Assembly: GCA_002305115.1 (NCBI GenBank)
Contig: DBQF01000003.1
Location: 65,338-129,337, forward strand
Direction: 5' to 3'
DNA from: a candidate division WWE3 bacterium UBA1401
GTDB lineage: Bacteria > Patescibacteriota > WWE3 > UBA101185 > UBA10185
DNA: 64,000 nt
The position numbers and the translations under genes were made by a program. This document shows, piece after piece, positions 1 to 64,000 of the stretch (positions are counted from its first letter, which is position 1; each line of letters starts with the position of its first letter). Under the pieces are notes generated by a model, which worked only from the letters and a program-made list of their open reading frames with translations, was not told the origin of the DNA and did not search any database.

Positions 1-1274
1 AATACTTCGGTAAAAATCGCCAGCCCAACCAGGTACGCTAACGCCTCAATGCGAAGTAAAGAAACACCCACAGCCGCAAAAAATACTAGGGGTATAACTA
101 AAAATACTAAAAAAGTAGGCACAACAGTAAGCTGATTGAAAACGGGCAACCCTAAAATAAACTCTGAAACAGGGTTGTAGGTAACTAGCACACTTCCCAA
201 AATCAGAGACACTACAGCAAAAAGTGAAAAACCAGACCAGTACTTCCTGCTAAGAAATAACCCCACTGCCCCTATACAACATATGACTATACCAATAAGC
301 CCTGGAGTAAAGATACCAAAACCAAAACTTTGCGCGCGTGGAATAAAGTAACTTAAAAATTCAGCTGGCATAATCTTCTCGGCACGCCAGCCGGACACAG
401 CACCGGAGAACCTGCTTGCTTCCAAAGTTAAGACATTAAATGCAGGAAGCAACTTTATTGCAAAAAGTGAGAAGCTTAAAAAAGCTAATAACACAAACCC
501 AGGTAGCCTTCTTAAAAATTTACGGAGAGTCATAACCAGATACACCCCAAGCAGCAGTAAAGAAACAACTGCTAAATTGCTATTCCCCTCAAATAAGAAG
601 GCTACAGGAATAGCAAGCAACACCAGGTCACGTAACTTGCCTGATTCCAAATATTTTTGCGCAAATAAAAATAGTAAAGGCAACCACTTGTATGCAAATA
701 AATACTCAACACCTACACCAGGTGAGAGCCGCATAGTAACAAAGCCATTAAAACTAAATACTATTGCACCTGCAAAGCTAGCGCCTCTGGAAAAATTTAA
801 GTTCCTAAGTAAAAGAAAGGCAAAAGCACTGCCCAGAAAGACCTGTAATAGTATAAAAATGTTAAAGGCATGATAAATAGAGGAGTCGTATAAAAAAAGC
901 CATGCGAACGGTGAGAAATAAGGGGCGAGGGGATTGGCAAAAGCGTCAAAACCCCCACCAAACCTAGAATTCCAAAAAGGAGGAAGTTGGTACTTGGTGA
1001 GTGCTTCATGGAAAAACTGCATCAAAGTAACCTGAATGTTATTGAAATCCGGTTGTGCCAATGTTTGACCCGCAAACAAAAGTTTGTTGAAAAATACCAC
1101 CGTCAATACAAATAACAACAGCATCTGCTTCCAGGAAGCTTTTAACTCAAACCACAAGTGCTTTACGATAAACAAGAAATAGAGAACCGGGGCAACCAAA
1201 AGGAAAACAGACAAGAACTTGTTAACACAAGATAAGACTGTAAACACCCGTACATAGTAACTCAAACTTTGCAA
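1..1274 (-). CDS. Polytopic membrane protein, YfhO-like / GT-C-like. It is partial (the 3' end runs off the window) and has a non-ATG start, so the ORF track misses it.
   Basis: The minus-strand frame is open from a TGA at 1296-1298 down to position 1. Candidate starts are TTG at 1274 or 1265 and GTG at 1247. The translation reads ...KHLWFELKASWKQMLLLFVLTVVFFNKLLFAGQTLAQPDFNNIQVTLMQFFHEALTKYQLPPFWNSRFGGGFDAFANPLAPYFSPFAWLF... and is followed by many hydrophobic helices. The first-loop pattern resembles the YfhO family. Confidence 0.55.
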   Translation of the reverse strand, partial: MQSLSYYVRVFTVLSCVNKFLSVFLLVAPVLYFLFIVKHLWFELKASWKQMLLLFVLTVVFFNKLLFAGQTLAQPDFNNIQVTLMQFFHEALTKYQLPPFWNSRFGGGFDAFANPLAPYFSPFAWLFLYDSSIYHAFNIFILLQVFLGSAFAFLLLRNLNFSRGASFAGAIVFSFNGFVTMRLSPGVGVEYLFAYKWLPLLFLFAQKYLESGKLRDLVLLAIPVAFLFEGNSNLAVVSLLLLGVYLVMTLRKFLRRLPGFVLLAFLSFSLFAIKLLPAFNVLTLEASRFSGAVSGWRAEKIMPAEFLSYFIPRAQSFGFGIFTPGLIGIVICCIGAVGLFLSRKYWSGFSLFAVVSLILGSVLVTYNPVSEFILGLPVFNQLTVVPTFLVFLVIPLVFFAAVGVSLLRIEALAYLVGLAIFTEV

Positions 1275-1284
1275 TAAGAAAACC

Positions 1285-1650
1285 CTACGGGCTAGTCATA
1301 AACCGCTCAAGAAACAAGTCTCTTTCTTGCTCAGCCAGCTCATCTAGCGCGTCGCGCTTTATAAATCTATAAGCCTTATAGACTGACTCGGGATCTTTTA
1401 AATCCACATCATCTCTGTAGATGAATGCTAGCTGTTCTTGTTCAAAACGAGCAAAAAATACTTCCCAAGTTACATCCCGCAGCATAGATTCTGATAAAAA
1501 CGAGTCATCAATCCTAACCGGAAAGTCTATACGTACGCTTGGGATATCTCCAGTAAAACTTGGATCATCAATTAATTGAGGAGTGCCGTTATTTTTTTCA
1601 GCCCACTCTTGTATGGCTGTATGATCTGTTGTCATTTTAATAGTGGACAT
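1285..1650 (-). CDS. Hypothetical cytosolic protein (121 aa)
   Basis: Complete ORF with no motif I recognise. Confidence 0.5.
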   Translation of the reverse strand: MSTIKMTTDHTAIQEWAEKNNGTPQLIDDPSFTGDIPSVRIDFPVRIDDSFLSESMLRDVTWEVFFARFEQEQLAFIYRDDVDLKDPESVYKAYRFIKRDALDELAEQERDLFLERFMTSP

Positions 1651-1727
1651 GGTCTTATTTTCTCAAGGGAGTGTGCGCATTACGTGTGATAACTGTAAGA
1701 AAGAAAAAAACAGTGTATACTTATGCT

Positions 1728-2597
1728 ATGAGCTGGTTTGCTTTTAGTATTATCTCAATTACTGCTCTGGCCGTTGCAGAATTAACACAGCAAAGGTTAC
1801 TTAATTCGGAAGAATCACCAATTGATGAGGGTACCACTACTGTAGTAACTTTCTTAATTCAGTCCTTGCTTACACTTCCAATTATCTTTTTATTAGGGCT
1901 AAACACTCAAATGGCAAGCATTTTTCAGCCCGGTGTGTTTCCATATGTACTTATTACAACTATTCTGGCAACTGCAGGAACCTACTTTTATTTTAAGAGT
2001 TTCAAAGTCAAAAATATTAGCATCTCAACAATCTTCATCTCATCGTCTATGGTGATTTCAACTGCTTTGGGTATTATTCTATTTAGCGAATCCGTATACT
2101 TTTTAAAGTTTTTAGGCTTGGCATGCATACTCCTGGCTATTATTAGCTTGAATATAAAAAATCTTAGTTTAGAGAAAAATCATTTCTACGGATTACTGGC
2201 AGGATTATTTTACGGCGGCACCTTTACTTTTGATAAGATGGTGGTTTTGGAAGATATCCATCCACTGGTCTATTTATTTTGGTCTTTTTTGCTGGTTTCT
2301 TTAACAATGTTAGCAACCAGACCTAGATTTATAGCAGACGCACTAAAAGGTGCAAAGTTTAGCTTTTACGTACCTGTGTTAGTTTCAGGCCTCGGTTATT
2401 TTGCTTACAATTTCTGTACATTCTCAGCATATGCCGCAGGGGGAGAAGTGGGTAGGGTTGACGCCATCAATAATTCGCAAGTGTTTCTAATTATATTGGC
2501 TGAATACTTTATTTTGAAACAAAAAGACGGAGTTATAAGAAAGATAGCCACAGCACTGATTGCTTTTTCCGGAGTCATGATTCTAGGCTTTCTATAA
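1728..2597 (+). CDS. EamA/DMT-family transporter
   Basis: About 10 hydrophobic helices arranged as two EamA-like halves. I prefer the internal ATG at 1728 (MSWFAFSIISITALAV...) over the GTG at 1671. Confidence 0.7.
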   Translation: MSWFAFSIISITALAVAELTQQRLLNSEESPIDEGTTTVVTFLIQSLLTLPIIFLLGLNTQMASIFQPGVFPYVLITTILATAGTYFYFKSFKVKNISISTIFISSSMVISTALGIILFSESVYFLKFLGLACILLAIISLNIKNLSLEKNHFYGLLAGLFYGGTFTFDKMVVLEDIHPLVYLFWSFLLVSLTMLATRPRFIADALKGAKFSFYVPVLVSGLGYFAYNFCTFSAYAAGGEVGRVDAINNSQVFLIILAEYFILKQKDGVIRKIATALIAFSGVMILGFL

Positions 2598-2601
2598 CAT
2601 A

Positions 2602-2632
2602 AAAACCACGAGCTAAATAAGCCCGTGGTTTT
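2602..2632. terminator. Bidirectional hairpin terminator between convergent genes
   Basis: The arms aaaaccacg and cgtggtttt pair, and T-runs follow on both strands. Confidence 0.55.
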
Positions 2633-2656
2633 GATGGTAAAACTGTGGTAACACTT

Positions 2657-3280
2657 TTACAGGGTCTGATTCTGTTGTAAAGAACTAGGTTGAGTTCCAT
2701 CCTGTTGATTACTTCCCTGCAATTTTTCTACTCTGGTAGCAATTACTGCCGGGTTGTTTTCAAGCCCTTGGAACGTAGCATCATCAAGATCTGTACCAAT
2801 TTGATTTTCTATATCTGTTAAGTTAAACCTCCTTACAGTTCCGGTAACTCTAACTCTATCTCCCTGCTGAAAAATGTAGTCATCCTGTACCTGATCCATT
2901 TCGTTGATTTGGGGAATAGGGTTTTGCGTAACTACAATCAGGCTTTCTCCAAATAGACCAGGCTCATCTATAGTCATCGCATTGGCACTTAGTACTTCGC
3001 TTACTTCGCCCGTAACAGTAACTTGCTGACCAATGTAATTATCCGTGTTATTAACAATCTCGTCTAGCGTGGGAGGCTGCGCAGGGGTCTGGTCACCCTG
3101 AGGTTCACCGGTTATACCACCCCTGCCTTCCTCCAGTATCTCATTTGCACCCCCAAGAGGTGAAAACTGGCCACCCGTTAGCGCAGGAATAAGTACAAAT
3201 ATTGCTAGCAAAGCGATAGCACCGATTACTATCCACCCTGTGGCTGTGATACCGCTTTGTCGCAGTGTAATTTTGTTCAT
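2657..3280 (-). CDS. N-terminally membrane-anchored exported protein, unknown function
   Basis: It has one N-terminal TM (WIVIGAIALLAIFVLIPAL) and a strong SD (aaaggagac) upstream. Confidence 0.6.
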   Translation of the reverse strand: MNKITLRQSGITATGWIVIGAIALLAIFVLIPALTGGQFSPLGGANEILEEGRGGITGEPQGDQTPAQPPTLDEIVNNTDNYIGQQVTVTGEVSEVLSANAMTIDEPGLFGESLIVVTQNPIPQINEMDQVQDDYIFQQGDRVRVTGTVRRFNLTDIENQIGTDLDDATFQGLENNPAVIATRVEKLQGSNQQDGTQPSSLQQNQTL

Positions 3281-3443
3281 AGTAAGTCTCCTTTAATTTT
3301 TTAATTGAGGCTAATTTAAGATTAAGTCCATTAAAGTAGGGTTAGTTTGTTGTAAATATGCTGTAAGAAAGCATTCTTACAAAGTTCTAACAGGGGATTA
3401 ACCACATTTATAAACCCTCCCCGTAGGCTCTCCTTATCAAGCT

Positions 3444-4910
3444 ATGCGTCATATCATACGTACAAACTTAGTTCCCCTAATACTAGTAGCACTTGGCGTT
3501 AGCGTAGCAAGCATAAACCTGTACAACTTTCCATACTTCGAGGGAGATGAAGGCATATATACTTCCAGAGCCTGGACCTTTTTAAAAAACGGAACCCTTT
3601 CAACAGATACTTATTGGTATGACCATCCACCCGCAGGCTGGTTACTCTTAAGCATGTGGCTCTTTATTTCCAGAAGTGAAACCGCCTTCAGCTCACTATT
3701 AACTTCGGGCAGAACTTTTATCTTTGCAATCTTTGGACTAAACACGCTAATGACATATCTTATAGGCCTAAAACTAACCAACAGCAGGCTCTTTGCACTA
3801 ATATCACCCTTATTGGTTGTCTTTTCTTCCATACAACTATATTTTGGTAGAAGAATTCTGCTTGATAATCTTATGCTTTTTTGGGTGCTGCTTACCTTCA
3901 CCAGCTTGTTATATATACAGAGACCCGCGTTAAGAACAGGCCTAAGCGCAATGTTTTTTGCTGTAGCTGTACTCACAAAAGAAAACGCTATCTTGTTCGC
4001 TATTCCTTTTATTTGGCTGCAACTAACCACAGGCCAACAGAAAAAGACTACCCTAAGGTGGCTGGGTATTGCACTACTTATAGTCAGTTTGTATCCACTT
4101 TATGCCATAAGTCGGGGAGAATTTTTGCCAAATAATTATTTTGAGAATGGAGGTAAACCAAGTTTGTTATCAACATTAATGTATCAGGCAAGTAGGGGGA
4201 AAACATCAATTTTTGATACACAAAACAGTTCTTTTTTAAAAAATTTTTCCCGGTGGGCTATCGAAGACCCAATACTAATAATTGGCGGACTAACTGCCAC
4301 CATTTTGAACCTAATTCTAGTAAAGCCAAAGAAGCTTGGTAGTGTATTGGCGTTGTTCGTAATAGTACAGTTTGCGTTTTTAATGCGGGGAGGCATAGTT
4401 TTTGAGTTCTACATATTACCACTATTACCGTTTTTAGCAATAAATATCGCTTTCTTTCTACATACAGCAAGTTCACGACTGCGGTTGCCCGCTTTCACAA
4501 TTGCAGTAATTCTGGTAGCAGTTACAATTGTGACTTCACTTACAGTTAAGGGTTTTAATCCTTTTACAGAAAAACAGGCATCGGCACAACTGGCAGCAAT
4601 AGAATGGATTATGCAAAACACAGATAGTGGAGGAATAGTTATCACAGATAGTTATGCCAAGGCAGACTTGTACAAAAGAGATAATTTGGAAATAAGATCT
4701 CACTTTGATGCTCAGTATGACTGGGATTTCAAACAAGATGTGTTAACTAACAAGAAAGAAATAACCTACCTGCTTATTACGGAACAGGTGGAAAAGGATG
4801 TAAAAAACGCGAATCTTGATTTTGTGAAAAATATCTTGAGCAGCGCACATCTGGTAAAAGAGTTTAGCGATAAAGACTGGCAAGTGAAAATCTACAAACC
4901 AGACAAATAG
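3444..4910 (+). CDS. GT-C fold glycosyltransferase (PMT_2/ArnT-like, GT39/83-type)
   Basis: The 488-aa protein is polytopic. It carries FPYFEGDEGIYTSRAW just after TM1 and YWYDHPPAGW, both as in the ArnT/PMT family. Confidence 0.75.
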   Translation: MRHIIRTNLVPLILVALGVSVASINLYNFPYFEGDEGIYTSRAWTFLKNGTLSTDTYWYDHPPAGWLLLSMWLFISRSETAFSSLLTSGRTFIFAIFGLNTLMTYLIGLKLTNSRLFALISPLLVVFSSIQLYFGRRILLDNLMLFWVLLTFTSLLYIQRPALRTGLSAMFFAVAVLTKENAILFAIPFIWLQLTTGQQKKTTLRWLGIALLIVSLYPLYAISRGEFLPNNYFENGGKPSLLSTLMYQASRGKTSIFDTQNSSFLKNFSRWAIEDPILIIGGLTATILNLILVKPKKLGSVLALFVIVQFAFLMRGGIVFEFYILPLLPFLAINIAFFLHTASSRLRLPAFTIAVILVAVTIVTSLTVKGFNPFTEKQASAQLAAIEWIMQNTDSGGIVITDSYAKADLYKRDNLEIRSHFDAQYDWDFKQDVLTNKKEITYLLITEQVEKDVKNANLDFVKNILSSAHLVKEFSDKDWQVKIYKPDK

Positions 4911-4913
4911 CTG

Positions 4914-5738
4914 TTATTTAAGATTAATGTTGCCTTCTTCTCTTATTGGATTGTTTGATGAGTACTTAACAACCTGACCTACCATATCTTTTTGCTTGGC
5001 TCTGTTTATAACATCGTTACTAATCAGGTCACCACGTTTGGCAATAATCTCATCGGAAGAAGTAATAATGTTTTTAATTAAGTACTTTCCCACAACTTCT
5101 TTAACATCACTGTCACTGTATCCTTGTTTAACTTTCTGTTCTGCTTCTTTGCCGGTTTCAGAAGCCTTTTCCTTTACGTCTTGAGCAGCTTCCTCAACTT
5201 TGCCCTTTACATCTTCATAAGTGGAGCTAACTGAGCTTCCACCAGACTGCTTTGCCGCTTGATCACTAACAATAGTCCTGTCCTTCCCAATTGTCTTAAC
5301 ATTTTCCATACTTATATGCTTTCTTCCTGCAACAATATCTTTGAGACCTTTTGAAACTATGAAATGCTCAACGTGGCCTGTTTCTGTGTCAAATGCAAAG
5401 TCACGTATTAACCCAAGTTCTTTACCACTCTCAGTAATAACACGTGATTGAGAAATATAGGCAGTATCTACCTGATCCTCTATTACTTTTTTCTGCTCTT
5501 CAGATAATTGGTCTTCCTGCCTCAGTCTATCTTTCGAGCTAAGCATCACTACATCTTCACCCATAGAACCCAAATCTGATACTGTTACATAACGCTTACC
5601 CTGTTTAGTCGCCACTCCAATTACACTAACTTTTTTTTCTCTGGGGTCCACAATGAAATCCTCAAGATGTCCCACCTTTGAGCCATCTGATTTATCAATT
5701 ACTTCTTTGTCTAGAATATTCAATGCTTGTACGATCAT
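4914..5738 (-). CDS. PRC-barrel domain protein (two PRC-barrel-like repeats)
   Basis: The stretches VIDKSDGSKVGHLEDFIVDPREKKV and VITESGKELGLIRDFAFDTETGHVEHFIV are PRC-barrel-like. An AGGAGG SD lies upstream. Confidence 0.65.
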   Translation of the reverse strand: MIVQALNILDKEVIDKSDGSKVGHLEDFIVDPREKKVSVIGVATKQGKRYVTVSDLGSMGEDVVMLSSKDRLRQEDQLSEEQKKVIEDQVDTAYISQSRVITESGKELGLIRDFAFDTETGHVEHFIVSKGLKDIVAGRKHISMENVKTIGKDRTIVSDQAAKQSGGSSVSSTYEDVKGKVEEAAQDVKEKASETGKEAEQKVKQGYSDSDVKEVVGKYLIKNIITSSDEIIAKRGDLISNDVINRAKQKDMVGQVVKYSSNNPIREEGNINLK

Positions 5739-5740
5739 GG

Positions 5741-6046
5741 TTAATCCTCCTTTTTATTAACTCTTGATTTAATAAATTTGCTTCTGCTAAATAAAATCCT
5801 GTAAAAAATTGCAAACAATGCAGCTAATAAAACAGCAGCTACAATACCGATAGGGGAAGTGTATGTCTGCAGAATGGGTATGTTCGTAACAAGTTCTAGT
5901 ATGAAAATTGTCAAAGACCCTATCAAACCCCCAAACCCGCCAATAAGAACTGTGGCCTTACCATTGCCTTTGGCAATACCTGGATCAGCTTCATATACAA
6001 CCCAACCAATGATAAGCCCAAGTACCGCACCAATAACTATAAGCAT
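5741..6046 (-). CDS. Small membrane protein, GlsB/YeaQ/YmgE-like
   Basis: The 101-aa protein has 3 glycine-rich TM segments (GGFGGLIGS). Confidence 0.45.
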   Translation of the reverse strand: MLIVIGAVLGLIIGWVVYEADPGIAKGNGKATVLIGGFGGLIGSLTIFILELVTNIPILQTYTSPIGIVAAVLLAALFAIFYRILFSRSKFIKSRVNKKED

Positions 6047-6111
6047 TGTTTAGTTTTATCAAGGGGCTATTAATTTTAATTAAGGGGTATGTGTGGAATA
6101 AGTAAGAAAAC

Positions 6112-6136
6112 CCCACCCTCGCTAATCGAGGGCGGG
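6112..6136 (-). terminator. Rho-independent terminator after the RRM gene
   Basis: On the minus strand the hairpin is cccgccctcg-atta-gcgagggtggg, followed by gttttctt. Confidence 0.6.
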
Positions 6137-6151
6137 TCTTCTTAATAGATC

Positions 6152-6436
6152 TTAGTATCTATTTTGGCCGAATTCTCGAGGTCGAGATTCTTTCATAGGT
6201 CTGGCTACTGATACAACAATAGCTCTGCCTTCAAATTCTTTACCGTTCATTTCTGCAATAGCAGTAGTGGCTGCAGAATCGTCTTCAAATTCAACGAAAC
6301 CAAAGCCTTTACTTCTACCACTATTTCTATCCATGATAACGGTTGCGGAAGCAATATCTCCATAAGAGGCAAACATGTCTCTTAAAGAGTCATCTGTAAC
6401 TGAATAGGGTAAGTTACCAACATATAACTTAGTCAT
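6152..6436 (-). CDS. RNA-binding protein, RRM/RNP-1 type
   Basis: It carries RNP-2 (LYVGNL) and RNP-1 (KGFGFVEF) motifs. Confidence 0.92.
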   Translation of the reverse strand: MTKLYVGNLPYSVTDDSLRDMFASYGDIASATVIMDRNSGRSKGFGFVEFEDDSAATTAIAEMNGKEFEGRAIVVSVARPMKESRPREFGQNRY

Positions 6437-6698
6437 TTAATTTTTAACACCACCTTCCTTGTTTCTCATAAGAGAACGAACATTTACACACTCTAAGACA
6501 AACAAGGAAATACGCATGAGGTAACTCACCGACACTCCTCTATCCATAGAGCTAGTAGTAATCTAACACAGGTTGGTATTTCTGTCCAGCCTATAACAAA
6601 TAACGACATTTAACATGAAAGGTCTTAGGGCAGAAATTGATCGAAAATCCCTGCCCTAGTCATCAAACAGGGAGGAACTGCAGAAAGCATTAGAAAAT

Positions 6699-7817
6699 CT
6701 AGTCAATGGGGTGCCAGATGTGGAAACCATCTTTCCACTGCCGTAAATACCAACATACAAACACCCAGTATCCAAAATTCAAAACATAAAACAAAAACCT
6801 ATACTTTCCTGTAAACAGCCGGTAAGTCCCAACTAAAAATATGGGCATACCCCAAATAGGATAAGTTCTGTTTAAGACCGGGGTAAACAAGTAAAAAGTC
6901 AAAAAAGGAAACACGGCAAGCGCAAACTTATCCTTGATCCATCCTAACTTTTCCAAAACAATAGCAACAAGCCAGCCGGATACAATCGATGCAATTGAAT
7001 AAAATTCAAAAGAAATAATCCTAAACAATTCCACATGATAAAAATAACTAATGTAATAAAGATAAGGTCTGCCTTGCACAAATCTATTACCGTGAACAAA
7101 CACCGAGCCCTTTAAAAAAGTTTCCAAATCAGTATAAAAAGGCACACTCACCAACAAAAAAATATAAGCGGCAGCCAAAATAAACCTGATTCTATCTTTT
7201 GTTCTCAGCAAAAAAATAAACCCCAAAATTACAGGAAAAGTCTTAAAAATCACAGACAAAGCATATAAAACACCACTCGTCACTTCATCTTTAGCTAGGT
7301 AAAAAAGCGACCACACCATTAGGGCGATAGTTACAGCGTCATATCCAAGCAAAGACTCCTTTATATAAAAATAGGGGTTAAATAGCCATAAAACAGTACT
7401 AAATAAAAGCGCCCAATGATCTTTCTTATAAAAAATAACAACAAAAAAACCCACCACTGAAAGAGTAGCCAGAATTCCAGGAAACTTCATGAGGAAAGGT
7501 AGGGCTAAATTTATACCTAACGAATAGCTAAAAAATAAACTTGCTATCTTTAAAACCGAGTTCATATACATAATACCTGGCAAATAAGCATAACCTTTAT
7601 TGCCAGGGTCAGCGTCTAGCGTAGCATAAGAGGCAACAGTCCAGGCGTAAGGGTTTTTACCAAGCAATAACTCATCAACGGCTCGTATATGCGTAGAGTA
7701 GTCTCCACCGGCGCCACCATCTAAAGCAATAACCAAACGTTTATATGTACCAACTACCACTACAACAATGGTTAAAAACAGCAATAATTTATCTAGCAGT
7801 CTGGAATAACGACCCAT
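6699..7817 (-). CDS. Polytopic glycosyltransferase, GT87 (ex-DUF2029)-like. It is a paralogue of 20484..21590.
   Basis: The 372-aa protein is polytopic. It shares KGYAY[LM]P..[ML]Y and LFTPVLNRTY with 20484..21590. Confidence 0.6.
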   Translation of the reverse strand: MGRYSRLLDKLLLFLTIVVVVVGTYKRLVIALDGGAGGDYSTHIRAVDELLLGKNPYAWTVASYATLDADPGNKGYAYLPGIMYMNSVLKIASLFFSYSLGINLALPFLMKFPGILATLSVVGFFVVIFYKKDHWALLFSTVLWLFNPYFYIKESLLGYDAVTIALMVWSLFYLAKDEVTSGVLYALSVIFKTFPVILGFIFLLRTKDRIRFILAAAYIFLLVSVPFYTDLETFLKGSVFVHGNRFVQGRPYLYYISYFYHVELFRIISFEFYSIASIVSGWLVAIVLEKLGWIKDKFALAVFPFLTFYLFTPVLNRTYPIWGMPIFLVGTYRLFTGKYRFLFYVLNFGYWVFVCWYLRQWKDGFHIWHPID

Positions 7818-7848
7818 AGGTGCATTGTAAATCGCTAAGGAATTTATA

Positions 7849-8655
7849 TCAATCAGCAGTATCTTTTAAAACAGCGGGCAGCCGGTACCTGCCTTTAGTA
7901 TAAATACCAAGAATCTTATAGGCATCCTCCGGCACATCTGATGACACATTAAGCCCAAGTTTTTGCGCCTGACCGAATGTAACAGGAAAGTCGTGTGTTA
8001 GTTCAGACATCAAAAACACATCAATAATACTTGAAACAGTCTCATCAGAATAACCAGATGTCTTTAGCAACTCCCTAGTAAACTCTTCTACTTGCCTTAG
8101 TGCTTTTTGGGAAATGTCTGCCAATACAACCGTTTTATCATCTACCGATACCATTGTTTTTTCCTGCATAACCCTAGTAATAGAAACAGCCGGGATGCCA
8201 AATATCTGAGGATCAACCCTACCTAACACTGCATTCTTATCCATAAGAATTTCGTCACAAGCAAATGCCAACGAAGTACCTGCGGACATAGCGTAATGTG
8301 GAATAATGGCAGTAACTTTTGCCGGGTGACCGGCTAACGCAGCAGCTATTTGCCTGGAAGCTAAAACTAATCCACCAGAGGTATGCAATATCAAATCAAT
8401 TGGTTTGTTTTTTGGCGTCTCTCTTATAATGCGGACAATTTCCTCGGCGTTATCAATGTTAATATAGTCACTTGAAATCAGGCCAAACAAACCAGCGGCA
8501 CCTTTGGTGTGAATAAGAGTAATCACTCTACTATTTCTTTTCTGGGATAATTTTTTAATTAGTCCTGTGATACTTTGTTTTACGAAAAAATCTCTAGCTA
8601 GCGGATAAAGAATAAACAAAAAAAATAAAATTGTAATTAAATCAATAGTACCCAT
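7849..8655 (-). CDS. ClpP-fold serine protease, SDH (serine dehydrogenase proteinase)/SppA-like
   Basis: It has an N-terminal TM, then LILHTSGGLVLASRQIA...HYAMSAGTSLAFACDEI. Confidence 0.7.
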   Translation of the reverse strand: MGTIDLITILFFLFILYPLARDFFVKQSITGLIKKLSQKRNSRVITLIHTKGAAGLFGLISSDYINIDNAEEIVRIIRETPKNKPIDLILHTSGGLVLASRQIAAALAGHPAKVTAIIPHYAMSAGTSLAFACDEILMDKNAVLGRVDPQIFGIPAVSITRVMQEKTMVSVDDKTVVLADISQKALRQVEEFTRELLKTSGYSDETVSSIIDVFLMSELTHDFPVTFGQAQKLGLNVSSDVPEDAYKILGIYTKGRYRLPAVLKDTAD

Positions 8656-9107
8656 TAGTATAATAAGTTCTTACTTGAAAAACTCCCTATAAGCACTGCC
8701 TCATCAACTTTCTTAGCATCCAGTTCTTCTTTTACTCGCTCTATAGAAGTCTGTGAATTAAGCCCAAGCTTCTCGGAAAGCGCATAAACTTTAAAGAAAT
8801 ATCTATGAGTGCCCGATGGGGGACAAGGCCCTGTGTAACCTACGCTACCTGAACTATTTTTACCCTCTACAGCACCCTTGAACTTGGCAGACTCGGGAAT
8901 TCTTGTTTGAGAAACCTCGATGTTCCAAATCAGCCAATGAGTAAAAATGCCCGCCGGGGCATCAGGGTCATCAAGCACTATCGCAAGGGCTTCTGTGTCA
9001 TCGGGTATGTCTTTGATAACAAGAGGCGGGTTTATGTTCTGGCCTTTGCAGGTATACTTTTTTGGAATTGTAGAGCTGTTGCTGAAAACAGGGCTTTCAA
9101 CAATCAT
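8655..9107 (-). CDS. YbhB/YbcL-family PEBP (Raf kinase inhibitor-like) protein
   Basis: Motifs DDPDAP..FTHW and GPCPPSGTHRYFFKVYAL are present. Confidence 0.88.
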   Translation of the reverse strand: MIVESPVFSNSSTIPKKYTCKGQNINPPLVIKDIPDDTEALAIVLDDPDAPAGIFTHWLIWNIEVSQTRIPESAKFKGAVEGKNSSGSVGYTGPCPPSGTHRYFFKVYALSEKLGLNSQTSIERVKEELDAKKVDEAVLIGSFSSKNLLY

Positions 9108-9162
9108 GGCTATAACTTAGCAGTGTTATGTGAGTTTTTTGTTAGGAGGGTGTAAGAAAGAA

Positions 9163-9187
9163 CCACTGGCGGTAGGACTACCAGTGG
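9163..9187 (-). terminator. Hairpin terminator after the zinc-ribbon ORF
   Basis: The arms ccactgg and ccagtgg pair, followed on the minus strand by ttctttctt. Confidence 0.45.
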
Positions 9188-9212
9188 ATAATAACTAACA
9201 GCTACTGCCCTC

Positions 9213-9416
9213 TTACTTCTTCTGCTTACTAGGCCTAGGTAAGTCTGTCTTTGAGCAGCCACAATGCACAGAGATAGTACCATCCGGGTTCCTTTCTACA
9301 ATGAATCTCTGTTTGCAAGTTGGACAATACCCTTCTGAACCCGATTCGCCATACTGTACCTCACCATCTCCAGGGAGCAAACCAAACAGACGCTGCATCC
9401 ACTTTGATTTCGACAT
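9213..9416 (-). CDS. Small zinc-ribbon-like protein
   Basis: Cysteines are arranged CPTC...18 aa...CGC. An internal ATG is preceded by aaaggag, so I start at MSKSKW (67 aa) rather than at 9491. Confidence 0.5.
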   Translation of the reverse strand: MSKSKWMQRLFGLLPGDGEVQYGESGSEGYCPTCKQRFIVERNPDGTISVHCGCSKTDLPRPSKQKK

Positions 9417-9525
9417 TGGAGACTCCTTTGTCATGTATGAGGAGCGAATAAGATAACCGGAATTATAGCAAAAAAATGAAAAAACCTGCAAGGGGTTTAG
9501 CCCCAGATGCCGCCAAAAAAACCGC

Positions 9526-9553
9526 TTGACATAAACCCTAAAAAGTATATGAT
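9526..9553 (+). promoter_or_regulatory. Sigma-70-like promoter, TTGACA-N16-TATGAT
   Basis: ttgaca lies at 9526-9531 and tatgat at 9548-9553. Confidence 0.5.
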
Positions 9554-9710
9554 TTTTCTAGAAAACAAAGTTTTTTCTTTACCAAATTTGCGGTAATGAA
9601 CCAAAAAATACTAAATACACTACAAAACTTTTTACAAGGTCTGTTACAGGCCCCTTTTTTATTGCCCATTTTTAGTAAATTCCATGGAACTTTGAGGAGG
9701 TGATTTTTCC

Positions 9711-9953
9711 ATGATGACAAAAGATCAAATCAAAGAAAAGTTACAAGAAAATCCAGAATGGACCCCGGCAATGGATGCAAGCGACGAAGAATGGGAACTT
9801 TACGATGAGGTTAGAGCCGAACTAGGCTTAACCAACAAGCCAAAAAAGGGTACCGACGAAAGTTTAGATGATGAAGATTTTGACAACGAAGAATGGGAAG
9901 ACGATGAAGATTGGGACGATGATGATTTAGAGCTAGATGAGGAAGAAATGTAG
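9711..9953 (+). CDS. Highly acidic small protein (D/E/W-rich tail)
   Basis: SD gaggaggtga lies upstream. The C-terminus reads DDEDFDNEEWEDDEDWDDDDLELDEEEM. Confidence 0.6.
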   Translation: MMTKDQIKEKLQENPEWTPAMDASDEEWELYDEVRAELGLTNKPKKGTDESLDDEDFDNEEWEDDEDWDDDDLELDEEEM

Positions 9954-9989
9954 TACTAAATTGCTCGCCTAAAAGAGGTGATCCTGCCC

Positions 9990-10031
9990 ATGGCAAAGAA
10001 AAAAACAGCAAAGAAAAAAGCAAAGAAGTAA
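9990..10031 (+). CDS. 13-aa polylysine micro-ORF, MAKKKTAKKKAKK
   Basis: SD agaggtga lies 8 nt upstream, and a terminator begins 26 nt after the stop. The ORF is below the track size cut-off. Confidence 0.4.
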   Translation: MAKKKTAKKKAKK

Positions 10032-10056
10032 ATTTACTTTGTGTTGCAAAAACTAG

Positions 10057-10085
10057 AAAGCACCCTTAAAAACCGGGTGCTTTTT
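10057..10085 (+). terminator. Rho-independent terminator
   Basis: The arms aaagcaccc and gggtgcttt pair and are followed by a T-run. The hairpin lies inside the track's over-extended tsaC ORF. Confidence 0.65.
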
Positions 10086-10088
10086 AGT

Positions 10089-10094
10089 TATAAT
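10089..10094 (+). promoter_or_regulatory. -10 box TATAAT, 6 nt upstream of the tsaC ATG (leaderless-type)
   Basis: The sequence reads tataat + gatttg + ATG (10101). Confidence 0.45.
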
Positions 10095-10100
10095 GATTTG

Positions 10101-10658
10101 ATGTTTACTAAAAGACTAACTCAAAACGAGTACGATGTAGCAGCAAAACTGCTGCTTAAGGGTAAGGTTGGGGTATTACCTACAGATACTATCTATGGCA
10201 TTCATGCGCTAACACAAAATATACGTGCGGTGGAAAAAATCTACAAATTAAAGCAACGAAACGAAACTAAACCTTTTATAGTTCTTATCCCTTCAGTTAC
10301 CAGCCTGCGCCAGTTTGGCATCATTCCGGACATTGATCTGGAAAAGTACTGGCCGGGTCCGGTAAGTATTATTTTTCCGTGTAAAAAAGAAGAGTTTGCG
10401 TATCTGCATAGAGGTACTAATCAGTTATCATTCCGTGTGCCTGATAAGGAACAGTTAAGGATGCTGCTGCAAGAAACAGGCCCGCTGGTTTCAACAAGCG
10501 CAAACAAAGCTGATTTACCTGCTGCAAGAAATGTTGAAGAAGCAAAGAAGTATTTCGGAAATAAAATAAACTTTTATTTGGATGAGGGAGAACTTGTAGG
10601 AAAGCCCTCAAAGATTGTAAAGATTACCGGTAACGTGGAATTTGTACTTAGGGAATAA
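10101..10658 (+). CDS. tsaC: L-threonylcarbamoyladenylate synthase (YrdC/TsaC domain)
   Basis: Motifs KGKVGVLPTDTIYGIHA and LVSTSAN are present. I moved the start to the ATG after the terminator and -10 box. Confidence 0.8.
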   Translation: MFTKRLTQNEYDVAAKLLLKGKVGVLPTDTIYGIHALTQNIRAVEKIYKLKQRNETKPFIVLIPSVTSLRQFGIIPDIDLEKYWPGPVSIIFPCKKEEFAYLHRGTNQLSFRVPDKEQLRMLLQETGPLVSTSANKADLPAARNVEEAKKYFGNKINFYLDEGELVGKPSKIVKITGNVEFVLRE

Positions 10659-10666
10659 CACTTAGA

Positions 10667-10690
10667 CCCGAGGCTAAAGCCTCGGGTTAA
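10667..10690 (+). repeat. Conserved hairpin element CCCGAGGCTAAAGCCTCGGGTTAA (copy 1)
   Basis: An 8-bp stem with a TAAA-centred loop and a GTTAA tail sits between convergent gene ends. Confidence 0.8.
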
Positions 10691-10709
10691 TCGTACTGCG
10701 TTTATTACC

Positions 10710-11426
10710 TTAACCGCTGGCTTTAGCCTGCGGTAAGAACATACCATCATATGCAGGGGTAACAGAAATACCGTATTCATCACCAAGACTAGCAATCTGC
10801 GCTTTAGATTCATCAATATTCTTATAAAACCATGACCCGAAGTGCGTAATTACAACATGCTTTGTTACTTCCCCAAACAACTTCACTAAATTTGGTATAC
10901 CTGTATGCCCATAAATATACCCGGAACACTTGTCCCTAAACACCCTGCCACCTTTTTTCAGGTAGCTGCCCTCGGTAAGTACCAAATCAAACTTCCCCAG
11001 ACTTTCGATAATATCCTTCTTAAGCCAAGCCACGTCTCCAGTATAAAAGATACGTTTACTACCATTTTCCACTACATAACCTTGCGATAAAACCTTCTTG
11101 CTATGCGCGGTAGGAACACTAGTAACAGTCAAACCCGCAACCTCAGTAATTCCGGTGAATTTAGTAACCGTTATACCCTTCAGTTTTGCTGACTCTGGGG
11201 CAAAAAGGGAAACACTAATTGCAGGCGGATGCTTTACAGATTCATACATAAAAAACGCATGATCGGGATGCAGATGAGTAACAAAAATTGTCTGAGGGGC
11301 ATACTTCAAAAATGAAGGCTCTCCCAAATCAAACAAAACATTATCAATTAGAACACCGCTGTGATTATGGTAGTTAGGATGGCTGGGTTTTATTTGGCCG
11401 CGGGTACCTAAGATTCTAATATCCAT
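10710..11426 (-). CDS. MBL-fold metallo-hydrolase
   Basis: It carries the HxHxDH motif (THLHPDHAF). Confidence 0.8.
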   Translation of the reverse strand: MDIRILGTRGQIKPSHPNYHNHSGVLIDNVLFDLGEPSFLKYAPQTIFVTHLHPDHAFFMYESVKHPPAISVSLFAPESAKLKGITVTKFTGITEVAGLTVTSVPTAHSKKVLSQGYVVENGSKRIFYTGDVAWLKKDIIESLGKFDLVLTEGSYLKKGGRVFRDKCSGYIYGHTGIPNLVKLFGEVTKHVVITHFGSWFYKNIDESKAQIASLGDEYGISVTPAYDGMFLPQAKASG

Positions 11427-11455
11427 ATATAAATTGTGATAGTATTCACTAAGAA

Positions 11456-12343
11456 ATGCAAAATTTCCTAAAGTTCATCTTAAGCATTTTGCTATTAACA
11501 AGCGAAGAACAGGCAAAACCAATCGAGCTGCTATTTACCGGAGACCTGATGTTCGACCGGTATATCAGAGAACATGCCATCAAATACGGTAATGACTACA
11601 TCTTAGAAGATGTTAAGAGTCTGCTGCTCACTAATGATTTGGTTATTGCAGATTTGGAAGGACCCATAACAACTTACGACTCTATCAGCATGGGATCTGT
11701 TATCGGATCGCCACCTAACTTTGTATTCACTTTTGACCCTAGCGTAGCTCAAACACTATATGAACACAACATCAGGTTGGTAAATATCGGAAATAATCAC
11801 ATACTGAATTTTGGATATGAAGGGTTGGCTCAGACGAAGAAATTCCTAACTGCCGCAAATATCGGTTATTTTGGTAACGTGGGGATACCAGAGGACAGAA
11901 CAAAAATTATAACCCTAAAAAACATGACATTGGGTTTTGTAAACTATAACGAATTTGTGCAAGACGGTAAACAGACAGCACTTGAGGACATAGCCAAACT
12001 AAAAAACAAGGTGGATCTGCTCATACTAATGGCACATTGGGGACCGGAATATATAACCGAAGCACCACCATACATTCAGGAGTTAGCCCATACATTTATT
12101 GATAATGGAGTAGATCTGATAATTGGAGGACACCCGCATGTAGTTCAACAAAAAGAAGTTTATAACGGCAAGACCATATATTATTCACTAGGTAATTTTG
12201 TAATGGACCAGTATTTTGAACCAGCTGTTATGCAGGGACTATTAGTAAAAACAAGTATAGATCCTGTTTCCAAGGAACTAACCTTTAAGGAGTTTACTGT
12301 AAAAATGGATTTAACCGCCAAAACCAGCCTAGTAACAAAGTGA
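11456..12343 (+). CDS. CapA-family (PGA_cap) metallophosphatase-like protein
   Basis: Motifs FTGDLMFDR, GNNHILNFG, HWGPEY and GGHPHVVQ are present. Confidence 0.8.
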   Translation: MQNFLKFILSILLLTSEEQAKPIELLFTGDLMFDRYIREHAIKYGNDYILEDVKSLLLTNDLVIADLEGPITTYDSISMGSVIGSPPNFVFTFDPSVAQTLYEHNIRLVNIGNNHILNFGYEGLAQTKKFLTAANIGYFGNVGIPEDRTKIITLKNMTLGFVNYNEFVQDGKQTALEDIAKLKNKVDLLILMAHWGPEYITEAPPYIQELAHTFIDNGVDLIIGGHPHVVQQKEVYNGKTIYYSLGNFVMDQYFEPAVMQGLLVKTSIDPVSKELTFKEFTVKMDLTAKTSLVTK

Positions 12344-12442
12344 TTTACTTTTGAATCAGTGTTCCCAAACCCGAAAACAGTTTGCAACAAAACCAGGATC
12401 ATGTATAAAGAATAAAAGTTAGTAAAGGAGGTGACTGCTACT

Positions 12443-12673
12443 ATGCCTACAAAGAAAGCTAAAGATAGGAATAAACAAGAACAACCTGAAGAACTAGACC
12501 AGAAGGACACAGACACGGCTGAGGAAACTGCACAAGCAACCGCAGTAAATGAGGCTTTGGAAGAATATGCAGCCATAGAAGAAGAAAGACTTAGAGAGGA
12601 ATTAGAACAAGACCCTGATCTACTTGAACAGCTCGATCAGACAGATGAGCTGAATGATTCAGACCTTCTATGA
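12443..12673 (+). CDS. Acidic small protein with a basic N-terminus
   Basis: SD aaaggaggtg lies 9 nt before ATG 12443. The protein starts MPTKKAKDRNK and continues with an E/D-rich helix. Confidence 0.5.
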   Translation: MPTKKAKDRNKQEQPEELDQKDTDTAEETAQATAVNEALEEYAAIEEERLREELEQDPDLLEQLDQTDELNDSDLL

Positions 12674-12735
12674 GACCAGTAAACATATAGCCGGATTTTT
12701 GGTATTATAGTTTGAATGAGATTTCTATCTAGAGG

Positions 12736-13731
12736 ATGGAAAATATTCTAGAGCTTAAGATTAAGGAAAACGTAAGACTTGCCCCACTTACCACTTTTAA
12801 CATAGGTGGCAAAGCAAAATTTTTCATAAACATCCAAACCAATGACAAGTTAATACAAGCAATAGAGTGGGCAAAACAACAAAAAGTCCCACACTATATT
12901 TTAGGGGGCGGCAGTAACACCCTTTTTGCAGATTCCGGCATTGATGGCTTGGTTATTCATGTAAACACCCACGGCATAGAACGCAGCGGTGAATGGATTA
13001 AAGTACAGGCAGGAGAAGACCTGGATAATCTTGTGGCATTTGCAGTAGCCCAGAATCTGGCAGGAATTGAATGTCTGTCCGGCATACCCGGCAAAGTAGG
13101 ATCCGCTATAGTACAGAACAGCGGCGCATTTGGCCAGGAAACATACGAACACATAGATAGTGTAGAGGTTTTAGATACTATGACTTTAGAAAAAAGTATA
13201 CTTAAGAAGACAGACTGCGAATTTGGGTATAGAACAAGCAGGTTTAAAAATAATCCGTCAAAGATAGTATTAAGTGCAACATTTAAGCTAGAAGATGGCT
13301 TTGCAGCTGAATCGGAAAATATATGGGAAACCAGACAAAGAGTACTCGCTACACGCAAAGAAAGATCCTCTTACTATGACAGTAAGGATCCCAACACAAT
13401 TAGTGCTGGATGTTTTTTTAAGAACCCTGTTGTAGACAAAAAATTAATTGACAAACTTGGAGCTATACCTCACTGGCCGCAAGAGAATAAAGTAAAGCTC
13501 GCGGCAGGTTGGCTAGTGGAACAGGCCGGATTTCCGAAAGGGTACACCTATAAAAACGTGGGACTTTCCCAAAAGCACAGCCTGATTATTATCAACAGAG
13601 GAAAAGGTACAGCACAACAAGTTTTAGAACTGGCAGATATGATAAAAAAGAAAGTCTTACAGCAATTTGGCGTGCAACTTGAAGAAGAACCGGTTCTTGT
13701 AGGCTTTACTCAACCTTCATTAAAACAATAG
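12736..13731 (+). CDS. murB: UDP-N-acetylmuramate dehydrogenase
   Basis: Motifs LAPLTTFNIGGKAKFF and GGGSN are present. The length is typical of type-II MurB. Confidence 0.88.
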   Translation: MENILELKIKENVRLAPLTTFNIGGKAKFFINIQTNDKLIQAIEWAKQQKVPHYILGGGSNTLFADSGIDGLVIHVNTHGIERSGEWIKVQAGEDLDNLVAFAVAQNLAGIECLSGIPGKVGSAIVQNSGAFGQETYEHIDSVEVLDTMTLEKSILKKTDCEFGYRTSRFKNNPSKIVLSATFKLEDGFAAESENIWETRQRVLATRKERSSYYDSKDPNTISAGCFFKNPVVDKKLIDKLGAIPHWPQENKVKLAAGWLVEQAGFPKGYTYKNVGLSQKHSLIIINRGKGTAQQVLELADMIKKKVLQQFGVQLEEEPVLVGFTQPSLKQ

Positions 13732-15130
13732 CATTAGTCTGCCCGGGTGTTCGCCAATGCTGACCATGAATTAGCAGAACATTTTCACCTTTTTTCACAA
13801 ATTTCTTAGACTTTAGTTGCTTTAAAATAATTTCAGGTGAACCGATCTTACCGGAAGAAGGAAAAGATACTTTGGTTGGAAAAACACCATAAGATATGGT
13901 TAAAGTTTCGACTGTCTTATCATTAGGGGTTGTTACCACAACAGGCACGTTCGAACGGTAACTTGCTAAGACCCTTGCTGTGTAACCGGTTTCTGTAAAT
14001 ACAACTACATGGTTTATCTCAATATTCCAAGAAACTCTTGCCATTTTGTAAGCAGCCTGAACTACAAGCTCTGTGGGGCTTTGGGGCATAATATCAAATT
14101 CCGGAACTACTGCCTTCTTCTCGTTAAAGGCCAAGATCCGTGCCATGGCTTCCACAGACCTAATAGGATACTTGCCTGTAGCTGTTTCACCTGAAAGCAT
14201 TACTGCATCTGTGCCATCAAATACCGCATTTGCTACATCGGTAGCTTCGGCTCTGGTAGGTAGTGGGTGATCGATCATAGATTGAAGCATTTGTGTAGCG
14301 ACAATTACGGGTTTATAAGCTAATCTACATTTATTGATCATTTGCTTTTGGTGATATGTAATTTCCTCAATAGGCACTTCAATACCCAAATCACCTCTAG
14401 CTACCATAATCACATCAGCCGCCGCAATAAGTTCGTCAAGATTATCCAGCGCTTTCTGGCTTTCAATCTTAGCTACAATTTGCGCTTCTATCTTGCGTTT
14501 CTGCATTTCAGCCCTCAACGTTTGAATGTCTTCTTTGGTGCGGCTGAAAGAAAGAGCCACAAAATCTACCCGTTCTTTCGTGGCAAGACTAAGTCTTTCT
14601 AGATCTTCTTCAATAAGGGAAGGTAAATTTATATCTTTACCCACGAGATTTAGGCTTTTTCTATCTTTTAACACTCCATCATCAAGTGATTTCGCAACCA
14701 AACCGTGCTTACCATTGCACTTTACAACTTCGAAATTCAGAAACCCATCTTCAATAGAAAATTTATCTTTAGGTTCTAGCGCTTCAAAAAAAGCCTCGTG
14801 CGGAACACATACCTGATCTTCAGGGTCTTTAAAAGCCTGACAAAAATGAAGTTTCTGGCCTTTTTTTAATGGGATACTTTCGGAATTTTTAGTGTTGATT
14901 CGAATCTCAGGCCCCTGTAGATCTATTAAAATACCAACCGGCGTGTCTAGTTCATCTGCAACCTTCTGCACCCTTCTAATAGTCTGCTGATGCCAATCCA
15001 ACGTACCATGTTTCATATTAAAGCGGAATACGTTAACACCCAGTTTTATCATCTGGGCAATCGAGACTTCACATTCGGCTGCGGGACCAATAGTTGCAAT
15101 GATTTTCGTTTTTTTATTTGCTAATATCAC
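13706..15130 (-). CDS. pyk: Pyruvate kinase
   Basis: Motifs KIIATIGPA, FRFNMKHG, MVARGDLGIE and MLSGETA are present. The start codon is GTG. Confidence 0.95.
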   Translation of the reverse strand: MILANKKTKIIATIGPAAECEVSIAQMIKLGVNVFRFNMKHGTLDWHQQTIRRVQKVADELDTPVGILIDLQGPEIRINTKNSESIPLKKGQKLHFCQAFKDPEDQVCVPHEAFFEALEPKDKFSIEDGFLNFEVVKCNGKHGLVAKSLDDGVLKDRKSLNLVGKDINLPSLIEEDLERLSLATKERVDFVALSFSRTKEDIQTLRAEMQKRKIEAQIVAKIESQKALDNLDELIAAADVIMVARGDLGIEVPIEEITYHQKQMINKCRLAYKPVIVATQMLQSMIDHPLPTRAEATDVANAVFDGTDAVMLSGETATGKYPIRSVEAMARILAFNEKKAVVPEFDIMPQSPTELVVQAAYKMARVSWNIEINHVVVFTETGYTARVLASYRSNVPVVVTTPNDKTVETLTISYGVFPTKVSFPSSGKIGSPEIILKQLKSKKFVKKGENVLLIHGQHWRTPGQTNAIVLMKVE

Positions 15131-15202
15131 AAAATTAATGATAACAGACTTTATGAAAAATTTGTTATACTTTAACTAAGTTATAAGTTTAAAGGACACT
15201 CT

Positions 15203-15721
15203 ATGATACCACTATTTTTAATATTGTTAACTACTTTACTTTTCTCTCCAACCGCACTCGCTGAAGGAAATCAAGAACAAAAAAATATGCCCGATTCTGT
15301 ACATATTCAGATACAAGAGGCCACAAGAAATGTACAAAGAGTAATGCGGGAAGCGGGCGTAGATAATGGGTTGGGTGAACAGGTACGGGAAGTTGCAAGA
15401 GTTCAACAGGAAGCTCAGCAAGCAATTCAACAAAGCGTACAGGTATTGAATCAAAGAAGAGGATTAGCAAGATTTATTCTGGGACCAAATTACCAAGAAC
15501 TTGAACAGTTAGAACAAAAGGTAGAGGAGGCCAAACAAACCATAGAACAAGTAAAAGAACTAAAGGAGCAGGCAGAAACACTTAGAAACTCGGAAGCCGT
15601 GCGTAACCTAGAACAATTACAGACAGCACTGCAGGAACAAAACCAAACACTAAAAGAACAGATAGCTGAATACACCGGGCACTTTAGTCTATTTGGTTGG
15701 TTAATGAAACTTTTTAACTAA
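15203..15721 (+). CDS. Secreted coiled-coil protein, unknown function
   Basis: It has a signal peptide (...SPTALAEG) followed by Q/E-rich heptads. Confidence 0.55.
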   Translation: MIPLFLILLTTLLFSPTALAEGNQEQKNMPDSVHIQIQEATRNVQRVMREAGVDNGLGEQVREVARVQQEAQQAIQQSVQVLNQRRGLARFILGPNYQELEQLEQKVEEAKQTIEQVKELKEQAETLRNSEAVRNLEQLQTALQEQNQTLKEQIAEYTGHFSLFGWLMKLFN

Positions 15722-16590
15722 TGGAAAAACTACTAATACTTCCATTTGACCACAGATCTTCTTTTGTGGAAAAAATACTTGGCATAAAAAAAGAGGTGGA
15801 TGAACAAACGTTTGACCAGGTTAAACAGTTAAAGCAGTTAATTTTCGAAGGGTTTTTGCAGGTGTGGCAAAATTCGCCTGCAAAGGATAATCTGGCAATT
15901 TTAGTTGACGATGAATACGGCTTAGATGTTATTACAGAAGCCAAGAATAAGGGTATTAAATTCGCTCTGGCAGTAGAGAAAAGCGGAGAAGAGGAGTTTT
16001 CCTTTGAACACGGAGACGATTTTGGTGAACAAATAAAAAATCTGCAACCCGATTTTGTAAAAGCACTTGTCAGATATAATCCCGAACACATAGAGAAAAA
16101 CAAAAGACAGCTGGAAAAACTTCGTATATTAAGTAACTGGTGTAAAGATAACAATTTTCCGTTAATTTTTGAGCTACTTGTACCTGCTACAGAAGCCGAT
16201 TTAAGGACTTATCCTGATTACGACAGTCACGGGAGAGATATAAAAACTATTCAGGCCATAAAAGAAATTTCCAAAGAAGTGCAGGTATCAGTCTGGAAAT
16301 TAGAGGGCTTTTCGCGGGAGCAGTGGAAGCCAATACTAGAAACAATAAACCCCGAATCGCAAGTAATCCTGTTGGGCAGGGGAGAAAATGAGCACAAGAT
16401 TGAAAAATGGCTGGAGGCTGCAGCTCCTTACGAAAGAGTAATCGGTTTTGCGATCGGTAGAACTATATTTGCTGAAGCCATTAAAGATCATTTTGACGGG
16501 TTAATAACATATGGTCACGCTGTAGAAGAAATTGCAGAAAACTATAAAAAATTTATTAGAACGTGGAATATCTACAAAAATATCAGCTAG
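15721..16590 (+). CDS. Class I aldolase-like TIM-barrel protein (DUF2090 / LacD-IolC C-terminal-like)
   Basis: The N-terminal LILPFDHRSSF and the internal VWKLEGF are consistent with a Schiff-base lysine strand. Confidence 0.45.
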   Translation: MEKLLILPFDHRSSFVEKILGIKKEVDEQTFDQVKQLKQLIFEGFLQVWQNSPAKDNLAILVDDEYGLDVITEAKNKGIKFALAVEKSGEEEFSFEHGDDFGEQIKNLQPDFVKALVRYNPEHIEKNKRQLEKLRILSNWCKDNNFPLIFELLVPATEADLRTYPDYDSHGRDIKTIQAIKEISKEVQVSVWKLEGFSREQWKPILETINPESQVILLGRGENEHKIEKWLEAAAPYERVIGFAIGRTIFAEAIKDHFDGLITYGHAVEEIAENYKKFIRTWNIYKNIS

Positions 16591-17135
16591 TCTTTAACAA
16601 CAGCTTCTTCGAAAACCTGTTTGGGTGATCTTTGTTCATAAAAATACCAACCTAACAACGCAGTTAAAAGGGATAGTGATAAAACCAGCATGCCTGAGGA
16701 ACCTGTATCCGGAACACTAACAGTGCTTTGAAGAGTTGTTGATGTAGTAGTTGTGGTACTGATAAATGTATCGGGCAAGTTTGGGCCTAAATGCAAGTTA
16801 AAGGAAAGTGTTTCGCCACCCGAAGATATACTCACCGCATGGTCACCTTCTGCGAGACTAGAGCCATAAGACCAATCACCAGACGCGTCTGCTGTCACGT
16901 TGCTGATCTGGCCATTTGTGTTAACAGCAACCTGGCTATTGGCAGTAGCCTTACCTTTCAATGTTGGATTACTTTGGGTATACCACCAATCTGAATAAAC
17001 TTTGCCATCCGTTGAAAACGCTCCAATATAATCAAGAGTTAAATTTGCAGCAAAGGCTTTAGTCAGAAACAAAGTACTAATAATAAGTGTAATTGCGAAA
17101 AGACATACTTTCGTAGATAGGCAGATCTTTTTCAT
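16587..17135 (-). CDS. Surface protein with an Ig-like domain and a C-terminal LPXTG-like (VPDTG) sorting signal
   Basis: The signal peptide is MKKICLSTKVCLFAITLIISTLFLTKAFA. The protein ends VPDTG + hydrophobic helix + charged tail. I moved the start to ATG 17135. Confidence 0.6.
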   Translation of the reverse strand: MKKICLSTKVCLFAITLIISTLFLTKAFAANLTLDYIGAFSTDGKVYSDWWYTQSNPTLKGKATANSQVAVNTNGQISNVTADASGDWSYGSSLAEGDHAVSISSGGETLSFNLHLGPNLPDTFISTTTTTSTTLQSTVSVPDTGSSGMLVLSLSLLTALLGWYFYEQRSPKQVFEEAVVKD

Positions 17136-17196
17136 ACAATAAAAGTGTATAAGAAATGTATCCAGTATGTCAATTACCAGGTGATAGAATAAGCAT

Positions 17197-18012
17197 GTGA
17201 ACAATAGAAGCAAAGCTTTCCTGATAAGCGTGGCTGTACTTATCTTTGGCGGGATGGTGTTAGCTGCATTATATAGGCCAACTAAAATACAGCCAGAAAA
17301 AGAAGCACACCAAGACTACAGCCCTCAAACTGTCGTTCAAATGTTTGTAAATACTTTAGCTGAACACAAAGACCTTGAAGCTATAGCATATCTATCAAAA
17401 CAGTTGCAAAATCAAGTCAATTCATACGAATCCGTTTATACAGGGCTTGAATATATATTAGGTACAACACAGCCAGTTACAGGCATCGTAGAGATCCGGG
17501 AAACAACATTTAATAGCACTAAAGCAAAAGTTATCGCTATATTAAGTATTGGCAACGCCACCAGTCATAGAAATTTTCGTTTGATTAAAGAAAATACTGA
17601 CTGGAAGATTGACACTATTGAAAAAACGTCTGATAAATTATCATATGCTAATGCAAGAATTACGCTAGACTATCCAGATACGTGGAAACTGCAACAGGCT
17701 CAAGGCTTGGATAACGCGGCAATGATAAGCTCACCTACCGACGAAACGTTAGTACTTGTGGTAGTTTCTACAGATAACATGCCTCAAGAATTAATGGCTA
17801 CTATTAAGTGCCAAACATCTTCACTGGAATGCGCCACACTACAAAAAAGCAACATAAGCTTCAGCAAAACCATAAATAAATCCACAGAGGAAACTATACT
17901 GGGCTACTATGGTGAACATGATGTTTTTAAGTACCTTATTATGAGTGTTAGTAAAAAAGAACAGGAGCTGGAGCTAGTTGAGGCGATTTTCGCGAGCTTA
18001 GCTATTAACTAA
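17197..18012 (+). CDS. Membrane-anchored hypothetical protein
   Basis: It has a GTG start and one N-terminal TM. Confidence 0.5.
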   Translation: MNNRSKAFLISVAVLIFGGMVLAALYRPTKIQPEKEAHQDYSPQTVVQMFVNTLAEHKDLEAIAYLSKQLQNQVNSYESVYTGLEYILGTTQPVTGIVEIRETTFNSTKAKVIAILSIGNATSHRNFRLIKENTDWKIDTIEKTSDKLSYANARITLDYPDTWKLQQAQGLDNAAMISSPTDETLVLVVVSTDNMPQELMATIKCQTSSLECATLQKSNISFSKTINKSTEETILGYYGEHDVFKYLIMSVSKKEQELELVEAIFASLAIN

Positions 18013-18881
18013 GACCTAATGAACCGCATTAAGTCAATACCTGCTAAGACAAAATTGGTGACAATGGCAGGGTATTTGCCTTGATAGTGCTTTTTATAGA
18101 ATAGTTTCATAGCATCTGTAGTCGTTTTTTTGATGCGTTCTCTGGTTTCTGTACTTGCGGAAGTTATGTCTTGTGTTTCTTTACGTATACCAACGCTGAC
18201 ACCTTTATAGTGAACAGCGGTACAAAATGGCAGGTACATTATCTGCCAACCTGCTTGTTTAGCTCTGTAGCAAAAATCTACATCTTCGCCATACAAGAAA
18301 TAGTGTTCATCCCATTTACCAATTTGTTCAATAACTTCTTTTTTCACCAGCATAAAGTGGGATATGCATAAATCAATTTCATGTGGTTTGTTCATATCTT
18401 CCCAACCTAAAAAGTACCGGTTGAATATGCGTGAGTGAGGAAAAAGTTTATTTAGCTTTGTGAAGTGTGTTAGCGCAGCCCAAGGAGTAGGAAAACCGCG
18501 ATGCGCATCCCAATCTAGCTCGCCATTGCGTAGTACTAGTTTGCAGGTAGCTATACCAACGTAGGGCGCTTGATCCATGTAGTTTACAAGTTGGCTAATA
18601 GCATCACCAGCAGGGAAAGCATCTGAACCCATGAATAGATAGTAGTCTCCGGTAGCTTTAGTTAAACCCAAATTGCTACCTGCTGCTAAGCCGTTGTTCT
18701 CATTCTCGATTAATACAACGTTTGGAAAGCTGGCTTTAACCATTTCTGCCGAACCGTCTGCAGATGCGTTGTCTACCACGATTATTTCTAAATTAGGGTA
18801 ACTGCCTTCTAGGTTATGTAGGCAGTCTTGGAGTATTGGTTTTGTGTTGTAGTTAACAATAATAACTGAAACTTTTTTCAT
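18009..18881 (-). CDS. GT2 glycosyltransferase (WbbL-like)
   Basis: Motifs VSVIIVNYN, VDNASADGS and YGEDVDFCYRA are present. The start at MKKVS is preceded by ggtgagg. Confidence 0.85.
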   Translation of the reverse strand: MKKVSVIIVNYNTKPILQDCLHNLEGSYPNLEIIVVDNASADGSAEMVKASFPNVVLIENENNGLAAGSNLGLTKATGDYYLFMGSDAFPAGDAISQLVNYMDQAPYVGIATCKLVLRNGELDWDAHRGFPTPWAALTHFTKLNKLFPHSRIFNRYFLGWEDMNKPHEIDLCISHFMLVKKEVIEQIGKWDEHYFLYGEDVDFCYRAKQAGWQIMYLPFCTAVHYKGVSVGIRKETQDITSASTETRERIKKTTTDAMKLFYKKHYQGKYPAIVTNFVLAGIDLMRFIRS

Positions 18882-18898
18882 GCAAACCTCACCCCCTA

Positions 18899-18932
18899 AC
18901 CCCCTCTCCATAAAGCACTCTATGGAGAGGGG
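18899..18932. repeat. Perfect 13-bp inverted repeat (ccccctctccata / tatggagaggggg)
   Basis: I read it directly. It lies between the stop of the upstream minus-strand gene and the GT2 start. Confidence 0.7.
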
Positions 18933-19032
18933 GTACTATGTATGCGAGGCCATGAGGCTTCTACGGAGCGCAGCGTGCTTTAGCTCCGCGAGCACCGGAA
19001 AGTCTCTGGCCGAGCAAGTACACTAATTATAA

Positions 19033-20484
19033 CTATCTACACCGATAGACGGCAACAACCGGCACATCTGCGCCAAAAGACCTTTCCAAAACACAACTTC
19101 CATACCCTGTAAACATCGGCCTCGTCGTATCAATCGACTGCACTACAAAACTAGTCTTTCCATCACAATCCATCTGAGCATTACCCTCATAAAAAGGAAA
19201 AAAAGAATCAAAATTATTCGGAACACAAGTATAAGCATCTCTGCCCTTATCATTCAGATAAAGGGCCGCGGGGGCGAAGTATTCTCCGCTATTATCATAA
19301 ATTCCTAACTTAATAGCAGAGCCAGTACCACCAAAAACAGGTGAATAGTAGGCAGAAAAAACATTCTTTGTGGTTATAAACACCGACACTAAGAACAAAA
19401 CACCTGCAAACTTTAGCAAAAGACCTTTATTAGAGCTTAAATTGGCCAAAGAAATAGCGGCCACTAAAAGCAACGGAGGAAACAAAGATATAACGTAACG
19501 ATCAATTTTCTTGGACGCCAAAGTTAAAAATACCAGATATACCAAAAAGTAGCCGAAGATATAAAACCCGTGTTTTACTTTGGTACCATTTAGCCAGCAC
19601 AGCACGATCACAAGCAACGTAAAGGGGGACATCTTGAATAAAAGCGTCATCAAATAAAAAGAGTTTTGTAAACTATCAGAAGTAATAGTTACATCTGAGC
19701 CAACTGCATTAAAGATGGCGTCATAAAGCTTTTGGACAACAAGAACAGGGGATACCCACATGGCAGGAAATAAAATTATAAATGTAGCTAAAGAAACACC
19801 GGCAAATACGAAAAATGGTTTAACCTGTTTTGTTCTAAAATAATTGTTAATAAAAATAAGTAAAAACAATGGAGTCAGAATTAACGACGTCAGCTTACTC
19901 AGTACGGACAACGCAAAAAAGCCGGCAGAAATGGGAATTAATTTAGGTTTTTGCACTTTCGTCCAATACAATAGAGTTAAAAAAGTAACAAATGCCAGAT
20001 ATGTCTCCAAAGAAGTTAAGTGAAACCATCTATCAATTCCCACAAGGTAAGGCTCAATAGCTACAAGAAAGACATAGACTAAGGCCGTCTGGTCACTAAA
20101 CAACTGCCGGATTAAAACAGCTTGAAACACCAATAAAATGCCAAGTACTCCTAGCAGACTAAGCTTAGATATAGCGTGTAATATAGGGAAAAAGTCTGCA
20201 TTTTCTAGAGTTTGAGGATTACCTGTAGTAAACAGCTGGTAACTAAATACTGCTTGTTTAACAACAGCATTTAGCCACATTAGCGTAATACCCGGCTGAT
20301 AATGCTGGTAGGTTGATTTTAAATCACCGGCTTTAAGTGCTTCCAAAAAGTACTGCGATCGCCTATGCCAGCGTAGGGCATCGGAATTGGAAATATCAGC
20401 CCCAAGACCAACAACTCTTGGAATAAAAAACAGCAACAAGGTTAAAATCAGGAGCTTAGTAAAATTACTATTTGGCTTAGGCAT
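19033..20484 (-). CDS. GT-C fold glycosyltransferase (PMT_2/ArnT-like)
   Basis: The 483-aa protein is polytopic. ISNSDALRWHRRSQYF follows TM1. Confidence 0.65.
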   Translation of the reverse strand: MPKPNSNFTKLLILTLLLFFIPRVVGLGADISNSDALRWHRRSQYFLEALKAGDLKSTYQHYQPGITLMWLNAVVKQAVFSYQLFTTGNPQTLENADFFPILHAISKLSLLGVLGILLVFQAVLIRQLFSDQTALVYVFLVAIEPYLVGIDRWFHLTSLETYLAFVTFLTLLYWTKVQKPKLIPISAGFFALSVLSKLTSLILTPLFLLIFINNYFRTKQVKPFFVFAGVSLATFIILFPAMWVSPVLVVQKLYDAIFNAVGSDVTITSDSLQNSFYLMTLLFKMSPFTLLVIVLCWLNGTKVKHGFYIFGYFLVYLVFLTLASKKIDRYVISLFPPLLLVAAISLANLSSNKGLLLKFAGVLFLVSVFITTKNVFSAYYSPVFGGTGSAIKLGIYDNSGEYFAPAALYLNDKGRDAYTCVPNNFDSFFPFYEGNAQMDCDGKTSFVVQSIDTTRPMFTGYGSCVLERSFGADVPVVAVYRCR

Positions 20485-21590
20485 TACAAGAAGACAGTTC
20501 CATCAAATACCCGTACACCTCTAACCCACAGGCTTAAGTACCAGGCATAAAATAAATAAAAAGCCATAACGGTAATATAATACATAACTTTGTACTTATA
20601 GCTAAATAGTTCAATTGCTCCCAAAATCAATATTGGTATAAACCAAATTAAGTAAGTTCTGTTTAGGACAGGGGTGAAAAGATAAAAAGGTACAAAAGAA
20701 AGCATCGCTAAAATATATTTGTTTGTAAGCTTTTTTGTTAAATATAACAACGGTGTCATAATCCAGCCGGAAAATGTTGCCAAATAAACATATATTTTTA
20801 AGTAAGCAATATCAAATACATTAAGCCCTGTAACCCATTTTATGAAAAAAAGAATTGGCCTGCCTTGAGGCTCCCTGGTACTATGCACCAGAAACACAGA
20901 ATTAATATACGAAAGCAAATCTTCCCTAGAAAGAATAAACGGAACACTAATTGCCAGCGCGAAAACAAAGCCACCTGTCAAGAACCTCAGCTTTCTTTTG
21001 CTACCCAAGAAAAAGAGCGGAAACAACACAATAGGAAAAGCCTTAAACGAAACTGCTGCTGCATACACCATTCCTGTTAAGAAATCTTTCTTTCCTAGCA
21101 GGTGCAATGCCAAGACCATAAAGAAAATACCAAGAGGCTCTGTATATGAGTAAGTTCTATTAACCACAAAATAAGGGTTAAGTAACCAGACGAGTAACCC
21201 TACCAAAAGAGCCCAGTAGTTTTTCTTATATAAGAAAATAATTAAAACCAAGGCAGTTCCAACATCTGCAACCAGAACCGGGGCTTTCCACAGCCTCTGC
21301 AAAGGTAAGTCACTAACACGAGCCAACAAGTACAAAGGCGTCTGGATATAAAGCAAACTTGGCATATAGGCATAACCCTTATCTCTATACTGATCAGGAT
21401 ACCTATAGGTGTTCCATGTATGAATGTATGGGTTTTCAGCGTGTGTAAACCTATAAACTGTGTCCACAAAAGTTGTCAGTTCACCACCCGATTCATCAAA
21501 CACTTTATACTTCTGGAAAGAAGAAAACAAGATAATGACAAGTACAAGTGCAGGTTTTATCAGGTCTTGTTTTGCAAAATCCCTCAACAT
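20484..21590 (-). CDS. Polytopic glycosyltransferase, GT87 (ex-DUF2029)-like. It is a paralogue of 6699..7817.
   Basis: It shares KGYAYMPSLLY and LFTPVLNRTY with 6699..7817. Its stop overlaps the next gene by 1 nt. Confidence 0.6.
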   Translation of the reverse strand: MLRDFAKQDLIKPALVLVIILFSSFQKYKVFDESGGELTTFVDTVYRFTHAENPYIHTWNTYRYPDQYRDKGYAYMPSLLYIQTPLYLLARVSDLPLQRLWKAPVLVADVGTALVLIIFLYKKNYWALLVGLLVWLLNPYFVVNRTYSYTEPLGIFFMVLALHLLGKKDFLTGMVYAAAVSFKAFPIVLFPLFFLGSKRKLRFLTGGFVFALAISVPFILSREDLLSYINSVFLVHSTREPQGRPILFFIKWVTGLNVFDIAYLKIYVYLATFSGWIMTPLLYLTKKLTNKYILAMLSFVPFYLFTPVLNRTYLIWFIPILILGAIELFSYKYKVMYYITVMAFYLFYAWYLSLWVRGVRVFDGTVFL

Positions 21591-21611
21591 AGGGTAATTT
21601 AAACATAAATT

Positions 21612-22154
21612 ATGGATAATATCGATTTACAACTTTTACCTGATAACCCCGTACTCAGAAGCGCAATCGAAAGCTTAGTGCTAATCTTCGGCGGTCTTGT
21701 TGTTAAAACCTTATCCAACTCAGTAGTAAAAACCATGGCTGCTAAGGTTCTCAACAGGCTTAACAGAGATGCTTTGGCAAGACAGCGTGCAGATACATTA
21801 GCCAATTTAGCCAGAAGTGCCTTTAGTATAGTAATCTTCGGCATTATTACCCTCATGGTATTGGATATCTGGGGAATAGACATAAGGCCCATATTAACAG
21901 GTGTCGGTATAGTTGGATTAGCTGCAGGTATTGGCGCACAGACTTTAGTAAAGGATACAGTTACAGGGTTGTTTATTTCTGTTGAAAACCAGTTTAATGT
22001 GGGAGACAAAGTAAAAGTTGCCAACATTGAGGGTAAAGTTTTAGAGATGAATATTAGAACTACCGTTATACAGGATGATAACGGCACAATGTATATCATT
22101 CCAAACTCCCAGATTTCCACAGTTGCAAACTATTCCAAAAAAGATTTACAATAA
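21612..22154 (+). CDS. Short MscS-family mechanosensitive channel
   Basis: It contains GIVGLAAGIGAQTLVKDTVTGLFISVENQFNVGDKV...IIPNSQI. At 180 aa it lacks the usual C-terminal domain. Confidence 0.8.
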   Translation: MDNIDLQLLPDNPVLRSAIESLVLIFGGLVVKTLSNSVVKTMAAKVLNRLNRDALARQRADTLANLARSAFSIVIFGIITLMVLDIWGIDIRPILTGVGIVGLAAGIGAQTLVKDTVTGLFISVENQFNVGDKVKVANIEGKVLEMNIRTTVIQDDNGTMYIIPNSQISTVANYSKKDLQ

Positions 22155-22159
22155 CCTAG

Positions 22160-23101
22160 ATGAGTAAAGTTTTTGAATGGATAAAGCAAAACAAAGTAAC
22201 CACAGTGCTCATCATACTTGTCCTCTGGCTAGTCTTCTTCAGAAACAGAAACCATACCATCACATTTAACGGATTTGGAAGCAAAACCTTTGAAGCGCCA
22301 GATATGGCGTATGAAGCATCTCCTATGTCAGACAGCTTTTCCAGCAGTGGCATGAGCAGGAGTACAAACTATTATTACCCAAAACCACAAGCACCGCTCC
22401 AAACAGAGGTTACAGATAGAAAAATCGTAACCACCACAAATATATCACTGTTAGTTAAGGATGTTTCGGAAACTACTGGCAAAATTTTAACGGAAGCATC
22501 AGCCTTAGGCGGTTTCATGGTATCCCGAGCTAATAACAGCCCGATTGAGGGTGCTACAGGTCAAATAACAGTAAGAGTACCTTCTGACAAAGTAGAAACA
22601 TTTATGGACAAATTAAGAGGGCTGGCTATACGAGTTGTTTCGGAAAATGTTGATGGCTACGATATAACAGACCAGTATGTTGACACCGAGGCAAGGCTAG
22701 CTACGTTAACTAAGACTAAAACTATGTTTGAAGGTATTTTGGAAAAAACTACAGATGTAGATGAAATCTTACGAGTTCAGGAACGTATTTTGAATGTACA
22801 GTCTCAGATTGAAAGTCTCCAAGGCCAATTACAACATATGAAGGGAACTAGTGAGTTTTCGCTTGTCACTGTTTATCTAGCCACAGATGACTTAGCCTTG
22901 CCATACGCTCCAGGCAATCCCTGGAGGCCTAATGTGGTCTTTAAGTACGCGGTAAGGTCTTTGGTGAAAGATCTTAGGGGTGTTGGCAATACAGGTATCT
23001 GGCTTGGAGTTTACGCTGTTTTTTGGTTACCTGTTTTAATACTAGCTATCGTAATTATTAAAGTCCTCAAAAAGAGGAGACAGACAAAAACACTACAATA
23101 A
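22160..23101 (+). CDS. DUF4349-domain protein
   Basis: It contains ITVRVPSDKVETFMDKLRGL...DITDQYVDTEARLATL plus a C-terminal TM. Confidence 0.7.
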   Translation: MSKVFEWIKQNKVTTVLIILVLWLVFFRNRNHTITFNGFGSKTFEAPDMAYEASPMSDSFSSSGMSRSTNYYYPKPQAPLQTEVTDRKIVTTTNISLLVKDVSETTGKILTEASALGGFMVSRANNSPIEGATGQITVRVPSDKVETFMDKLRGLAIRVVSENVDGYDITDQYVDTEARLATLTKTKTMFEGILEKTTDVDEILRVQERILNVQSQIESLQGQLQHMKGTSEFSLVTVYLATDDLALPYAPGNPWRPNVVFKYAVRSLVKDLRGVGNTGIWLGVYAVFWLPVLILAIVIIKVLKKRRQTKTLQ

Positions 23102-23142
23102 AAATACCTACCATCTATTCTTTCATAACAGAAAGGGGAATC

Positions 23143-23331
23143 ATGGAAATCCGGAAGGCGGAAGCACCCTATGAAGGTCCGTGTGAATGTAAGTGTGGAT
23201 GCACAAACCCAGCTGATCCAAACAATTTGGATCATTTGTGCAGAGACTGTAAAGAAAACAGGCATGCCTGGAAAAAGGGCAAAGAACCTATACACACGGA
23301 GTTCCAACGTCTACGAGAGGGGGCGGCGTGA
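23143..23331 (+). CDS. Small Cys-rich (CxCxCxC...CxxC) protein
   Basis: SD aaagggga lies upstream and its own terminator lies at 23343-23380. Confidence 0.45.
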   Translation: MEIRKAEAPYEGPCECKCGCTNPADPNNLDHLCRDCKENRHAWKKGKEPIHTEFQRLREGAA

Positions 23332-23342
23332 GAGAGCCAGCA

Positions 23343-23380
23343 AGAGCCAACGTAGAACTATCGCGCTTGGCTCTGTTTTT
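23343..23380 (+). terminator. Rho-independent terminator
   Basis: The arms agagccaa and ttggctct pair, followed by gttttt. Confidence 0.55.
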
Positions 23381-23442
23381 ATAAATGAAACCTTACCCCT
23401 ACACTCCCCATCTTCCTTGGCTGGCTAAATACTATAATGCCA

Positions 23443-23466
23443 CCGGAGGCTAAAGCCTCCGGTTAA
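23443..23466 (+). repeat. Conserved hairpin element (copy 2), CCGGAGGCTAAAGCCTCCGGTTAA
   Basis: I read it directly. Confidence 0.8.
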
Positions 23467-23480
23467 TCTGGTCAATAACG

Positions 23481-23503
23481 TAACCCGAGGCTTTAGCCTC
23501 GGG
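23481..23503 (-). repeat. Conserved hairpin element (copy 3, inverted), TAACCCGAGGCTTTAGCCTCGGG
   Basis: It is the reverse complement of the copy 1 consensus. Confidence 0.8.
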
Positions 23504-23510
23504 GTAACAG

Positions 23511-24917
23511 TTAATCTGCAGAAACCCTGCGAAACACCATCGCCACCGGGGCGTCATTGTGATAGAACTCCTTCTCCAACGTATAATTCATCAAAAACCC
23601 ATAATCCATCGGCCGAAATTCCTGCGATTCATAAATAAACACATAATACTGCGGCAAAAAATTTGAACCGGGTGGCGTGACATCAAACTTCTGCAAATAA
23701 TACTCAGCAATCGTCGCGTTATCATTCGTATACACATTCCTAACACCCCTCTTTGCATACAAATAATCCTGCACCTTATCCCACGCTCTATAATACGGAA
23801 ACCCATATAAAAACAAATGCCTGTTCTTCTCTATGGGCGCGTTCCAGGGATAACCCTTATTAAACGAAGGTAAATACACCTGCAACGAATAAATCAGCTG
23901 TAGGGCAATGACAAAAGTTAGTACATACAACAAGACATTACCAAAAAACTTAGGAGCCGTTTTCGCTAACTCGTCAAGCTGGATGCCAGCCAACACAAAT
24001 AGAGGTATTAAATAGTTATATATATGCGTTCCGGGATTTAAAAACACAAACTGGAAAGTTAAGAAGGCTAAAACAAACCACAAAAGGAACACACTCTTCT
24101 GCCAACTTATTTCCTTAAAGAATACAAAAAATGCGGCAGCTAAGGGCAATAGCCCAAAAATGAAGGGATTATAAACAAAAATAGTATATGGACTGAAATT
24201 CTGATCAAAATTACTGCCGGTAACACGTCTTTCAATATAGCCAAGGGTGTTTGTACTAAAATATCCCGAAACAATATATGGAACATAAAATGCAGCAAGA
24301 AGAATAACCACTGGAACACAAAAAAGCGCAAAGTTTTTTAATTTCACATTATTCTTAACTAACACATAAATAACCGGAATAACAAAGAAGACAGCGTCAT
24401 AGTGAGCCAAGCAAGCAAGTGCCATACTCGCTGATCCTGCAATCAGTAACCAGGGTCGTGAGTTTCTCACATAACGAATAACAAGATATAAGGCCAGAAA
24501 TCCGAAAAACAGCAAGATACTTTGATACTGAATAGTTCTGGCAAAAGCAATAAAAAAACCATTCACCGATAGCAAAATTGCAGCAATAAAAGCAGCTCGA
24601 TAATTAAACAGATCTTTTATGATCAAATAAAGTATAATTACTGCGGCGATACCGGCCAGGGCAAACGGCAGCCGAGTTACAAATTCATCATAGCCACCGG
24701 AAAGTTTTTCCATAGTCCAGGAAACTAAAAACTGTGTGGGTCCTTTTCGTTGATCTAACAAGAATTGTTTAGCAGGAATAGTTTTATCCAGATAAAATGT
24801 CTTGGTTTCGTCACCATAAAAATGGGAATAACCAAGCCCCGGTAATCTAAGAATAGCCGTTACCACAAAAAGCACCACTAGTAAAAACATTTCTGCTCTA
24901 TTCAGTTTGCGAAGCAT
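23511..24917 (-). CDS. GT-C fold glycosyltransferase (PMT_2/ArnT-like). It is a paralogue of 38621..40102.
   Basis: It carries FYGDETKTFY...QRKGPTQF after TM1. The start could instead be ATG 24890. Confidence 0.7.
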   Translation of the reverse strand: MLRKLNRAEMFLLVVLFVVTAILRLPGLGYSHFYGDETKTFYLDKTIPAKQFLLDQRKGPTQFLVSWTMEKLSGGYDEFVTRLPFALAGIAAVIILYLIIKDLFNYRAAFIAAILLSVNGFFIAFARTIQYQSILLFFGFLALYLVIRYVRNSRPWLLIAGSASMALACLAHYDAVFFVIPVIYVLVKNNVKLKNFALFCVPVVILLAAFYVPYIVSGYFSTNTLGYIERRVTGSNFDQNFSPYTIFVYNPFIFGLLPLAAAFFVFFKEISWQKSVFLLWFVLAFLTFQFVFLNPGTHIYNYLIPLFVLAGIQLDELAKTAPKFFGNVLLYVLTFVIALQLIYSLQVYLPSFNKGYPWNAPIEKNRHLFLYGFPYYRAWDKVQDYLYAKRGVRNVYTNDNATIAEYYLQKFDVTPPGSNFLPQYYVFIYESQEFRPMDYGFLMNYTLEKEFYHNDAPVAMVFRRVSAD

Positions 24918-25848
24918 TAGCTAAGTAGCTCTCGGCATCTATGGCCGCCATTGCCCCAAATCCCGCAGCCGTAATAGCCTGACGATATCTGGGGTCTGAA
25001 ACATCTCCGGCTACAAATACACCCGGTTTTGAAGTTTGAGTGTTATTAGTTATTTTCACATGGCCACGCTCATCCAGTTCAATAAAATCCATTAAAAAGG
25101 TAGTATTGGGCATACTACCAATAGCCACAAACATACCCGATATATCAAGAGTTTCAGTGTCGTCAGTTTTTAAATTATGAATTTTTATACCTTCTACACT
25201 CTTTTCACCCAAAATTTCCTGCACCTCTATATTAAACATAGGAATAATTTTGTCGTTGGCAAATGCTAAGTCTTGCATGTATTTACTCGCACGCAATTCA
25301 GACTTGTCTTCCCGAACTACTAAGTATACTTTAGATGCAAACTTGGTTAGAAAAGTAGCTTCTTCCATAGCAGTATCACCCCCGCCAATAACTGCCACAG
25401 TCTGGTCTTTAAAGAAAGCAGCATCACAGGTAGCACACACACAAACGCCTCTGCCACGCAGTTTTTGTTCGTTTGGAAGCCCAAGCCATCTGGGAGACAC
25501 TCCGGTAGCAATGATTAAAGTACGGCCTGTATAAGTGTTATTACTATCAGTAGTAACTGTAAAGTTTTCTTTTGCGGTACCAGATAGGGAAGAAACGTTT
25601 TCAAAGACAAAACTCGCACCGAAATTTTTTGCCTGATCCATGGTACGGTTCATAAGTTCCGGGCCGTAAATGCCTTCGGGAAAACCGGGAAAGTTTTCTA
25701 CTTTAGTTGTGGTGGTAAGCTGACCGCCAGGTGTAAAGCCAGAAATCACGAGGGTTTTCAGTTTTGCGCGTGCAGTATAAATTGCTGCAGTAAGCCCCGC
25801 AGGCCCACTGCCTAGTATGATCACGTCGTATAAATCGGTTTGAGTCAT
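24898..25848 (-). CDS. trxB: Thioredoxin-disulfide reductase
   Basis: It has GSGPAG, the redox CATCD and GGGDTAMEEA. Confidence 0.95.
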   Translation of the reverse strand: MTQTDLYDVIILGSGPAGLTAAIYTARAKLKTLVISGFTPGGQLTTTTKVENFPGFPEGIYGPELMNRTMDQAKNFGASFVFENVSSLSGTAKENFTVTTDSNNTYTGRTLIIATGVSPRWLGLPNEQKLRGRGVCVCATCDAAFFKDQTVAVIGGGDTAMEEATFLTKFASKVYLVVREDKSELRASKYMQDLAFANDKIIPMFNIEVQEILGEKSVEGIKIHNLKTDDTETLDISGMFVAIGSMPNTTFLMDFIELDERGHVKITNNTQTSKPGVFVAGDVSDPRYRQAITAAGFGAMAAIDAESYLANASQTE

Positions 25849-25881
25849 GAAGTTAGTATAGCACTCTTCCTACCATCTGCT

Positions 25882-26811
25882 CTAGGAAGGAAACCATCCA
25901 GTAGCAGCATCTTCATATGAATTATAACTAACAAAAAGCGACGTATCCATGCGAAATAATATTTCATTGTCATCTTCATCAAGCCAACAACCTTTACCAA
26001 CATCAAAATGAACACCAAACTGAGCACGCACAAACTTCTGGTTTAAATCAACAATAAAACTAGGGGGTGGGGGAAACTCTACCGCACTAGGGTCAAGCAA
26101 ACCAAAATCAACCGCAGATCTTGCGGCATCAAACCAGTCCATCACTACAAATTCGCCAATGAAATCTTTATTCGTGTTAAGGTCTCTGATTCCTAAATAA
26201 ATAGTATCTCCCATATGATCGTATGAAATATTACCTAATCCTATATCTTCGTTAAGTTCTTCTGCTATTTGAGCATCACTTTTACCTGCTTTCTTACCCT
26301 CCGATACACAATATTCAACTCTAGCTCGAAATCTTTCAGATAACCGCATCATATTAACAGCAGCTACCCTACCTTCTTGCGTAATCAACTCAAACTCATG
26401 ATCATCAACGTGATCGTGCATAGTTTGACTGAGTCTAAAGGCAAGTACTCTATCCCACAAGTCAACACCGTTATCACTAGCTTCTCGATAGACCGAAGCT
26501 ACGCCCATGCCCATACGTGTAAAGCCCTTAGGTATTTCATGACGTAGTATGTTCTCGTACCAGTCTATTGACCTTAGTTCTATTTGTTTCTCCATATCTA
26601 TTTTTCTAAGATTTGCCATAGTCTCTGCTTTTGCAGGCTTACCAAGTACAAGATTTGCAGCCATGGCACCTAAACCAGCCAGGAAAGCTCTACGGTGCAT
26701 TAAGCTAGATGGAATACTAGTGGGTTCTTCCGGATCTGTTGATATCTCTTGCGAAGTGTGTTCAGAGTTTGGAGGAATTGGATTAATTAGACTTTCTTCA
26801 CCATTGGACAT
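25882..26811 (-). CDS. Hypothetical exported protein with a twin-arginine-like signal
   Basis: HRRAFLAGLGAMAANLVLGKPAKA follows a roughly 38-aa polar N-region. Confidence 0.5.
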   Translation of the reverse strand: MSNGEESLINPIPPNSEHTSQEISTDPEEPTSIPSSLMHRRAFLAGLGAMAANLVLGKPAKAETMANLRKIDMEKQIELRSIDWYENILRHEIPKGFTRMGMGVASVYREASDNGVDLWDRVLAFRLSQTMHDHVDDHEFELITQEGRVAAVNMMRLSERFRARVEYCVSEGKKAGKSDAQIAEELNEDIGLGNISYDHMGDTIYLGIRDLNTNKDFIGEFVVMDWFDAARSAVDFGLLDPSAVEFPPPPSFIVDLNQKFVRAQFGVHFDVGKGCWLDEDDNEILFRMDTSLFVSYNSYEDAATGWFPS

Positions 26812-26861
26812 ATAAACATCTTATCTTACATATGAAAAATGGTAAAATAGCTGTGTGTTTT

Positions 26862-26935
26862 GCGGGTGTAGTTCAATGGTAGAACGTCAGTTTTCCAAAC
26901 TGAGAACGGGAGTTCGATTCTCCTCACCCGCTCCA
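26862..26935 (+). tRNA. tRNA-Gly(UCC), CCA encoded
   Basis: It folds as a cloverleaf: acceptor gcgggtg/cacccgc and anticodon loop ttTCCaa. Confidence 0.92.
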
Positions 26936-26943
26936 GGTATTAC

Positions 26944-27558
26944 ATGAACATAGAATTAGTACATACTAACAATCCAATCTTGAGACAAACATGCCTACCC
27001 ATCAGCCCTGCTGAACTCAGAACAAGAGAATGCCAAGACCTAATAGAACTAATGCTAGACGAGGTTTATGGCAAGAATAACAAAGACCAAAATAGAAATA
27101 CAAACCAACCAACGGTGGTAGGGCTGTCAGCTAATCAGATGGGTGTCAACAAGAGGATTTCAATTGTTGATTTAGCCATCAGTTTGAAAGGCTATAGTAA
27201 TATACAAGTTTTAGTCAACCCCGAGATAACATGGAAATCCAAAACGATTATAGAAAGACTTGAGGGTTGTGTAAGTATCCCATCTGTCTGGGGCTACGTA
27301 AAGCGATCTGGCCGAGTAAAAGTTAATGCTCTAGACAGAGCAGGAAACAAATTACAGCTGGATGTAAAGGGCTGGACAGCAGTGCTGCTACAACATGAGC
27401 TTGAGCATTTAAACGGCATACTATTCATCGATCACCTGGAAGATCCCACAAAGGCACATTTAGTTCAACCAGATGAGTATAGAGTACATAAACTCGCAAA
27501 GAAAAACTGGAATAAGTTTGTAGATATTTCCAAACTAGTTAAATTACAAAACAAATAG
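26944..27558 (+). CDS. def: Peptide deformylase
   Basis: Motifs GLSANQMG, EGCVSIP and HELEHLNG are present. Confidence 0.9.
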   Translation: MNIELVHTNNPILRQTCLPISPAELRTRECQDLIELMLDEVYGKNNKDQNRNTNQPTVVGLSANQMGVNKRISIVDLAISLKGYSNIQVLVNPEITWKSKTIIERLEGCVSIPSVWGYVKRSGRVKVNALDRAGNKLQLDVKGWTAVLLQHELEHLNGILFIDHLEDPTKAHLVQPDEYRVHKLAKKNWNKFVDISKLVKLQNK

Positions 27559-27562
27559 AAAA

Positions 27563-27598
27563 CCCCTCCTAACCATCCCAAAAGACAATTAGAAGGGG
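27563..27598. terminator. Hairpin between convergent def and the SpoVS-like gene
   Basis: The arms cccctcctaa and ttagaagggg pair with 1 mismatch. Confidence 0.4.
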
Positions 27599-27605
27599 AT
27601 TAGCA

Positions 27606-28157
27606 CTAGCTATAAATTCTCGTAAACGTCCATACATCAAATCTAACAGCCACTACATCGGTACTATCGGGAAGATCAAGAAATGAACACGTGAAAGAAG
27701 ATAACAAACCGCTTCTTGCAATCTCTTCCTGAGCATAACCGATACCTCTGACAGCCTGACCAATCGCACCTGCACCTACTGCCTGAACCTCTATGTATCC
27801 AAATTGTTGTAATTTATCAACAATAGTGGCGCGCAATTTGATAGGAGAAGTAAGCCTGCTAACTCTCAAGGGGGGAGCTGGAACAAAGCTTATGGATAAA
27901 ATAACAACTTTCCTCGCATCAGCACTCTCCGTCACACCAAGCGAGGTAGATAGATCGGCACGGACTCTATGTAAAGCCAGAACTTGCCTTAATGACCTCA
28001 TAGCCAAAGCTCTAACAGCTATAGTTACAGCCTCTGCCCCCACTGCCTGCAATACAACAGATATCTGAAAGTGTTCGTTTAAGGCAACCTGAAGGATAGA
28101 CTGAGCTAAGTCGACAACGTGCGTGGACCTACTTACCCGCATCTCAACTATAGTCAT
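27606..28157 (-). CDS. Tandem SpoVS-domain protein
   Basis: It has two SpoVS-like halves. The second contains IEVQAVGAGAIGQAVRGIGYA and the first contains VVLQAVGAEAVTIAVRALAM. Confidence 0.6.
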   Translation of the reverse strand: MTIVEMRVSRSTHVVDLAQSILQVALNEHFQISVVLQAVGAEAVTIAVRALAMRSLRQVLALHRVRADLSTSLGVTESADARKVVILSISFVPAPPLRVSRLTSPIKLRATIVDKLQQFGYIEVQAVGAGAIGQAVRGIGYAQEEIARSGLLSSFTCSFLDLPDSTDVVAVRFDVWTFTRIYS

Positions 28158-28262
28158 ATTGTCTCTCCAAATAACACTACCAATACTATGAAATGTGTAT
28201 CAGAAGTGTGTGTAATTTATTTCCAAATGCCGTAAGAATGTTGTAAAATGCACTCAAACTGT

Positions 28263-28338
28263 GCCCTTGTAGCTCAGCGGATAGAGCAGTTCCCTTCTAA
28301 GGAAAAGGTCGGGGGTTCAATTCCCTCCAAGGGCGCCA
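28263..28338 (+). tRNA. tRNA-Arg(UCU), CCA encoded
   Basis: Acceptor gcccttg/caagggc and anticodon loop ctTCTaa. Confidence 0.9.
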
Positions 28339-28345
28339 GAAACTT

Positions 28346-28726
28346 ATGGAAAATTGTATTTTCTGTAAAATTGCCAATAAAGAAATTCCCGCTTATATCA
28401 TATATGAAGATGAAAATTACATGGCTTTTTTGTCTATAGCCAAAGAGGTTGAAGGCGCAACAGTATTAATTCCCAAAAAGCATTACACAAGCTATTTTGC
28501 TGAAGTAGAAACACAAGTGTTATGCGATTTAATGGAAAGAGCAAAGAAAGTAGCAAGATTATTGGATAGCAAGCTGAAAAATGTTAAGAGAACGATTTTG
28601 AGTATAGAAGGGTTTGAGGTTGATCATTTGCACATTAAGCTTTGGCCCGCGTTTGAAGGGGATAGAAAGGGGAATAGGGCCAGAGATATCGAGGATGTGT
28701 ATAGGCAAATCACACTTGACTGTTAA
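28346..28726 (+). CDS. HIT-family protein
   Basis: It has CIFCKI, IPAYIIYEDE and the histidine triad remnant VDHLHIKLWP. Confidence 0.8.
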   Translation: MENCIFCKIANKEIPAYIIYEDENYMAFLSIAKEVEGATVLIPKKHYTSYFAEVETQVLCDLMERAKKVARLLDSKLKNVKRTILSIEGFEVDHLHIKLWPAFEGDRKGNRARDIEDVYRQITLDC

Positions 28727-28794
28727 GTCAATGGCTTAAGAAGGGTGATCCATAACTATAACAGCTGTATACTATCGGTGTTGTAGGGCACATT

Positions 28795-29490
28795 GTGATA
28801 ATGTATCATGTACCAATGGCCACAAATTCGGAATCTGACCAAGTAAATACTCCAGAAGCTAAGCGGCCTGAAAAACTTTACAGGGCATTCACCATTCACC
28901 CATCGAATCTTACTTTAGAACTTTTCAAAAAACCTCTTCAACAAGGGTCTGGTTTAGATCCAGAAACTAAAACAAGAAGTGATGGAAATGAATCTGGTAT
29001 ATACATGACTACAAATAAATCGATGGCTGATCGCGCGTATGCACATTCTAGCCACTTAATGAAATGTCCTAGATATAACAGCGGACGAGGTATTATGGAC
29101 TTTATCGAACTTCCAAACTGCGGAGTTACAGTAGAAATTGATACAGCAAAACTAGCTATAAGAAAGCCTAAAATAACTCCTGCGTTAACGGGAGTTTACA
29201 ATAACGGTTTTAGCGGGGAGGAGTGGATTGCTGATGATATTCCACCCTCCTCTTATAAGGTTAGCAGATTAACTCTTTCCACACATTCTAACGATCGTGA
29301 CAGACTCGTTGTGGATGTAGAACACCCTGACGAATTGGAACCAGCAATCTCCAAAATTAAGACTGCGTATGAAGAAAAACTGGCAGCTGCTAATAAATTC
29401 GTGGCGTTTTTAAACACTCTGGATGAAAGTCCCAGATTAAACCAATTTTGCATTGAAAAGGCCTGGGAAGCTTACCAAAAAGAAAACTAA
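28795..29490 (+). CDS. Hypothetical protein. A weak ADP-ribosyltransferase-like R / S-T / E pattern is noted in the findings.
   Basis: Complete ORF. In-frame ATGs also occur at 28801 and 28816. Confidence 0.5.
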   Translation: MIMYHVPMATNSESDQVNTPEAKRPEKLYRAFTIHPSNLTLELFKKPLQQGSGLDPETKTRSDGNESGIYMTTNKSMADRAYAHSSHLMKCPRYNSGRGIMDFIELPNCGVTVEIDTAKLAIRKPKITPALTGVYNNGFSGEEWIADDIPPSSYKVSRLTLSTHSNDRDRLVVDVEHPDELEPAISKIKTAYEEKLAAANKFVAFLNTLDESPRLNQFCIEKAWEAYQKEN

Positions 29491-29523
29491 GTAAGTTAAG
29501 TATGGAAACTAAAAAAGGGTTTT

Positions 29524-29611
29524 TGGTGGGCGAGGAGGGACTTGAACCCTCACGGGATTATCTCCCAACGGATTTTAAGTCCGTCGCGTATGCCAATTCC
29601 GCCACTCGCCC
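29524..29611 (-). tRNA. tRNA-Leu(UAA), long variable arm, CCA encoded
   Basis: The reverse complement reads gggcgag...acgga-ctTAAaa-tccgt...ctcgcccacca. Confidence 0.9.
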
Positions 29612-29665
29612 ATGTATTTAAGCATTATATCAACTATTAGATCTCTTACAAGCAATTTTTTACAA

Positions 29666-29680
29666 GAGGGTCGGACCTTT
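29666..29680. promoter_or_regulatory. GGTCNGACC palindrome copy 1 (gagGGTCGGACCttt)
   Basis: I read it directly. Confidence 0.6.
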
Positions 29681-29779
29681 ACTTAACCTAAGCACCACGG
29701 GAAAAACATAGAATGAAGCGGAAAAATAATCACACAATGTTGAAACTAGAAGGGTAAAAACACCGCAGCTACAGTGTTT

Positions 29780-29798
29780 GGAAAGGTCTGACCCTTCC
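29780..29798. promoter_or_regulatory. GGTCNGACC palindrome copy 2 (ggaaaGGTCTGACCcttcc)
   Basis: I read it directly. Confidence 0.6.
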
Positions 29799-29893
29799 AA
29801 ATACTTGCACTAAAGCAAAAACAGCTAACAATCATTCTAAAAATATGAAATTTTCAAGATAACGCAGCAAGAATCGGGCAACTACAATCAAAA

Positions 29894-29910
29894 GAAAGGT
29901 CTGACCCTCC
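29894..29910. promoter_or_regulatory. GGTCNGACC palindrome copy 3 (gaaaGGTCTGACCctcc)
   Basis: I read it directly. Confidence 0.6.
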
Positions 29911-29958
29911 ATCCTCGCCAGCATTCCGTTTTTTTCAACATACCTTTATAATAGACCC

Positions 29959-30966
29959 GTGCCAAAAACAGTCTCACAAGAACAACTTCAAACAGTCATC
30001 AGCAAATTCAATGCAGATATCACCGAGTACGAAATCATTGAAATGGACAAATACCAAGGCTGGAGCTCTACCCACCTATACCTTGTTGTATCAGCGGATA
30101 ACAACTATATACTAAAAGCCAAAACCGAAAACCAGATAGCGGGCTATGATAACGAAGTCAAAATCTGTAACGCCTTAAGACAAATTCACATTCAAACCCG
30201 CTGTCCAATCCTAACCACAGATGGGAAAATCTTTTATAAAGATAAAGACTTTTACTGGTGCCTAATGACCTATATTGCTGGAGGAACTTCACACGTAAAT
30301 GAATACACTGAGACCACTGTTAGCTCCTTGGCCAAATGCATAGAAGAATATATTCGTATATCAAACACTGAAAGCAAGTTAGCTATGCTAGACTTAAAAA
30401 CCCGAGCAGCACAAAAAGACATTCAGGCACTGGATCAATTTATTAAGGAACAGCAAACACTGGAAAAACTAAAAATAGTAAAAGGAGATACCATCAAAGA
30501 AATATATACAGTACTCAAGGGCGGTTTTAAACAAGAACTTGAGCAGATTAAACAAACCTCCTTAATTCACAATGACATAAACCCAAGAAACATATTAATT
30601 GACCACGCTTCCAAGGAAGTAATTAGCTTAATCGACTGGGATCACGGCTGTTATGGGAGAACTCTTAAGGATATCAGTGATGCCGTTGCTATTTTTTATG
30701 ACTACCTTCCCATAACTAAAGCTAACACTTATAAAAAGCAGTTTTATGCCAACTTAACAGCACCTTGGTTTACAACCATGGACCCAGAAACTGTTGAACT
30801 CGCGTTTTTGTTTTATTACACCGTAAGTAAGTGGCGAACCATACTTTTTTATCTGGATTTATTAAAAAAGTATGACAATAAGTATGGGGAAGAAAAACGG
30901 TTTATAAATGAAATGAAGCAAACTTATACAAAATGGGCTGATATTATCATTTCATTTTATAGTTAG
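29959..30966 (+). CDS. APH/choline-kinase-family phosphotransferase (protein-kinase-like fold)
   Basis: It has the Brenner motif LIHNDINPRNILI followed by LIDWDHG. The start is GTG, 6 nt after TATAAT. Confidence 0.8.
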   Translation: MPKTVSQEQLQTVISKFNADITEYEIIEMDKYQGWSSTHLYLVVSADNNYILKAKTENQIAGYDNEVKICNALRQIHIQTRCPILTTDGKIFYKDKDFYWCLMTYIAGGTSHVNEYTETTVSSLAKCIEEYIRISNTESKLAMLDLKTRAAQKDIQALDQFIKEQQTLEKLKIVKGDTIKEIYTVLKGGFKQELEQIKQTSLIHNDINPRNILIDHASKEVISLIDWDHGCYGRTLKDISDAVAIFYDYLPITKANTYKKQFYANLTAPWFTTMDPETVELAFLFYYTVSKWRTILFYLDLLKKYDNKYGEEKRFINEMKQTYTKWADIIISFYS

Positions 30967-31026
30967 TTTTAACTTTTATATCAGTTAGTTATAATTTAAT
31001 AGGAGAGTATATAGAGAGGAGATATT

Positions 31027-31191
31027 GTGGAATTGCTAGAGGCAATTAAAATGGGGTGCCTGGTGGGCGTCCTGTGCCTTACAGCAACATTTCGCTCTAT
31101 TGAACTAACCAAGTGTCTGATCGTTGCATTAATAGTAACAGTACTTACTGCAGCAGTGACATACAGACACTTCAAAATTAGTTCGAAATAA
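31027..31191 (+). CDS. Possible 54-aa two-TM membrane peptide
   Basis: It has a GTG start after gagaggaga. The sequence is VELLEAIKMGCLVGVLCLTATFRSIELTKCLIVALIVTVLTAAVTYRHFKISSK. I prefer it to the antisense 80-aa track ORF. Confidence 0.3.
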   Translation: MELLEAIKMGCLVGVLCLTATFRSIELTKCLIVALIVTVLTAAVTYRHFKISSK

Positions 31192-31262
31192 TTCTTCTTA
31201 ATAGGGCATCTGGGAATTACATTCTTAGATGCTCTCACTTTTACAGTGTTAAAATAGTACTA

Positions 31263-31943
31263 ATGGATAAACCGACTAAACTACTTATTGCTTGCTTATT
31301 CAGCTTGATAGCCTTTGGCGTTTTCTTAAATGTAAGGCAAGAATCAGCGATAGATAATTCCAAAATCCCTGAAAAAGTTGAGACTAATCGCGGCTTTCAA
31401 AGATGGATTACTAACCTAAAAAATAAAGGCTTTGAAGTAGAAGCAGACGAGTTTAGGCTAGTTGAAGAAAACGAGATTTATAACACCAAGTGGATGACTA
31501 TCTATTCTATTGATGAAAAAGGGAAAAAAGAAGAGTTTGACCAAACTTTGGCCGCACATAAAGACATTGAGAGAGTAACATTTTCACCTAGTGAAAGGAT
31601 TTTTATAGACTATAGAAACATCGAAAGAGAGAATTATGCCTACAATGAAGTGCACTTATATGGTCTGAAAGATGACAAGATAATCGATGCAAGAATTTTG
31701 GAATGTTCCATGCGCGCAAATTGCTACTTTGATAGAGCTTATTTTTTGGATAATGATGTGTTTGTTATCTCGGAATTTTCTGAAACACTTGAAAAGAACG
31801 GTGAGGATCCGATTTGTAACGTAGATGAGTTGTGTGAATATTCAATAAAGTTACATGTGATTGATTTGATAAACAATAGCAGGTTAGTGTACGAATCCAA
31901 GCCGTTTGAGATTGTGCTGCAGGATGTTATTCCGGAATTATAA
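31263..31943 (+). CDS. Membrane-anchored hypothetical protein
   Basis: It has an N-terminal TM and several Cys in the C-terminal half. Confidence 0.5.
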   Translation: MDKPTKLLIACLFSLIAFGVFLNVRQESAIDNSKIPEKVETNRGFQRWITNLKNKGFEVEADEFRLVEENEIYNTKWMTIYSIDEKGKKEEFDQTLAAHKDIERVTFSPSERIFIDYRNIERENYAYNEVHLYGLKDDKIIDARILECSMRANCYFDRAYFLDNDVFVISEFSETLEKNGEDPICNVDELCEYSIKLHVIDLINNSRLVYESKPFEIVLQDVIPEL

Positions 31944-31972
31944 AGTGAATAGTGTTAAAATAACGGAGATTT

Positions 31973-32049
31973 CGGGGTGTAGCTCAGTTGGCTAGAGTGC
32001 GCGGTTTGGGACCGTGAGGTCGCAGGTTCGAGTCCTGTCACCCCGACCA
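31973..32049 (+). tRNA. tRNA-Pro(UGG), CCA encoded
   Basis: Acceptor cggggtg/caccccg and anticodon loop ttTGGga. Confidence 0.9.
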
Positions 32050-32132
32050 CTCTTCTTCACTTGACAAGCTTAGGAAAGTTTACATACATTCGCATATTGC
32101 AACAGAAATTGCTGTGTGCTAAGTTATATTAG

Positions 32133-32480
32133 ATGGCCCAAATCAACCCTTCAAAAATCCCATTCCAAGATATAGTTACTAAACTAGATAAACATGAGAA
32201 ATATATAAAGTTAATTCCTGAAATGGCAGTGAAGCTAGATAAGGCTATAGCACAGATAGAAAAGAACAACCAATTGATAATTAGCAACTATCAAAGAACA
32301 GCTAAGCTGGAGATCAAGGTAGACGAAATTGATAAGAGAACTAAGTTTCTTCCTAAACTGTACGATGCAATAGACCTCTTTATGGGAGAGATTAGGGAAA
32401 ATCGGCAGGAAAGGGTTTTTTTGGAAAGACGAGTGGAAAGGTTGGAAGAATCAGTTGGCCTAGACAATCAACCTGTATAG
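32133..32480 (+). CDS. Hypothetical coiled-coil protein
   Basis: Complete ORF with no recognised motif. Confidence 0.45.
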   Translation: MAQINPSKIPFQDIVTKLDKHEKYIKLIPEMAVKLDKAIAQIEKNNQLIISNYQRTAKLEIKVDEIDKRTKFLPKLYDAIDLFMGEIRENRQERVFLERRVERLEESVGLDNQPV

Positions 32481-32527
32481 ACTCTAAAATTATTGCCTGG
32501 AATGTCAACATCCTGTAACATCCACAT

Positions 32528-33166
32528 GTGGATCAGACAGACAAAAACCTCGTTTTTCTATTCGACCTAGACAACACTCTAATTAACAGCGAACAAATTC
32601 TTATCAATCTTAAGGAGGCTCTTCTGATTACAATCGGAAAAGACCAAACCAGGTACTTCTGGAGCGACATTGCACGTATAGGGAATCCGGACAAAGGCAA
32701 GAACATAAACGAAGCTATAACGCAATATTTCCAAAATGACCCCGAAAAGATAGAAAACTTATGGCGGATACTTGCTTTCAGAGCATGTCTTTTTCCAAAC
32801 GTTATTGAAGTACTGGAAAAATTGGGTGCCCTTGGGAAAGTATGTTTATTTACGCAAGGTAATGTAGAATGGCAAAAAGTAAAAGTGAAGTATTCTGGCA
32901 TAAAAAATTCTTTTATAGCGCAGTATATCTACGAAGATAAGTTGGCACATCTTGAGAAAATTGCTAGCACGTACAAAAATCACCGTTTGTACTTTTTTGA
33001 TGATAAGCCAAAGTACTTGCAAAAGATAAAAGCCACACTCCCGCAGACAACTACAGTTTGGGTCAAGCAAGGCAAGCACGCAGAAAATATAACAAAAGTA
33101 ACAGATATTGATTATGCAGTAGACAGAATTGGAGACTTACTAACACTTGAAACTATTCTCAGCTAA
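32528..33166 (+). CDS. HAD-superfamily hydrolase
   Basis: It has motif I FLFDLDNTL and FFDDK near the C-terminus. The start codon is GTG. Confidence 0.7.
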   Translation: MDQTDKNLVFLFDLDNTLINSEQILINLKEALLITIGKDQTRYFWSDIARIGNPDKGKNINEAITQYFQNDPEKIENLWRILAFRACLFPNVIEVLEKLGALGKVCLFTQGNVEWQKVKVKYSGIKNSFIAQYIYEDKLAHLEKIASTYKNHRLYFFDDKPKYLQKIKATLPQTTTVWVKQGKHAENITKVTDIDYAVDRIGDLLTLETILS

Positions 33167-33197
33167 AATTCAGAAAACCTACTATAATGCACCATAG

Positions 33198-33881
33198 ATG
33201 CGCATACTCATAGTAGAAGACGAGCACAAAATTGCCAATTCCATTAAACAAGGCCTGCAACAAGAAGGGTACATTTCAGATGTTGCTTATACAGGAACAG
33301 AAGGTTATGACCTAGCCTCTTCAGAACCGTACGATCTTATCATTCTAGATCTCATGTTGCCGGGGCTGACAGGTTTAGAAATAACAACAAAATTAAGACA
33401 AGCGGAAAATCACATACCCATCCTAATACTGACAGCAAAAAACGAACTGGAAGACAAACTACGTGGCTTTGATTACGGTGCAGATGATTATCTTACAAAA
33501 CCCTTTGCCTTCACCGAACTACTTGCCAGAACTAGAGCCCTACTTAGAAGACCCAAAAATCTATCCTCGGAAGAACTAACATGTTCAGACCTGACAATGA
33601 ATATAAAGACATTTACCGTAACGAGAAATGGCCAAACTATAGACTTATCAAAAACGGAATTTTCGCTCCTAGAGTATCTACTAAGAAACAAGAATACAGT
33701 AATAACAAAGGAAAGATTAATTGAACACGTTTGGAACTATGATGCAGACATTCTTCCAAATACTGTAGAAGTTTATATTGGATATTTACGCTCAAAAATA
33801 GATAAACCCTTCAGACACCAGCCAAGATTAATCAAAACCATAAGGGGTTTTGGTTACAAATTAGAGGAACCTAATGTTTAG
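33198..33881 (+). CDS. OmpR-family response regulator
   Basis: It has a receiver domain (DLIILDLMLPG, LTAK) and a winged-helix domain (IRGFGYKL). Confidence 0.93.
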   Translation: MRILIVEDEHKIANSIKQGLQQEGYISDVAYTGTEGYDLASSEPYDLIILDLMLPGLTGLEITTKLRQAENHIPILILTAKNELEDKLRGFDYGADDYLTKPFAFTELLARTRALLRRPKNLSSEELTCSDLTMNIKTFTVTRNGQTIDLSKTEFSLLEYLLRNKNTVITKERLIEHVWNYDADILPNTVEVYIGYLRSKIDKPFRHQPRLIKTIRGFGYKLEEPNV

Positions 33882-34911
33882 ACAAGCAAGACTTAAACTA
33901 ACCGCTTGGTACGTATTAATTCTGATGGCTGTAACACTCACCTTAAGCAGCATTTTTTATGCAGGCGTTATGCGATCCACAAAACAAGCACTACTGCAGC
34001 ATAATAGGCGAGTAGAACTTAGATTGCGGGAAGTACGCGATATACCGCAACCACTGGCAAAATTCCAAGATGTAATTAACCAGGAAGCTATGCAAGCTGT
34101 ACGTATTTCTACATTAACACTATTAGGTACAATCAACCTTATCATACTGGCATTTGCTAGCAGTCTTAGCTACTTGCTTGCAGGAGTAACACTACAACCT
34201 ATCCAAGCAATGGTGGAAAAGCAAAAGCAGTTTGTAGCAGATGCATCACATGAATTAAAAACACCACTAACAGCAATCAAAACCAATTTGGAAGTTAATC
34301 TTCGCAACAAAACTTTGTCGATAGATCAAGTAAAGGCTATTCTAGCAGATACAGTTAAAGATATAGACGCATTAACCAGTCTTACAAATACCTTGTTAAA
34401 AGAGAGCAGATATAATAGTAGTGTGAAAACAGAGATAGTAAACCTGAAACAATTAACAGAAACCGTAGTAAAAAAATACAAAGTGCTTGCTAAAGAACAC
34501 AATATAAAATTGGAAACAGATGTGCAGGATATAACGGCTAAAGCAGATAAGGCTTCTGTTGAAGAATTGATAGCTATTTTGATTGACAATGCTATTAAAT
34601 TCAACAAAGAAAACGGAAAAGTGCAAATTAGAGTGTTTATGGAAAATAAAAATGCAGTAATAGAAGTTTCGGACACAGGAATAGGCATCGATGAGAAAAG
34701 TCTACCTTATATTTTCGACAGATTTTTTAAAGCTGATACTGCAAGAACAAAACAAAATCATGACGGGTTTGGGCTAGGGTTGTCTATTGCAAAAGAGATT
34801 GTAGAAATTAACAAAGGAAGCATTGAAGTGACAAGCAAACTTGGCGAAAGTACTACGTTTACAGTAAAACTACCCGCAGACTCTAAGCAACCTCTCAGCA
34901 AACTTCAGTAA
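33874..34911 (+). CDS. Sensor histidine kinase (HisKA + HATPase_c)
   Basis: It has the H-box FVADASHELKTPL, the N-box LIDNAIKF and the G-boxes DTGIGI / GFGLGLSI. It has 2 TM segments. Confidence 0.93.
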   Translation: MFRQARLKLTAWYVLILMAVTLTLSSIFYAGVMRSTKQALLQHNRRVELRLREVRDIPQPLAKFQDVINQEAMQAVRISTLTLLGTINLIILAFASSLSYLLAGVTLQPIQAMVEKQKQFVADASHELKTPLTAIKTNLEVNLRNKTLSIDQVKAILADTVKDIDALTSLTNTLLKESRYNSSVKTEIVNLKQLTETVVKKYKVLAKEHNIKLETDVQDITAKADKASVEELIAILIDNAIKFNKENGKVQIRVFMENKNAVIEVSDTGIGIDEKSLPYIFDRFFKADTARTKQNHDGFGLGLSIAKEIVEINKGSIEVTSKLGESTTFTVKLPADSKQPLSKLQ

Positions 34912-34952
34912 AGTAACACCATCATAAAATTTCTACCAGGAGGTGAAACCTA

Positions 34953-35381
34953 ATGTTTAAAAAGACTCTAGTAATTGTGGCAATCACAGCTTTAGCTGGC
35001 TTAAGTATTGCAAGCGTGTCAAAAGTCTATGCTCAAGAAAGCAGTACTAACGTACCTTGGGGCATGCAAGGAATTGCCAAAAAATTCAACCTTGATGAGA
35101 ACGAAGTAGCTCAATATATGCAAGAACAAAGGGCTGCAAGGCAGCAACAGATGCGCACAAACATGGAAGAAAAACTTAACGAAGCCGTTGAAAGCGGAAA
35201 ACTAACACAAGAGCAGAAAACCAAGCTCTTGGACAAAATAGAGGAACACGAGCAAGAAAGACAAAGCCACAGAACAGAGATGCAAGCATGGGCGGAGGAA
35301 AACGGAATAGATATGCAGGAACTTGGCCTGTGCAGGCAAGGGGGTGGCCGCGGATACAACAGAAATAGACTAGCAGAATAA
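34953..35381 (+). CDS. Secreted helical protein, unknown (Spy/CpxP- or DUF2680-like composition)
   Basis: It has a signal peptide ...KVYAQE, an SD aggaggtg and its own terminator. Confidence 0.5.
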   Translation: MFKKTLVIVAITALAGLSIASVSKVYAQESSTNVPWGMQGIAKKFNLDENEVAQYMQEQRAARQQQMRTNMEEKLNEAVESGKLTQEQKTKLLDKIEEHEQERQSHRTEMQAWAEENGIDMQELGLCRQGGGRGYNRNRLAE

Positions 35382-35407
35382 GAAATAACCGCACAACTAG
35401 TATAAAA

Positions 35408-35433
35408 AGGCCCTGGAAACAGGGCCTTTTTTG
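35408..35433 (+). terminator. Rho-independent terminator
   Basis: The hairpin is aggccctg-gaaa-cagggcct, followed by tttttt. Confidence 0.8.
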
Positions 35434-35485
35434 TACCTAAAGCGATTCTCAGGTACCTCTCAGGTTCATTAGTTAAGTTATAGAA

Positions 35486-36721
35486 ATGAAGAAGCTAATA
35501 CTAACCCTAACGAAACGTAAATTACCAATAATTCTTATGATCATAGCTTTGGTAGGCATGGGCATCGCATATAATGTTAAGAGTAAAACCTCTGTGGCAC
35601 AAAGCCAAACAAGGAATACCATGATAGCTACTGTTGAAAAAGGCACTATTAGGGAATCTATATCTGCTTCAGGCCAAGTTGAAACCGCTAACTATCTTCC
35701 CATAACTACTAGTGTGAACGGCATTGTGGAAGAAGTTTATGTTAGTGAAGGAGACGAAGTAACTAAAGGCCAAAATATAATGAGAATAAAATTAAACTCT
35801 GATGGTGAAGAAAGCCTGGCACAAGCATGGAGTTCATATCTATCGGCACAAGCTGGTGTAACAAAAGCCAAAAATGATTTACTAGCAAAAGAATCAGCAA
35901 AACTACAAGCAGAAGAGGATTTCCAAGCAGAAAAAGAACGTAATAGCTACCAAACCCACGATGAGAGACTCGCCTATAAACTAGCCGAAAATGAGTATAA
36001 ACAAGCTGTTGCAGCCTACGATGACCAGCAAAATACGATAAAACAAGCAGAAGCAGCTGTGAGCAAAGCCTGGTACGCTTATCAGGCACAATCACCAATA
36101 GTAGTAGCACCGGATAGCGGCACCATAGCAAATATTCTAGTAGTAGAAGGCATGGACATCTCCAATTCGCTTTCGGAAAAAACTTCGGCGTCTGTTGCTT
36201 CTATAAAAAAAGAGGGTACACCAATAGCGTCACTTAATGTTAATGAACTAGACATAAATAGCGTTAAAGTGGGCCAGAAAGTTTATGTTAGTTTAAGCAG
36301 TGTGGAGAATACTATGTTTATTGGAACAGTTGTAGGCATAGACAAGATAGGCACCAGCCAAAGTGGCGTTGCTAACTACCCGGTAATAGTAAAATTCGAT
36401 GACGATTCAGAACAAGTGTTGCCAAACATGGGAGTGGAAGCGGAAATAATTGTGCAGGAAAAAGCCGACATATTATACATACCAACCGCTGCGTTACAAA
36501 CCAGGAACAGGAAAACACTTGTGACCACAAGCGACAATAGACAAGTAGAAGTGACAACAGGCATATCAGATGGCCAAAACACTGAAGTGCTTTCAGGGCT
36601 TGCCGAAGGCGATAGCGTAATGGTTGAAGCATTGCCTACAACAGGGTTTACTGAAGCACAAAACCAAACCCAACAAAGAAGACCGGACTTTGGTGGCCCA
36701 GGGGGCATGATAGTAAGATAA
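35486..36721 (+). CDS. Efflux periplasmic adaptor (HlyD/MacA-like)
   Basis: It has an N-terminal TM, a lipoyl-like GDEVTKGQNIMRI and a long coiled-coil hairpin. Confidence 0.8.
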   Translation: MKKLILTLTKRKLPIILMIIALVGMGIAYNVKSKTSVAQSQTRNTMIATVEKGTIRESISASGQVETANYLPITTSVNGIVEEVYVSEGDEVTKGQNIMRIKLNSDGEESLAQAWSSYLSAQAGVTKAKNDLLAKESAKLQAEEDFQAEKERNSYQTHDERLAYKLAENEYKQAVAAYDDQQNTIKQAEAAVSKAWYAYQAQSPIVVAPDSGTIANILVVEGMDISNSLSEKTSASVASIKKEGTPIASLNVNELDINSVKVGQKVYVSLSSVENTMFIGTVVGIDKIGTSQSGVANYPVIVKFDDDSEQVLPNMGVEAEIIVQEKADILYIPTAALQTRNRKTLVTTSDNRQVEVTTGISDGQNTEVLSGLAEGDSVMVEALPTTGFTEAQNQTQQRRPDFGGPGGMIVR

Positions 36722-37399
36722 ATGCTTGAACTCACTAATATCTCAAAAACATACGTTAATGGAAGCATAGTAACAACGGCATTGGACAATGTCTCTTTTA
36801 AAATACACCAGGGTGAGTTTGTTTCAATAGTAGGCCCTTCCGGATCAGGTAAATCTACACTAATGCACATATTAGGTGCGCTAGACATACCAACCTCAGG
36901 CAGTTATAGCATTAACGGAACAAACACAGAAAAGATGAAAGATGATCAACTGGCGGAAATTCGCAATAAAGAAATCGGCTTTATTTTCCAAGCATATAAT
37001 CTGCTACCAAGAACTTCGGCACTTAAAAACGTTATGCTGCCAATGGCTTATGCGGGGGTATCAAAAACAAAAAGAGAGCAAAGAGCTAAGGAGTTGCTAG
37101 AAGCTGTTGGGCTAGGAGATAAACTCACAAATACCCCAAATCAACTCTCAGGCGGCCAGAAACAAAGGGTTGCTATTGCCAGAGCGCTTGCCATGAACCC
37201 AACGCTATTGCTGGCAGATGAACCTACAGGTAACTTACCAACAAATCAAAGCGTTGAAATAATGGATATTTTCCAACAATTAAATAATGAGGGCCACACT
37301 GTAGTTGTTATCACACACGAAGAAGCAATCGCAGCAAGAACAAAGAGAATGATCACACTAGTTGACGGTAAGATTATTTCGGATGAGGATTTAATATGA
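36722..37399 (+). CDS. ABC transporter ATP-binding protein (MacB/LolD-type)
   Basis: It has Walker [10 protein letters not shown], the signature LSGGQKQR and Walker B LLLADEPT. Confidence 0.93.
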
Positions 37400-38619
37400 A
37401 ATTACAAGAGTTGGTTGGAGAAAGCTTAACAGTCTTGAAGGTAAATAAAATGCGCACCGGTTTGTCTATTTTAGGCATAATTATCGGTATTGGATCAGTT
37501 ATTGCACTTATGACTCTGGGCGAAGCCAGTCAACAAAGCGTAAAGCAAAGAATTGAAGCCTTGGGCTCCAACTTACTAGTTATAAGGCCTGGCTCCAGCA
37601 GTTCAGGCTTTTTACGAGGAGGCGGGGGAGATGTAAGTACACTTAAACTTGCCGACGCACAGGCCATTGCGGATTCCAACAGAATTAACACCGTGGAAAA
37701 CGTTGCGGCCGAATATACTTCAGCAGTTCAGGCTGCCTATGGCAAAAACAATACTAGGGTAACAGTAGCCGGTGTAACACCTAACTATTTTTCCATCAGA
37801 AACATAGAACTCACACTAGGTAGATCTATCAGCCAATCAGATATAGACCTGTTAACTAAAGTGGCAGTTATAAGCCCCACAACAGCGGAAGAGTTATTCG
37901 GACAAACAACAAGATATCTTGGCCAAACTATCAAACTAGACGGCAATACCTTCACTATTGTAGGTGTAACAGAAGCAACTGGTTCAACAGGGAGGTCTAG
38001 TGGCAGTGAAACAGTTTACGTACCACTTAGCACAGCACAACGCATTTTGTTTGGAGTATCACACATAAGTTCTATATATGTGCAGGCAAGAAATGAAGAT
38101 GTAATGGCAGCAGCACATAACCAAATAGGCTATTTACTATTGGAAAGGCACAAACTAAAGACACCGGCAGATGCAGATTTCTCCATAACCTCACAGGCAG
38201 ATCTTTTGGAGACTGTAACAGAAGTAACAGAAACATTTACTATGCTCCTAACCGGCATAGCAGCAATTTCCCTAATTGTTGGGGGTATTGGCATTATGAA
38301 CATCATGCTTATTACTGTCACAGAACGTACACGCGAAATTGGCATCAGGAAAGCCTTAGGAGCTAAGAAAAAAACCATTATTTTGCAATTTTTAATAGAG
38401 TCTATAATTCTAACCGTTATGGGAGGCATCATGGGCGTAGGGCTAGGATTAGGGGTGTCTGTCTTGCTAACTCACTTAATGAGTCTGCCAACAATCATCG
38501 CCTACAACTCCATTATGTTAGCTGTAGTTGTAGCATGCTGTATCGGGCTGGTTTTTGGCTGGTACCCGGCACAAAAAGCTGCAAAACTCCAGCCAATCGA
38601 GGCATTAAGATACGAATAA
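37396..38619 (+). CDS. ABC transporter permease (MacB_PCD + FtsX)
   Basis: It has 4 TM segments, a large periplasmic domain and REIGIRKALGA. Confidence 0.88.
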   Translation: MKLQELVGESLTVLKVNKMRTGLSILGIIIGIGSVIALMTLGEASQQSVKQRIEALGSNLLVIRPGSSSSGFLRGGGGDVSTLKLADAQAIADSNRINTVENVAAEYTSAVQAAYGKNNTRVTVAGVTPNYFSIRNIELTLGRSISQSDIDLLTKVAVISPTTAEELFGQTTRYLGQTIKLDGNTFTIVGVTEATGSTGRSSGSETVYVPLSTAQRILFGVSHISSIYVQARNEDVMAAAHNQIGYLLLERHKLKTPADADFSITSQADLLETVTEVTETFTMLLTGIAAISLIVGGIGIMNIMLITVTERTREIGIRKALGAKKKTIILQFLIESIILTVMGGIMGVGLGLGVSVLLTHLMSLPTIIAYNSIMLAVVVACCIGLVFGWYPAQKAAKLQPIEALRYE

Positions 38620-38620
38620 G

Positions 38621-40102
38621 CTATTTTAGTTTCTCTACTACATACACACTTGAAACCGTATCGCCTTTAGCATTTTTAAATCTCTGTAAAAGCTCTTTAT
38701 CCTCTATATAAGAAAACCTGGTATCATTAACAAAATTGTACGGATGCTTCACTGCAATAACGAATGCATGCTCAGAAAGTTCCGGCTCTAGCCCTACATA
38801 ATAATTGGCAATACTTGTAACTTCGTTAGTGTGATAGCCGAACGCTGTACCCTCAGGGATACTGTAGTTACGCACAAGCTCACCAACTTCCCGCCATCGT
38901 CTGTTTATGGGAAACCCTAAGATATTGTTTTTTAGGTTTTCGTGAGAATACTTTACTGTTTCATATCTTTCCAGACCAAACAGCTTTTCTCTTTCCCATG
39001 GATATTCCCGGGAAACATCTACAAACAACACATAAGACTGATACCATAAAACCCCAATTCCCGTAACGAGAAATGCCGTGAGCACAGCAGAAACAACTTT
39101 TGGTAGCTTGGCAAGAACTTGCGCTAACACTAAGGCAACAACTACAGCAAAAGGCAGCAGCACATTGTATAAATGTGTACCAGACCGCTTTACAAAAAAT
39201 AGAAATACTCCAAGCGTACCAACATACCAAAGAAAGTACACTAGGCGCTTCCTTATCACTAGAACTGATAGAACAGTAAAAACCATAAAAGTCGCAGTAA
39301 AGAAAAACGGATTATGTAATTCCGAATAAAAACGATAATACTCAACGCGCTCAAACGGCTGCAAATTAGTAAAACCCACGCGGGAAGAAATATAAGCCAC
39401 AAAATCCGGCCGATTTACTAAGTTTGCCACAAAGGGCATTATAAAAGGCAGTAACACAACAAGAGCTAACCCAAAAATAAGTACAAGGCGCTTAATACTT
39501 GTACCTTTAACAAGATAAAAGCCCACTAGCGGCAGAAATAACAAAGCGTCCCAATGAGCCAAGAAAGAAAAACAATAAGCCAAAGTGCCAAATAAAGCAA
39601 ACTTTAGCACTTTTTTGCGGGCATACAATTCCAAAAAGAACAGTGCACTAATTGTAAAAAGTAGGTTTAGGCTTTGATACTGCACGATTCGGCCAAAAGC
39701 TACTATAAAGCCATTAACCCCAAAAAGAGCCGCACCTAACAGGCTGGCCAACTTATTGCCGGAAACATTTACTAAGTAAAAGTACAGCATAACTACAGCC
39801 ATAACATTAAAAATCGCAAAAGGAATTCTAAAAGGCAGTTCGTAGTATGGATCAGAAATAAATGGGCTTACAGCGGCAGCTAACCAAAACTGCAAAGGCC
39901 CTTTATTTTGTGCCAGTACAAACTCTTTGGCAAATACGTTAACCTTATCTCTAATAGGGGACATAACGGTGGTTTCATCAATAATAAAATTAGAGTGGCC
40001 TAGGTTGCCAAAGCGTAGATAGCTAACACTCAGTAAAGAAACTATAACTAAACTATAAAAAAGAAAGGACTTTGCAGACATACAAAAATTATATACGAAC
40101 AA
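38621..40102 (-). CDS. GT-C fold glycosyltransferase (PMT_2/ArnT-like). It is a paralogue of 23511..24917.
   Basis: It carries FIIDETTVMSP...AQNKGPLQFW after TM1. Confidence 0.7.
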   Translation of the reverse strand: MFVYNFCMSAKSFLFYSLVIVSLLSVSYLRFGNLGHSNFIIDETTVMSPIRDKVNVFAKEFVLAQNKGPLQFWLAAAVSPFISDPYYELPFRIPFAIFNVMAVVMLYFYLVNVSGNKLASLLGAALFGVNGFIVAFGRIVQYQSLNLLFTISALFFLELYARKKVLKFALFGTLAYCFSFLAHWDALLFLPLVGFYLVKGTSIKRLVLIFGLALVVLLPFIMPFVANLVNRPDFVAYISSRVGFTNLQPFERVEYYRFYSELHNPFFFTATFMVFTVLSVLVIRKRLVYFLWYVGTLGVFLFFVKRSGTHLYNVLLPFAVVVALVLAQVLAKLPKVVSAVLTAFLVTGIGVLWYQSYVLFVDVSREYPWEREKLFGLERYETVKYSHENLKNNILGFPINRRWREVGELVRNYSIPEGTAFGYHTNEVTSIANYYVGLEPELSEHAFVIAVKHPYNFVNDTRFSYIEDKELLQRFKNAKGDTVSSVYVVEKLK

Positions 40103-40142
40103 AGTGCGGGAGGCACTGACAGAATCAATACCTCCCTAATAG

Positions 40143-41099
40143 CTACTTGTTAAGCCGGAGTAGGTTTGCTCGCACAACCTCACCAACCGAAGTGGGGTTT
40201 CCGTGCCAATCCTCAACAAGAGAAGGGAAACCAGGACCATCTGGGTAATATGCCCAGCTAATCCAAGGAATACTGTGCTTCTCCGCGAAATCGATAACTT
40301 TCTGATAGAACTCTGGGTGATAGGCGACTTCATCTACATAACCAAATTCGGTGATAATAACAGGCTTACCTTGATCTAGTAGATGCCCAAAAGCTTCTTG
40401 CCATTCATGTTCTTCATCTCTGTGATCAGAATTGCCATAGATGTGCACTCCATATATCAAATTGGAACCTTCAAGACTAGGTAAATTCCTGTGATCAAAA
40501 CTCCAATCTAGACCACTTATAACAATATAGTTTTTCGCACCGGTTTCACGAATGGTATCTACTAAATCTTGCATGCCAACCGCTACAAAATCTGATACTT
40601 CTACAGGGCCACCATACGCCCATACTTCTGGCGAGACGTTGTGAGGCTCATTGTAGAGTTCAAACCAAATGTTCATATTGTTACCATAGGTCTGGGCAAT
40701 TTCCCGCCAAAATTCCAAAGACCTTTTGTCTGGCATTTCGTGCTGCCTAACGTCATCTGCCGGGCCGATTGGGTCACCTCCCTCAGACCAGTGTAAGTCT
40801 AGGACTACAGCCATGCCAAATTCCTGGCACCAGCCAACTACCGCTTCTACAGTTCTACGGTAATGAGTATTGTCAAGCCAGTATCGTTGATTCAGAGGTA
40901 GTCTTACAATGTTCACGCCCCAACTACGCATTATTCTAAAGCTGTTTTTATTGATTTCTTCAAAGCCCCATTCCGGACGCCACCATTCCATCGAAGGGCG
41001 TGATACGCCTCGAAAGCCGTAGATGTCTTGTTGCTTAAGTGCAGATTTGCAACTAACCAAAAGTACTAGAACACAAGCTGCAGCTAGTAGCTTTTTCAC
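40143..41099 (-). CDS. GH5 glycoside hydrolase (endoglucanase/mannanase-type) lipoprotein
   Basis: It has the lipobox LLVSC, FELYNEPH (acid/base Glu), VIITEFG (nucleophile Glu) and DLHW. Confidence 0.85.
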   Translation of the reverse strand: MKKLLAAACVLVLLVSCKSALKQQDIYGFRGVSRPSMEWWRPEWGFEEINKNSFRIMRSWGVNIVRLPLNQRYWLDNTHYRRTVEAVVGWCQEFGMAVVLDLHWSEGGDPIGPADDVRQHEMPDKRSLEFWREIAQTYGNNMNIWFELYNEPHNVSPEVWAYGGPVEVSDFVAVGMQDLVDTIRETGAKNYIVISGLDWSFDHRNLPSLEGSNLIYGVHIYGNSDHRDEEHEWQEAFGHLLDQGKPVIITEFGYVDEVAYHPEFYQKVIDFAEKHSIPWISWAYYPDGPGFPSLVEDWHGNPTSVGEVVRANLLRLNK

Positions 41100-41278
41100 A
41101 GCTCCCCTTTCTTAGGGTACACAGGTTATCAAGGTACAAGATATATTGGAATTTTAGGGTTTTTGTGTTTTAGGGGGGTTGGAAAGGGGTAAGAAAATTT
41201 TATGAGCAGAAAAAGTTGTGGGGATGCTCCGTGCGGTACTGTATCGATAGTACGATAGGCACGTTCACCCCCAAACGA

Positions 41279-41440
41279 TCAGAGTGAACAGAGTTCTTTG
41301 ACCAACTCCAAAACCATCCACCCCATGGAAACAGCACTAAGACCTCCATAAATGGACATTAGTACAATTTCCAGAGGCGTCAGCTCCTGGGGGGTATAAT
41401 GCCAACCCTCCGCAGGCACATCATCAGTAGTTGCAGCCAT
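41279..41440 (-). CDS. Possible 53-aa single-TM peptide
   Basis: It has a strong SD, ggaaaggagatcc-ATG. The sequence is MAATTDDVPAEGWHYTPQELTPLEIVLMSIYGGLSAVSMGWMVLELVKELCSL. Confidence 0.4.
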   Translation of the reverse strand: MAATTDDVPAEGWHYTPQELTPLEIVLMSIYGGLSAVSMGWMVLELVKELCSL

Positions 41441-41562
41441 GGATCTCCTTTCCTATCTTCCTAGAAGTACGCCTCTATCCAATGCAATGTACATTGTAGC
41501 ATCTATGCTATGACAAGAAAACAGGGGAGATGAACCAGGCGGCAGCCCACCTCCCCACTAAT

Positions 41563-41895
41563 CTATACGTGAAGTTTATACAGCCTAGATTCTTTGTCCT
41601 GCCATTCGAACAGCATAAAGCCGTCTCCTGACACAACAGGCTGCAAGGCGCTCTTGTGACAAATGCGTTTCATATGCCCAGACTGAAGTAAAACAAAGTC
41701 ACCACGATAGTCATGGATGACTGTGAATAGGGTATTCTCGTCGTTAAAACGCACTTTGTCTCCTACCCAAGGCTCTCTAACCTGCTCCTTCGATAACGGG
41801 ATCCTCATAAAAGGACTGTGGGAGCTAAACAACCCTCTAAGAGGATAAACCTCCATACCAAGCAAAGTCATCGCTCGTCTCCTTTCAATGCACAA
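41563..41895 (-). CDS. Hypothetical protein
   Basis: Complete ORF. The start could instead be ATG 41871. Confidence 0.4.
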   Translation of the reverse strand: MCIERRRAMTLLGMEVYPLRGLFSSHSPFMRIPLSKEQVREPWVGDKVRFNDENTLFTVIHDYRGDFVLLQSGHMKRICHKSALQPVVSGDGFMLFEWQDKESRLYKLHV

Positions 41896-42124
41896 AGCCG
41901 AACCAATGCCCCAAACACGAATCCAAACGAAGCTTTATGTTAAAAGTTGTGCCTGATTTGGGCGCAACTTTGACAGTGTAAATTCTCAAAGAACTTACTA
42001 AATCTGATTCTAGCATTTTGAAATTAAAAAGTTTAATATCATAATCTTTTCCGCACCACAGAAACCTTTCGCATCCCAAGCATACAATTTATTACAACTT
42101 TCTTACACACGTATTAACATTATT

Positions 42125-42589
42125 ATGTATAATTTGAATTTGTCATTGGAATCCGATACATACAAAGGAGGGAGCAAGGTGACAGCATTCAATATAGTCT
42201 TTAATGAATTAACAGCTCAGGGTAAGGTACAGCTACCGCTACGTAGAGGAGACAATATTACAACGCTCTGGACATACCCAAGTAATGGAGTAGTCCTGCG
42301 AGGCAACATAGTAGATCGGATCGAACTACCACTATTTGGCTGGGTAACAGCACGGGGTATATATAACATAGCTGCTCCTTATGCAGATGGCTATATATGG
42401 TTCAAGCATTACTATAGCCATAAACCCCTCTGCGAATACGTGAATTTTTGTGGCAGGATAGCCAAAGTAACCATAGACGAAGGATTTCACGTAAACATAA
42501 TGGACCCAGATGCTATTACAGCGGAGATTGCCGAGCTAAAGAAACAAATAGCTGCTATAGACCAGCAGCTTCTAAAGTACTGTAACTAG
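42125..42589 (+). CDS. Hypothetical protein
   Basis: Complete ORF. An SD (aaaggaggg) precedes an internal GTG at 42179, so the true start may be there. Confidence 0.45.
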   Translation: MYNLNLSLESDTYKGGSKVTAFNIVFNELTAQGKVQLPLRRGDNITTLWTYPSNGVVLRGNIVDRIELPLFGWVTARGIYNIAAPYADGYIWFKHYYSHKPLCEYVNFCGRIAKVTIDEGFHVNIMDPDAITAEIAELKKQIAAIDQQLLKYCN

Positions 42590-42697
42590 TGAGTGAGGGG
42601 GGACCGATTGACTTACAAGCCCGTCGGCCTCCCACCCGTCCCTGCCAGACCATGCCACTTGCCCGCCAAAGCCTTCCTATGCTACGCTTAACACAAC

Positions 42698-43537
42698 ATG
42701 CGAAAGACCGCCAAAAACCTATTCACCAAAAACGGCAGGGTACTCAAAAAACAACAAGACATTGAAGCCATTACCACACTTGGCTTTCAAACAACTCAGA
42801 AAGTAGAATCCATAACTACAATAGAATATGCAACTCCTGATAAATCAGCTAGCAAAAAACCAAAATTCAACTTCATAAACTACATAAATCCCGCCCAGTT
42901 TTTTCAAACAGCTAAAAATGAATTTGCCACACTTAAAAAATCCAGGGTGTCTCTACTACCATCACTCTGGCTTACCTCTAACTTAGGCCTAACAGCATTA
43001 ATCTTATTTCTGCTGTTTTCAGGATTCTCATCAAAACGAGTTACAGTCAGTAACAGATACTCAATCTTCTCTTCAAAGCCACTGAAAGTGCACTCTATGG
43101 TGGCAAGACTATTTGGGGATAAATCAGAAGGCGTACTCATTGATAAAGTTTTCGAGAGCTACAACTGTCCGCTAACAGGGACGGGTGAAACTATTGCCAG
43201 AGAAGCCAAGAAAAACAATATTCCATATTGGATAGTAGCAGCTATTTCATTCCAGGAATCAAACTGCGGTAAAAAGACACCAAGGGTAGATGGTGAAGAG
43301 AGCTACAATGCCTGGGGCTGGGGTGTTTGGGGAACTAACGTTAAAACTTTCGATAGTTGGGAAGACGGTATTGCCGCTGTATCAAGATATCTGAGCACTA
43401 GATTTTATTCACAAGGAATTACAGATCCCTGTGACATAATGAAAATTTACACACCTCCATCAGACGGCTCCTGGTGTGAAGGGGTAAAATATTTCGGAAA
43501 TATCATCCAAAACTATCAATCTCCTGATAATTACTAG
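42698..43537 (+). CDS. Membrane-anchored lysozyme-like peptidoglycan hydrolase (glucosaminidase/GH73-like)
   Basis: AAISFQESNCGKK...YNAWGWG matches the pattern of the glucosaminidase catalytic region. It is a paralogue of the next gene. Confidence 0.5.
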   Translation: MRKTAKNLFTKNGRVLKKQQDIEAITTLGFQTTQKVESITTIEYATPDKSASKKPKFNFINYINPAQFFQTAKNEFATLKKSRVSLLPSLWLTSNLGLTALILFLLFSGFSSKRVTVSNRYSIFSSKPLKVHSMVARLFGDKSEGVLIDKVFESYNCPLTGTGETIAREAKKNNIPYWIVAAISFQESNCGKKTPRVDGEESYNAWGWGVWGTNVKTFDSWEDGIAAVSRYLSTRFYSQGITDPCDIMKIYTPPSDGSWCEGVKYFGNIIQNYQSPDNY

Positions 43538-43560
43538 AATTATTGTTATAATATCCACCC

Positions 43561-44091
43561 ATGGGAACTATATTAAGTGCCCTCATATCAACCGTTTTGC
43601 CAATAAGCTTATCACTTAGAAACCCCAGTGCATATTATGTGGCAATTCCAAAAGCCGAACCAATGGAGGAACAGAGTGCTATTTCATTCAAACAAGTAAA
43701 TAGAGCAAGAGTGCTGGAACAGTTTTTTGCACAATTTGAGTCACCGCTGCAATCGAATGCCCAAACTTTTGTGGGAGTTGCGGATAAATATGGGCTAGAC
43801 TATAGAATTTTACCCGCAATTTCATGCATTGAATCAACGTGTGGCAAATACATTGTTCCAGGGTCATATAACCCATTTGGTTGGGGCATTTATGGTGGAA
43901 AGGTGACAACTTTTGAAAGTTTTGACCAAGCTATTGAAAGGGTTGGAAGGGGCATTAGCGAGAATTATGTTGCTAGAGGATATGATACGTTACAAGAAAT
44001 GGCGCCAATTTATACGCCGTCAAATCACGTGAAGTGGCTAGCGAGCGTGACTTTTTTCATGAATGAGATGGATGAGATAGCTTTGTACTAA
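43561..44091 (+). CDS. Lysozyme-like peptidoglycan hydrolase (glucosaminidase/GH73-like)
   Basis: It contains PAISCIESTCGKY...YNPFGWG and shares IYTP with the upstream gene. Confidence 0.5.
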   Translation: MGTILSALISTVLPISLSLRNPSAYYVAIPKAEPMEEQSAISFKQVNRARVLEQFFAQFESPLQSNAQTFVGVADKYGLDYRILPAISCIESTCGKYIVPGSYNPFGWGIYGGKVTTFESFDQAIERVGRGISENYVARGYDTLQEMAPIYTPSNHVKWLASVTFFMNEMDEIALY

Positions 44092-44165
44092 ACAATACGC
44101 CCCCCTAAGCCAAAATTTGATATACTACAGGGCAGATGACTTCTGAGTAACAAAGGAGGCGAGAC

Positions 44166-44681
44166 ATGAGTGGTGCAACAAGCGTTGCAAAACCCTCTTC
44201 GGTCAGTGGAGTACTAGTGAAAGCTATGGTGTGTATAATAATCCTGTTTCTGTTAGCGGCTATGTGCAGTACCGCAGTGACCGTGCCAGACACAGCAGGA
44301 CCGGGTGATAGTGGGAAGTCACAATTCCCGCGCAACTACTGTGGACAGGATACCCAGAAATACTATGCCCTCAGACTTCTAGACGAGACATTAGCTAATC
44401 TCGAACAAGCAGGTGTGATAGAACTGTTTGGAAGCAGTACAATCCTGGATGGCTGGGACAATGGGGGCTATGCCTCTCAAACAAGACAGATTGTTGAGGA
44501 GTGGCACAATAGAAACTGTTGGGATATCCAAGGGACTTCACCATTCGACGAGTACAAAAGATTGAGGGAAGTACATAACAGCAACTCCGTAAGAAAGGAA
44601 TGGCTGAAACAGTTCAGTGCGGACATGAGCATTGAGGACGCCTACCAGATATGCCAGAGAGTCGTCCAAAATTGGTTCTGA
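44166..44681 (+). CDS. Membrane-anchored hypothetical protein
   Basis: It has the SD aaaggagg, one TM and its own terminator. Confidence 0.5.
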   Translation: MSGATSVAKPSSVSGVLVKAMVCIIILFLLAAMCSTAVTVPDTAGPGDSGKSQFPRNYCGQDTQKYYALRLLDETLANLEQAGVIELFGSSTILDGWDNGGYASQTRQIVEEWHNRNCWDIQGTSPFDEYKRLREVHNSNSVRKEWLKQFSADMSIEDAYQICQRVVQNWF

Positions 44682-44691
44682 GTATTCAAGG

Positions 44692-44725
44692 GGTTAGGAA
44701 AAGTCATCATTCCTAGCCTCTTTTT
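44692..44725 (+). terminator. Rho-independent terminator
   Basis: The arms ggttaggaa and ttcctagcc pair, followed by tcttttt. Confidence 0.6.
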
Positions 44726-44766
44726 CGTTTTTTCGGCAAAAAAACCTGATATACTACAGTAACTTA

Positions 44767-44851
44767 GGGCGAGTGGCGGAATTGGTATACGCGTACGGCT
44801 TAGAACCGTATTCCTTACGGATTGAGGGTTCGAGTCCCTCCTCGCCCACCA
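44767..44851 (+). tRNA. tRNA-Leu(UAG), CCA encoded
   Basis: Acceptor gggcgag/ctcgccc and anticodon loop ctTAGaa. It has a long variable arm. Confidence 0.9.
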
Positions 44852-44904
44852 AACAACACCTTGCAAACATAAGCAAATAATCCGGAACTGCTATACTAAC
44901 TATT

Positions 44905-45573
44905 ATGGAAAAACCTAGCCTTAGGAAAATACTTGTGCCCTTTCTAGCTCTGATCATATTTGTTTCAATCCTAAAATACTTGGGAACAGGAGTCACTACA
45001 GACAGAATAGAGAACCTCATTAAGCCCTTTGGCATCTATGCGCCAATAGTCTTTGTAATCTTCATGATGACAACTAACATACTCCCACCCATTCCTGTAG
45101 TACCATTCTGGATTGTGGCCATAGTATCCTTTCCAAAACCTATTGCCTGCGCAGCAATCATTATTGCTAACATTTTAGGTAATACTATGAATTTTCTGAT
45201 AGCCAGATATCTTGGGGAACCTGCAGTAAAAAGATTAGCCGGCAAAGACAGCTTAACGAAAATTCAGAAATTTGTAGGCATTTCAGATTTCAAAACCTTC
45301 GCATTAATACGATTTTTTGGCACAGCACTAACCGATTACATTTCATACGCTGCAGGCTTCTCTAGGTTATCATTAGGAAAATATGTTTTAGCTACAGTAC
45401 TTGCACTAACACCATTAACACTGCTTGCATTCGTAATAATTTCCAATGGCCTTACCGGGAATTTTGCTGAAACTGCCACAGCATTTGGCACAGTGTATGC
45501 GATCAATTATGGCGTAACACTGTTACTTCCCTACATATATATTAAAAATAAGCATAAATTCAAAAACAGTTAG
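44905..45573 (+). CDS. TVP38/TMEM64 (SNARE-associated, DedA-like) membrane protein
   Basis: It is polytopic. Its PIPVVPFW and NFLIARYLG stretches resemble this family. Confidence 0.55.
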   Translation: MEKPSLRKILVPFLALIIFVSILKYLGTGVTTDRIENLIKPFGIYAPIVFVIFMMTTNILPPIPVVPFWIVAIVSFPKPIACAAIIIANILGNTMNFLIARYLGEPAVKRLAGKDSLTKIQKFVGISDFKTFALIRFFGTALTDYISYAAGFSRLSLGKYVLATVLALTPLTLLAFVIISNGLTGNFAETATAFGTVYAINYGVTLLLPYIYIKNKHKFKNS

Positions 45574-45613
45574 TTTATCACTAAATGATTTTATGTGATA
45601 AAATGTCCCAGTT

Positions 45614-46510
45614 ATGCAAACTAAACTAAACAAATTGCCTAAGGCAACAATAGAACTTGAAGTAACAGTACCTGTTTCCGATGTTAAAAATCTCTACGAA
45701 GAGGTAATTAAAGAAAAAATAAGCACAACCGAACTTAAGGGCTTTCGTAAAGGAACAGCCCCTAGAAACCTGGTAGAAGAAAGCTTAGATACATCGGAAC
45801 TATACGGGGAAATCATCAATAAGCTGTTACAAAAATACTATCCTCAAGCAATTAAGGAAAACCATATAGAAGTTATTGCTAACCCTAAGGTTGAGGTAAA
45901 AGAATTTGCCCTAGACAAAGACTTTGTTTTCACTGCAACAGTTGCCACCAGACCGGAAGTAAAAGTAGGGGACTTTAGAAAAGGCATTAAAGAACAGTAC
46001 GAAAAACAAAAGGAAACTGCAAAAGCACAGAATGCTGAGAAGCTAAAAGCGGGAGAAAAAATAGAATCTGATCACATACACTTAAACCCAAACACAGTAG
46101 TTGAAGAAATTATTAAGGTGACTCAGGTTGAGGTACCAGATCTACTAATTGACGAAGAAGCAGACAGAATAACCTCAAGATTAGTTGATCAGGCACAGGC
46201 TGTGGGCATTTCACTAGATCAATACTTGAAGGCAAATAATAAGACTGCGGAAGATTTACGAAAAGAGCATAAAGCATTAGCAGAAAGAAATTTAATAGCA
46301 GAATTTGCTTTAAATCACTTGTTGAAACAGGAAAAAATTGAAGCCACAGAGCAAGAAATTGAAGAAACCGCAAAAGCAACAGGTGACCCGGAAGCAATAG
46401 AAAGCATTAAAGATCCGCTTCAGAAGTGGTACATAAAAAATATTTTGGAAAAGAATATGCTCATTAATAAGTTAATTGAAGAGGTTGAAGGAGAACACAC
46501 ACATGAATAA
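45614..46510 (+). CDS. tig: Trigger factor, short form without a PPIase domain
   Basis: It has the ribosome-binding signature GFRKGTAP. At 298 aa it is far shorter than the 430-aa canonical form. Confidence 0.8.
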   Translation: MQTKLNKLPKATIELEVTVPVSDVKNLYEEVIKEKISTTELKGFRKGTAPRNLVEESLDTSELYGEIINKLLQKYYPQAIKENHIEVIANPKVEVKEFALDKDFVFTATVATRPEVKVGDFRKGIKEQYEKQKETAKAQNAEKLKAGEKIESDHIHLNPNTVVEEIIKVTQVEVPDLLIDEEADRITSRLVDQAQAVGISLDQYLKANNKTAEDLRKEHKALAERNLIAEFALNHLLKQEKIEATEQEIEETAKATGDPEAIESIKDPLQKWYIKNILEKNMLINKLIEEVEGEHTHE

Positions 46511-47105
46511 TGTATTAGTGCCGGTTGTTATTGAAAAAGAACCCGGTGGCTACGAAAGATCTTACGATATCTACTCCAGACTTCTTAAAGATAATATTGT
46601 ATTTGTAACCGGCCCAATTGATATGGCCATGGCAAATACATTTGTCGCACAACTCTTATTCCTGGAAAACCAGGATGAAAACAAAGACATCAATATCTAT
46701 ATAAACTCACCCGGTGGGGAAGTTTATGCAGGTAGAGCAATGTTCGATACCATGCAGCACGTTAAAAACGACGTGGTAACTATTAACGTCGGCTTGGCGG
46801 CATCTGCCGCAGCTATGATCCTTGCAGGTGGAACAAAAGGGAAGAGGTTTACACTTCCCGGGGCATATTCTTTAATTCACCAGGTTCTTGGTGGTGTGGA
46901 AGGTCAGGCAACAGATGTTGAAATTACCGCCCGCCATATGATAGAACTTAAAAATCAGTATGCAAAGATTTTAGCTGAACGAACAGGACAAGAGCTTGAA
47001 ACTGTAAAGAAGGATATTGAAAGGGATAAGTGGATGAGCGCACAAGAGTCTCTGGATTATGGTATTGTAGACAAGATTATGGAACCTAAGGCTAAACAAG
47101 CCTAA
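46503..47105 (+). CDS. clpP: ATP-dependent Clp protease proteolytic subunit
   Basis: It contains YINSPGG, GLAASAAAMIL (Ser) and LIHQ (His). The start at MNNVLVP overlaps tig by 8 nt. Confidence 0.93.
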   Translation: MNNVLVPVVIEKEPGGYERSYDIYSRLLKDNIVFVTGPIDMAMANTFVAQLLFLENQDENKDINIYINSPGGEVYAGRAMFDTMQHVKNDVVTINVGLAASAAAMILAGGTKGKRFTLPGAYSLIHQVLGGVEGQATDVEITARHMIELKNQYAKILAERTGQELETVKKDIERDKWMSAQESLDYGIVDKIMEPKAKQA

Positions 47106-47115
47106 GGTATAACTT

Positions 47116-47137
47116 CCATGGCCCTTTTGGGCCATGG
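47116..47137 (+). terminator. GC-rich hairpin after clpP
   Basis: The hairpin is ccatggccc-tttt-gggccatgg. No trailing T-run follows. Confidence 0.45.
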
Positions 47138-47146
47138 GAGACTTAG

Positions 47147-47221
47147 GGGCTCCTAGCTCCCTTCTGCGTCCGCCTACGCCAAAAGGCTTCGGCGGACTAC
47201 GCAGGGCAAGCAGTTGGTTAG
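47147..47221 (+). pseudogene. tRNA-Val 5'-fragment (13 + 11 nt identical to the real gene) split by a 51-nt GC-rich hairpin
   Basis: gggctcctagctc (47147-47159) and cagttggttag (47211-47221) match tRNA-Val positions 1-13 and 13-23. Confidence 0.5.
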
Positions 47222-47264
47222 TGACTTAAAAAGCTGTACAAAAGTGTGCTTTGAAGATAATTTT

Positions 47265-47341
47265 GGGCTCCTAGCTCAGTTGGTTAGAGCGTCGCAGTGA
47301 CATTGCGGAGGTCACAGGTTCGAGACCTGTGGAGCCCACCA
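47265..47341 (+). tRNA. tRNA-Val(GAC), CCA encoded
   Basis: Acceptor gggctcc/ggagccc and anticodon loop gtGACat. Confidence 0.9.
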
Positions 47342-47405
47342 CGCTAAGCGTGGTGGAGGCTCGCTAAGCGAGCCCACCAGAAAAGTTCCCTGCAGGCAGA
47401 TGCCC

Positions 47406-48866
47406 TTACCTCCCCCGCAGCACCACATTCAGCGGGACACCAAAACGGGTCACCTCAAACACAGTCTTACCAGAAAACCCTTCCTTCCTTAAATTATCCC
47501 AATCACACACCACAAAATCCGCCTCACTAGAGGATCCTACCATCTCAAATTTGCCTTCCGAATAATACTGCATAGCAGCAGGTACATTGCAGGCATATAC
47601 CTTAGAAAAAGGCTGAGTCCTCAACCATTCGGCTGCTTCTTTATAACTTGCTCCCCAATAATCCAGCTCATAAACATCACTTGCACCCTTAAGCCCCCCA
47701 ACCAACTCGTTAAAGTACACATACTGATACGGATGCAGCCGGATTACTGCACAGCAAACCAACACAAAGTTAAGAAGCGCAAAAGCAAGAACAGGCAGCC
47801 GAAACTTGCTCTTTATACTAAAAAGTTCTGCAAAAAAAAGCGTTGCGGCAAAAACAATAACAGGTAGTAGATACAAAAAATGTCTTAACCCATTATAAAT
47901 AACGGGATCTAGCGCAAAATAGAGCCCAAAATTCACAACAACACATAACCAAAGCAATTGCAAAAATCTAGATACTTTAGCGTAGTAACTACTTAGCAAA
48001 AAGCCCACCAAAACATAAAGAGGTGTAGTAATAATAAGCCATAACGGTAAATAACTTAACGGCCGGTCATACTTCGTGAGAAAACTACCCATAAACAAAA
48101 TTGTATTATCCCAAGCACCAAACCTTTGGGCATTGTAAATTAATTCCAATGCATTTCTAACCACATTCGCTCCCACATATGGAAAAGTCAACACAGTAGC
48201 AAACCCGGAAACACAAGCCACAATAATAACATCCACCAACTTCTGGCCTAAATTTTTATTTTGCAATAGTTCAAAAAGCAAAAAGATAAGTAGTAAAGAC
48301 GCGCCAATAATGCGCAAGCTTTGGGTAAGCCCAAACAATACACCTAATACCAAATACTTGGCAGGAGTTTTTTTAGTGGAAAAAAGATAAATCGCTGCCA
48401 AGGAGATGAAGTATAAAACCGCAAATGGCATATCTTTAGGATTAGCCGGCACATGCCCCAGCCAGCGAGGCGTGGTAAATAGCATAACTACAGCCAAGAT
48501 CGCAAAGCATACTTTCCCTGATAAATGGTAAGCGAGATAGTAAAAACAAGCAAAAAGAATAAATCCAAAGGCCATATTAAGCAGGTGATACCATTCGTAA
48601 TAATTCTTACCATTCACTACTGAAAGCGCTGCACTATAAATTCTATTGTGTTTATCCAGTAGGGGAGAGTCTTGGGCAGCTGTAACTTCCCGTTCCAAAA
48701 CATCTTCATAGAAGGGAGTTCTGAAATAAGTAGCCCAAATACAACCTTTTCGATAATTCAATTCTTCGTCTGCCGTAATACCGTAATCTTTGTAAGTACT
48801 AAGCGCAAATAAGGTATACAGACTTGCAATAAGCAGGAAAACAAGATGCACATAGTGTTTTCTCAT
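47406..48866 (-). CDS. GT-C fold glycosyltransferase. It is a paralogue of 50392..51909.
   Basis: It contains YGITADEELNY after TM1, NPKDMPFA, VIYNGLRHFLYL and LHPYQYVYFNEL..LDYWGASYKEAAEWLR. I prefer the start at MRKHYV (48866). Confidence 0.7.
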   Translation of the reverse strand: MRKHYVHLVFLLIASLYTLFALSTYKDYGITADEELNYRKGCIWATYFRTPFYEDVLEREVTAAQDSPLLDKHNRIYSAALSVVNGKNYYEWYHLLNMAFGFILFACFYYLAYHLSGKVCFAILAVVMLFTTPRWLGHVPANPKDMPFAVLYFISLAAIYLFSTKKTPAKYLVLGVLFGLTQSLRIIGASLLLIFLLFELLQNKNLGQKLVDVIIVACVSGFATVLTFPYVGANVVRNALELIYNAQRFGAWDNTILFMGSFLTKYDRPLSYLPLWLIITTPLYVLVGFLLSSYYAKVSRFLQLLWLCVVVNFGLYFALDPVIYNGLRHFLYLLPVIVFAATLFFAELFSIKSKFRLPVLAFALLNFVLVCCAVIRLHPYQYVYFNELVGGLKGASDVYELDYWGASYKEAAEWLRTQPFSKVYACNVPAAMQYYSEGKFEMVGSSSEADFVVCDWDNLRKEGFSGKTVFEVTRFGVPLNVVLRGR

Positions 48867-48867
48867 A

Positions 48868-48880
48868 TATAATGATTGTA
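48868..48880. promoter_or_regulatory. Back-to-back -10 boxes (TATAAT on plus at 48868-73, TACAAT on minus at 48875-80)
   Basis: Each box lies 8 nt upstream of the ATG of its divergent gene. Confidence 0.5.
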
Positions 48881-48881
48881 C

Positions 48882-50408
48882 ATGCAAAAAATCAAGAAAA
48901 AAACCTGGGGCATACTTACTGCACTTTGCTTGTTCGCACTAATGCTTCAGCTAACTAAACACGTTACATTCATGCAAAACGATGATTGGTACTACTACAG
49001 GGAAGTTACAAAGTTTCTAGCCGGAGACTTTGTTCTAGACAAAGATATAGCACCCACCTTTTACTTACAGGGAATAATGGCAATGCCTTTCGCTAAAGCT
49101 CTTGGTATAAGCAAACTTCCGGTGCTAACTCTGGCAGTGGCAGTATTGAATTTTTATTTACTCTACATAATCTTAGTGGAACCCTACAAAAAAGGGGTTG
49201 TTCAAGCGCTTTTGGTTGCATTACTGTTCTTTGTTACACCTCTGAATATTTATACGGTACTGGGGTTTATGACCGAACAATATTTTTTACTTTTTATGCT
49301 TTTGGCCATCTACTGCTTTAGGCAATATGATCAAACGCAAAGTACCAAGTGGCTGGGCGGGTTTCTGCTGGCTGTAATAGCCAGTTTTTTTGTTAGGCAA
49401 ATTGGCTTGTTACTACCAATAACTGCCGGCATGTACTGGCTGATTAAGAAGCAATATACGCACGCACTTAAAGCGCTTGCAGTAACACTAGTTTTGGGGC
49501 TATTCTATGCATTTATCTTCCCCAAAACTCCAGAAATGCAAGGCAAAACTTTGGACTTTACTAACCTTACAAAGTTTGATTACAGCTATGCGATTATTTA
49601 TGGCTCGTTAGTCTATCTTGCTGCGGTTACTTTGCCGCTAGTAGCCATCTTTATGTCCAAAAGCCTAAACCGGAAACTTTTGGTAACTATTGCGGTGGCT
49701 GTTGGTCTATACTTTGCACTCCAACAACCGTTTAAACCTATGACAGTTTCGTGGGGGGAATTTCCGTATTTCGAAAACACCTGGGAAAGAACGGGCTTTA
49801 TGGCCAGGGAAATTCACGGTACAAAGTATCAATTTAAGGGCATTTATGACTTGTATTTGCACTGGGATACTTTGGCGAAAATTGGCGTTGCACTTCTTCT
49901 GGCAAGCTTACTGTTTTCCGGAAAGCTAAAACATAACCTATTTTGTATACTATTTAGCACAGGTTATCTGGGCATTATGCTTTTAACACACACTTTTTAC
50001 GATAGATATGTGTTAATTCTAGTCCCCATCTTCTTGATGCTACTAGCAGGCTCTATCAACTTGGGACTATTCGGAAAACTCACACTGATGGCATTCACCG
50101 GCTTTATTGCTTTTTATTCATATACACTGGCAACTGACTATGTACTTGCAGAAGCCTACGTATGGAACAAAGCTACACAATTAACAAACCAGCAAGCATT
50201 AGCTCCAAAAACGATTTTTGCCACCGGTGCCTGGCAAGAACAACATGGCACAGCAGGACCGGAAACAAAGTTTATTTTTAGCTATGATTCACCTCACATC
50301 AATCAGGACCAATTGGCTAACTACAAACTAAAAGAACAAAAGGCTATCGACTATCCATTTAATATCCATATTAATCCGGCTATCTATTTATATGAAAAAA
50401 CTAATTAG
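48882..50408 (+). CDS. GT-C fold glycosyltransferase (ArnT-like)
   Basis: It is polytopic, with MQNDDWYYYRE after TM1. I prefer ATG 48882 to TTG 48876. Confidence 0.6.
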   Translation: MQKIKKKTWGILTALCLFALMLQLTKHVTFMQNDDWYYYREVTKFLAGDFVLDKDIAPTFYLQGIMAMPFAKALGISKLPVLTLAVAVLNFYLLYIILVEPYKKGVVQALLVALLFFVTPLNIYTVLGFMTEQYFLLFMLLAIYCFRQYDQTQSTKWLGGFLLAVIASFFVRQIGLLLPITAGMYWLIKKQYTHALKALAVTLVLGLFYAFIFPKTPEMQGKTLDFTNLTKFDYSYAIIYGSLVYLAAVTLPLVAIFMSKSLNRKLLVTIAVAVGLYFALQQPFKPMTVSWGEFPYFENTWERTGFMAREIHGTKYQFKGIYDLYLHWDTLAKIGVALLLASLLFSGKLKHNLFCILFSTGYLGIMLLTHTFYDRYVLILVPIFLMLLAGSINLGLFGKLTLMAFTGFIAFYSYTLATDYVLAEAYVWNKATQLTNQQALAPKTIFATGAWQEQHGTAGPETKFIFSYDSPHINQDQLANYKLKEQKAIDYPFNIHINPAIYLYEKTN

Positions 50409-51909
50409 CAACCACAGGCTATTTATTTTCTTTGCAGTTAGCTATTTGGTAGTTGGCTTACTAACATATAAAGACTTTGGCCCCACATTCGACGAAGTCA
50501 CCGAGTACACAGCCGGATCTTACCTATATAAATATTACGTAACACCTACCAGCCAAGCCTCAGTACAAGCTTTATTTACCGAAAAACCGGAAGATGTTGA
50601 AACAAGGCATCTGCCCTTATTCAGCGTTTACTCCAGGATCTACCCAATGCTGCTTAGTCTGGCTAATCCCCAAGGCTATTTCGAGTGGTATCACTTAAGT
50701 AATATATTCTTTGGCTTTGGGCTATTTGTATTCGCGTACCTTTTGTTATTGGAAGCAACAGGTAATCCGAAAAAGGCTATTCTGGGACCAATAGCTTTAG
50801 TGCTTACGCCATACCTAACGGGACATATTCCAGGAAATCCAAAAGACATTCCTTTTGCTACTGCTTATCTGGCAAGTATGTATATAATCTACTTACTATG
50901 CAAGCGAAATAGTGACACAAGGGCTAGAGTACTAGCTTTGGGCATAACGTTTGGTGTTACGATGGCACTAAGGGCAGTAGGAATTACTTTACTGGGTATT
51001 TACACAATCTACGCTCTGGCACAACACAAACTTAAACTAAAGGACTGTGTACTGGAAACTATACTTATTGCTATAGTAGCTATTTTAGTCTGGGCAATAT
51101 TACTGCCTTTTATTGGTGCAAATCTGCCAACTAATCTGGTTGAAGTTATATTTAACGCGGCCAATTACAGTGAATGGAACGGCATTATTTACTATTTGGG
51201 AGAATATTTGAGCAAAGAACAAAGGCCCTGGCACTACTTGTTTATATTGATGGCAGTAAAATTACCTATAGCTACTTTAGCTTTATTCGCAGGAAAAATA
51301 GCCAGCGTATTTAAAAAGCCAAAAGTACGAGACATAAATCTACTCCTATTGCTGGCAATCTCCACAAATCTAGCACTCTACTTGGTGACTAAACCTGTGA
51401 TTTACAACGGAGCTAGACATTTCTTATATTTGATTGTACTGATTACGCTAGTTGCGACACTACAGCTAGTGGCTCTCCAGCACAAAGCTTTGGTAGGAAT
51501 TATTATTGTTTATGGCATTTTTACTATGTACAGAATGGTAAAGTTGCACCCATACGAATACGTGTACTTCAATGAACTTACTTTTGGATTGAGCAATGCG
51601 CAACACTTGTTTCAATTGGATTACTGGGGAGCTTCATATAAAGAGGCAGCTGAGTATATTAGAGATTATGCAAGAACTAATAAGCTAGAACACCTAAAAA
51701 TATTTACCTGCGATAACCCATTTGCTGTTGTTTATTACTCCGAATTTGCATTTGACTTAGTTGGCAGTCCAAAAGAGGCTAATCTGCTAATCTGCGATAC
51801 TTTCAGAGACGCTATAAGAAACTTTGACAATAGGTATCCGATTTTTCACACTATTAACCGTGAACATACACCTTTAACATACATCAGGCTTAGACAAGCA
51901 TGGGATTAG
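50392..51909 (+). CDS. GT-C fold glycosyltransferase. It is a paralogue of 47406..48866.
   Basis: It contains FGPTFDEVTEY, NPKDIPFA, VIYNGARHFLYL and LHPYEYVYFNEL..LDYWGASYKEAAEYIR. Confidence 0.7.
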   Translation: MKKLISNHRLFIFFAVSYLVVGLLTYKDFGPTFDEVTEYTAGSYLYKYYVTPTSQASVQALFTEKPEDVETRHLPLFSVYSRIYPMLLSLANPQGYFEWYHLSNIFFGFGLFVFAYLLLLEATGNPKKAILGPIALVLTPYLTGHIPGNPKDIPFATAYLASMYIIYLLCKRNSDTRARVLALGITFGVTMALRAVGITLLGIYTIYALAQHKLKLKDCVLETILIAIVAILVWAILLPFIGANLPTNLVEVIFNAANYSEWNGIIYYLGEYLSKEQRPWHYLFILMAVKLPIATLALFAGKIASVFKKPKVRDINLLLLLAISTNLALYLVTKPVIYNGARHFLYLIVLITLVATLQLVALQHKALVGIIIVYGIFTMYRMVKLHPYEYVYFNELTFGLSNAQHLFQLDYWGASYKEAAEYIRDYARTNKLEHLKIFTCDNPFAVVYYSEFAFDLVGSPKEANLLICDTFRDAIRNFDNRYPIFHTINREHTPLTYIRLRQAWD

Positions 51910-51927
51910 CTGTGCTAGAATAAAGTA

Positions 51928-52734
51928 GTGAGGAGTACAGCCCATATCATCAAATACACCATAATTAGTGCATTCCTGGTATTACTTTCTACATTACTAT
52001 CCTTGAACCTCGTAAATTATGTATTGGCACAGGATTATTTCACCCCACCTGCTACAGTAGTTGCAAAGATAACAGCCCTTTTACTCGGGATTGCTTATGC
52101 TAATGCTTTAACAGTAGGTGCTTGGGGTAAATGGGAACACTATGTATTCTTTCCGGGAAGTATTGCTGCTGGTGTTTATCTAGTATTAGTAAATGTTAAC
52201 CAAACACACGCAGTAAATTTTGCCGCGTTAACATTATGCATTTTGTTATACCAAACTATAAAGGCTACTGCCCTAAAAGGGCTGTTTGTCAAATTCCAGC
52301 CGCGCTTTGTTTACAAATCATCAACCAAAGGTATCTTTTTGGTGTTCTCACTATTAGCAGCCTCTACTATCTTGATTAGCCCACAAGCAGAAGCCCCGAT
52401 AGACTTGGGTCAGAAAATCGCAGAAACTACTGTTAAACAGGCCATAAATTTAACCGAAGCAGATATTTCGCTAAAAACACTCTTGCAAGATAGTATTATT
52501 GGGCTTAACATGCAGAATCAGATCAGAGACCAAGTAAATTCCTTATTACAACCCTACAGAAGTTTCTTAACCCCATTAATTGCGGTAGCAGTGTTTTCTC
52601 TAGTTCAAGCGTTAGGAGTACTGGTCTACCTGGTGTTTAGTATTACAATTAGTGCCTTTTTATGGATAATGCGCAAATCAGGAATATTAAAAGTGGAATA
52701 CCAAACTACTCAACAAGAGATTCTATCGTTCTAG
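51928..52734 (+). CDS. Polytopic membrane protein, unknown function
   Basis: It has a GTG start 6 nt after TGcTAGAAT and about 6 TM segments. Confidence 0.5.
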   Translation: MRSTAHIIKYTIISAFLVLLSTLLSLNLVNYVLAQDYFTPPATVVAKITALLLGIAYANALTVGAWGKWEHYVFFPGSIAAGVYLVLVNVNQTHAVNFAALTLCILLYQTIKATALKGLFVKFQPRFVYKSSTKGIFLVFSLLAASTILISPQAEAPIDLGQKIAETTVKQAINLTEADISLKTLLQDSIIGLNMQNQIRDQVNSLLQPYRSFLTPLIAVAVFSLVQALGVLVYLVFSITISAFLWIMRKSGILKVEYQTTQQEILSF

Positions 52735-53371
52735 CATCTTCTATCTTAAAGTCACCAATTCTAGTGCGCACTAAATGCAAAAGAACTCCCCCCACACCAA
52801 GCTTTTCACCTAAATCGTAAGCAATAGATCTTATGTAAGTACCACTGCTGCACGTTATAGTACAATCTAAAACCAGCAAATTGTGACCGGAGACGGGTTT
52901 CTCGTCAAGGGAATTCACCTGAATATTTTTAACTGTGACCTTCTTGGTGGGTAGCTTATCTAAATTCAGTTTCCCCTTACGGGAAAGTTTATACATTCGC
53001 TTGCCATCGATTTTTTTGGCAGAGTAGGGGGGAACTGTTTGCTCAATCTCACCAACAAAAAAAGGTAACGCATTTTCTACTTGTTGTTTTAGCTCAGTTA
53101 CTGACGATAGTGGATTGAATGAGAGTGAACCTTCTAGATCATAGGTGGGAGAAGTAGCACCAAAACCAATTTCCGCCCTGTATTCTTTTTCCAGTTGCAT
53201 AAAGTCTTGTTGCTTTTTTGTGTCCTGATCAGTAAGAATTATGAGTACGCCTTCAGCCAAAGGGTCTAAGGTACCGGCATGACCAACTTTTTTGGTGTGC
53301 AAGAGGTTGCGCACTTTTGCCACTACGTCAAAACTCGTCCAATCCTTGGGTTTATAAATGTTTATGATCAT
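52706..53371 (-). CDS. truB: tRNA pseudouridine(55) synthase
   Basis: It contains GHAGTLDPLAEGVL. Confidence 0.9.
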   Translation of the reverse strand: MIINIYKPKDWTSFDVVAKVRNLLHTKKVGHAGTLDPLAEGVLIILTDQDTKKQQDFMQLEKEYRAEIGFGATSPTYDLEGSLSFNPLSSVTELKQQVENALPFFVGEIEQTVPPYSAKKIDGKRMYKLSRKGKLNLDKLPTKKVTVKNIQVNSLDEKPVSGHNLLVLDCTITCSSGTYIRSIAYDLGEKLGVGGVLLHLVRTRIGDFKIEDARTIESLVE

Positions 53372-53394
53372 TAAGCCAATGATAGCATAGGATC

Positions 53395-53426
53395 GGAGGT
53401 CGGACCCGGCACCGGGTCCGACCTCC
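53395..53426. promoter_or_regulatory. Two GGTCNGACC cores forming a perfect 15-bp inverted repeat
   Basis: The sequence is ggaggtcggacccgg-ca-ccgggtccgacctcc. Confidence 0.65.
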
Positions 53427-53469
53427 CAACATTGTTAATTGTCAATAAATGCTTTACAATAGGAAAAAC

Positions 53470-55242
53470 ATGTATACAAACGAGGACTTAATAAAACTCA
53501 GGCACTCTACCGAACATGTGGCGCAAACAGCCATCAGAAAAATATTTCCTGATATTAAAAATGTGGTAGGGCCAGCAATAGAGAATGGCTTTTTCTTTGA
53601 CTTTGCAACAAGCGAAAAAATCACACCAGAGTTATTTCCAAGAATAGAAACAGAAATGCAGAAAATAATAGATGCGGATCTACCAATAACCTGCAAAGAA
53701 ATAAGCTATGAAGAAGCTAAACAACTCTTCGTGGATAATCCATACAAGCAAGAAAAAATTGAAGAAATAAAAACCTCTGCAGAACCATTTATAGTTTATG
53801 AAATTGGCACTGCGGAAAGTGAATACTACAACGTAGACTTATGTGCGGGGCCACATCTTGAGAGTACTGGCCAGATAAAGGCATTTAAACTGCTGAGCGT
53901 GGCAGGAGCTTATTACAAAGGCAGCGAAGAAAATGAAATGTTGACCAGAATTTACGGCACCGCTTTTTATTCCAAGGAAGAACTTGATAACTATTTAAGA
54001 CTTTTGGAAGAAGCAAAAGCCAGGGATCACAGAAAATTAGGCGCCGAACTAGACTTATTTGTGTTTTCGGAACTTGTAGGTCCCGGATTACCATTATTTA
54101 CCCCGAAAGGTACAGTTATAAAAGAGGAGCTACAAAAATACGTAGAAAAAATCTGCAGAACTTACGGCTTTGACAAAGTTATCACACCACATTTGGCAAA
54201 AATAGAATTATATGAGCTTTCGGGGCATGCCAAAAAATTCGCAGATGAATTATTCCATGTAACTTCCATCAAAGGCCACGAATTTGTCATGAAACCAGTA
54301 CAATGCCCGCATCAGACTCAAATTTATGCGTCTAGACCAAGATCATATAGAGAATTGCCAATAAGATACATGGAATCGGAAAAACAGTATAGGGCCGAAA
54401 AACCAGGGGAAGTAAGTGGACTTTCCAGAGTTTACGCCATTACAGTAGAAGACGGTCACTCTTTCTGCACTGTTGACCAGGTAAGGGATGAAGTTAAAGG
54501 CATGGTTAACATCATTAAAGAGTTCTACAGCGTACTGGGGTTATGGGGTAACCACTGGGTATCCTTGTCTGTAAGAGATTATAAACACCCGGAAAAATAT
54601 ATTGGTGAACCGGAGGACTGGAATGTATGTGAAAAAATGCTGCAAGAAGTTTCCGACGAAATGGGATTAGATGCCATCAGAAAAGAAGGCGAAGCGGCAC
54701 TCTACGGACCAAAACTAGATTTCATGTTTAAAGACGCATTAGGTAAAGAAATTCAAATTCCCACTGTGCAACTAGACTTTGCAACACCAAAAAGATTTGA
54801 GCTAAACTATATTGACAGTAGCGGTGAGAAACAGTACCCGGTTATGGTGCATCGCGCAATTTTAGGCTCATACGAACGCTTCATGGCACTGATTATTGAA
54901 CACTTTGCCGGGGCATTTCCCGTATGGCTGGCGCCAGTACAAGTGGAAATAATTCCCATTAGCGAAACCCAGATGGAATATGCGCAAGAAGTGAAAAAGA
55001 TTCTTCTAGCAAGTGACCTAAGGGCAGAAATTGACACTAAAGACGCCACCATGCAGTCTAAGATTAGAGATGCACAACTTTTAAAAATTCCTTATATGGT
55101 TATAGTAGGGGATAAAGAAAAGCAAAATAACACTGTAAGTGTAAGATTAAGAGACGGTACGCAGCAAAATAATGTAACTCTTGCTGAATTTGTGGATAGA
55201 ATCAACAATATCTATTTGACCAAAAGCCTAGGTTTATGGTAA
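53470..55242 (+). CDS. thrS: Threonine--tRNA ligase (no N-terminal TGS domain)
   Basis: It contains RHSTEHV, GPAIENGFFFDF, RDHRKLG and a class II core. I start at ATG 53470, downstream of TTGTTA-N17-TACAAT (the track starts at 53449). Confidence 0.92.
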   Translation: MYTNEDLIKLRHSTEHVAQTAIRKIFPDIKNVVGPAIENGFFFDFATSEKITPELFPRIETEMQKIIDADLPITCKEISYEEAKQLFVDNPYKQEKIEEIKTSAEPFIVYEIGTAESEYYNVDLCAGPHLESTGQIKAFKLLSVAGAYYKGSEENEMLTRIYGTAFYSKEELDNYLRLLEEAKARDHRKLGAELDLFVFSELVGPGLPLFTPKGTVIKEELQKYVEKICRTYGFDKVITPHLAKIELYELSGHAKKFADELFHVTSIKGHEFVMKPVQCPHQTQIYASRPRSYRELPIRYMESEKQYRAEKPGEVSGLSRVYAITVEDGHSFCTVDQVRDEVKGMVNIIKEFYSVLGLWGNHWVSLSVRDYKHPEKYIGEPEDWNVCEKMLQEVSDEMGLDAIRKEGEAALYGPKLDFMFKDALGKEIQIPTVQLDFATPKRFELNYIDSSGEKQYPVMVHRAILGSYERFMALIIEHFAGAFPVWLAPVQVEIIPISETQMEYAQEVKKILLASDLRAEIDTKDATMQSKIRDAQLLKIPYMVIVGDKEKQNNTVSVRLRDGTQQNNVTLAEFVDRINNIYLTKSLGLW

Positions 55243-55270
55243 CTTAGTTGAGTTTCGGAGGATAACAGTT

Positions 55271-55777
55271 ATACCAAAGTATTACAAAACAAATTACAGT
55301 ATAAAAGAACCACAAGTTAGGGTAATTAAAGCAAACGGGGAGAACTTAGGAGTTTTAGACACGCGACAAGCTATAAGGCTTGCAGAGAATGAAGGTAAAG
55401 ATCTGGTTTTAATCGCAGAAGAAGCAAATCCGCCGGTAGCCAAAATCTTAGAGTTTAACAAGTTTTTATACGATGAACGTAAAAAGGAATCACAGGCGAA
55501 AGCCAGATCTAAAAAGAGTGAACTGAAGGAATTAAGATTAGGCCCATCCATTGGCGAGGGTGATCTGCAGATTAGAATCAAAAGGGCAAGAGAGTTCTTG
55601 GAAGAAGGAAATACTGTAAGGTTGACGGTAGAATTACGCGGCAGAGAAAAAGCCTACCCTGAAATCGGCAGGGAGAAACTTGAGAGAATAACGCGAGAAC
55701 TTGAAGATATAGCTAAACCGGATAAAGATATTGAGCTAAAGGGCAATAGAATGATGGTAGTTTTAATAAGAAAGTAA
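55271..55777 (+). CDS. infC: Translation initiation factor IF-3, ATA start (absent from the ORF track)
   Basis: GGAGG lies 9 nt upstream. The translation reads (M)PKYYKTNYSIKEPQVRVIKANGENLGVLDTRQAIRLAENEGKDLVLIAEEANPPVAKILEFNKFLYDERKK.... Confidence 0.88.
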   Translation: MPKYYKTNYSIKEPQVRVIKANGENLGVLDTRQAIRLAENEGKDLVLIAEEANPPVAKILEFNKFLYDERKKESQAKARSKKSELKELRLGPSIGEGDLQIRIKRAREFLEEGNTVRLTVELRGREKAYPEIGREKLERITRELEDIAKPDKDIELKGNRMMVVLIRK

Positions 55778-55780
55778 TAT

Positions 55781-55993
55781 ATGCCAAAATTAAAAACTAA
55801 AAAGACATTATTAAAAAGAGTAAAAATAACCAAGTCAGGTAAAATCTTGAAAAAACAGATTAGAATTGGACATTTGCGTAGAAAGTGGAGTGCCAATAAA
55901 AAAAGTAGAAAGTTACGAATAGAAGAACAAGATAATACAGGGCACAAAAAGATGTTTAGAGCCTTGCTTGCTAAGCATGGAAAGGGAATATAA
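55781..55993 (+). CDS. rpmI: 50S ribosomal protein L35
   Basis: It begins [22 protein letters not shown]. Confidence 0.92.
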
Positions 55994-56346
55994 TGCCAAG
56001 AGTTAAAGGCGGGCCTAGGGCTCATGCTAAACACAAGAAAATATTAAAACTTGCTAAGGGGTATAGAGGAACCAGAAGTAAGTTGTTTAAGCGTGCTAAC
56101 GAAGCAGTGCTTAGAGCAGGGGAACATGCCTTTGCCGGCAGAAAACAGCGCAGAAGAGATTTAAGAAGACTGTGGATTACCAGGATTAGTGCTGCGTTGA
56201 CTAATAATAAGCTTAATTACAGCAGGTTTGTTGCAGGACTTAAAAAGGCAAATATTAGTTTGAATAGAAAAATGTTAAGTGAATTAGCAATTGCTGACCC
56301 TAAAGCTTTTGAGGAAGTAGTAAACAAAGTTAATTCTACAAAATAG
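55993..56346 (+). CDS. rplT: 50S ribosomal protein L20
   Basis: It begins [26 protein letters not shown]. Confidence 0.95.
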
Positions 56347-56354
56347 CGATATCT

Positions 56355-56379
56355 CCCGAAGGCTAAAGCATTCGGTTAA
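56355..56379 (+). repeat. Conserved hairpin element (copy 4, degenerate), CCCGAAGGCTAAAGCATTCGGTTAA
   Basis: I read it directly. Confidence 0.7.
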
Positions 56380-56388
56380 TAGAAATTG

Positions 56389-56417
56389 TTAACCCGAGAC
56401 TTTAGTCTCGGGTTTTT
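56389..56417 (+). terminator. Conserved hairpin element (copy 5, inverted) acting as the rplT terminator
   Basis: The sequence is TTAACCCGAGACTTTAGTCTCGGG followed by ttttt. Confidence 0.7.
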
Positions 56418-56418
56418 A

Positions 56419-58287
56419 TCACAGCGTAATTCCAAACCTCTCACCTAAAACCCTAACAATCTCACCCCTAATACCTTTAGTATCCTCGGAGGTGATTTGG
56501 CGGGAAGTATCCAAAAACTCCAGACTAACAGTTAACTTGTTTTCATAAAAATCTTTGTACAATACATTAACTACTCTTGGGTCAACGGCACAAATAACCT
56601 CTTCAATCAAAGGATAAGGCACCCCTTGAGGTAAAACCAGTGTAAGATCCTCCTTAATAGCATTAAATCCGGTAATTGGTGTATAACTTTTAACTTTAGA
56701 TGCCTTGATCACAAGCTCATCAAAGTTCAGCTCCGCATACACCACATTTGTCTTAGTTACTTCAACACTAAAAGGGGGATAATCTTTTATGCCAAAATCT
56801 TCAAATAAACCCTCAATAAAGCCTTTAAACTTCAAATAATCTTCTCCGGCAGCAGCTACAGCCAAATGCAACGGTTGATCAGGAAGCCCGGATTTTGTAG
56901 GTAGGTAGACAACAGCCAATTCAAACACTTTGAGATGCTCTCTTAGGCCTCTATTCCGTTCAACTACGTCTATTAACTGCGACGTTAGCGTAGTTCGTAA
57001 AAACCTGAAGTCTTCAGACAACGGGTTGGAAAGTTCTATTGCGTTGTTTCCTGCGAGTTCCTTGGAAGTAGCAGATGTAGTATAAACTTCGTAAAAGCCC
57101 ATGTACTTTAGATAATCTTTCGTCCTATCTTCCCAATAAAATGTCTTATCTTCACAGACATTTGGGATTTCACCAGTAGGAATGTTGTCTGGAATATTGT
57201 AGTAGCCATAAATTCTAATAACTTCTTCTGCTATGTCTTCAATAAGTGCGATATCGCCTTTTCGCCAGGAAGGAACCTTTACAGTGGCGTCTTCCAACTC
57301 AAAACCTAAATCTACTAATGTTCTATCAACTATTTCTTTTGGAATATCCACACCGGCTACAGCACTAATCTTGGCATAATCTAGTTCAACAGTATCAGTT
57401 GTATAGGGAATATTGACTATATCAATAAGCGCAGAAGAGGGAACAACTCCCAAACTTTCCTGCAACATCTGTACACCCGCATAAAGCCCCGGAATAACCC
57501 CTTCAAAATCAATGCCTTTTTCAAAACGTAACGCAGCATCCGTTCTGTGCCCTAGGGTCATAGAGGCTTTGCGAATTTTCACCGGGTCATAAACTTGCAC
57601 AAAAAACAGCACTTTCTGGGTAGTTTCGTCTACATCACTATTTTCTGCACCCATAATGCCGCATAAATCTATTAGCCTGCCACTTCCGTCTTCGATTACA
57701 ATTACGCCTTCGGGAAGTTTGCGCTCTACACCATCTAGTGTAGTTAGAACCTCCCCTTCTTTAGATTCCCGCACAATCATTTTGGCACCTTCAATCTTGT
57801 CGTAATCAAAAACGTGCATGGGCTGGCCAAGCTCAATCATCAAGTAATTGGTCATGTCTACCACAGCATTTATTGGTCTAATGCCAACTTTTTGTAGTCT
57901 TGATTGAATTAGTTCTGAAGAAGGCACTATTTTGATATTTTCCAGCACAACCGCACTAAATCTGGGAACTAAGGCTTTATTCGCAATTACTACTTCAAGA
58001 CTATCTTGAATGCCAGGGGAAAATACAGGAAATGTTTTTGGCTGCCATGCTACACTAAAACCACTCCTAGGCAAGATAGCACGCAATTCTCTGGCAATAC
58101 CTACAACCGACAGTGCGTCTCCGCGGTTGGGCGTAGTTTCTATTTCGTAAATCACATCACCGTCCTTAGTAGTTTCCATTTTTTCCACACTAAACGCATG
58201 CAAAGATAAAGCTTTGGCAATATCTTTAGGTGTCGCATCGGTTTTTATGTAGTCTCTAAGCCAGGAATCCGGAAGTAGTATGTTCAT
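56419..58287 (-). CDS. pheT: Phenylalanine--tRNA ligase beta subunit (short form, no OB tRNA-binding domain)
   Basis: It has an N-terminal B1-like segment, TTPNRGDALS, and B3/4 and B5 domains through the C-terminal anticodon-binding domain. It is 622 aa. Confidence 0.88.
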   Translation of the reverse strand: MNILLPDSWLRDYIKTDATPKDIAKALSLHAFSVEKMETTKDGDVIYEIETTPNRGDALSVVGIARELRAILPRSGFSVAWQPKTFPVFSPGIQDSLEVVIANKALVPRFSAVVLENIKIVPSSELIQSRLQKVGIRPINAVVDMTNYLMIELGQPMHVFDYDKIEGAKMIVRESKEGEVLTTLDGVERKLPEGVIVIEDGSGRLIDLCGIMGAENSDVDETTQKVLFFVQVYDPVKIRKASMTLGHRTDAALRFEKGIDFEGVIPGLYAGVQMLQESLGVVPSSALIDIVNIPYTTDTVELDYAKISAVAGVDIPKEIVDRTLVDLGFELEDATVKVPSWRKGDIALIEDIAEEVIRIYGYYNIPDNIPTGEIPNVCEDKTFYWEDRTKDYLKYMGFYEVYTTSATSKELAGNNAIELSNPLSEDFRFLRTTLTSQLIDVVERNRGLREHLKVFELAVVYLPTKSGLPDQPLHLAVAAAGEDYLKFKGFIEGLFEDFGIKDYPPFSVEVTKTNVVYAELNFDELVIKASKVKSYTPITGFNAIKEDLTLVLPQGVPYPLIEEVICAVDPRVVNVLYKDFYENKLTVSLEFLDTSRQITSEDTKGIRGEIVRVLGERFGITL

Positions 58288-58288
58288 A

Positions 58289-59323
58289 TTAAAATTGCTC
58301 CAAGAACCTCACATCATTGGCAAATAAGTGTCTGATATCATCAATTTGCGTACCAGATTTCATCATATACGTGCGTTCAACACCCCAGCCAAACGCAAAG
58401 CCGGAATATTCTTTAGAGTCAATACCGCCATACTCCAAAACTTTAGGATGTACAACCCCGGCGCCCCCAAGTTCCATCCAACCTTCTTTACACAAAGAAC
58501 ACCCCGCACCTAAGCAGTTGCTGCATAACACATCAACTTCAAAACTAGGTTCGGTAAATCTAAAGTCATATGGCCTAAGTCTTATTTCACGTTCGGGGCC
58601 ATAGAAGTTTTTCACAAAATAGTTTAAGACCCCTTTCAAGTGAGAAATATTTATACCCTTATCTACCACTAAACCTTCAAACTGGTAAAAAGTAGGCAAG
58701 TGCCTAACATCAGCCTGTCGTCTACCACAGCGTGAAATATTTAGCATTCTAATGGGCAAGTTGCCTTTTAGCATCTCGCGAACCTGACCACTGGAGGTAT
58801 GAGGAGTAATTACTGTCCTACCGTATTTCTCATCACGGGAAATATCTACAAAGAAGGTTTCCCACTCATCCCTAGCGGGATGCTCTTCTGGAATATTTAA
58901 TGCTTCAAAGACAAAATATTCCCAATCAATTTCCGGATACCTAACACGCGTAAACCCAAGGGGTTTAAAAATATCTACAATTTCTCTTATGGCCTGCGTA
59001 ATAACATGTAAATGACCTATCTCTGGTCTTGTACCAGGCAGTGACTTATAAAACTCTGGAAGTTGCGAGGGGATGGACTTTTCAAGTTCAAGCTTTTTAC
59101 TTTCCATAGATCCCTGGATAACAGATTTAACTTCATTTAATGCTCTACCTAACGCTTTTTTCTCATCGGCACCAAGGCTGACAATGTCTTTCGTAACAAC
59201 CGTAACCAAGCCCTTTTTTCCAAAGTATTTGACACGAAATTCTTCTAATTTAGTTAATGAATCTACCAGATCAAGATCGGTTAAGGCTTGGGTTTTAAGT
59301 TTTTCTACTTCCAAAAGATCCAT
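58289..59323 (-). CDS. pheS: Phenylalanine--tRNA ligase alpha subunit
   Basis: It carries class II motifs, including FRFTEPSFE and GFAFGWGVER. Confidence 0.93.
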   Translation of the reverse strand: MDLLEVEKLKTQALTDLDLVDSLTKLEEFRVKYFGKKGLVTVVTKDIVSLGADEKKALGRALNEVKSVIQGSMESKKLELEKSIPSQLPEFYKSLPGTRPEIGHLHVITQAIREIVDIFKPLGFTRVRYPEIDWEYFVFEALNIPEEHPARDEWETFFVDISRDEKYGRTVITPHTSSGQVREMLKGNLPIRMLNISRCGRRQADVRHLPTFYQFEGLVVDKGINISHLKGVLNYFVKNFYGPEREIRLRPYDFRFTEPSFEVDVLCSNCLGAGCSLCKEGWMELGGAGVVHPKVLEYGGIDSKEYSGFAFGWGVERTYMMKSGTQIDDIRHLFANDVRFLEQF

Positions 59324-59360
59324 AAATTAAGGTAGACTATCTCAGCTTTTGGTTACTGCG

Positions 59361-62009
59361 TCAAGACTCCGTATTGCCAATAGTTACTTTAATGGTTTTA
59401 GTTCCATCTCTGCCGTCTTCATCCACAGCTTTGGCAGAGAACTCTACTGTTTTGCCAACATCACCAGGGCTAAATTCGAAAGTATAGCCGTAGGGAGCAG
59501 ACTTGTCTTCAGTTACGCGCTCACCATTTTTATAAATCGAAACCTTTTCTATGTCATCAACAGCCGATATTTCCACCTGTAACCTGTACTTAAGAGGAAT
59601 AGTATCACCATTGTCCAAACCAGTAAATTCCAGCTTGGGATCCATGTCTTTTGGATCATCACCATCAAATTCCACTCGCGAAGTCATAGTAGGCGGAAAA
59701 TACTTGGAATCTTTGTAATTGTCTTTTACCCACTGATCAACCGCATTTTGCCACTCGGGCTTTTCGGCAGTAATCTTCACAAAGGTTTTTTCTGCAGTCT
59801 TATCAGCATCTCTACACGCCTTACTGGCAAGCCGTCCATCAACCTTACAGATTTCCAACTTTTGATACCAACTGCTTCGGGCTGTTGGCTCTGTGCCTTT
59901 GATAAACCACTCGGCGCGGGTAGGGAAGTCTTCAAACGGGAGCATTCCGGTGAGCTCGTCTATAGTAACTTTATGCACTGTTGAGGGCACCGGAAAATCT
60001 TGCGGCTCTTTGTCTTCCAAATAGGCCATCATAAAATCCCGCCAAATAGGCGTAGCACCTGTAATACCTGAAGCAATATACGGGTTCATCTCGTCATTGT
60101 TGTTATTACCAACCCATACACCTGCCACTAACGATGGGGTGTAGCCAATGGCATAGTTATCACGCTTATCGTCTGTAGTTCCGGTTTTTACTGCCACCCT
60201 GTGCCCAGGTATATTAAGCAAGCTATTGGCACCAAAAGCCGCGGAACGGGCACCGTCGTCGGACAAAATGTCATTAATTAAAAAGGCTACTTCTGGTTCC
60301 AATGCAGACTTGCCACCTGTGTCTCGATATTTATAAAGAACGTTGCCATGCGCATCTCTTACTTCCAAAAAGGGTGTAGGCTGCCTAAACCTGCCTTGCG
60401 CTGGAAACACGCTATAAGCACCGGTTAACTCCAGTAGACTTACCTCACCACCCCCTAAAGTTAACGCCAGTCCAAAGCGAGATCTATCACCAAATGAAGT
60501 AATTCCCATCTTTTCAGCCTGATCAATCATGCTATCGATACCTACAATACTTAAGGCCTTAACGGCAGGAATATTAAGTGAGTTACCTAAAGATTTGCGC
60601 AAAGACATGGGTCCTCGGAAAATACCATCATAGTTTTCTGGTATATATGGTTTATCTGGGCGGGAACCGGGGAATTCTGTTTCCACATCTAAAAATGGAA
60701 AAGCTGCAGTATAACCCTGAGAAAGCATGGTAGCGTAAGTAATAGGCTTAATTGATGATCCTGGCTGCCTGTGAGCCATTGTAACGTTTAAATGAGGTTC
60801 AAACGTACAACTGTTTTCACCAGTAATACCCGATATACATCCGGTGGGTTCAGACTCTAGAAAGTAACCTTTAGAACCAACCATTGCTAAAATCTGGCCG
60901 GTTTGCGGATCTAACGCCACTAATGAACCGTTGCCCACATTATAGCTTTTGCTAGCTTCCACATTGTCATAAACAATTTCCTGTGCTTGCATTTGTAAAT
61001 CTAAATCCAACGTAGTGGTCACCTGTAAGCCGCGTTGTTCAACCACATCTTCACCAAACATATCTGCTAACAAACGCTTTACGTAAAATACAAAATGAGG
61101 TGCTTCAAACGAGATGGCTGCCGACTGAAAGTCTAGGGGAGCTTCTTTGGCTACTTCATACTCCTCGTCACTGATATATCTGCGAACTCCGTTACTGTCA
61201 AGCCAACCACGCTCATTCATTAAATATAATATATAGTTTTTACGCTCTATACCTGCTTCAGGATTTGAACCAAATTGTGAATAATAACTTGGGCTTTGAG
61301 GCAAGCCTGCCAAATAAGCAGCTTCTTCTAAATTTAACTCAGAGGGTAATTTATTGAAATAAGCCTTCGATGCGGTGTAAATACCATAGTTTTGGCCACC
61401 ATAGGGTGTTTCATTAAGATACATTTGTAGAATTTGGTCTTTGGTGTACTTGTTCTCAAGCTGCAGTGATAAAATCATTTCTTTAATTTTTCTGGAAATG
61501 GTACGATCTTGCGTTAGCAAAGCATTTTTAACTGACTGCTGTGTGATTGTAGAGCCACCCTGTAAACCTTCTCCTGTGGCAGTATTTCTAATAGCCCTAA
61601 GCATACCCCTAATAGAAAAGCCGCTATGATGATAAAAATCTGCATCCTCCGCAGCTAAAGTAGCGTGAATAATGTGTGACGAAACATCATCTATAGAAAC
61701 AAGAACACGGTTTTTTTCGCCGTATACTTCGAGAATTGGAGTGCCTTTACGGTCATAAATTTTGGTAGAAAGTTCTTCGCTACGCTCCAGTAAGCGGTTG
61801 GGGTTGGGAAGGTCGCGTGAGTAGCTGACAAAGACTATTACTACACCTACTGCGGCCACAATAATGAAGAATAATGCCAGGTAGGCGAGTGTGACTAGGA
61901 CTTTTAGTTTGGCAGGACTAAGTTTTAACTTTAATTTTGGGTTGGGAAGTTTTATGTTTGGTTTTGACGGGAAGCTTTTCCCAAAGCTTTTTTTCCACTT
62001 TTTTACCAT
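59361..62009 (-). CDS. Class A penicillin-binding protein (GT51 transglycosylase + transpeptidase) with a C-terminal Ig-like extension
   Basis: It contains EDADFYHHSGF, RQPGSSIKP (SxxK) and KTGTT. Confidence 0.93.
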   Translation of the reverse strand: MVKKWKKSFGKSFPSKPNIKLPNPKLKLKLSPAKLKVLVTLAYLALFFIIVAAVGVVIVFVSYSRDLPNPNRLLERSEELSTKIYDRKGTPILEVYGEKNRVLVSIDDVSSHIIHATLAAEDADFYHHSGFSIRGMLRAIRNTATGEGLQGGSTITQQSVKNALLTQDRTISRKIKEMILSLQLENKYTKDQILQMYLNETPYGGQNYGIYTASKAYFNKLPSELNLEEAAYLAGLPQSPSYYSQFGSNPEAGIERKNYILYLMNERGWLDSNGVRRYISDEEYEVAKEAPLDFQSAAISFEAPHFVFYVKRLLADMFGEDVVEQRGLQVTTTLDLDLQMQAQEIVYDNVEASKSYNVGNGSLVALDPQTGQILAMVGSKGYFLESEPTGCISGITGENSCTFEPHLNVTMAHRQPGSSIKPITYATMLSQGYTAAFPFLDVETEFPGSRPDKPYIPENYDGIFRGPMSLRKSLGNSLNIPAVKALSIVGIDSMIDQAEKMGITSFGDRSRFGLALTLGGGEVSLLELTGAYSVFPAQGRFRQPTPFLEVRDAHGNVLYKYRDTGGKSALEPEVAFLINDILSDDGARSAAFGANSLLNIPGHRVAVKTGTTDDKRDNYAIGYTPSLVAGVWVGNNNNDEMNPYIASGITGATPIWRDFMMAYLEDKEPQDFPVPSTVHKVTIDELTGMLPFEDFPTRAEWFIKGTEPTARSSWYQKLEICKVDGRLASKACRDADKTAEKTFVKITAEKPEWQNAVDQWVKDNYKDSKYFPPTMTSRVEFDGDDPKDMDPKLEFTGLDNGDTIPLKYRLQVEISAVDDIEKVSIYKNGERVTEDKSAPYGYTFEFSPGDVGKTVEFSAKAVDEDGRDGTKTIKVTIGNTES

Positions 62010-62035
62010 AGAGAGATTATAGCAGATATGTTAGG

Positions 62036-62052
62036 GGAGGGTCCGACCCTCC
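62036..62052. promoter_or_regulatory. GGTCNGACC palindrome copy 6 (ggagGGTCCGACCctcc)
   Basis: It is a 17-bp palindrome lying 14 nt upstream of the minus-strand TATAAT for the PBP gene. Confidence 0.65.
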
Positions 62053-62091
62053 GGATAAAGTTTTGACTGATAGTTGCCACTAGACAAACCA

Positions 62092-62132
62092 GAAAGGTCC
62101 GACCTTCCAAAAAATTGTTATCGTGATAAAAT
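62092..62132 (+). promoter_or_regulatory. GGTCNGACC copy 7 (gaaaGGTCCGACCttcc) abutting the tyrS promoter TTCCAA-N16-TGaTAAAAT
   Basis: The -10 box at 62127-62132 lies 6 nt before ATG 62139. Confidence 0.55.
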
Positions 62133-62138
62133 CATCTT

Positions 62139-63329
62139 ATGCCAGAAATCATTACAGACGAGCAGAAAATCGACGAAATTCTCACCCGGGGAGTGCACGA
62201 GATCTTTGTTAAAGAAGAACTCAAAAAGAAACTCATGAGCGGCAAACAACTGCATCTGAAACTAGGTGTAGACGTAACAGGCCCAAACTTACACTTAGGC
62301 CACACAGTAATCCAAAGAAAAATCCGAGACTTCCAGGAGCTGGGACACAGAGTTACACTCATCATAGGTGATTTTACAACCTTAGTAGGCGACCATTCCG
62401 ATAAAGTCGATATGCGAGGAGAGATAACACAAGAACAAATAAAACATAATGAAGAACACTTTCAAGACCAATTCTTCAAAACCGTTATAAAGGATCAGGC
62501 TGAAGTTCGCCACAACTCGGAATGGCTAAGCAAACTAAGCTTTGCAGATGTAATAGAACTGGCTAAACAATTCACTGTAGCCCAAATGCTAGACAGGGAA
62601 ACTTTCCTTTTAAGATACCAAGCTAAAAAGCCAATTGGCCTAGATGAATTTCTGTATCCCCTTATGCAAGGCTACGATTCTGTGGCGCTAACTAGCGACG
62701 TGGAATTTGGCGGTACAGATCAAACCTTTAATTTACTGGCCGGCAGAAAACTCATGGAGTATTTTGGCAAACCGCCGCAAGACGCCGTTGTCATGAAACT
62801 GCTTACTGGCAGTGATGGCAGACCTATGGGTAAAAGCCTCATGAACTTTATTCCGGTATTAGATACTGCAGAAGATATGTATGGAAAGATTATGGCAATT
62901 GTAGATGAGGTGATTTTTGAGTATTTTGAACTGGTGACACGAGTACCCGTGCCGGAAATTGAGGAAATGCGGAAAGCGGTAACCGAAGGTGCCAACCCAA
63001 TGGAATTTAAGAAACGTTTAGCAAATGAAATTGTGGAATTTTACCACGGCAAAGAGGCAGCAACAGAAGCACAAGAATACTTTGAACAAACAGTACAACA
63101 AGGTATGACCCCACAAAATATTCCAGAAATAGCTTTGCCCGAAAACACCCAAACTCTTGAGGTAGCGTCACTAATTTCTAAAACGTCAAGATCTGAAACC
63201 AGAAGAGTTATTGAGCAAGGCGGGTTTAGTGTAAACAACACAAAAATAACAGATCCACAACAACTACTGGAGTTAAAGACAGGCGATATTATAAAGTTCG
63301 GTAAGCGAGAATTTGCAAAAGTAAAATGA
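62139..63329 (+). CDS. tyrS: Tyrosine--tRNA ligase
   Basis: It has the HIGH motif (NLHLGH), a KMSKS-like motif (PMGKSL) and a C-terminal S4 domain. Confidence 0.9.
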   Translation: MPEIITDEQKIDEILTRGVHEIFVKEELKKKLMSGKQLHLKLGVDVTGPNLHLGHTVIQRKIRDFQELGHRVTLIIGDFTTLVGDHSDKVDMRGEITQEQIKHNEEHFQDQFFKTVIKDQAEVRHNSEWLSKLSFADVIELAKQFTVAQMLDRETFLLRYQAKKPIGLDEFLYPLMQGYDSVALTSDVEFGGTDQTFNLLAGRKLMEYFGKPPQDAVVMKLLTGSDGRPMGKSLMNFIPVLDTAEDMYGKIMAIVDEVIFEYFELVTRVPVPEIEEMRKAVTEGANPMEFKKRLANEIVEFYHGKEAATEAQEYFEQTVQQGMTPQNIPEIALPENTQTLEVASLISKTSRSETRRVIEQGGFSVNNTKITDPQQLLELKTGDIIKFGKREFAKVK

Positions 63330-63499
63330 AACTTAAACTACCGTGGCAGAAACAATGCCCTATAACAAACAAGCTAGGCAAAGTATTTAGAAAACTGAAA
63401 AAACCCTTTAAAAAGAAAGATTTTATGCTTAAACTTTTTACTATACTGATGGCACTAGCTTTTCTGGCAAGTTCTATTTTGCCTTATATTTTGCGCTAA
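63326..63499 (+). CDS. 57-aa basic peptide with a C-terminal TM
   Basis: It overlaps the tyrS stop in an ATGA junction. The sequence is MKLKLPWQKQCPITNKLGKVFRKLKKPFKKKDFMLKLFTILMALAFLASSILPYILR. Its stop abuts the recG ATG (TAAATG). Confidence 0.4.
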   Translation: MKLKLPWQKQCPITNKLGKVFRKLKKPFKKKDFMLKLFTILMALAFLASSILPYILR

Positions 63500-64000
63500 A
63501 TGCTGGAACTATCATCACCGGTAAATGCTATTCCAAAAATAGGTTCACGCTATAAATTCCTGCTGAGTAAACTAAATATCAATACAGTAGGTGATTTGCT
63601 ACACCATTTTCCATCTAGATACGAAGACTTTTCACAAACCAAAAAAATAAAAGATATACAGCCAGGGGAAACAATTACACTAGAAGTAACATTACTAGAT
63701 GCGCAAAACATTTTCACCCGAAATCACAAAAAACTTACTGTGGCTAAAGTAGAAGACAAAACAGGAAGCATGAAGCTAGTGTGGTTTAACCAGCACTACA
63801 TTAAAGCTCAACTACTGCCGGGGTTAACATACAGATTTTCCGGTAAGGTGACTACATATCAGAACAAACTTTCTATGTATAACCCTAGATATGAAATAGA
63901 AGACAAAGAAGCTACAAAAACCGGCAAGCTTATACCTGTATACCCGGAAACAGAGGGAATAGCGTCAACATGGCTGGCATCCAGAATTAACGACGTTTTA
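63500..64000 (+). CDS. recG: ATP-dependent DNA helicase RecG, N-terminal wedge domain (partial, runs off the window)
   Basis: It contains IPKIGSRYKFLLSKLNINTVGDLLHHFPSRYEDFS and KLVWFNQ. Confidence 0.8.
   Translation, partial: MLELSSPVNAIPKIGSRYKFLLSKLNINTVGDLLHHFPSRYEDFSQTKKIKDIQPGETITLEVTLLDAQNIFTRNHKKLTVAKVEDKTGSMKLVWFNQHYIKAQLLPGLTYRFSGKVTTYQNKLSMYNPRYEIEDKEATKTGKLIPVYPETEGIASTWLASRINDVL

What the first reader, a model, noticed from the sequence alone, without database searches (positions are those of the whole stretch)
53395..53426. Perfect 15-bp inverted repeat built from two GGTCNGACC cores between divergent truB and thrS
The sequence ggaggtcggacccgg-ca-ccgggtccgacctcc occupies most of the 98-nt truB-thrS spacer. 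On the minus strand it ends 10 nt before a TATCAT box that lies 7 nt from the truB ATG. On the plus strand it lies 5 nt upstream of the -35 hexamer of TTGTTA-N17-TACAAT, ahead of thrS. It could be a shared operator for both genes. If transcribed, it would form a very stable hairpin or cruciform.
Basis: seen in the sequence. Interest (0 to 1): 0.6.

Follow-up and report, generated by a model that had tools for sequence, protein, structure and literature searches.

The report
REP-type palindrome doublet, not an operator
The perfect palindrome between truB and thrS is most likely two abutting, inverted copies of a short repeat scattered through this small bacterial genome, and a transposase-like gene on the same contig is bracketed by the same repeat, so it looks like a known kind of miniature mobile DNA rather than a purpose-built switch for the two genes.

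Summary

It is not unique to this spacer. Its GGTCNGACC core defines a 17-bp palindrome, GRARGGTC-N-GACCYTYC. I found 13 copies in 92.5 kb of the source contig, all of them between genes.

Walking the contig beyond the window found one 194-aa Y1/HUH transposase-like gene. Its only NCBIfam match is REP-associated tyrosine transposase. The 17-mer brackets this gene on both sides, and three more copies lie in the next spacer. Homologous genes in other Patescibacteria are bracketed by their own, different palindromes.

The finding is therefore best read as a zero-spacer REP doublet (REPIN-like) of a REP/RAYT-type system in a WWE3-like CPR bacterium.

The repeat is absent from the orthologous spacers of the nearest relatives (about 70% ThrRS identity).

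Three features are atypical for REPs:
- There is no GTAG or CGTC tag.
- The unit is only 17 bp.
- Copies sit in divergent promoter spacers rather than at gene 3' ends.

An effect on truB or thrS expression is possible, because the repeat covers the truB -35 region, but this is untested.

The parts
53395..53426 (.). Perfect 15+15 nt inverted repeat with a CA centre. It is a zero-spacer, head-to-head doublet of two 17-nt repeat units.
53394..53410 (.). Left unit, CGGAGGTCGGACCCGGC. The core is intact and 12 of 16 positions match the family consensus. The outer arm GGAGGTC resembles the family's G-rich arm.
53411..53427 (.). Right unit, ACCGGGTCCGACCTCCC, the inverted copy of the left unit.
29665..29681 (+). 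Family copy a, AGAGGGTCGGACCTTTA (14/16), in the divergent spacer between tRNA-Leu(UAA)(-) and an APH-like kinase(+).
29781..29797 (-). Family copy b, GAAAGGTCTGACCCTTC (16/16), in the same spacer, 116 nt from copy a.
29894..29910 (-). Family copy c, GAAAGGTCTGACCCTCC (16/16), in the same spacer, 113 nt from copy b.
62036..62052 (.). Family copy f, GGAGGGTCCGACCCTCC (16/16, fully symmetric), in the divergent spacer between PBP1A-pheS-pheT(-) and tyrS(+).
62092..62108 (-). Family copy d, GAAAGGTCCGACCTTCC (16/16), 56 nt from copy f. Together they form a REPIN-like pair of 17+39+17 nt.
53379..53387 (-). Extended -10 box TGCTATCAT of truB, 7 nt from the ATG, implying a leaderless mRNA. This is inferred from sequence, not mapped.
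   Evidence: The homologous TGCTATAAT-N6-ATG is seen in relative L161.
53432..53460 (+). thrS promoter-like TTGTTA-N17-TACAAT, ending 9 nt before the ATG at 53470.
52706..53371 (-). truB (221 aa).
53470..55242 (+). thrS (590 aa).

Best explanation
The inverted repeat is a REP doublet (REPIN-like). It consists of two abutting, inverted copies of a lineage-specific 17-nt repetitive extragenic palindrome, GRARGGTC-N-GACCYTYC, whose commonest oriented form is GGAGGGTCNGACCTTTC.

The family belongs to a REP/RAYT-type system. One Y1/HUH (IS200-like) transposase-like gene on the same contig is bracketed by the repeat. It lies at window-equivalent position 88,571-89,155, about 35 kb to the right of the finding.

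By analogy with characterised RAYTs, the inferred mechanism is as follows. When the DNA is single-stranded, the palindrome folds into a hairpin. The Y1 enzyme binds, cuts and rejoins that hairpin, and this is how copies and inverted doublets spread into spacers.

Shown here: the family, its confinement to spacers, the bracketed Y1 gene with HUH and Tyr motifs, and the same gene-plus-flanking-palindrome layout in other Patescibacteria.

Inferred here: hairpin recognition and mobilisation, and any effect on truB or thrS transcription. The repeat covers the -35 region of the truB extended -10 promoter and ends 5 nt upstream of the thrS -35 hexamer.
For: Family and location:
- The core occurs 7 times in the window against 0.28 expected.
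- Matches to the 17-mer consensus are all-or-none: five at 16/16, one at 14/16, and nothing above chance below that.
- Half-sites are enriched only as pairs.
- Extending along the identical source contig gave 13 family copies in 92.5 kb, all in spacers, although spacers make up only about 7% of the DNA.

The Y1 gene (L184:3366-3950(-), 194 aa):
- Pfam Y1_Tnp scores 31.5 bits, above the gathering cut-off of 23.
- Its only NCBIfam hit is 'REP-associated tyrosine transposase', E = 8e-9.
- NHWH (HUH motif) and Y-x3-N are invariant across its homologues.
- A perfect 17-mer lies 81 nt upstream of its ATG. Another copy overlaps its stop codon. Three more lie in the next spacer. This is the densest cluster seen anywhere on the contig.

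Doublets and parallels:
- Two pairs of copies have the same 56-nt centre spacing and inverted orientation, with non-conserved spacers. Published REPINs look like this (PMC3337134).
- Homologous Y1 genes in other Patescibacteria loci are bracketed by their own palindromes: TTTGGACACYSRGTGTCCAAA in L152 and L043, and ATGAATGAGG-N5-CCTCATTCAT in L035.

Lineage specificity:
- The repeat is absent from the syntenic truB-thrS and PBP1A-tyrS spacers of relatives at about 70% ThrRS identity. Their PBP1A-tyrS spacer is 41-64 nt, against 129 nt here.

Literature: RAYTs occur at a single locus, are always flanked by REPs or BIMEs, and carry HUH and Tyr motifs (PMC3479197, PMC5581495).
Against: - There is no GTAG or CGTC tag at the foot of the hairpin. 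Most catalogued REPs have one (PMC3733652).
- Away from the Y1 gene, all five spacers with copies are divergent promoter spacers and none is convergent (p = 0.002 for the first four). Published REP-rich genomes show the opposite bias (PMC3733652).
- Single 17-mers are weak hairpins: -0.6 to -6.9 kcal/mol as DNA, not significant against shuffles. The R/Y positions do not covary (6 of 12 Watson-Crick pairs, from the sequences).
- The Y1 protein scores below NCBIfam's RAYT cut-off (35.6 against 80 bits).
- Copy number and the single-copy status of the Y1 gene are known only for 92.5 kb.
- There is no direct evidence of mobility, because no close strains or insertion and excision polymorphisms were available.
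- The two units of the finding itself match the family consensus at only 12/16 outside the core.
Confidence: 0.72

Rival explanations
1. The 17-mer is an operator for a dimeric transcription factor, with GntR/FadR-type the closest match. Each 17-mer binds one dimer on double-stranded DNA. The truB-thrS doublet binds two dimers and co-regulates back-to-back promoters of translation-related genes.
For: - It is a 17-bp palindrome with the same GGTCnGACC core and central N as the E. coli LldR box AAnTGGTCnGACCAnTT, which also occurs twice per region (PMC10272880). FadR sites share the core.
- Copies lie at -31 to -57 from predicted transcription starts, in divergent promoter spacers.
- Flanking transcription units are translation-related in 6 of 8 cases, against 3 of 20 for divergent spacers without copies (Fisher p = 0.005, classified post hoc).
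- Sequence rather than pairing is conserved at the R/Y positions.
Against: - No wHTH or GntR gene lies in the window ORFs scanned with Pfam, and none appears in the precomputed Pfam lists for the genes called in the contig extension.
- There are no graded weaker sites.
- The distance to the -10 box is not fixed (18 to 45 nt).
- The T/A at position +/-5 of the GntR-type box is R/Y here.
- The motif is absent from orthologous spacers in relatives.
- This reading does not explain why the same 17-mer brackets a Y1 transposase-like gene, or why homologous genes elsewhere are bracketed by different palindromes.
Confidence: 0.12
2. The repeat is a structural DNA element: a cruciform or supercoil sink between divergent promoters. 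It extrudes under the negative supercoiling generated by the two polymerases and insulates or couples the promoters.
For: The 15-bp arms are perfect, with -18.5 kcal/mol per strand. The family is located in divergent spacers.
Against: Most family copies are 17-bp palindromes too short and too weak to extrude. This reading does not explain the link to the Y1 gene. It could be a side effect of the REP reading rather than a true rival.
Confidence: 0.05
3. The repeat is an RNA element: a transcribed hairpin acting as terminator, attenuator or stabiliser in a truB or thrS leader or in an antisense transcript.
For: The RNA fold is very stable at -32 kcal/mol. Two single copies read on the minus strand as a hairpin followed by a U-rich tail. 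Non-Watson-Crick positions can form G-U pairs on one strand.
Against: - There is no U-tract next to the finding.
- Predicted promoters lie downstream of the repeat on both sides, and both genes are leaderless or nearly so. This geometry recurs genome-wide at 27 of 82 genes and in relatives.
- No Rfam family matches.
- The genome's terminator-like hairpins belong to a different family that sits at gene 3' ends.
Confidence: 0.04
4. The repeat is a site-specific recombination site: a tyrosine-recombinase core with 13-nt arms and a 6-nt centre, or the boundary of an invertible promoter segment.
For: The repeat can be read as 13-6-13. Pairs of copies flank 39-nt to 136-nt segments in promoter spacers.
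Against: No integrase or invertase domain is present among the genes of the window or the contig extension. The Logan assembly of one run (SRR5321237) is identical to the window over their overlap, so no inverted or rearranged variant was seen.
Confidence: 0.02

Closest known systems
REP/BIME and REPIN elements with their RAYT (TnpA-REP) transposases, as in E. coli and Pseudomonas fluorescens SBW25
   Same: - A short palindromic unit repeated in extragenic space.
- Units often paired in inverted orientation at a fixed spacing, forming a long hairpin.
- One Y1/HUH transposase-like gene bracketed by the repeats.
- A lineage-specific repeat sequence.
- Long perfect palindromes arising as by-products (PMC3337134, PMC3479197, PMC5581495).
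   Different: - The unit is only 17 nt.
- There is no GTAG or CGTC tag at the hairpin foot.
- Copies sit in divergent promoter spacers instead of between unidirectional or convergent ORFs (PMC3733652).
- The host is a WWE3-like member of the Patescibacteria, and the REP survey I read (PMC3733652, 8 phyla) names no candidate phyla or Patescibacteria in the passages I saw.
- The Y1 protein is distant from curated RAYTs (35.6 bits against a cut-off of 80).
IS200/IS605 subterminal hairpins and the MITEs derived from them (PATEs)
   Same: A Y1/HUH enzyme of the same superfamily (Pfam PF01797) with imperfect palindromes on both sides of its gene, recognised as single-stranded hairpins.
   Different: In an IS the whole unit, gene plus ends, is what gets copied. 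Here the gene was seen once in 92.5 kb while the 17-mer occurs 13 times without it. No tnpB gene lies next to it.
GntR/FadR-subfamily operators (LldR box AAnTGGTCnGACCAnTT; FadR and PdhR boxes)
   Same: A 17-bp palindrome with the identical GGTCnGACC core and a single central N, typically two boxes per regulated region.
   Different: The flanks differ (R/Y instead of T/A at position +/-5). No cognate regulator gene was found. There are no degenerate sites. This resemblance does not explain the bracketing of a transposase-like gene.

Membership tests
REP / REPIN-RAYT system | A short palindromic unit present in many copies in one genome | tested here: met
   13 copies of GRARGGTC-N-GACCYTYC in 92.5 kb. 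Five of the six single copies in the first 73 kb match 16/16, where chance expects 0. At 17 nt the unit is shorter than the usual 20-40 nt.
REP / REPIN-RAYT system | Copies confined to extragenic space | tested here: met
   13 of 13 copies lie in spacers, and spacers make up about 7% of the DNA. One bare core inside gyrB lacks the family flanks.
REP / REPIN-RAYT system | A Y1/HUH transposase gene (RAYT) flanked by the repeats | tested here: met
   For L184:3366-3950(-), Pfam Y1_Tnp scores above the gathering cut-off. RAYT is the only NCBIfam hit but scores below its cut-off. HUH and Y-x3-N motifs are present. One 17-mer lies 81 nt upstream and another overlaps the stop codon.
REP / REPIN-RAYT system | RAYT present as a single copy per genome | tested here: inconclusive
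   One copy in 92.5 kb. The rest of the genome could not be reached.
REP / REPIN-RAYT system | Units paired in inverted orientation at a conserved spacing, with a less conserved spacer (REPIN or dimers) | tested here: met
   Pairs 62044/62100 and 87641/87697 both have 56-nt centre spacing and inverted orientation, and their spacers are not significantly similar (z = 1.1). The finding itself is a zero-spacer inverted pair. Only three pairs were seen.
REP / REPIN-RAYT system | A GTAG or CGTC tetranucleotide tag at the foot of the hairpin | tested here: not met
   The flanks of all copies, once oriented, show no tag at the foot. A TGTAG or TCTAG box lies 7 nt from the 17-mer (GTAG itself 8 nt) in three copies only.
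REP / REPIN-RAYT system | Preferred location downstream of genes, between unidirectional or convergent ORFs | tested here: not met
   5 divergent spacers, the 2 co-directional spacers flanking the Y1 gene, and 0 convergent spacers. This is the opposite of the published bias (PMC3733652).
REP / REPIN-RAYT system | Mobility: insertion or excision polymorphism, or differences between close strains | not testable with these tools
   The nearest relatives are at about 70% ThrRS identity. They lack the repeat at syntenic spacers, which is consistent with mobility but not decisive.
REP / REPIN-RAYT system | The Y1 enzyme binds and cleaves the single-stranded repeat | not testable with these tools
   This needs biochemistry.
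GntR/FadR-type operator | A 17-bp palindrome matching TGGTCnGACCA with AT-rich outer positions | tested here: inconclusive
   Core and length match. Position +/-5 is R/Y rather than T/A, and the outer positions are G/C-rich.
GntR/FadR-type operator | A cognate wHTH regulator is encoded, often next to one of its sites | tested here: not met
   No GntR or other HTH regulator was found in the window ORFs scanned with Pfam, apart from one OmpR-type response regulator. The precomputed Pfam lists for the extension show none. The rest of the genome is unseen.
Intrinsic terminator | A G+C-rich hairpin followed by a U-tract, downstream of a gene | tested here: not met
   The scan found no terminator-like site in 53250-53550, and both neighbouring genes point away from the repeat.
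T-box or other known leader RNA | A match to an Rfam covariance model | tested here: not met
   No family matches at gathering score. Only noise appears at E up to 10. A relative's thrS leader does match T-box at E = 2e-11.

The most novel reading that the evidence does not exclude
The repeat family has been co-opted as a promoter-proximal element. In this lineage thrS has neither the unclassified leader of its nearest relatives nor the T-box-type leader seen in a more distant one. Instead, the 17-mers sit at the -35 region of back-to-back leaderless promoters for aminoacyl-tRNA synthetase, ribosomal-protein, tRNA and RNA-modification genes. Bound by the Y1 protein or another factor, they would coordinate expression of the translation apparatus.
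Probability: 0.12. Interest if true: 0.6.

Novelty: new member of a known kind. Interest (0 to 1): 0.35.

Why it matters
REP/RAYT systems have been described mainly in Proteobacteria and a few other phyla. I found no paper in the held library describing a REP family in the Candidate Phyla Radiation (Patescibacteria), but my only search on this surfaced no relevant paper among the 10 listed, so the library was not searched conclusively.

Here a genome of this reduced, tightly packed kind carries such a family. The unit is unusually short and untagged. The copies sit almost only between divergent, largely leaderless promoters, which is the opposite of the classical location.

If confirmed genome-wide, this would give a compact case for asking two questions. 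First, how do Y1 enzymes choose their targets? One possibility is single-stranded or highly supercoiled DNA between divergent promoters. Second, do such repeats get drawn into promoter function?

For annotation, the result warns against reading such palindromes in CPR genomes as gene-specific operators.

Tried and rejected
1. Transcription-factor reading. I pursued it first because of the LldR/FadR box resemblance. I annotated essentially all window ORFs with Pfam, including a permissive pass on the unknowns. No regulator appeared apart from one OmpR-type pair. I demoted this reading once the Y1 gene turned up.

2. Conservation in relatives. ThrRS-based scans of genome and metagenome collections gave nothing closer than 67% identity. 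The protein database gave relatives at 70% with conserved synteny but no repeat. Close-range footprinting was therefore impossible.

3. Structure selection. The R/Y positions show no covariation, and single copies are weak hairpins.

4. Terminator, T-box or another known RNA. All rejected.

5. TIGR stem-loop arrays. Rejected: no Nop-domain protein was found and the unit architecture is wrong.

6. Phage or mobile-element origin. Two viral-collection scans found only single matches.

7. A conserved REPIN spacer. Not significant.

8. tRNA T-arm or ThrRS operator mimicry. Considered from the sequence and dropped because the loops do not fit.

9. Look-ups that failed. Exact-protein look-ups for truB and three ORFs at the left edge of the window returned nothing, apparently because the public gene calls use different start codons. 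The contig to the left of the window was not explored.

10. Structure prediction of the Y1 protein.

Full report
**Observation.** The sequence GGAGGTCGGACCCGG-CA-CCGGGTCCGACCTCC lies at 53395-53426. It is the only perfect inverted repeat with arms of 15 nt or more in the window. It folds at -18.5 kcal/mol as single-stranded DNA (z = -5.8) and at -32 kcal/mol as RNA. The flanking genes are truB (52706-53371, minus strand) and thrS (53470-55242, plus strand) by Pfam. The truB start is fixed by alignment with relatives: MIINIYKPKDW against MILNINKPLEW and MIININKPKNW. The thrS start agrees with the 590-aa public gene call. The TTGTTA-N17-TACAAT promoter is also found by the scan. The repeat fills 32 of the 98 spacer bases.

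**The repeat belongs to a family.** GGTCNGACC occurs seven times in the window against 0.28 expected. All seven lie in three spacers:
- tRNA-Leu(-) / APH-like kinase(+), three copies
- truB(-) / thrS(+), two copies
- PBP1A-pheS-pheT(-) / tyrS(+), two copies

Aligning the copies gives a 17-bp palindrome, GRARGGTC-N-GACCYTYC. Matches are all-or-none: five at 16/16, one at 14/16, and nothing above chance below that. Half-sites are enriched only as pairs. The two units of the finding keep the core but match the flanks less well (12/16). Their outer arms, GGAGGTC, resemble the family's G-rich arm.

**Promoter context.** This genome mostly uses extended -10 boxes placed 5-8 nt before the start codon, which implies leaderless mRNAs. 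Of 82 gene starts, 27 have TAnnnT at that distance, many preceded by TGn. The same geometry is seen at orthologous genes of relatives. On this basis the repeat lies at -24 to -55 of truB, covering its -35 region. It lies at about -41 to -72 of thrS. It is therefore inside neither predicted transcript. This is an inference from sequence and has not been mapped experimentally. Across the family, the distance from a copy's centre to the -10 box varies from 18 to 45 nt.

**First hypothesis.** The core and the 17-bp length match the E. coli LldR box AAnTGGTCnGACCAnTT, which occurs twice per region. They also match FadR sites. That made a GntR-type operator attractive. Pfam annotation of essentially all window ORFs, however, found no such regulator.

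**Relatives.** The organism is a Patescibacteria (CPR) bacterium. Its nearest available relatives have about 70% ThrRS identity and include a candidate division WWE3 MAG. Synteny around truB-thrS-infC-rpmI-rplT / pheST-PBP1A / tyrS-recG is conserved in them. They have no GGTCNGACC anywhere in 15-22 kb.
- Their truB-thrS spacers are 184-468 nt and hold a promoter plus a conserved, unclassified leader.
- A more distant CPR locus, L036, has a shortened T-box leader upstream of thrS. Several others show the T-box sequence motif by eye only.
- Their PBP1A-tyrS spacers are 41-64 nt, against 129 nt here.

The repeat is thus lineage-specific and looks like added sequence.

**Extension of the contig, the decisive step.** The window lies on a contig that is also assembled in Logan (SRR5321237_4). 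That assembly is identical to the window where they overlap.
- The first 9.3 kb beyond the window contained one new perfect copy. It lies in the divergent rsmD / rpmF-nusB-acpP-rnc-rpsP-khpA-trmD spacer.
- The next 9.5 kb, a single pilus operon, contained none.
- The next 9.7 kb contained five copies.

That last stretch also holds a 194-aa gene, L184:3366-3950(-), at window-equivalent 88,571-89,155. The evidence about this gene is:
- Pfam classifies it as Y1_Tnp, the IS200-like family (31.5 bits, gathering cut-off 23).
- Its only NCBIfam hit is 'REP-associated tyrosine transposase' (E = 8e-9, 35.6 bits, below the cut-off of 80).
- It carries NHWH (the HUH motif) and YIHLN (Tyr plus Asn at +4). 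Both are invariant among its homologues.
- A perfect GAAAGGTCCGACCTTTC lies 81 nt upstream of its ATG.
- GGAGGGTCGGACCTTAT overlaps its stop codon.
- Three further copies fill the adjacent holB / pilB spacer.

A single Y1 gene bracketed by the genome's dispersed palindrome is the published hallmark of RAYT/REP systems (PMC3479197, PMC3337134, PMC5581495).

**Further support.**
- Two pairs of copies, 62044/62100 and 87641/87697, have the same 56-nt centre spacing and inverted orientation. Their spacers are not significantly similar. REPINs are described in exactly this way.
- The same literature notes that such systems generate long perfect palindromes.
- Homologues of the Y1 protein in other Patescibacteria loci are bracketed by their own, different palindromes: TTTGGACACYSRGTGTCCAAA in L152 and L043, and ATGAATGAGG-N5-CCTCATTCAT in L035.
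- An unrelated CPR genome (L051) has an abutting doublet with the same 17-nt centre spacing. It fills the hypC-hypD spacer. A single copy runs into the 3' tail of the hypF reading frame, which looks like an insertion.

**What does not fit the classical picture.**
- No GTAG or CGTC tag lies at the hairpin foot.
- The unit is short, and single copies are weak hairpins.
- The R/Y positions do not covary (6 of 12 Watson-Crick pairs).
- Away from the Y1 gene, all five spacers with copies are divergent and none is convergent. In the first 73 kb, 10 of 41 spacers of at least 40 nt are divergent, giving a hypergeometric p of 0.002. REPs elsewhere favour unidirectional and convergent spacers (PMC3733652).
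- This genome's 3'-end hairpins belong to a different family.
- The flanking genes are enriched for translation functions (6 of 8 against 3 of 20, p = 0.005). That classification was made post hoc.

Two explanations for the location bias are possible, and I could not separate them. One is a preference of a single-strand-specific enzyme for the strongly negatively supercoiled DNA between divergent promoters. The other is that untranscribed spacers are the only tolerated sites in a compact, leaderless genome. Co-option into promoter function is also not excluded.

**Verdict.** The 'shared operator' interpretation is only partly supported: the position relative to both promoters and the hairpin potential are right, but a dedicated regulatory site is not the best reading. 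The finding is most likely a zero-spacer REP doublet of a REP/RAYT-type system, a known kind of element in a new host lineage and with an unusual distribution.

Confidence is about 0.7. It is limited for four reasons:
- Only 92.5 kb of the genome could be reached.
- The Y1 protein is a distant member of its family.
- No evidence of mobility was available.
- No transcription start sites have been mapped.

Noticed in passing
window 10666-10734, 23443-23503, 56391-56414: A second hairpin family, roughly CCSGAGRCTWWAGYCTCSGG, often as two inverted copies. It occurs only between convergent genes or at gene 3' ends. It looks terminator-like but has no long T-tract, and its distribution is complementary to that of the GGTCNGACC family.
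   Followed up: partly
window, genome-wide (for example 62124-62141, 62010-62024, 53371-53387): Leaderless architecture. 27 of 82 gene starts have TAnnnT, often preceded by TGn, 5-8 nt upstream of the start codon. The same geometry is seen at orthologous genes of WWE3-like relatives.
   Followed up: partly
window 55244-55777: infC is intact as an open frame from about 55244, but has no ATG, GTG or TTG start for its N-terminal domain. Mechanical ORF calling and the public gene call give only 59 aa. This probably reflects the non-canonical IF3 start codon.
   Followed up: partly
L161:9700-10003, L162:4775-4956, L163:2975-3149: The WWE3-like relatives share an unannotated thrS leader. It has a conserved hairpin, ACAACCCCYTAGGGGG, and a second hairpin just before the start codon that keeps its pairing through compensatory changes. 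No Rfam family matches. It may be an undescribed thrS regulatory leader.
   Followed up: partly
L036:9804-9939: A shortened T-box leader upstream of thrS in a CPR genome. It scores 54 bits (E = 2e-11), below Rfam's gathering score of 93, because most of Stem I is missing. Several other CPR loci show the GGGTGGAACCGCG motif by eye.
   Followed up: partly
L051:18641-18675 and 18911-18933 (same contig as L137): In bacterium CG2_30_37_16 the palindrome TTGTTAGGGTCNGACCCTTGCAA occurs once at the hypF/hypC junction, inside the tail of the hypF reading frame. It also occurs as an abutting doublet that fills the hypC-hypD spacer, with the same 17-nt centre spacing as the finding.
   Followed up: partly
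L152:10158-10897, L043:18890-18925, L035:7650-9150: Homologues of the Y1 transposase-like protein in other Patescibacteria are bracketed by their own palindromes: TTTGGACACYSRGTGTCCAAA and ATGAATGAGG-N5-CCTCATTCAT. In L152 two copies lie inside the homologous reading frame, which suggests a disrupted gene.
   Followed up: partly
window 29766-29774, 29879-29887, 62077-62085: Three family copies (centres 29789, 29902, 62100) share an extra box, GCNRCTASA, 7 nt from the 17-mer. On the other strand it reads TGTAG or TCTAG. It could be a guide or cleavage motif or a degenerate -10 box, and remains unexplained.
   Followed up: partly
window 52706-53371: The public gene call for truB is 205 aa. Alignment with relatives supports the ATG at 53371 (221 aa). 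Several exact-protein look-ups failed, apparently because of such differences in the called start.
   Followed up: yes
window 63326-63499: A small, very basic protein (57 aa) with a C-terminal hydrophobic anchor overlaps the end of tyrS. Counterparts of 66-106 aa sit at the same place in two relatives (L161, L162); none is called in L163. It has no Pfam family.
   Followed up: no
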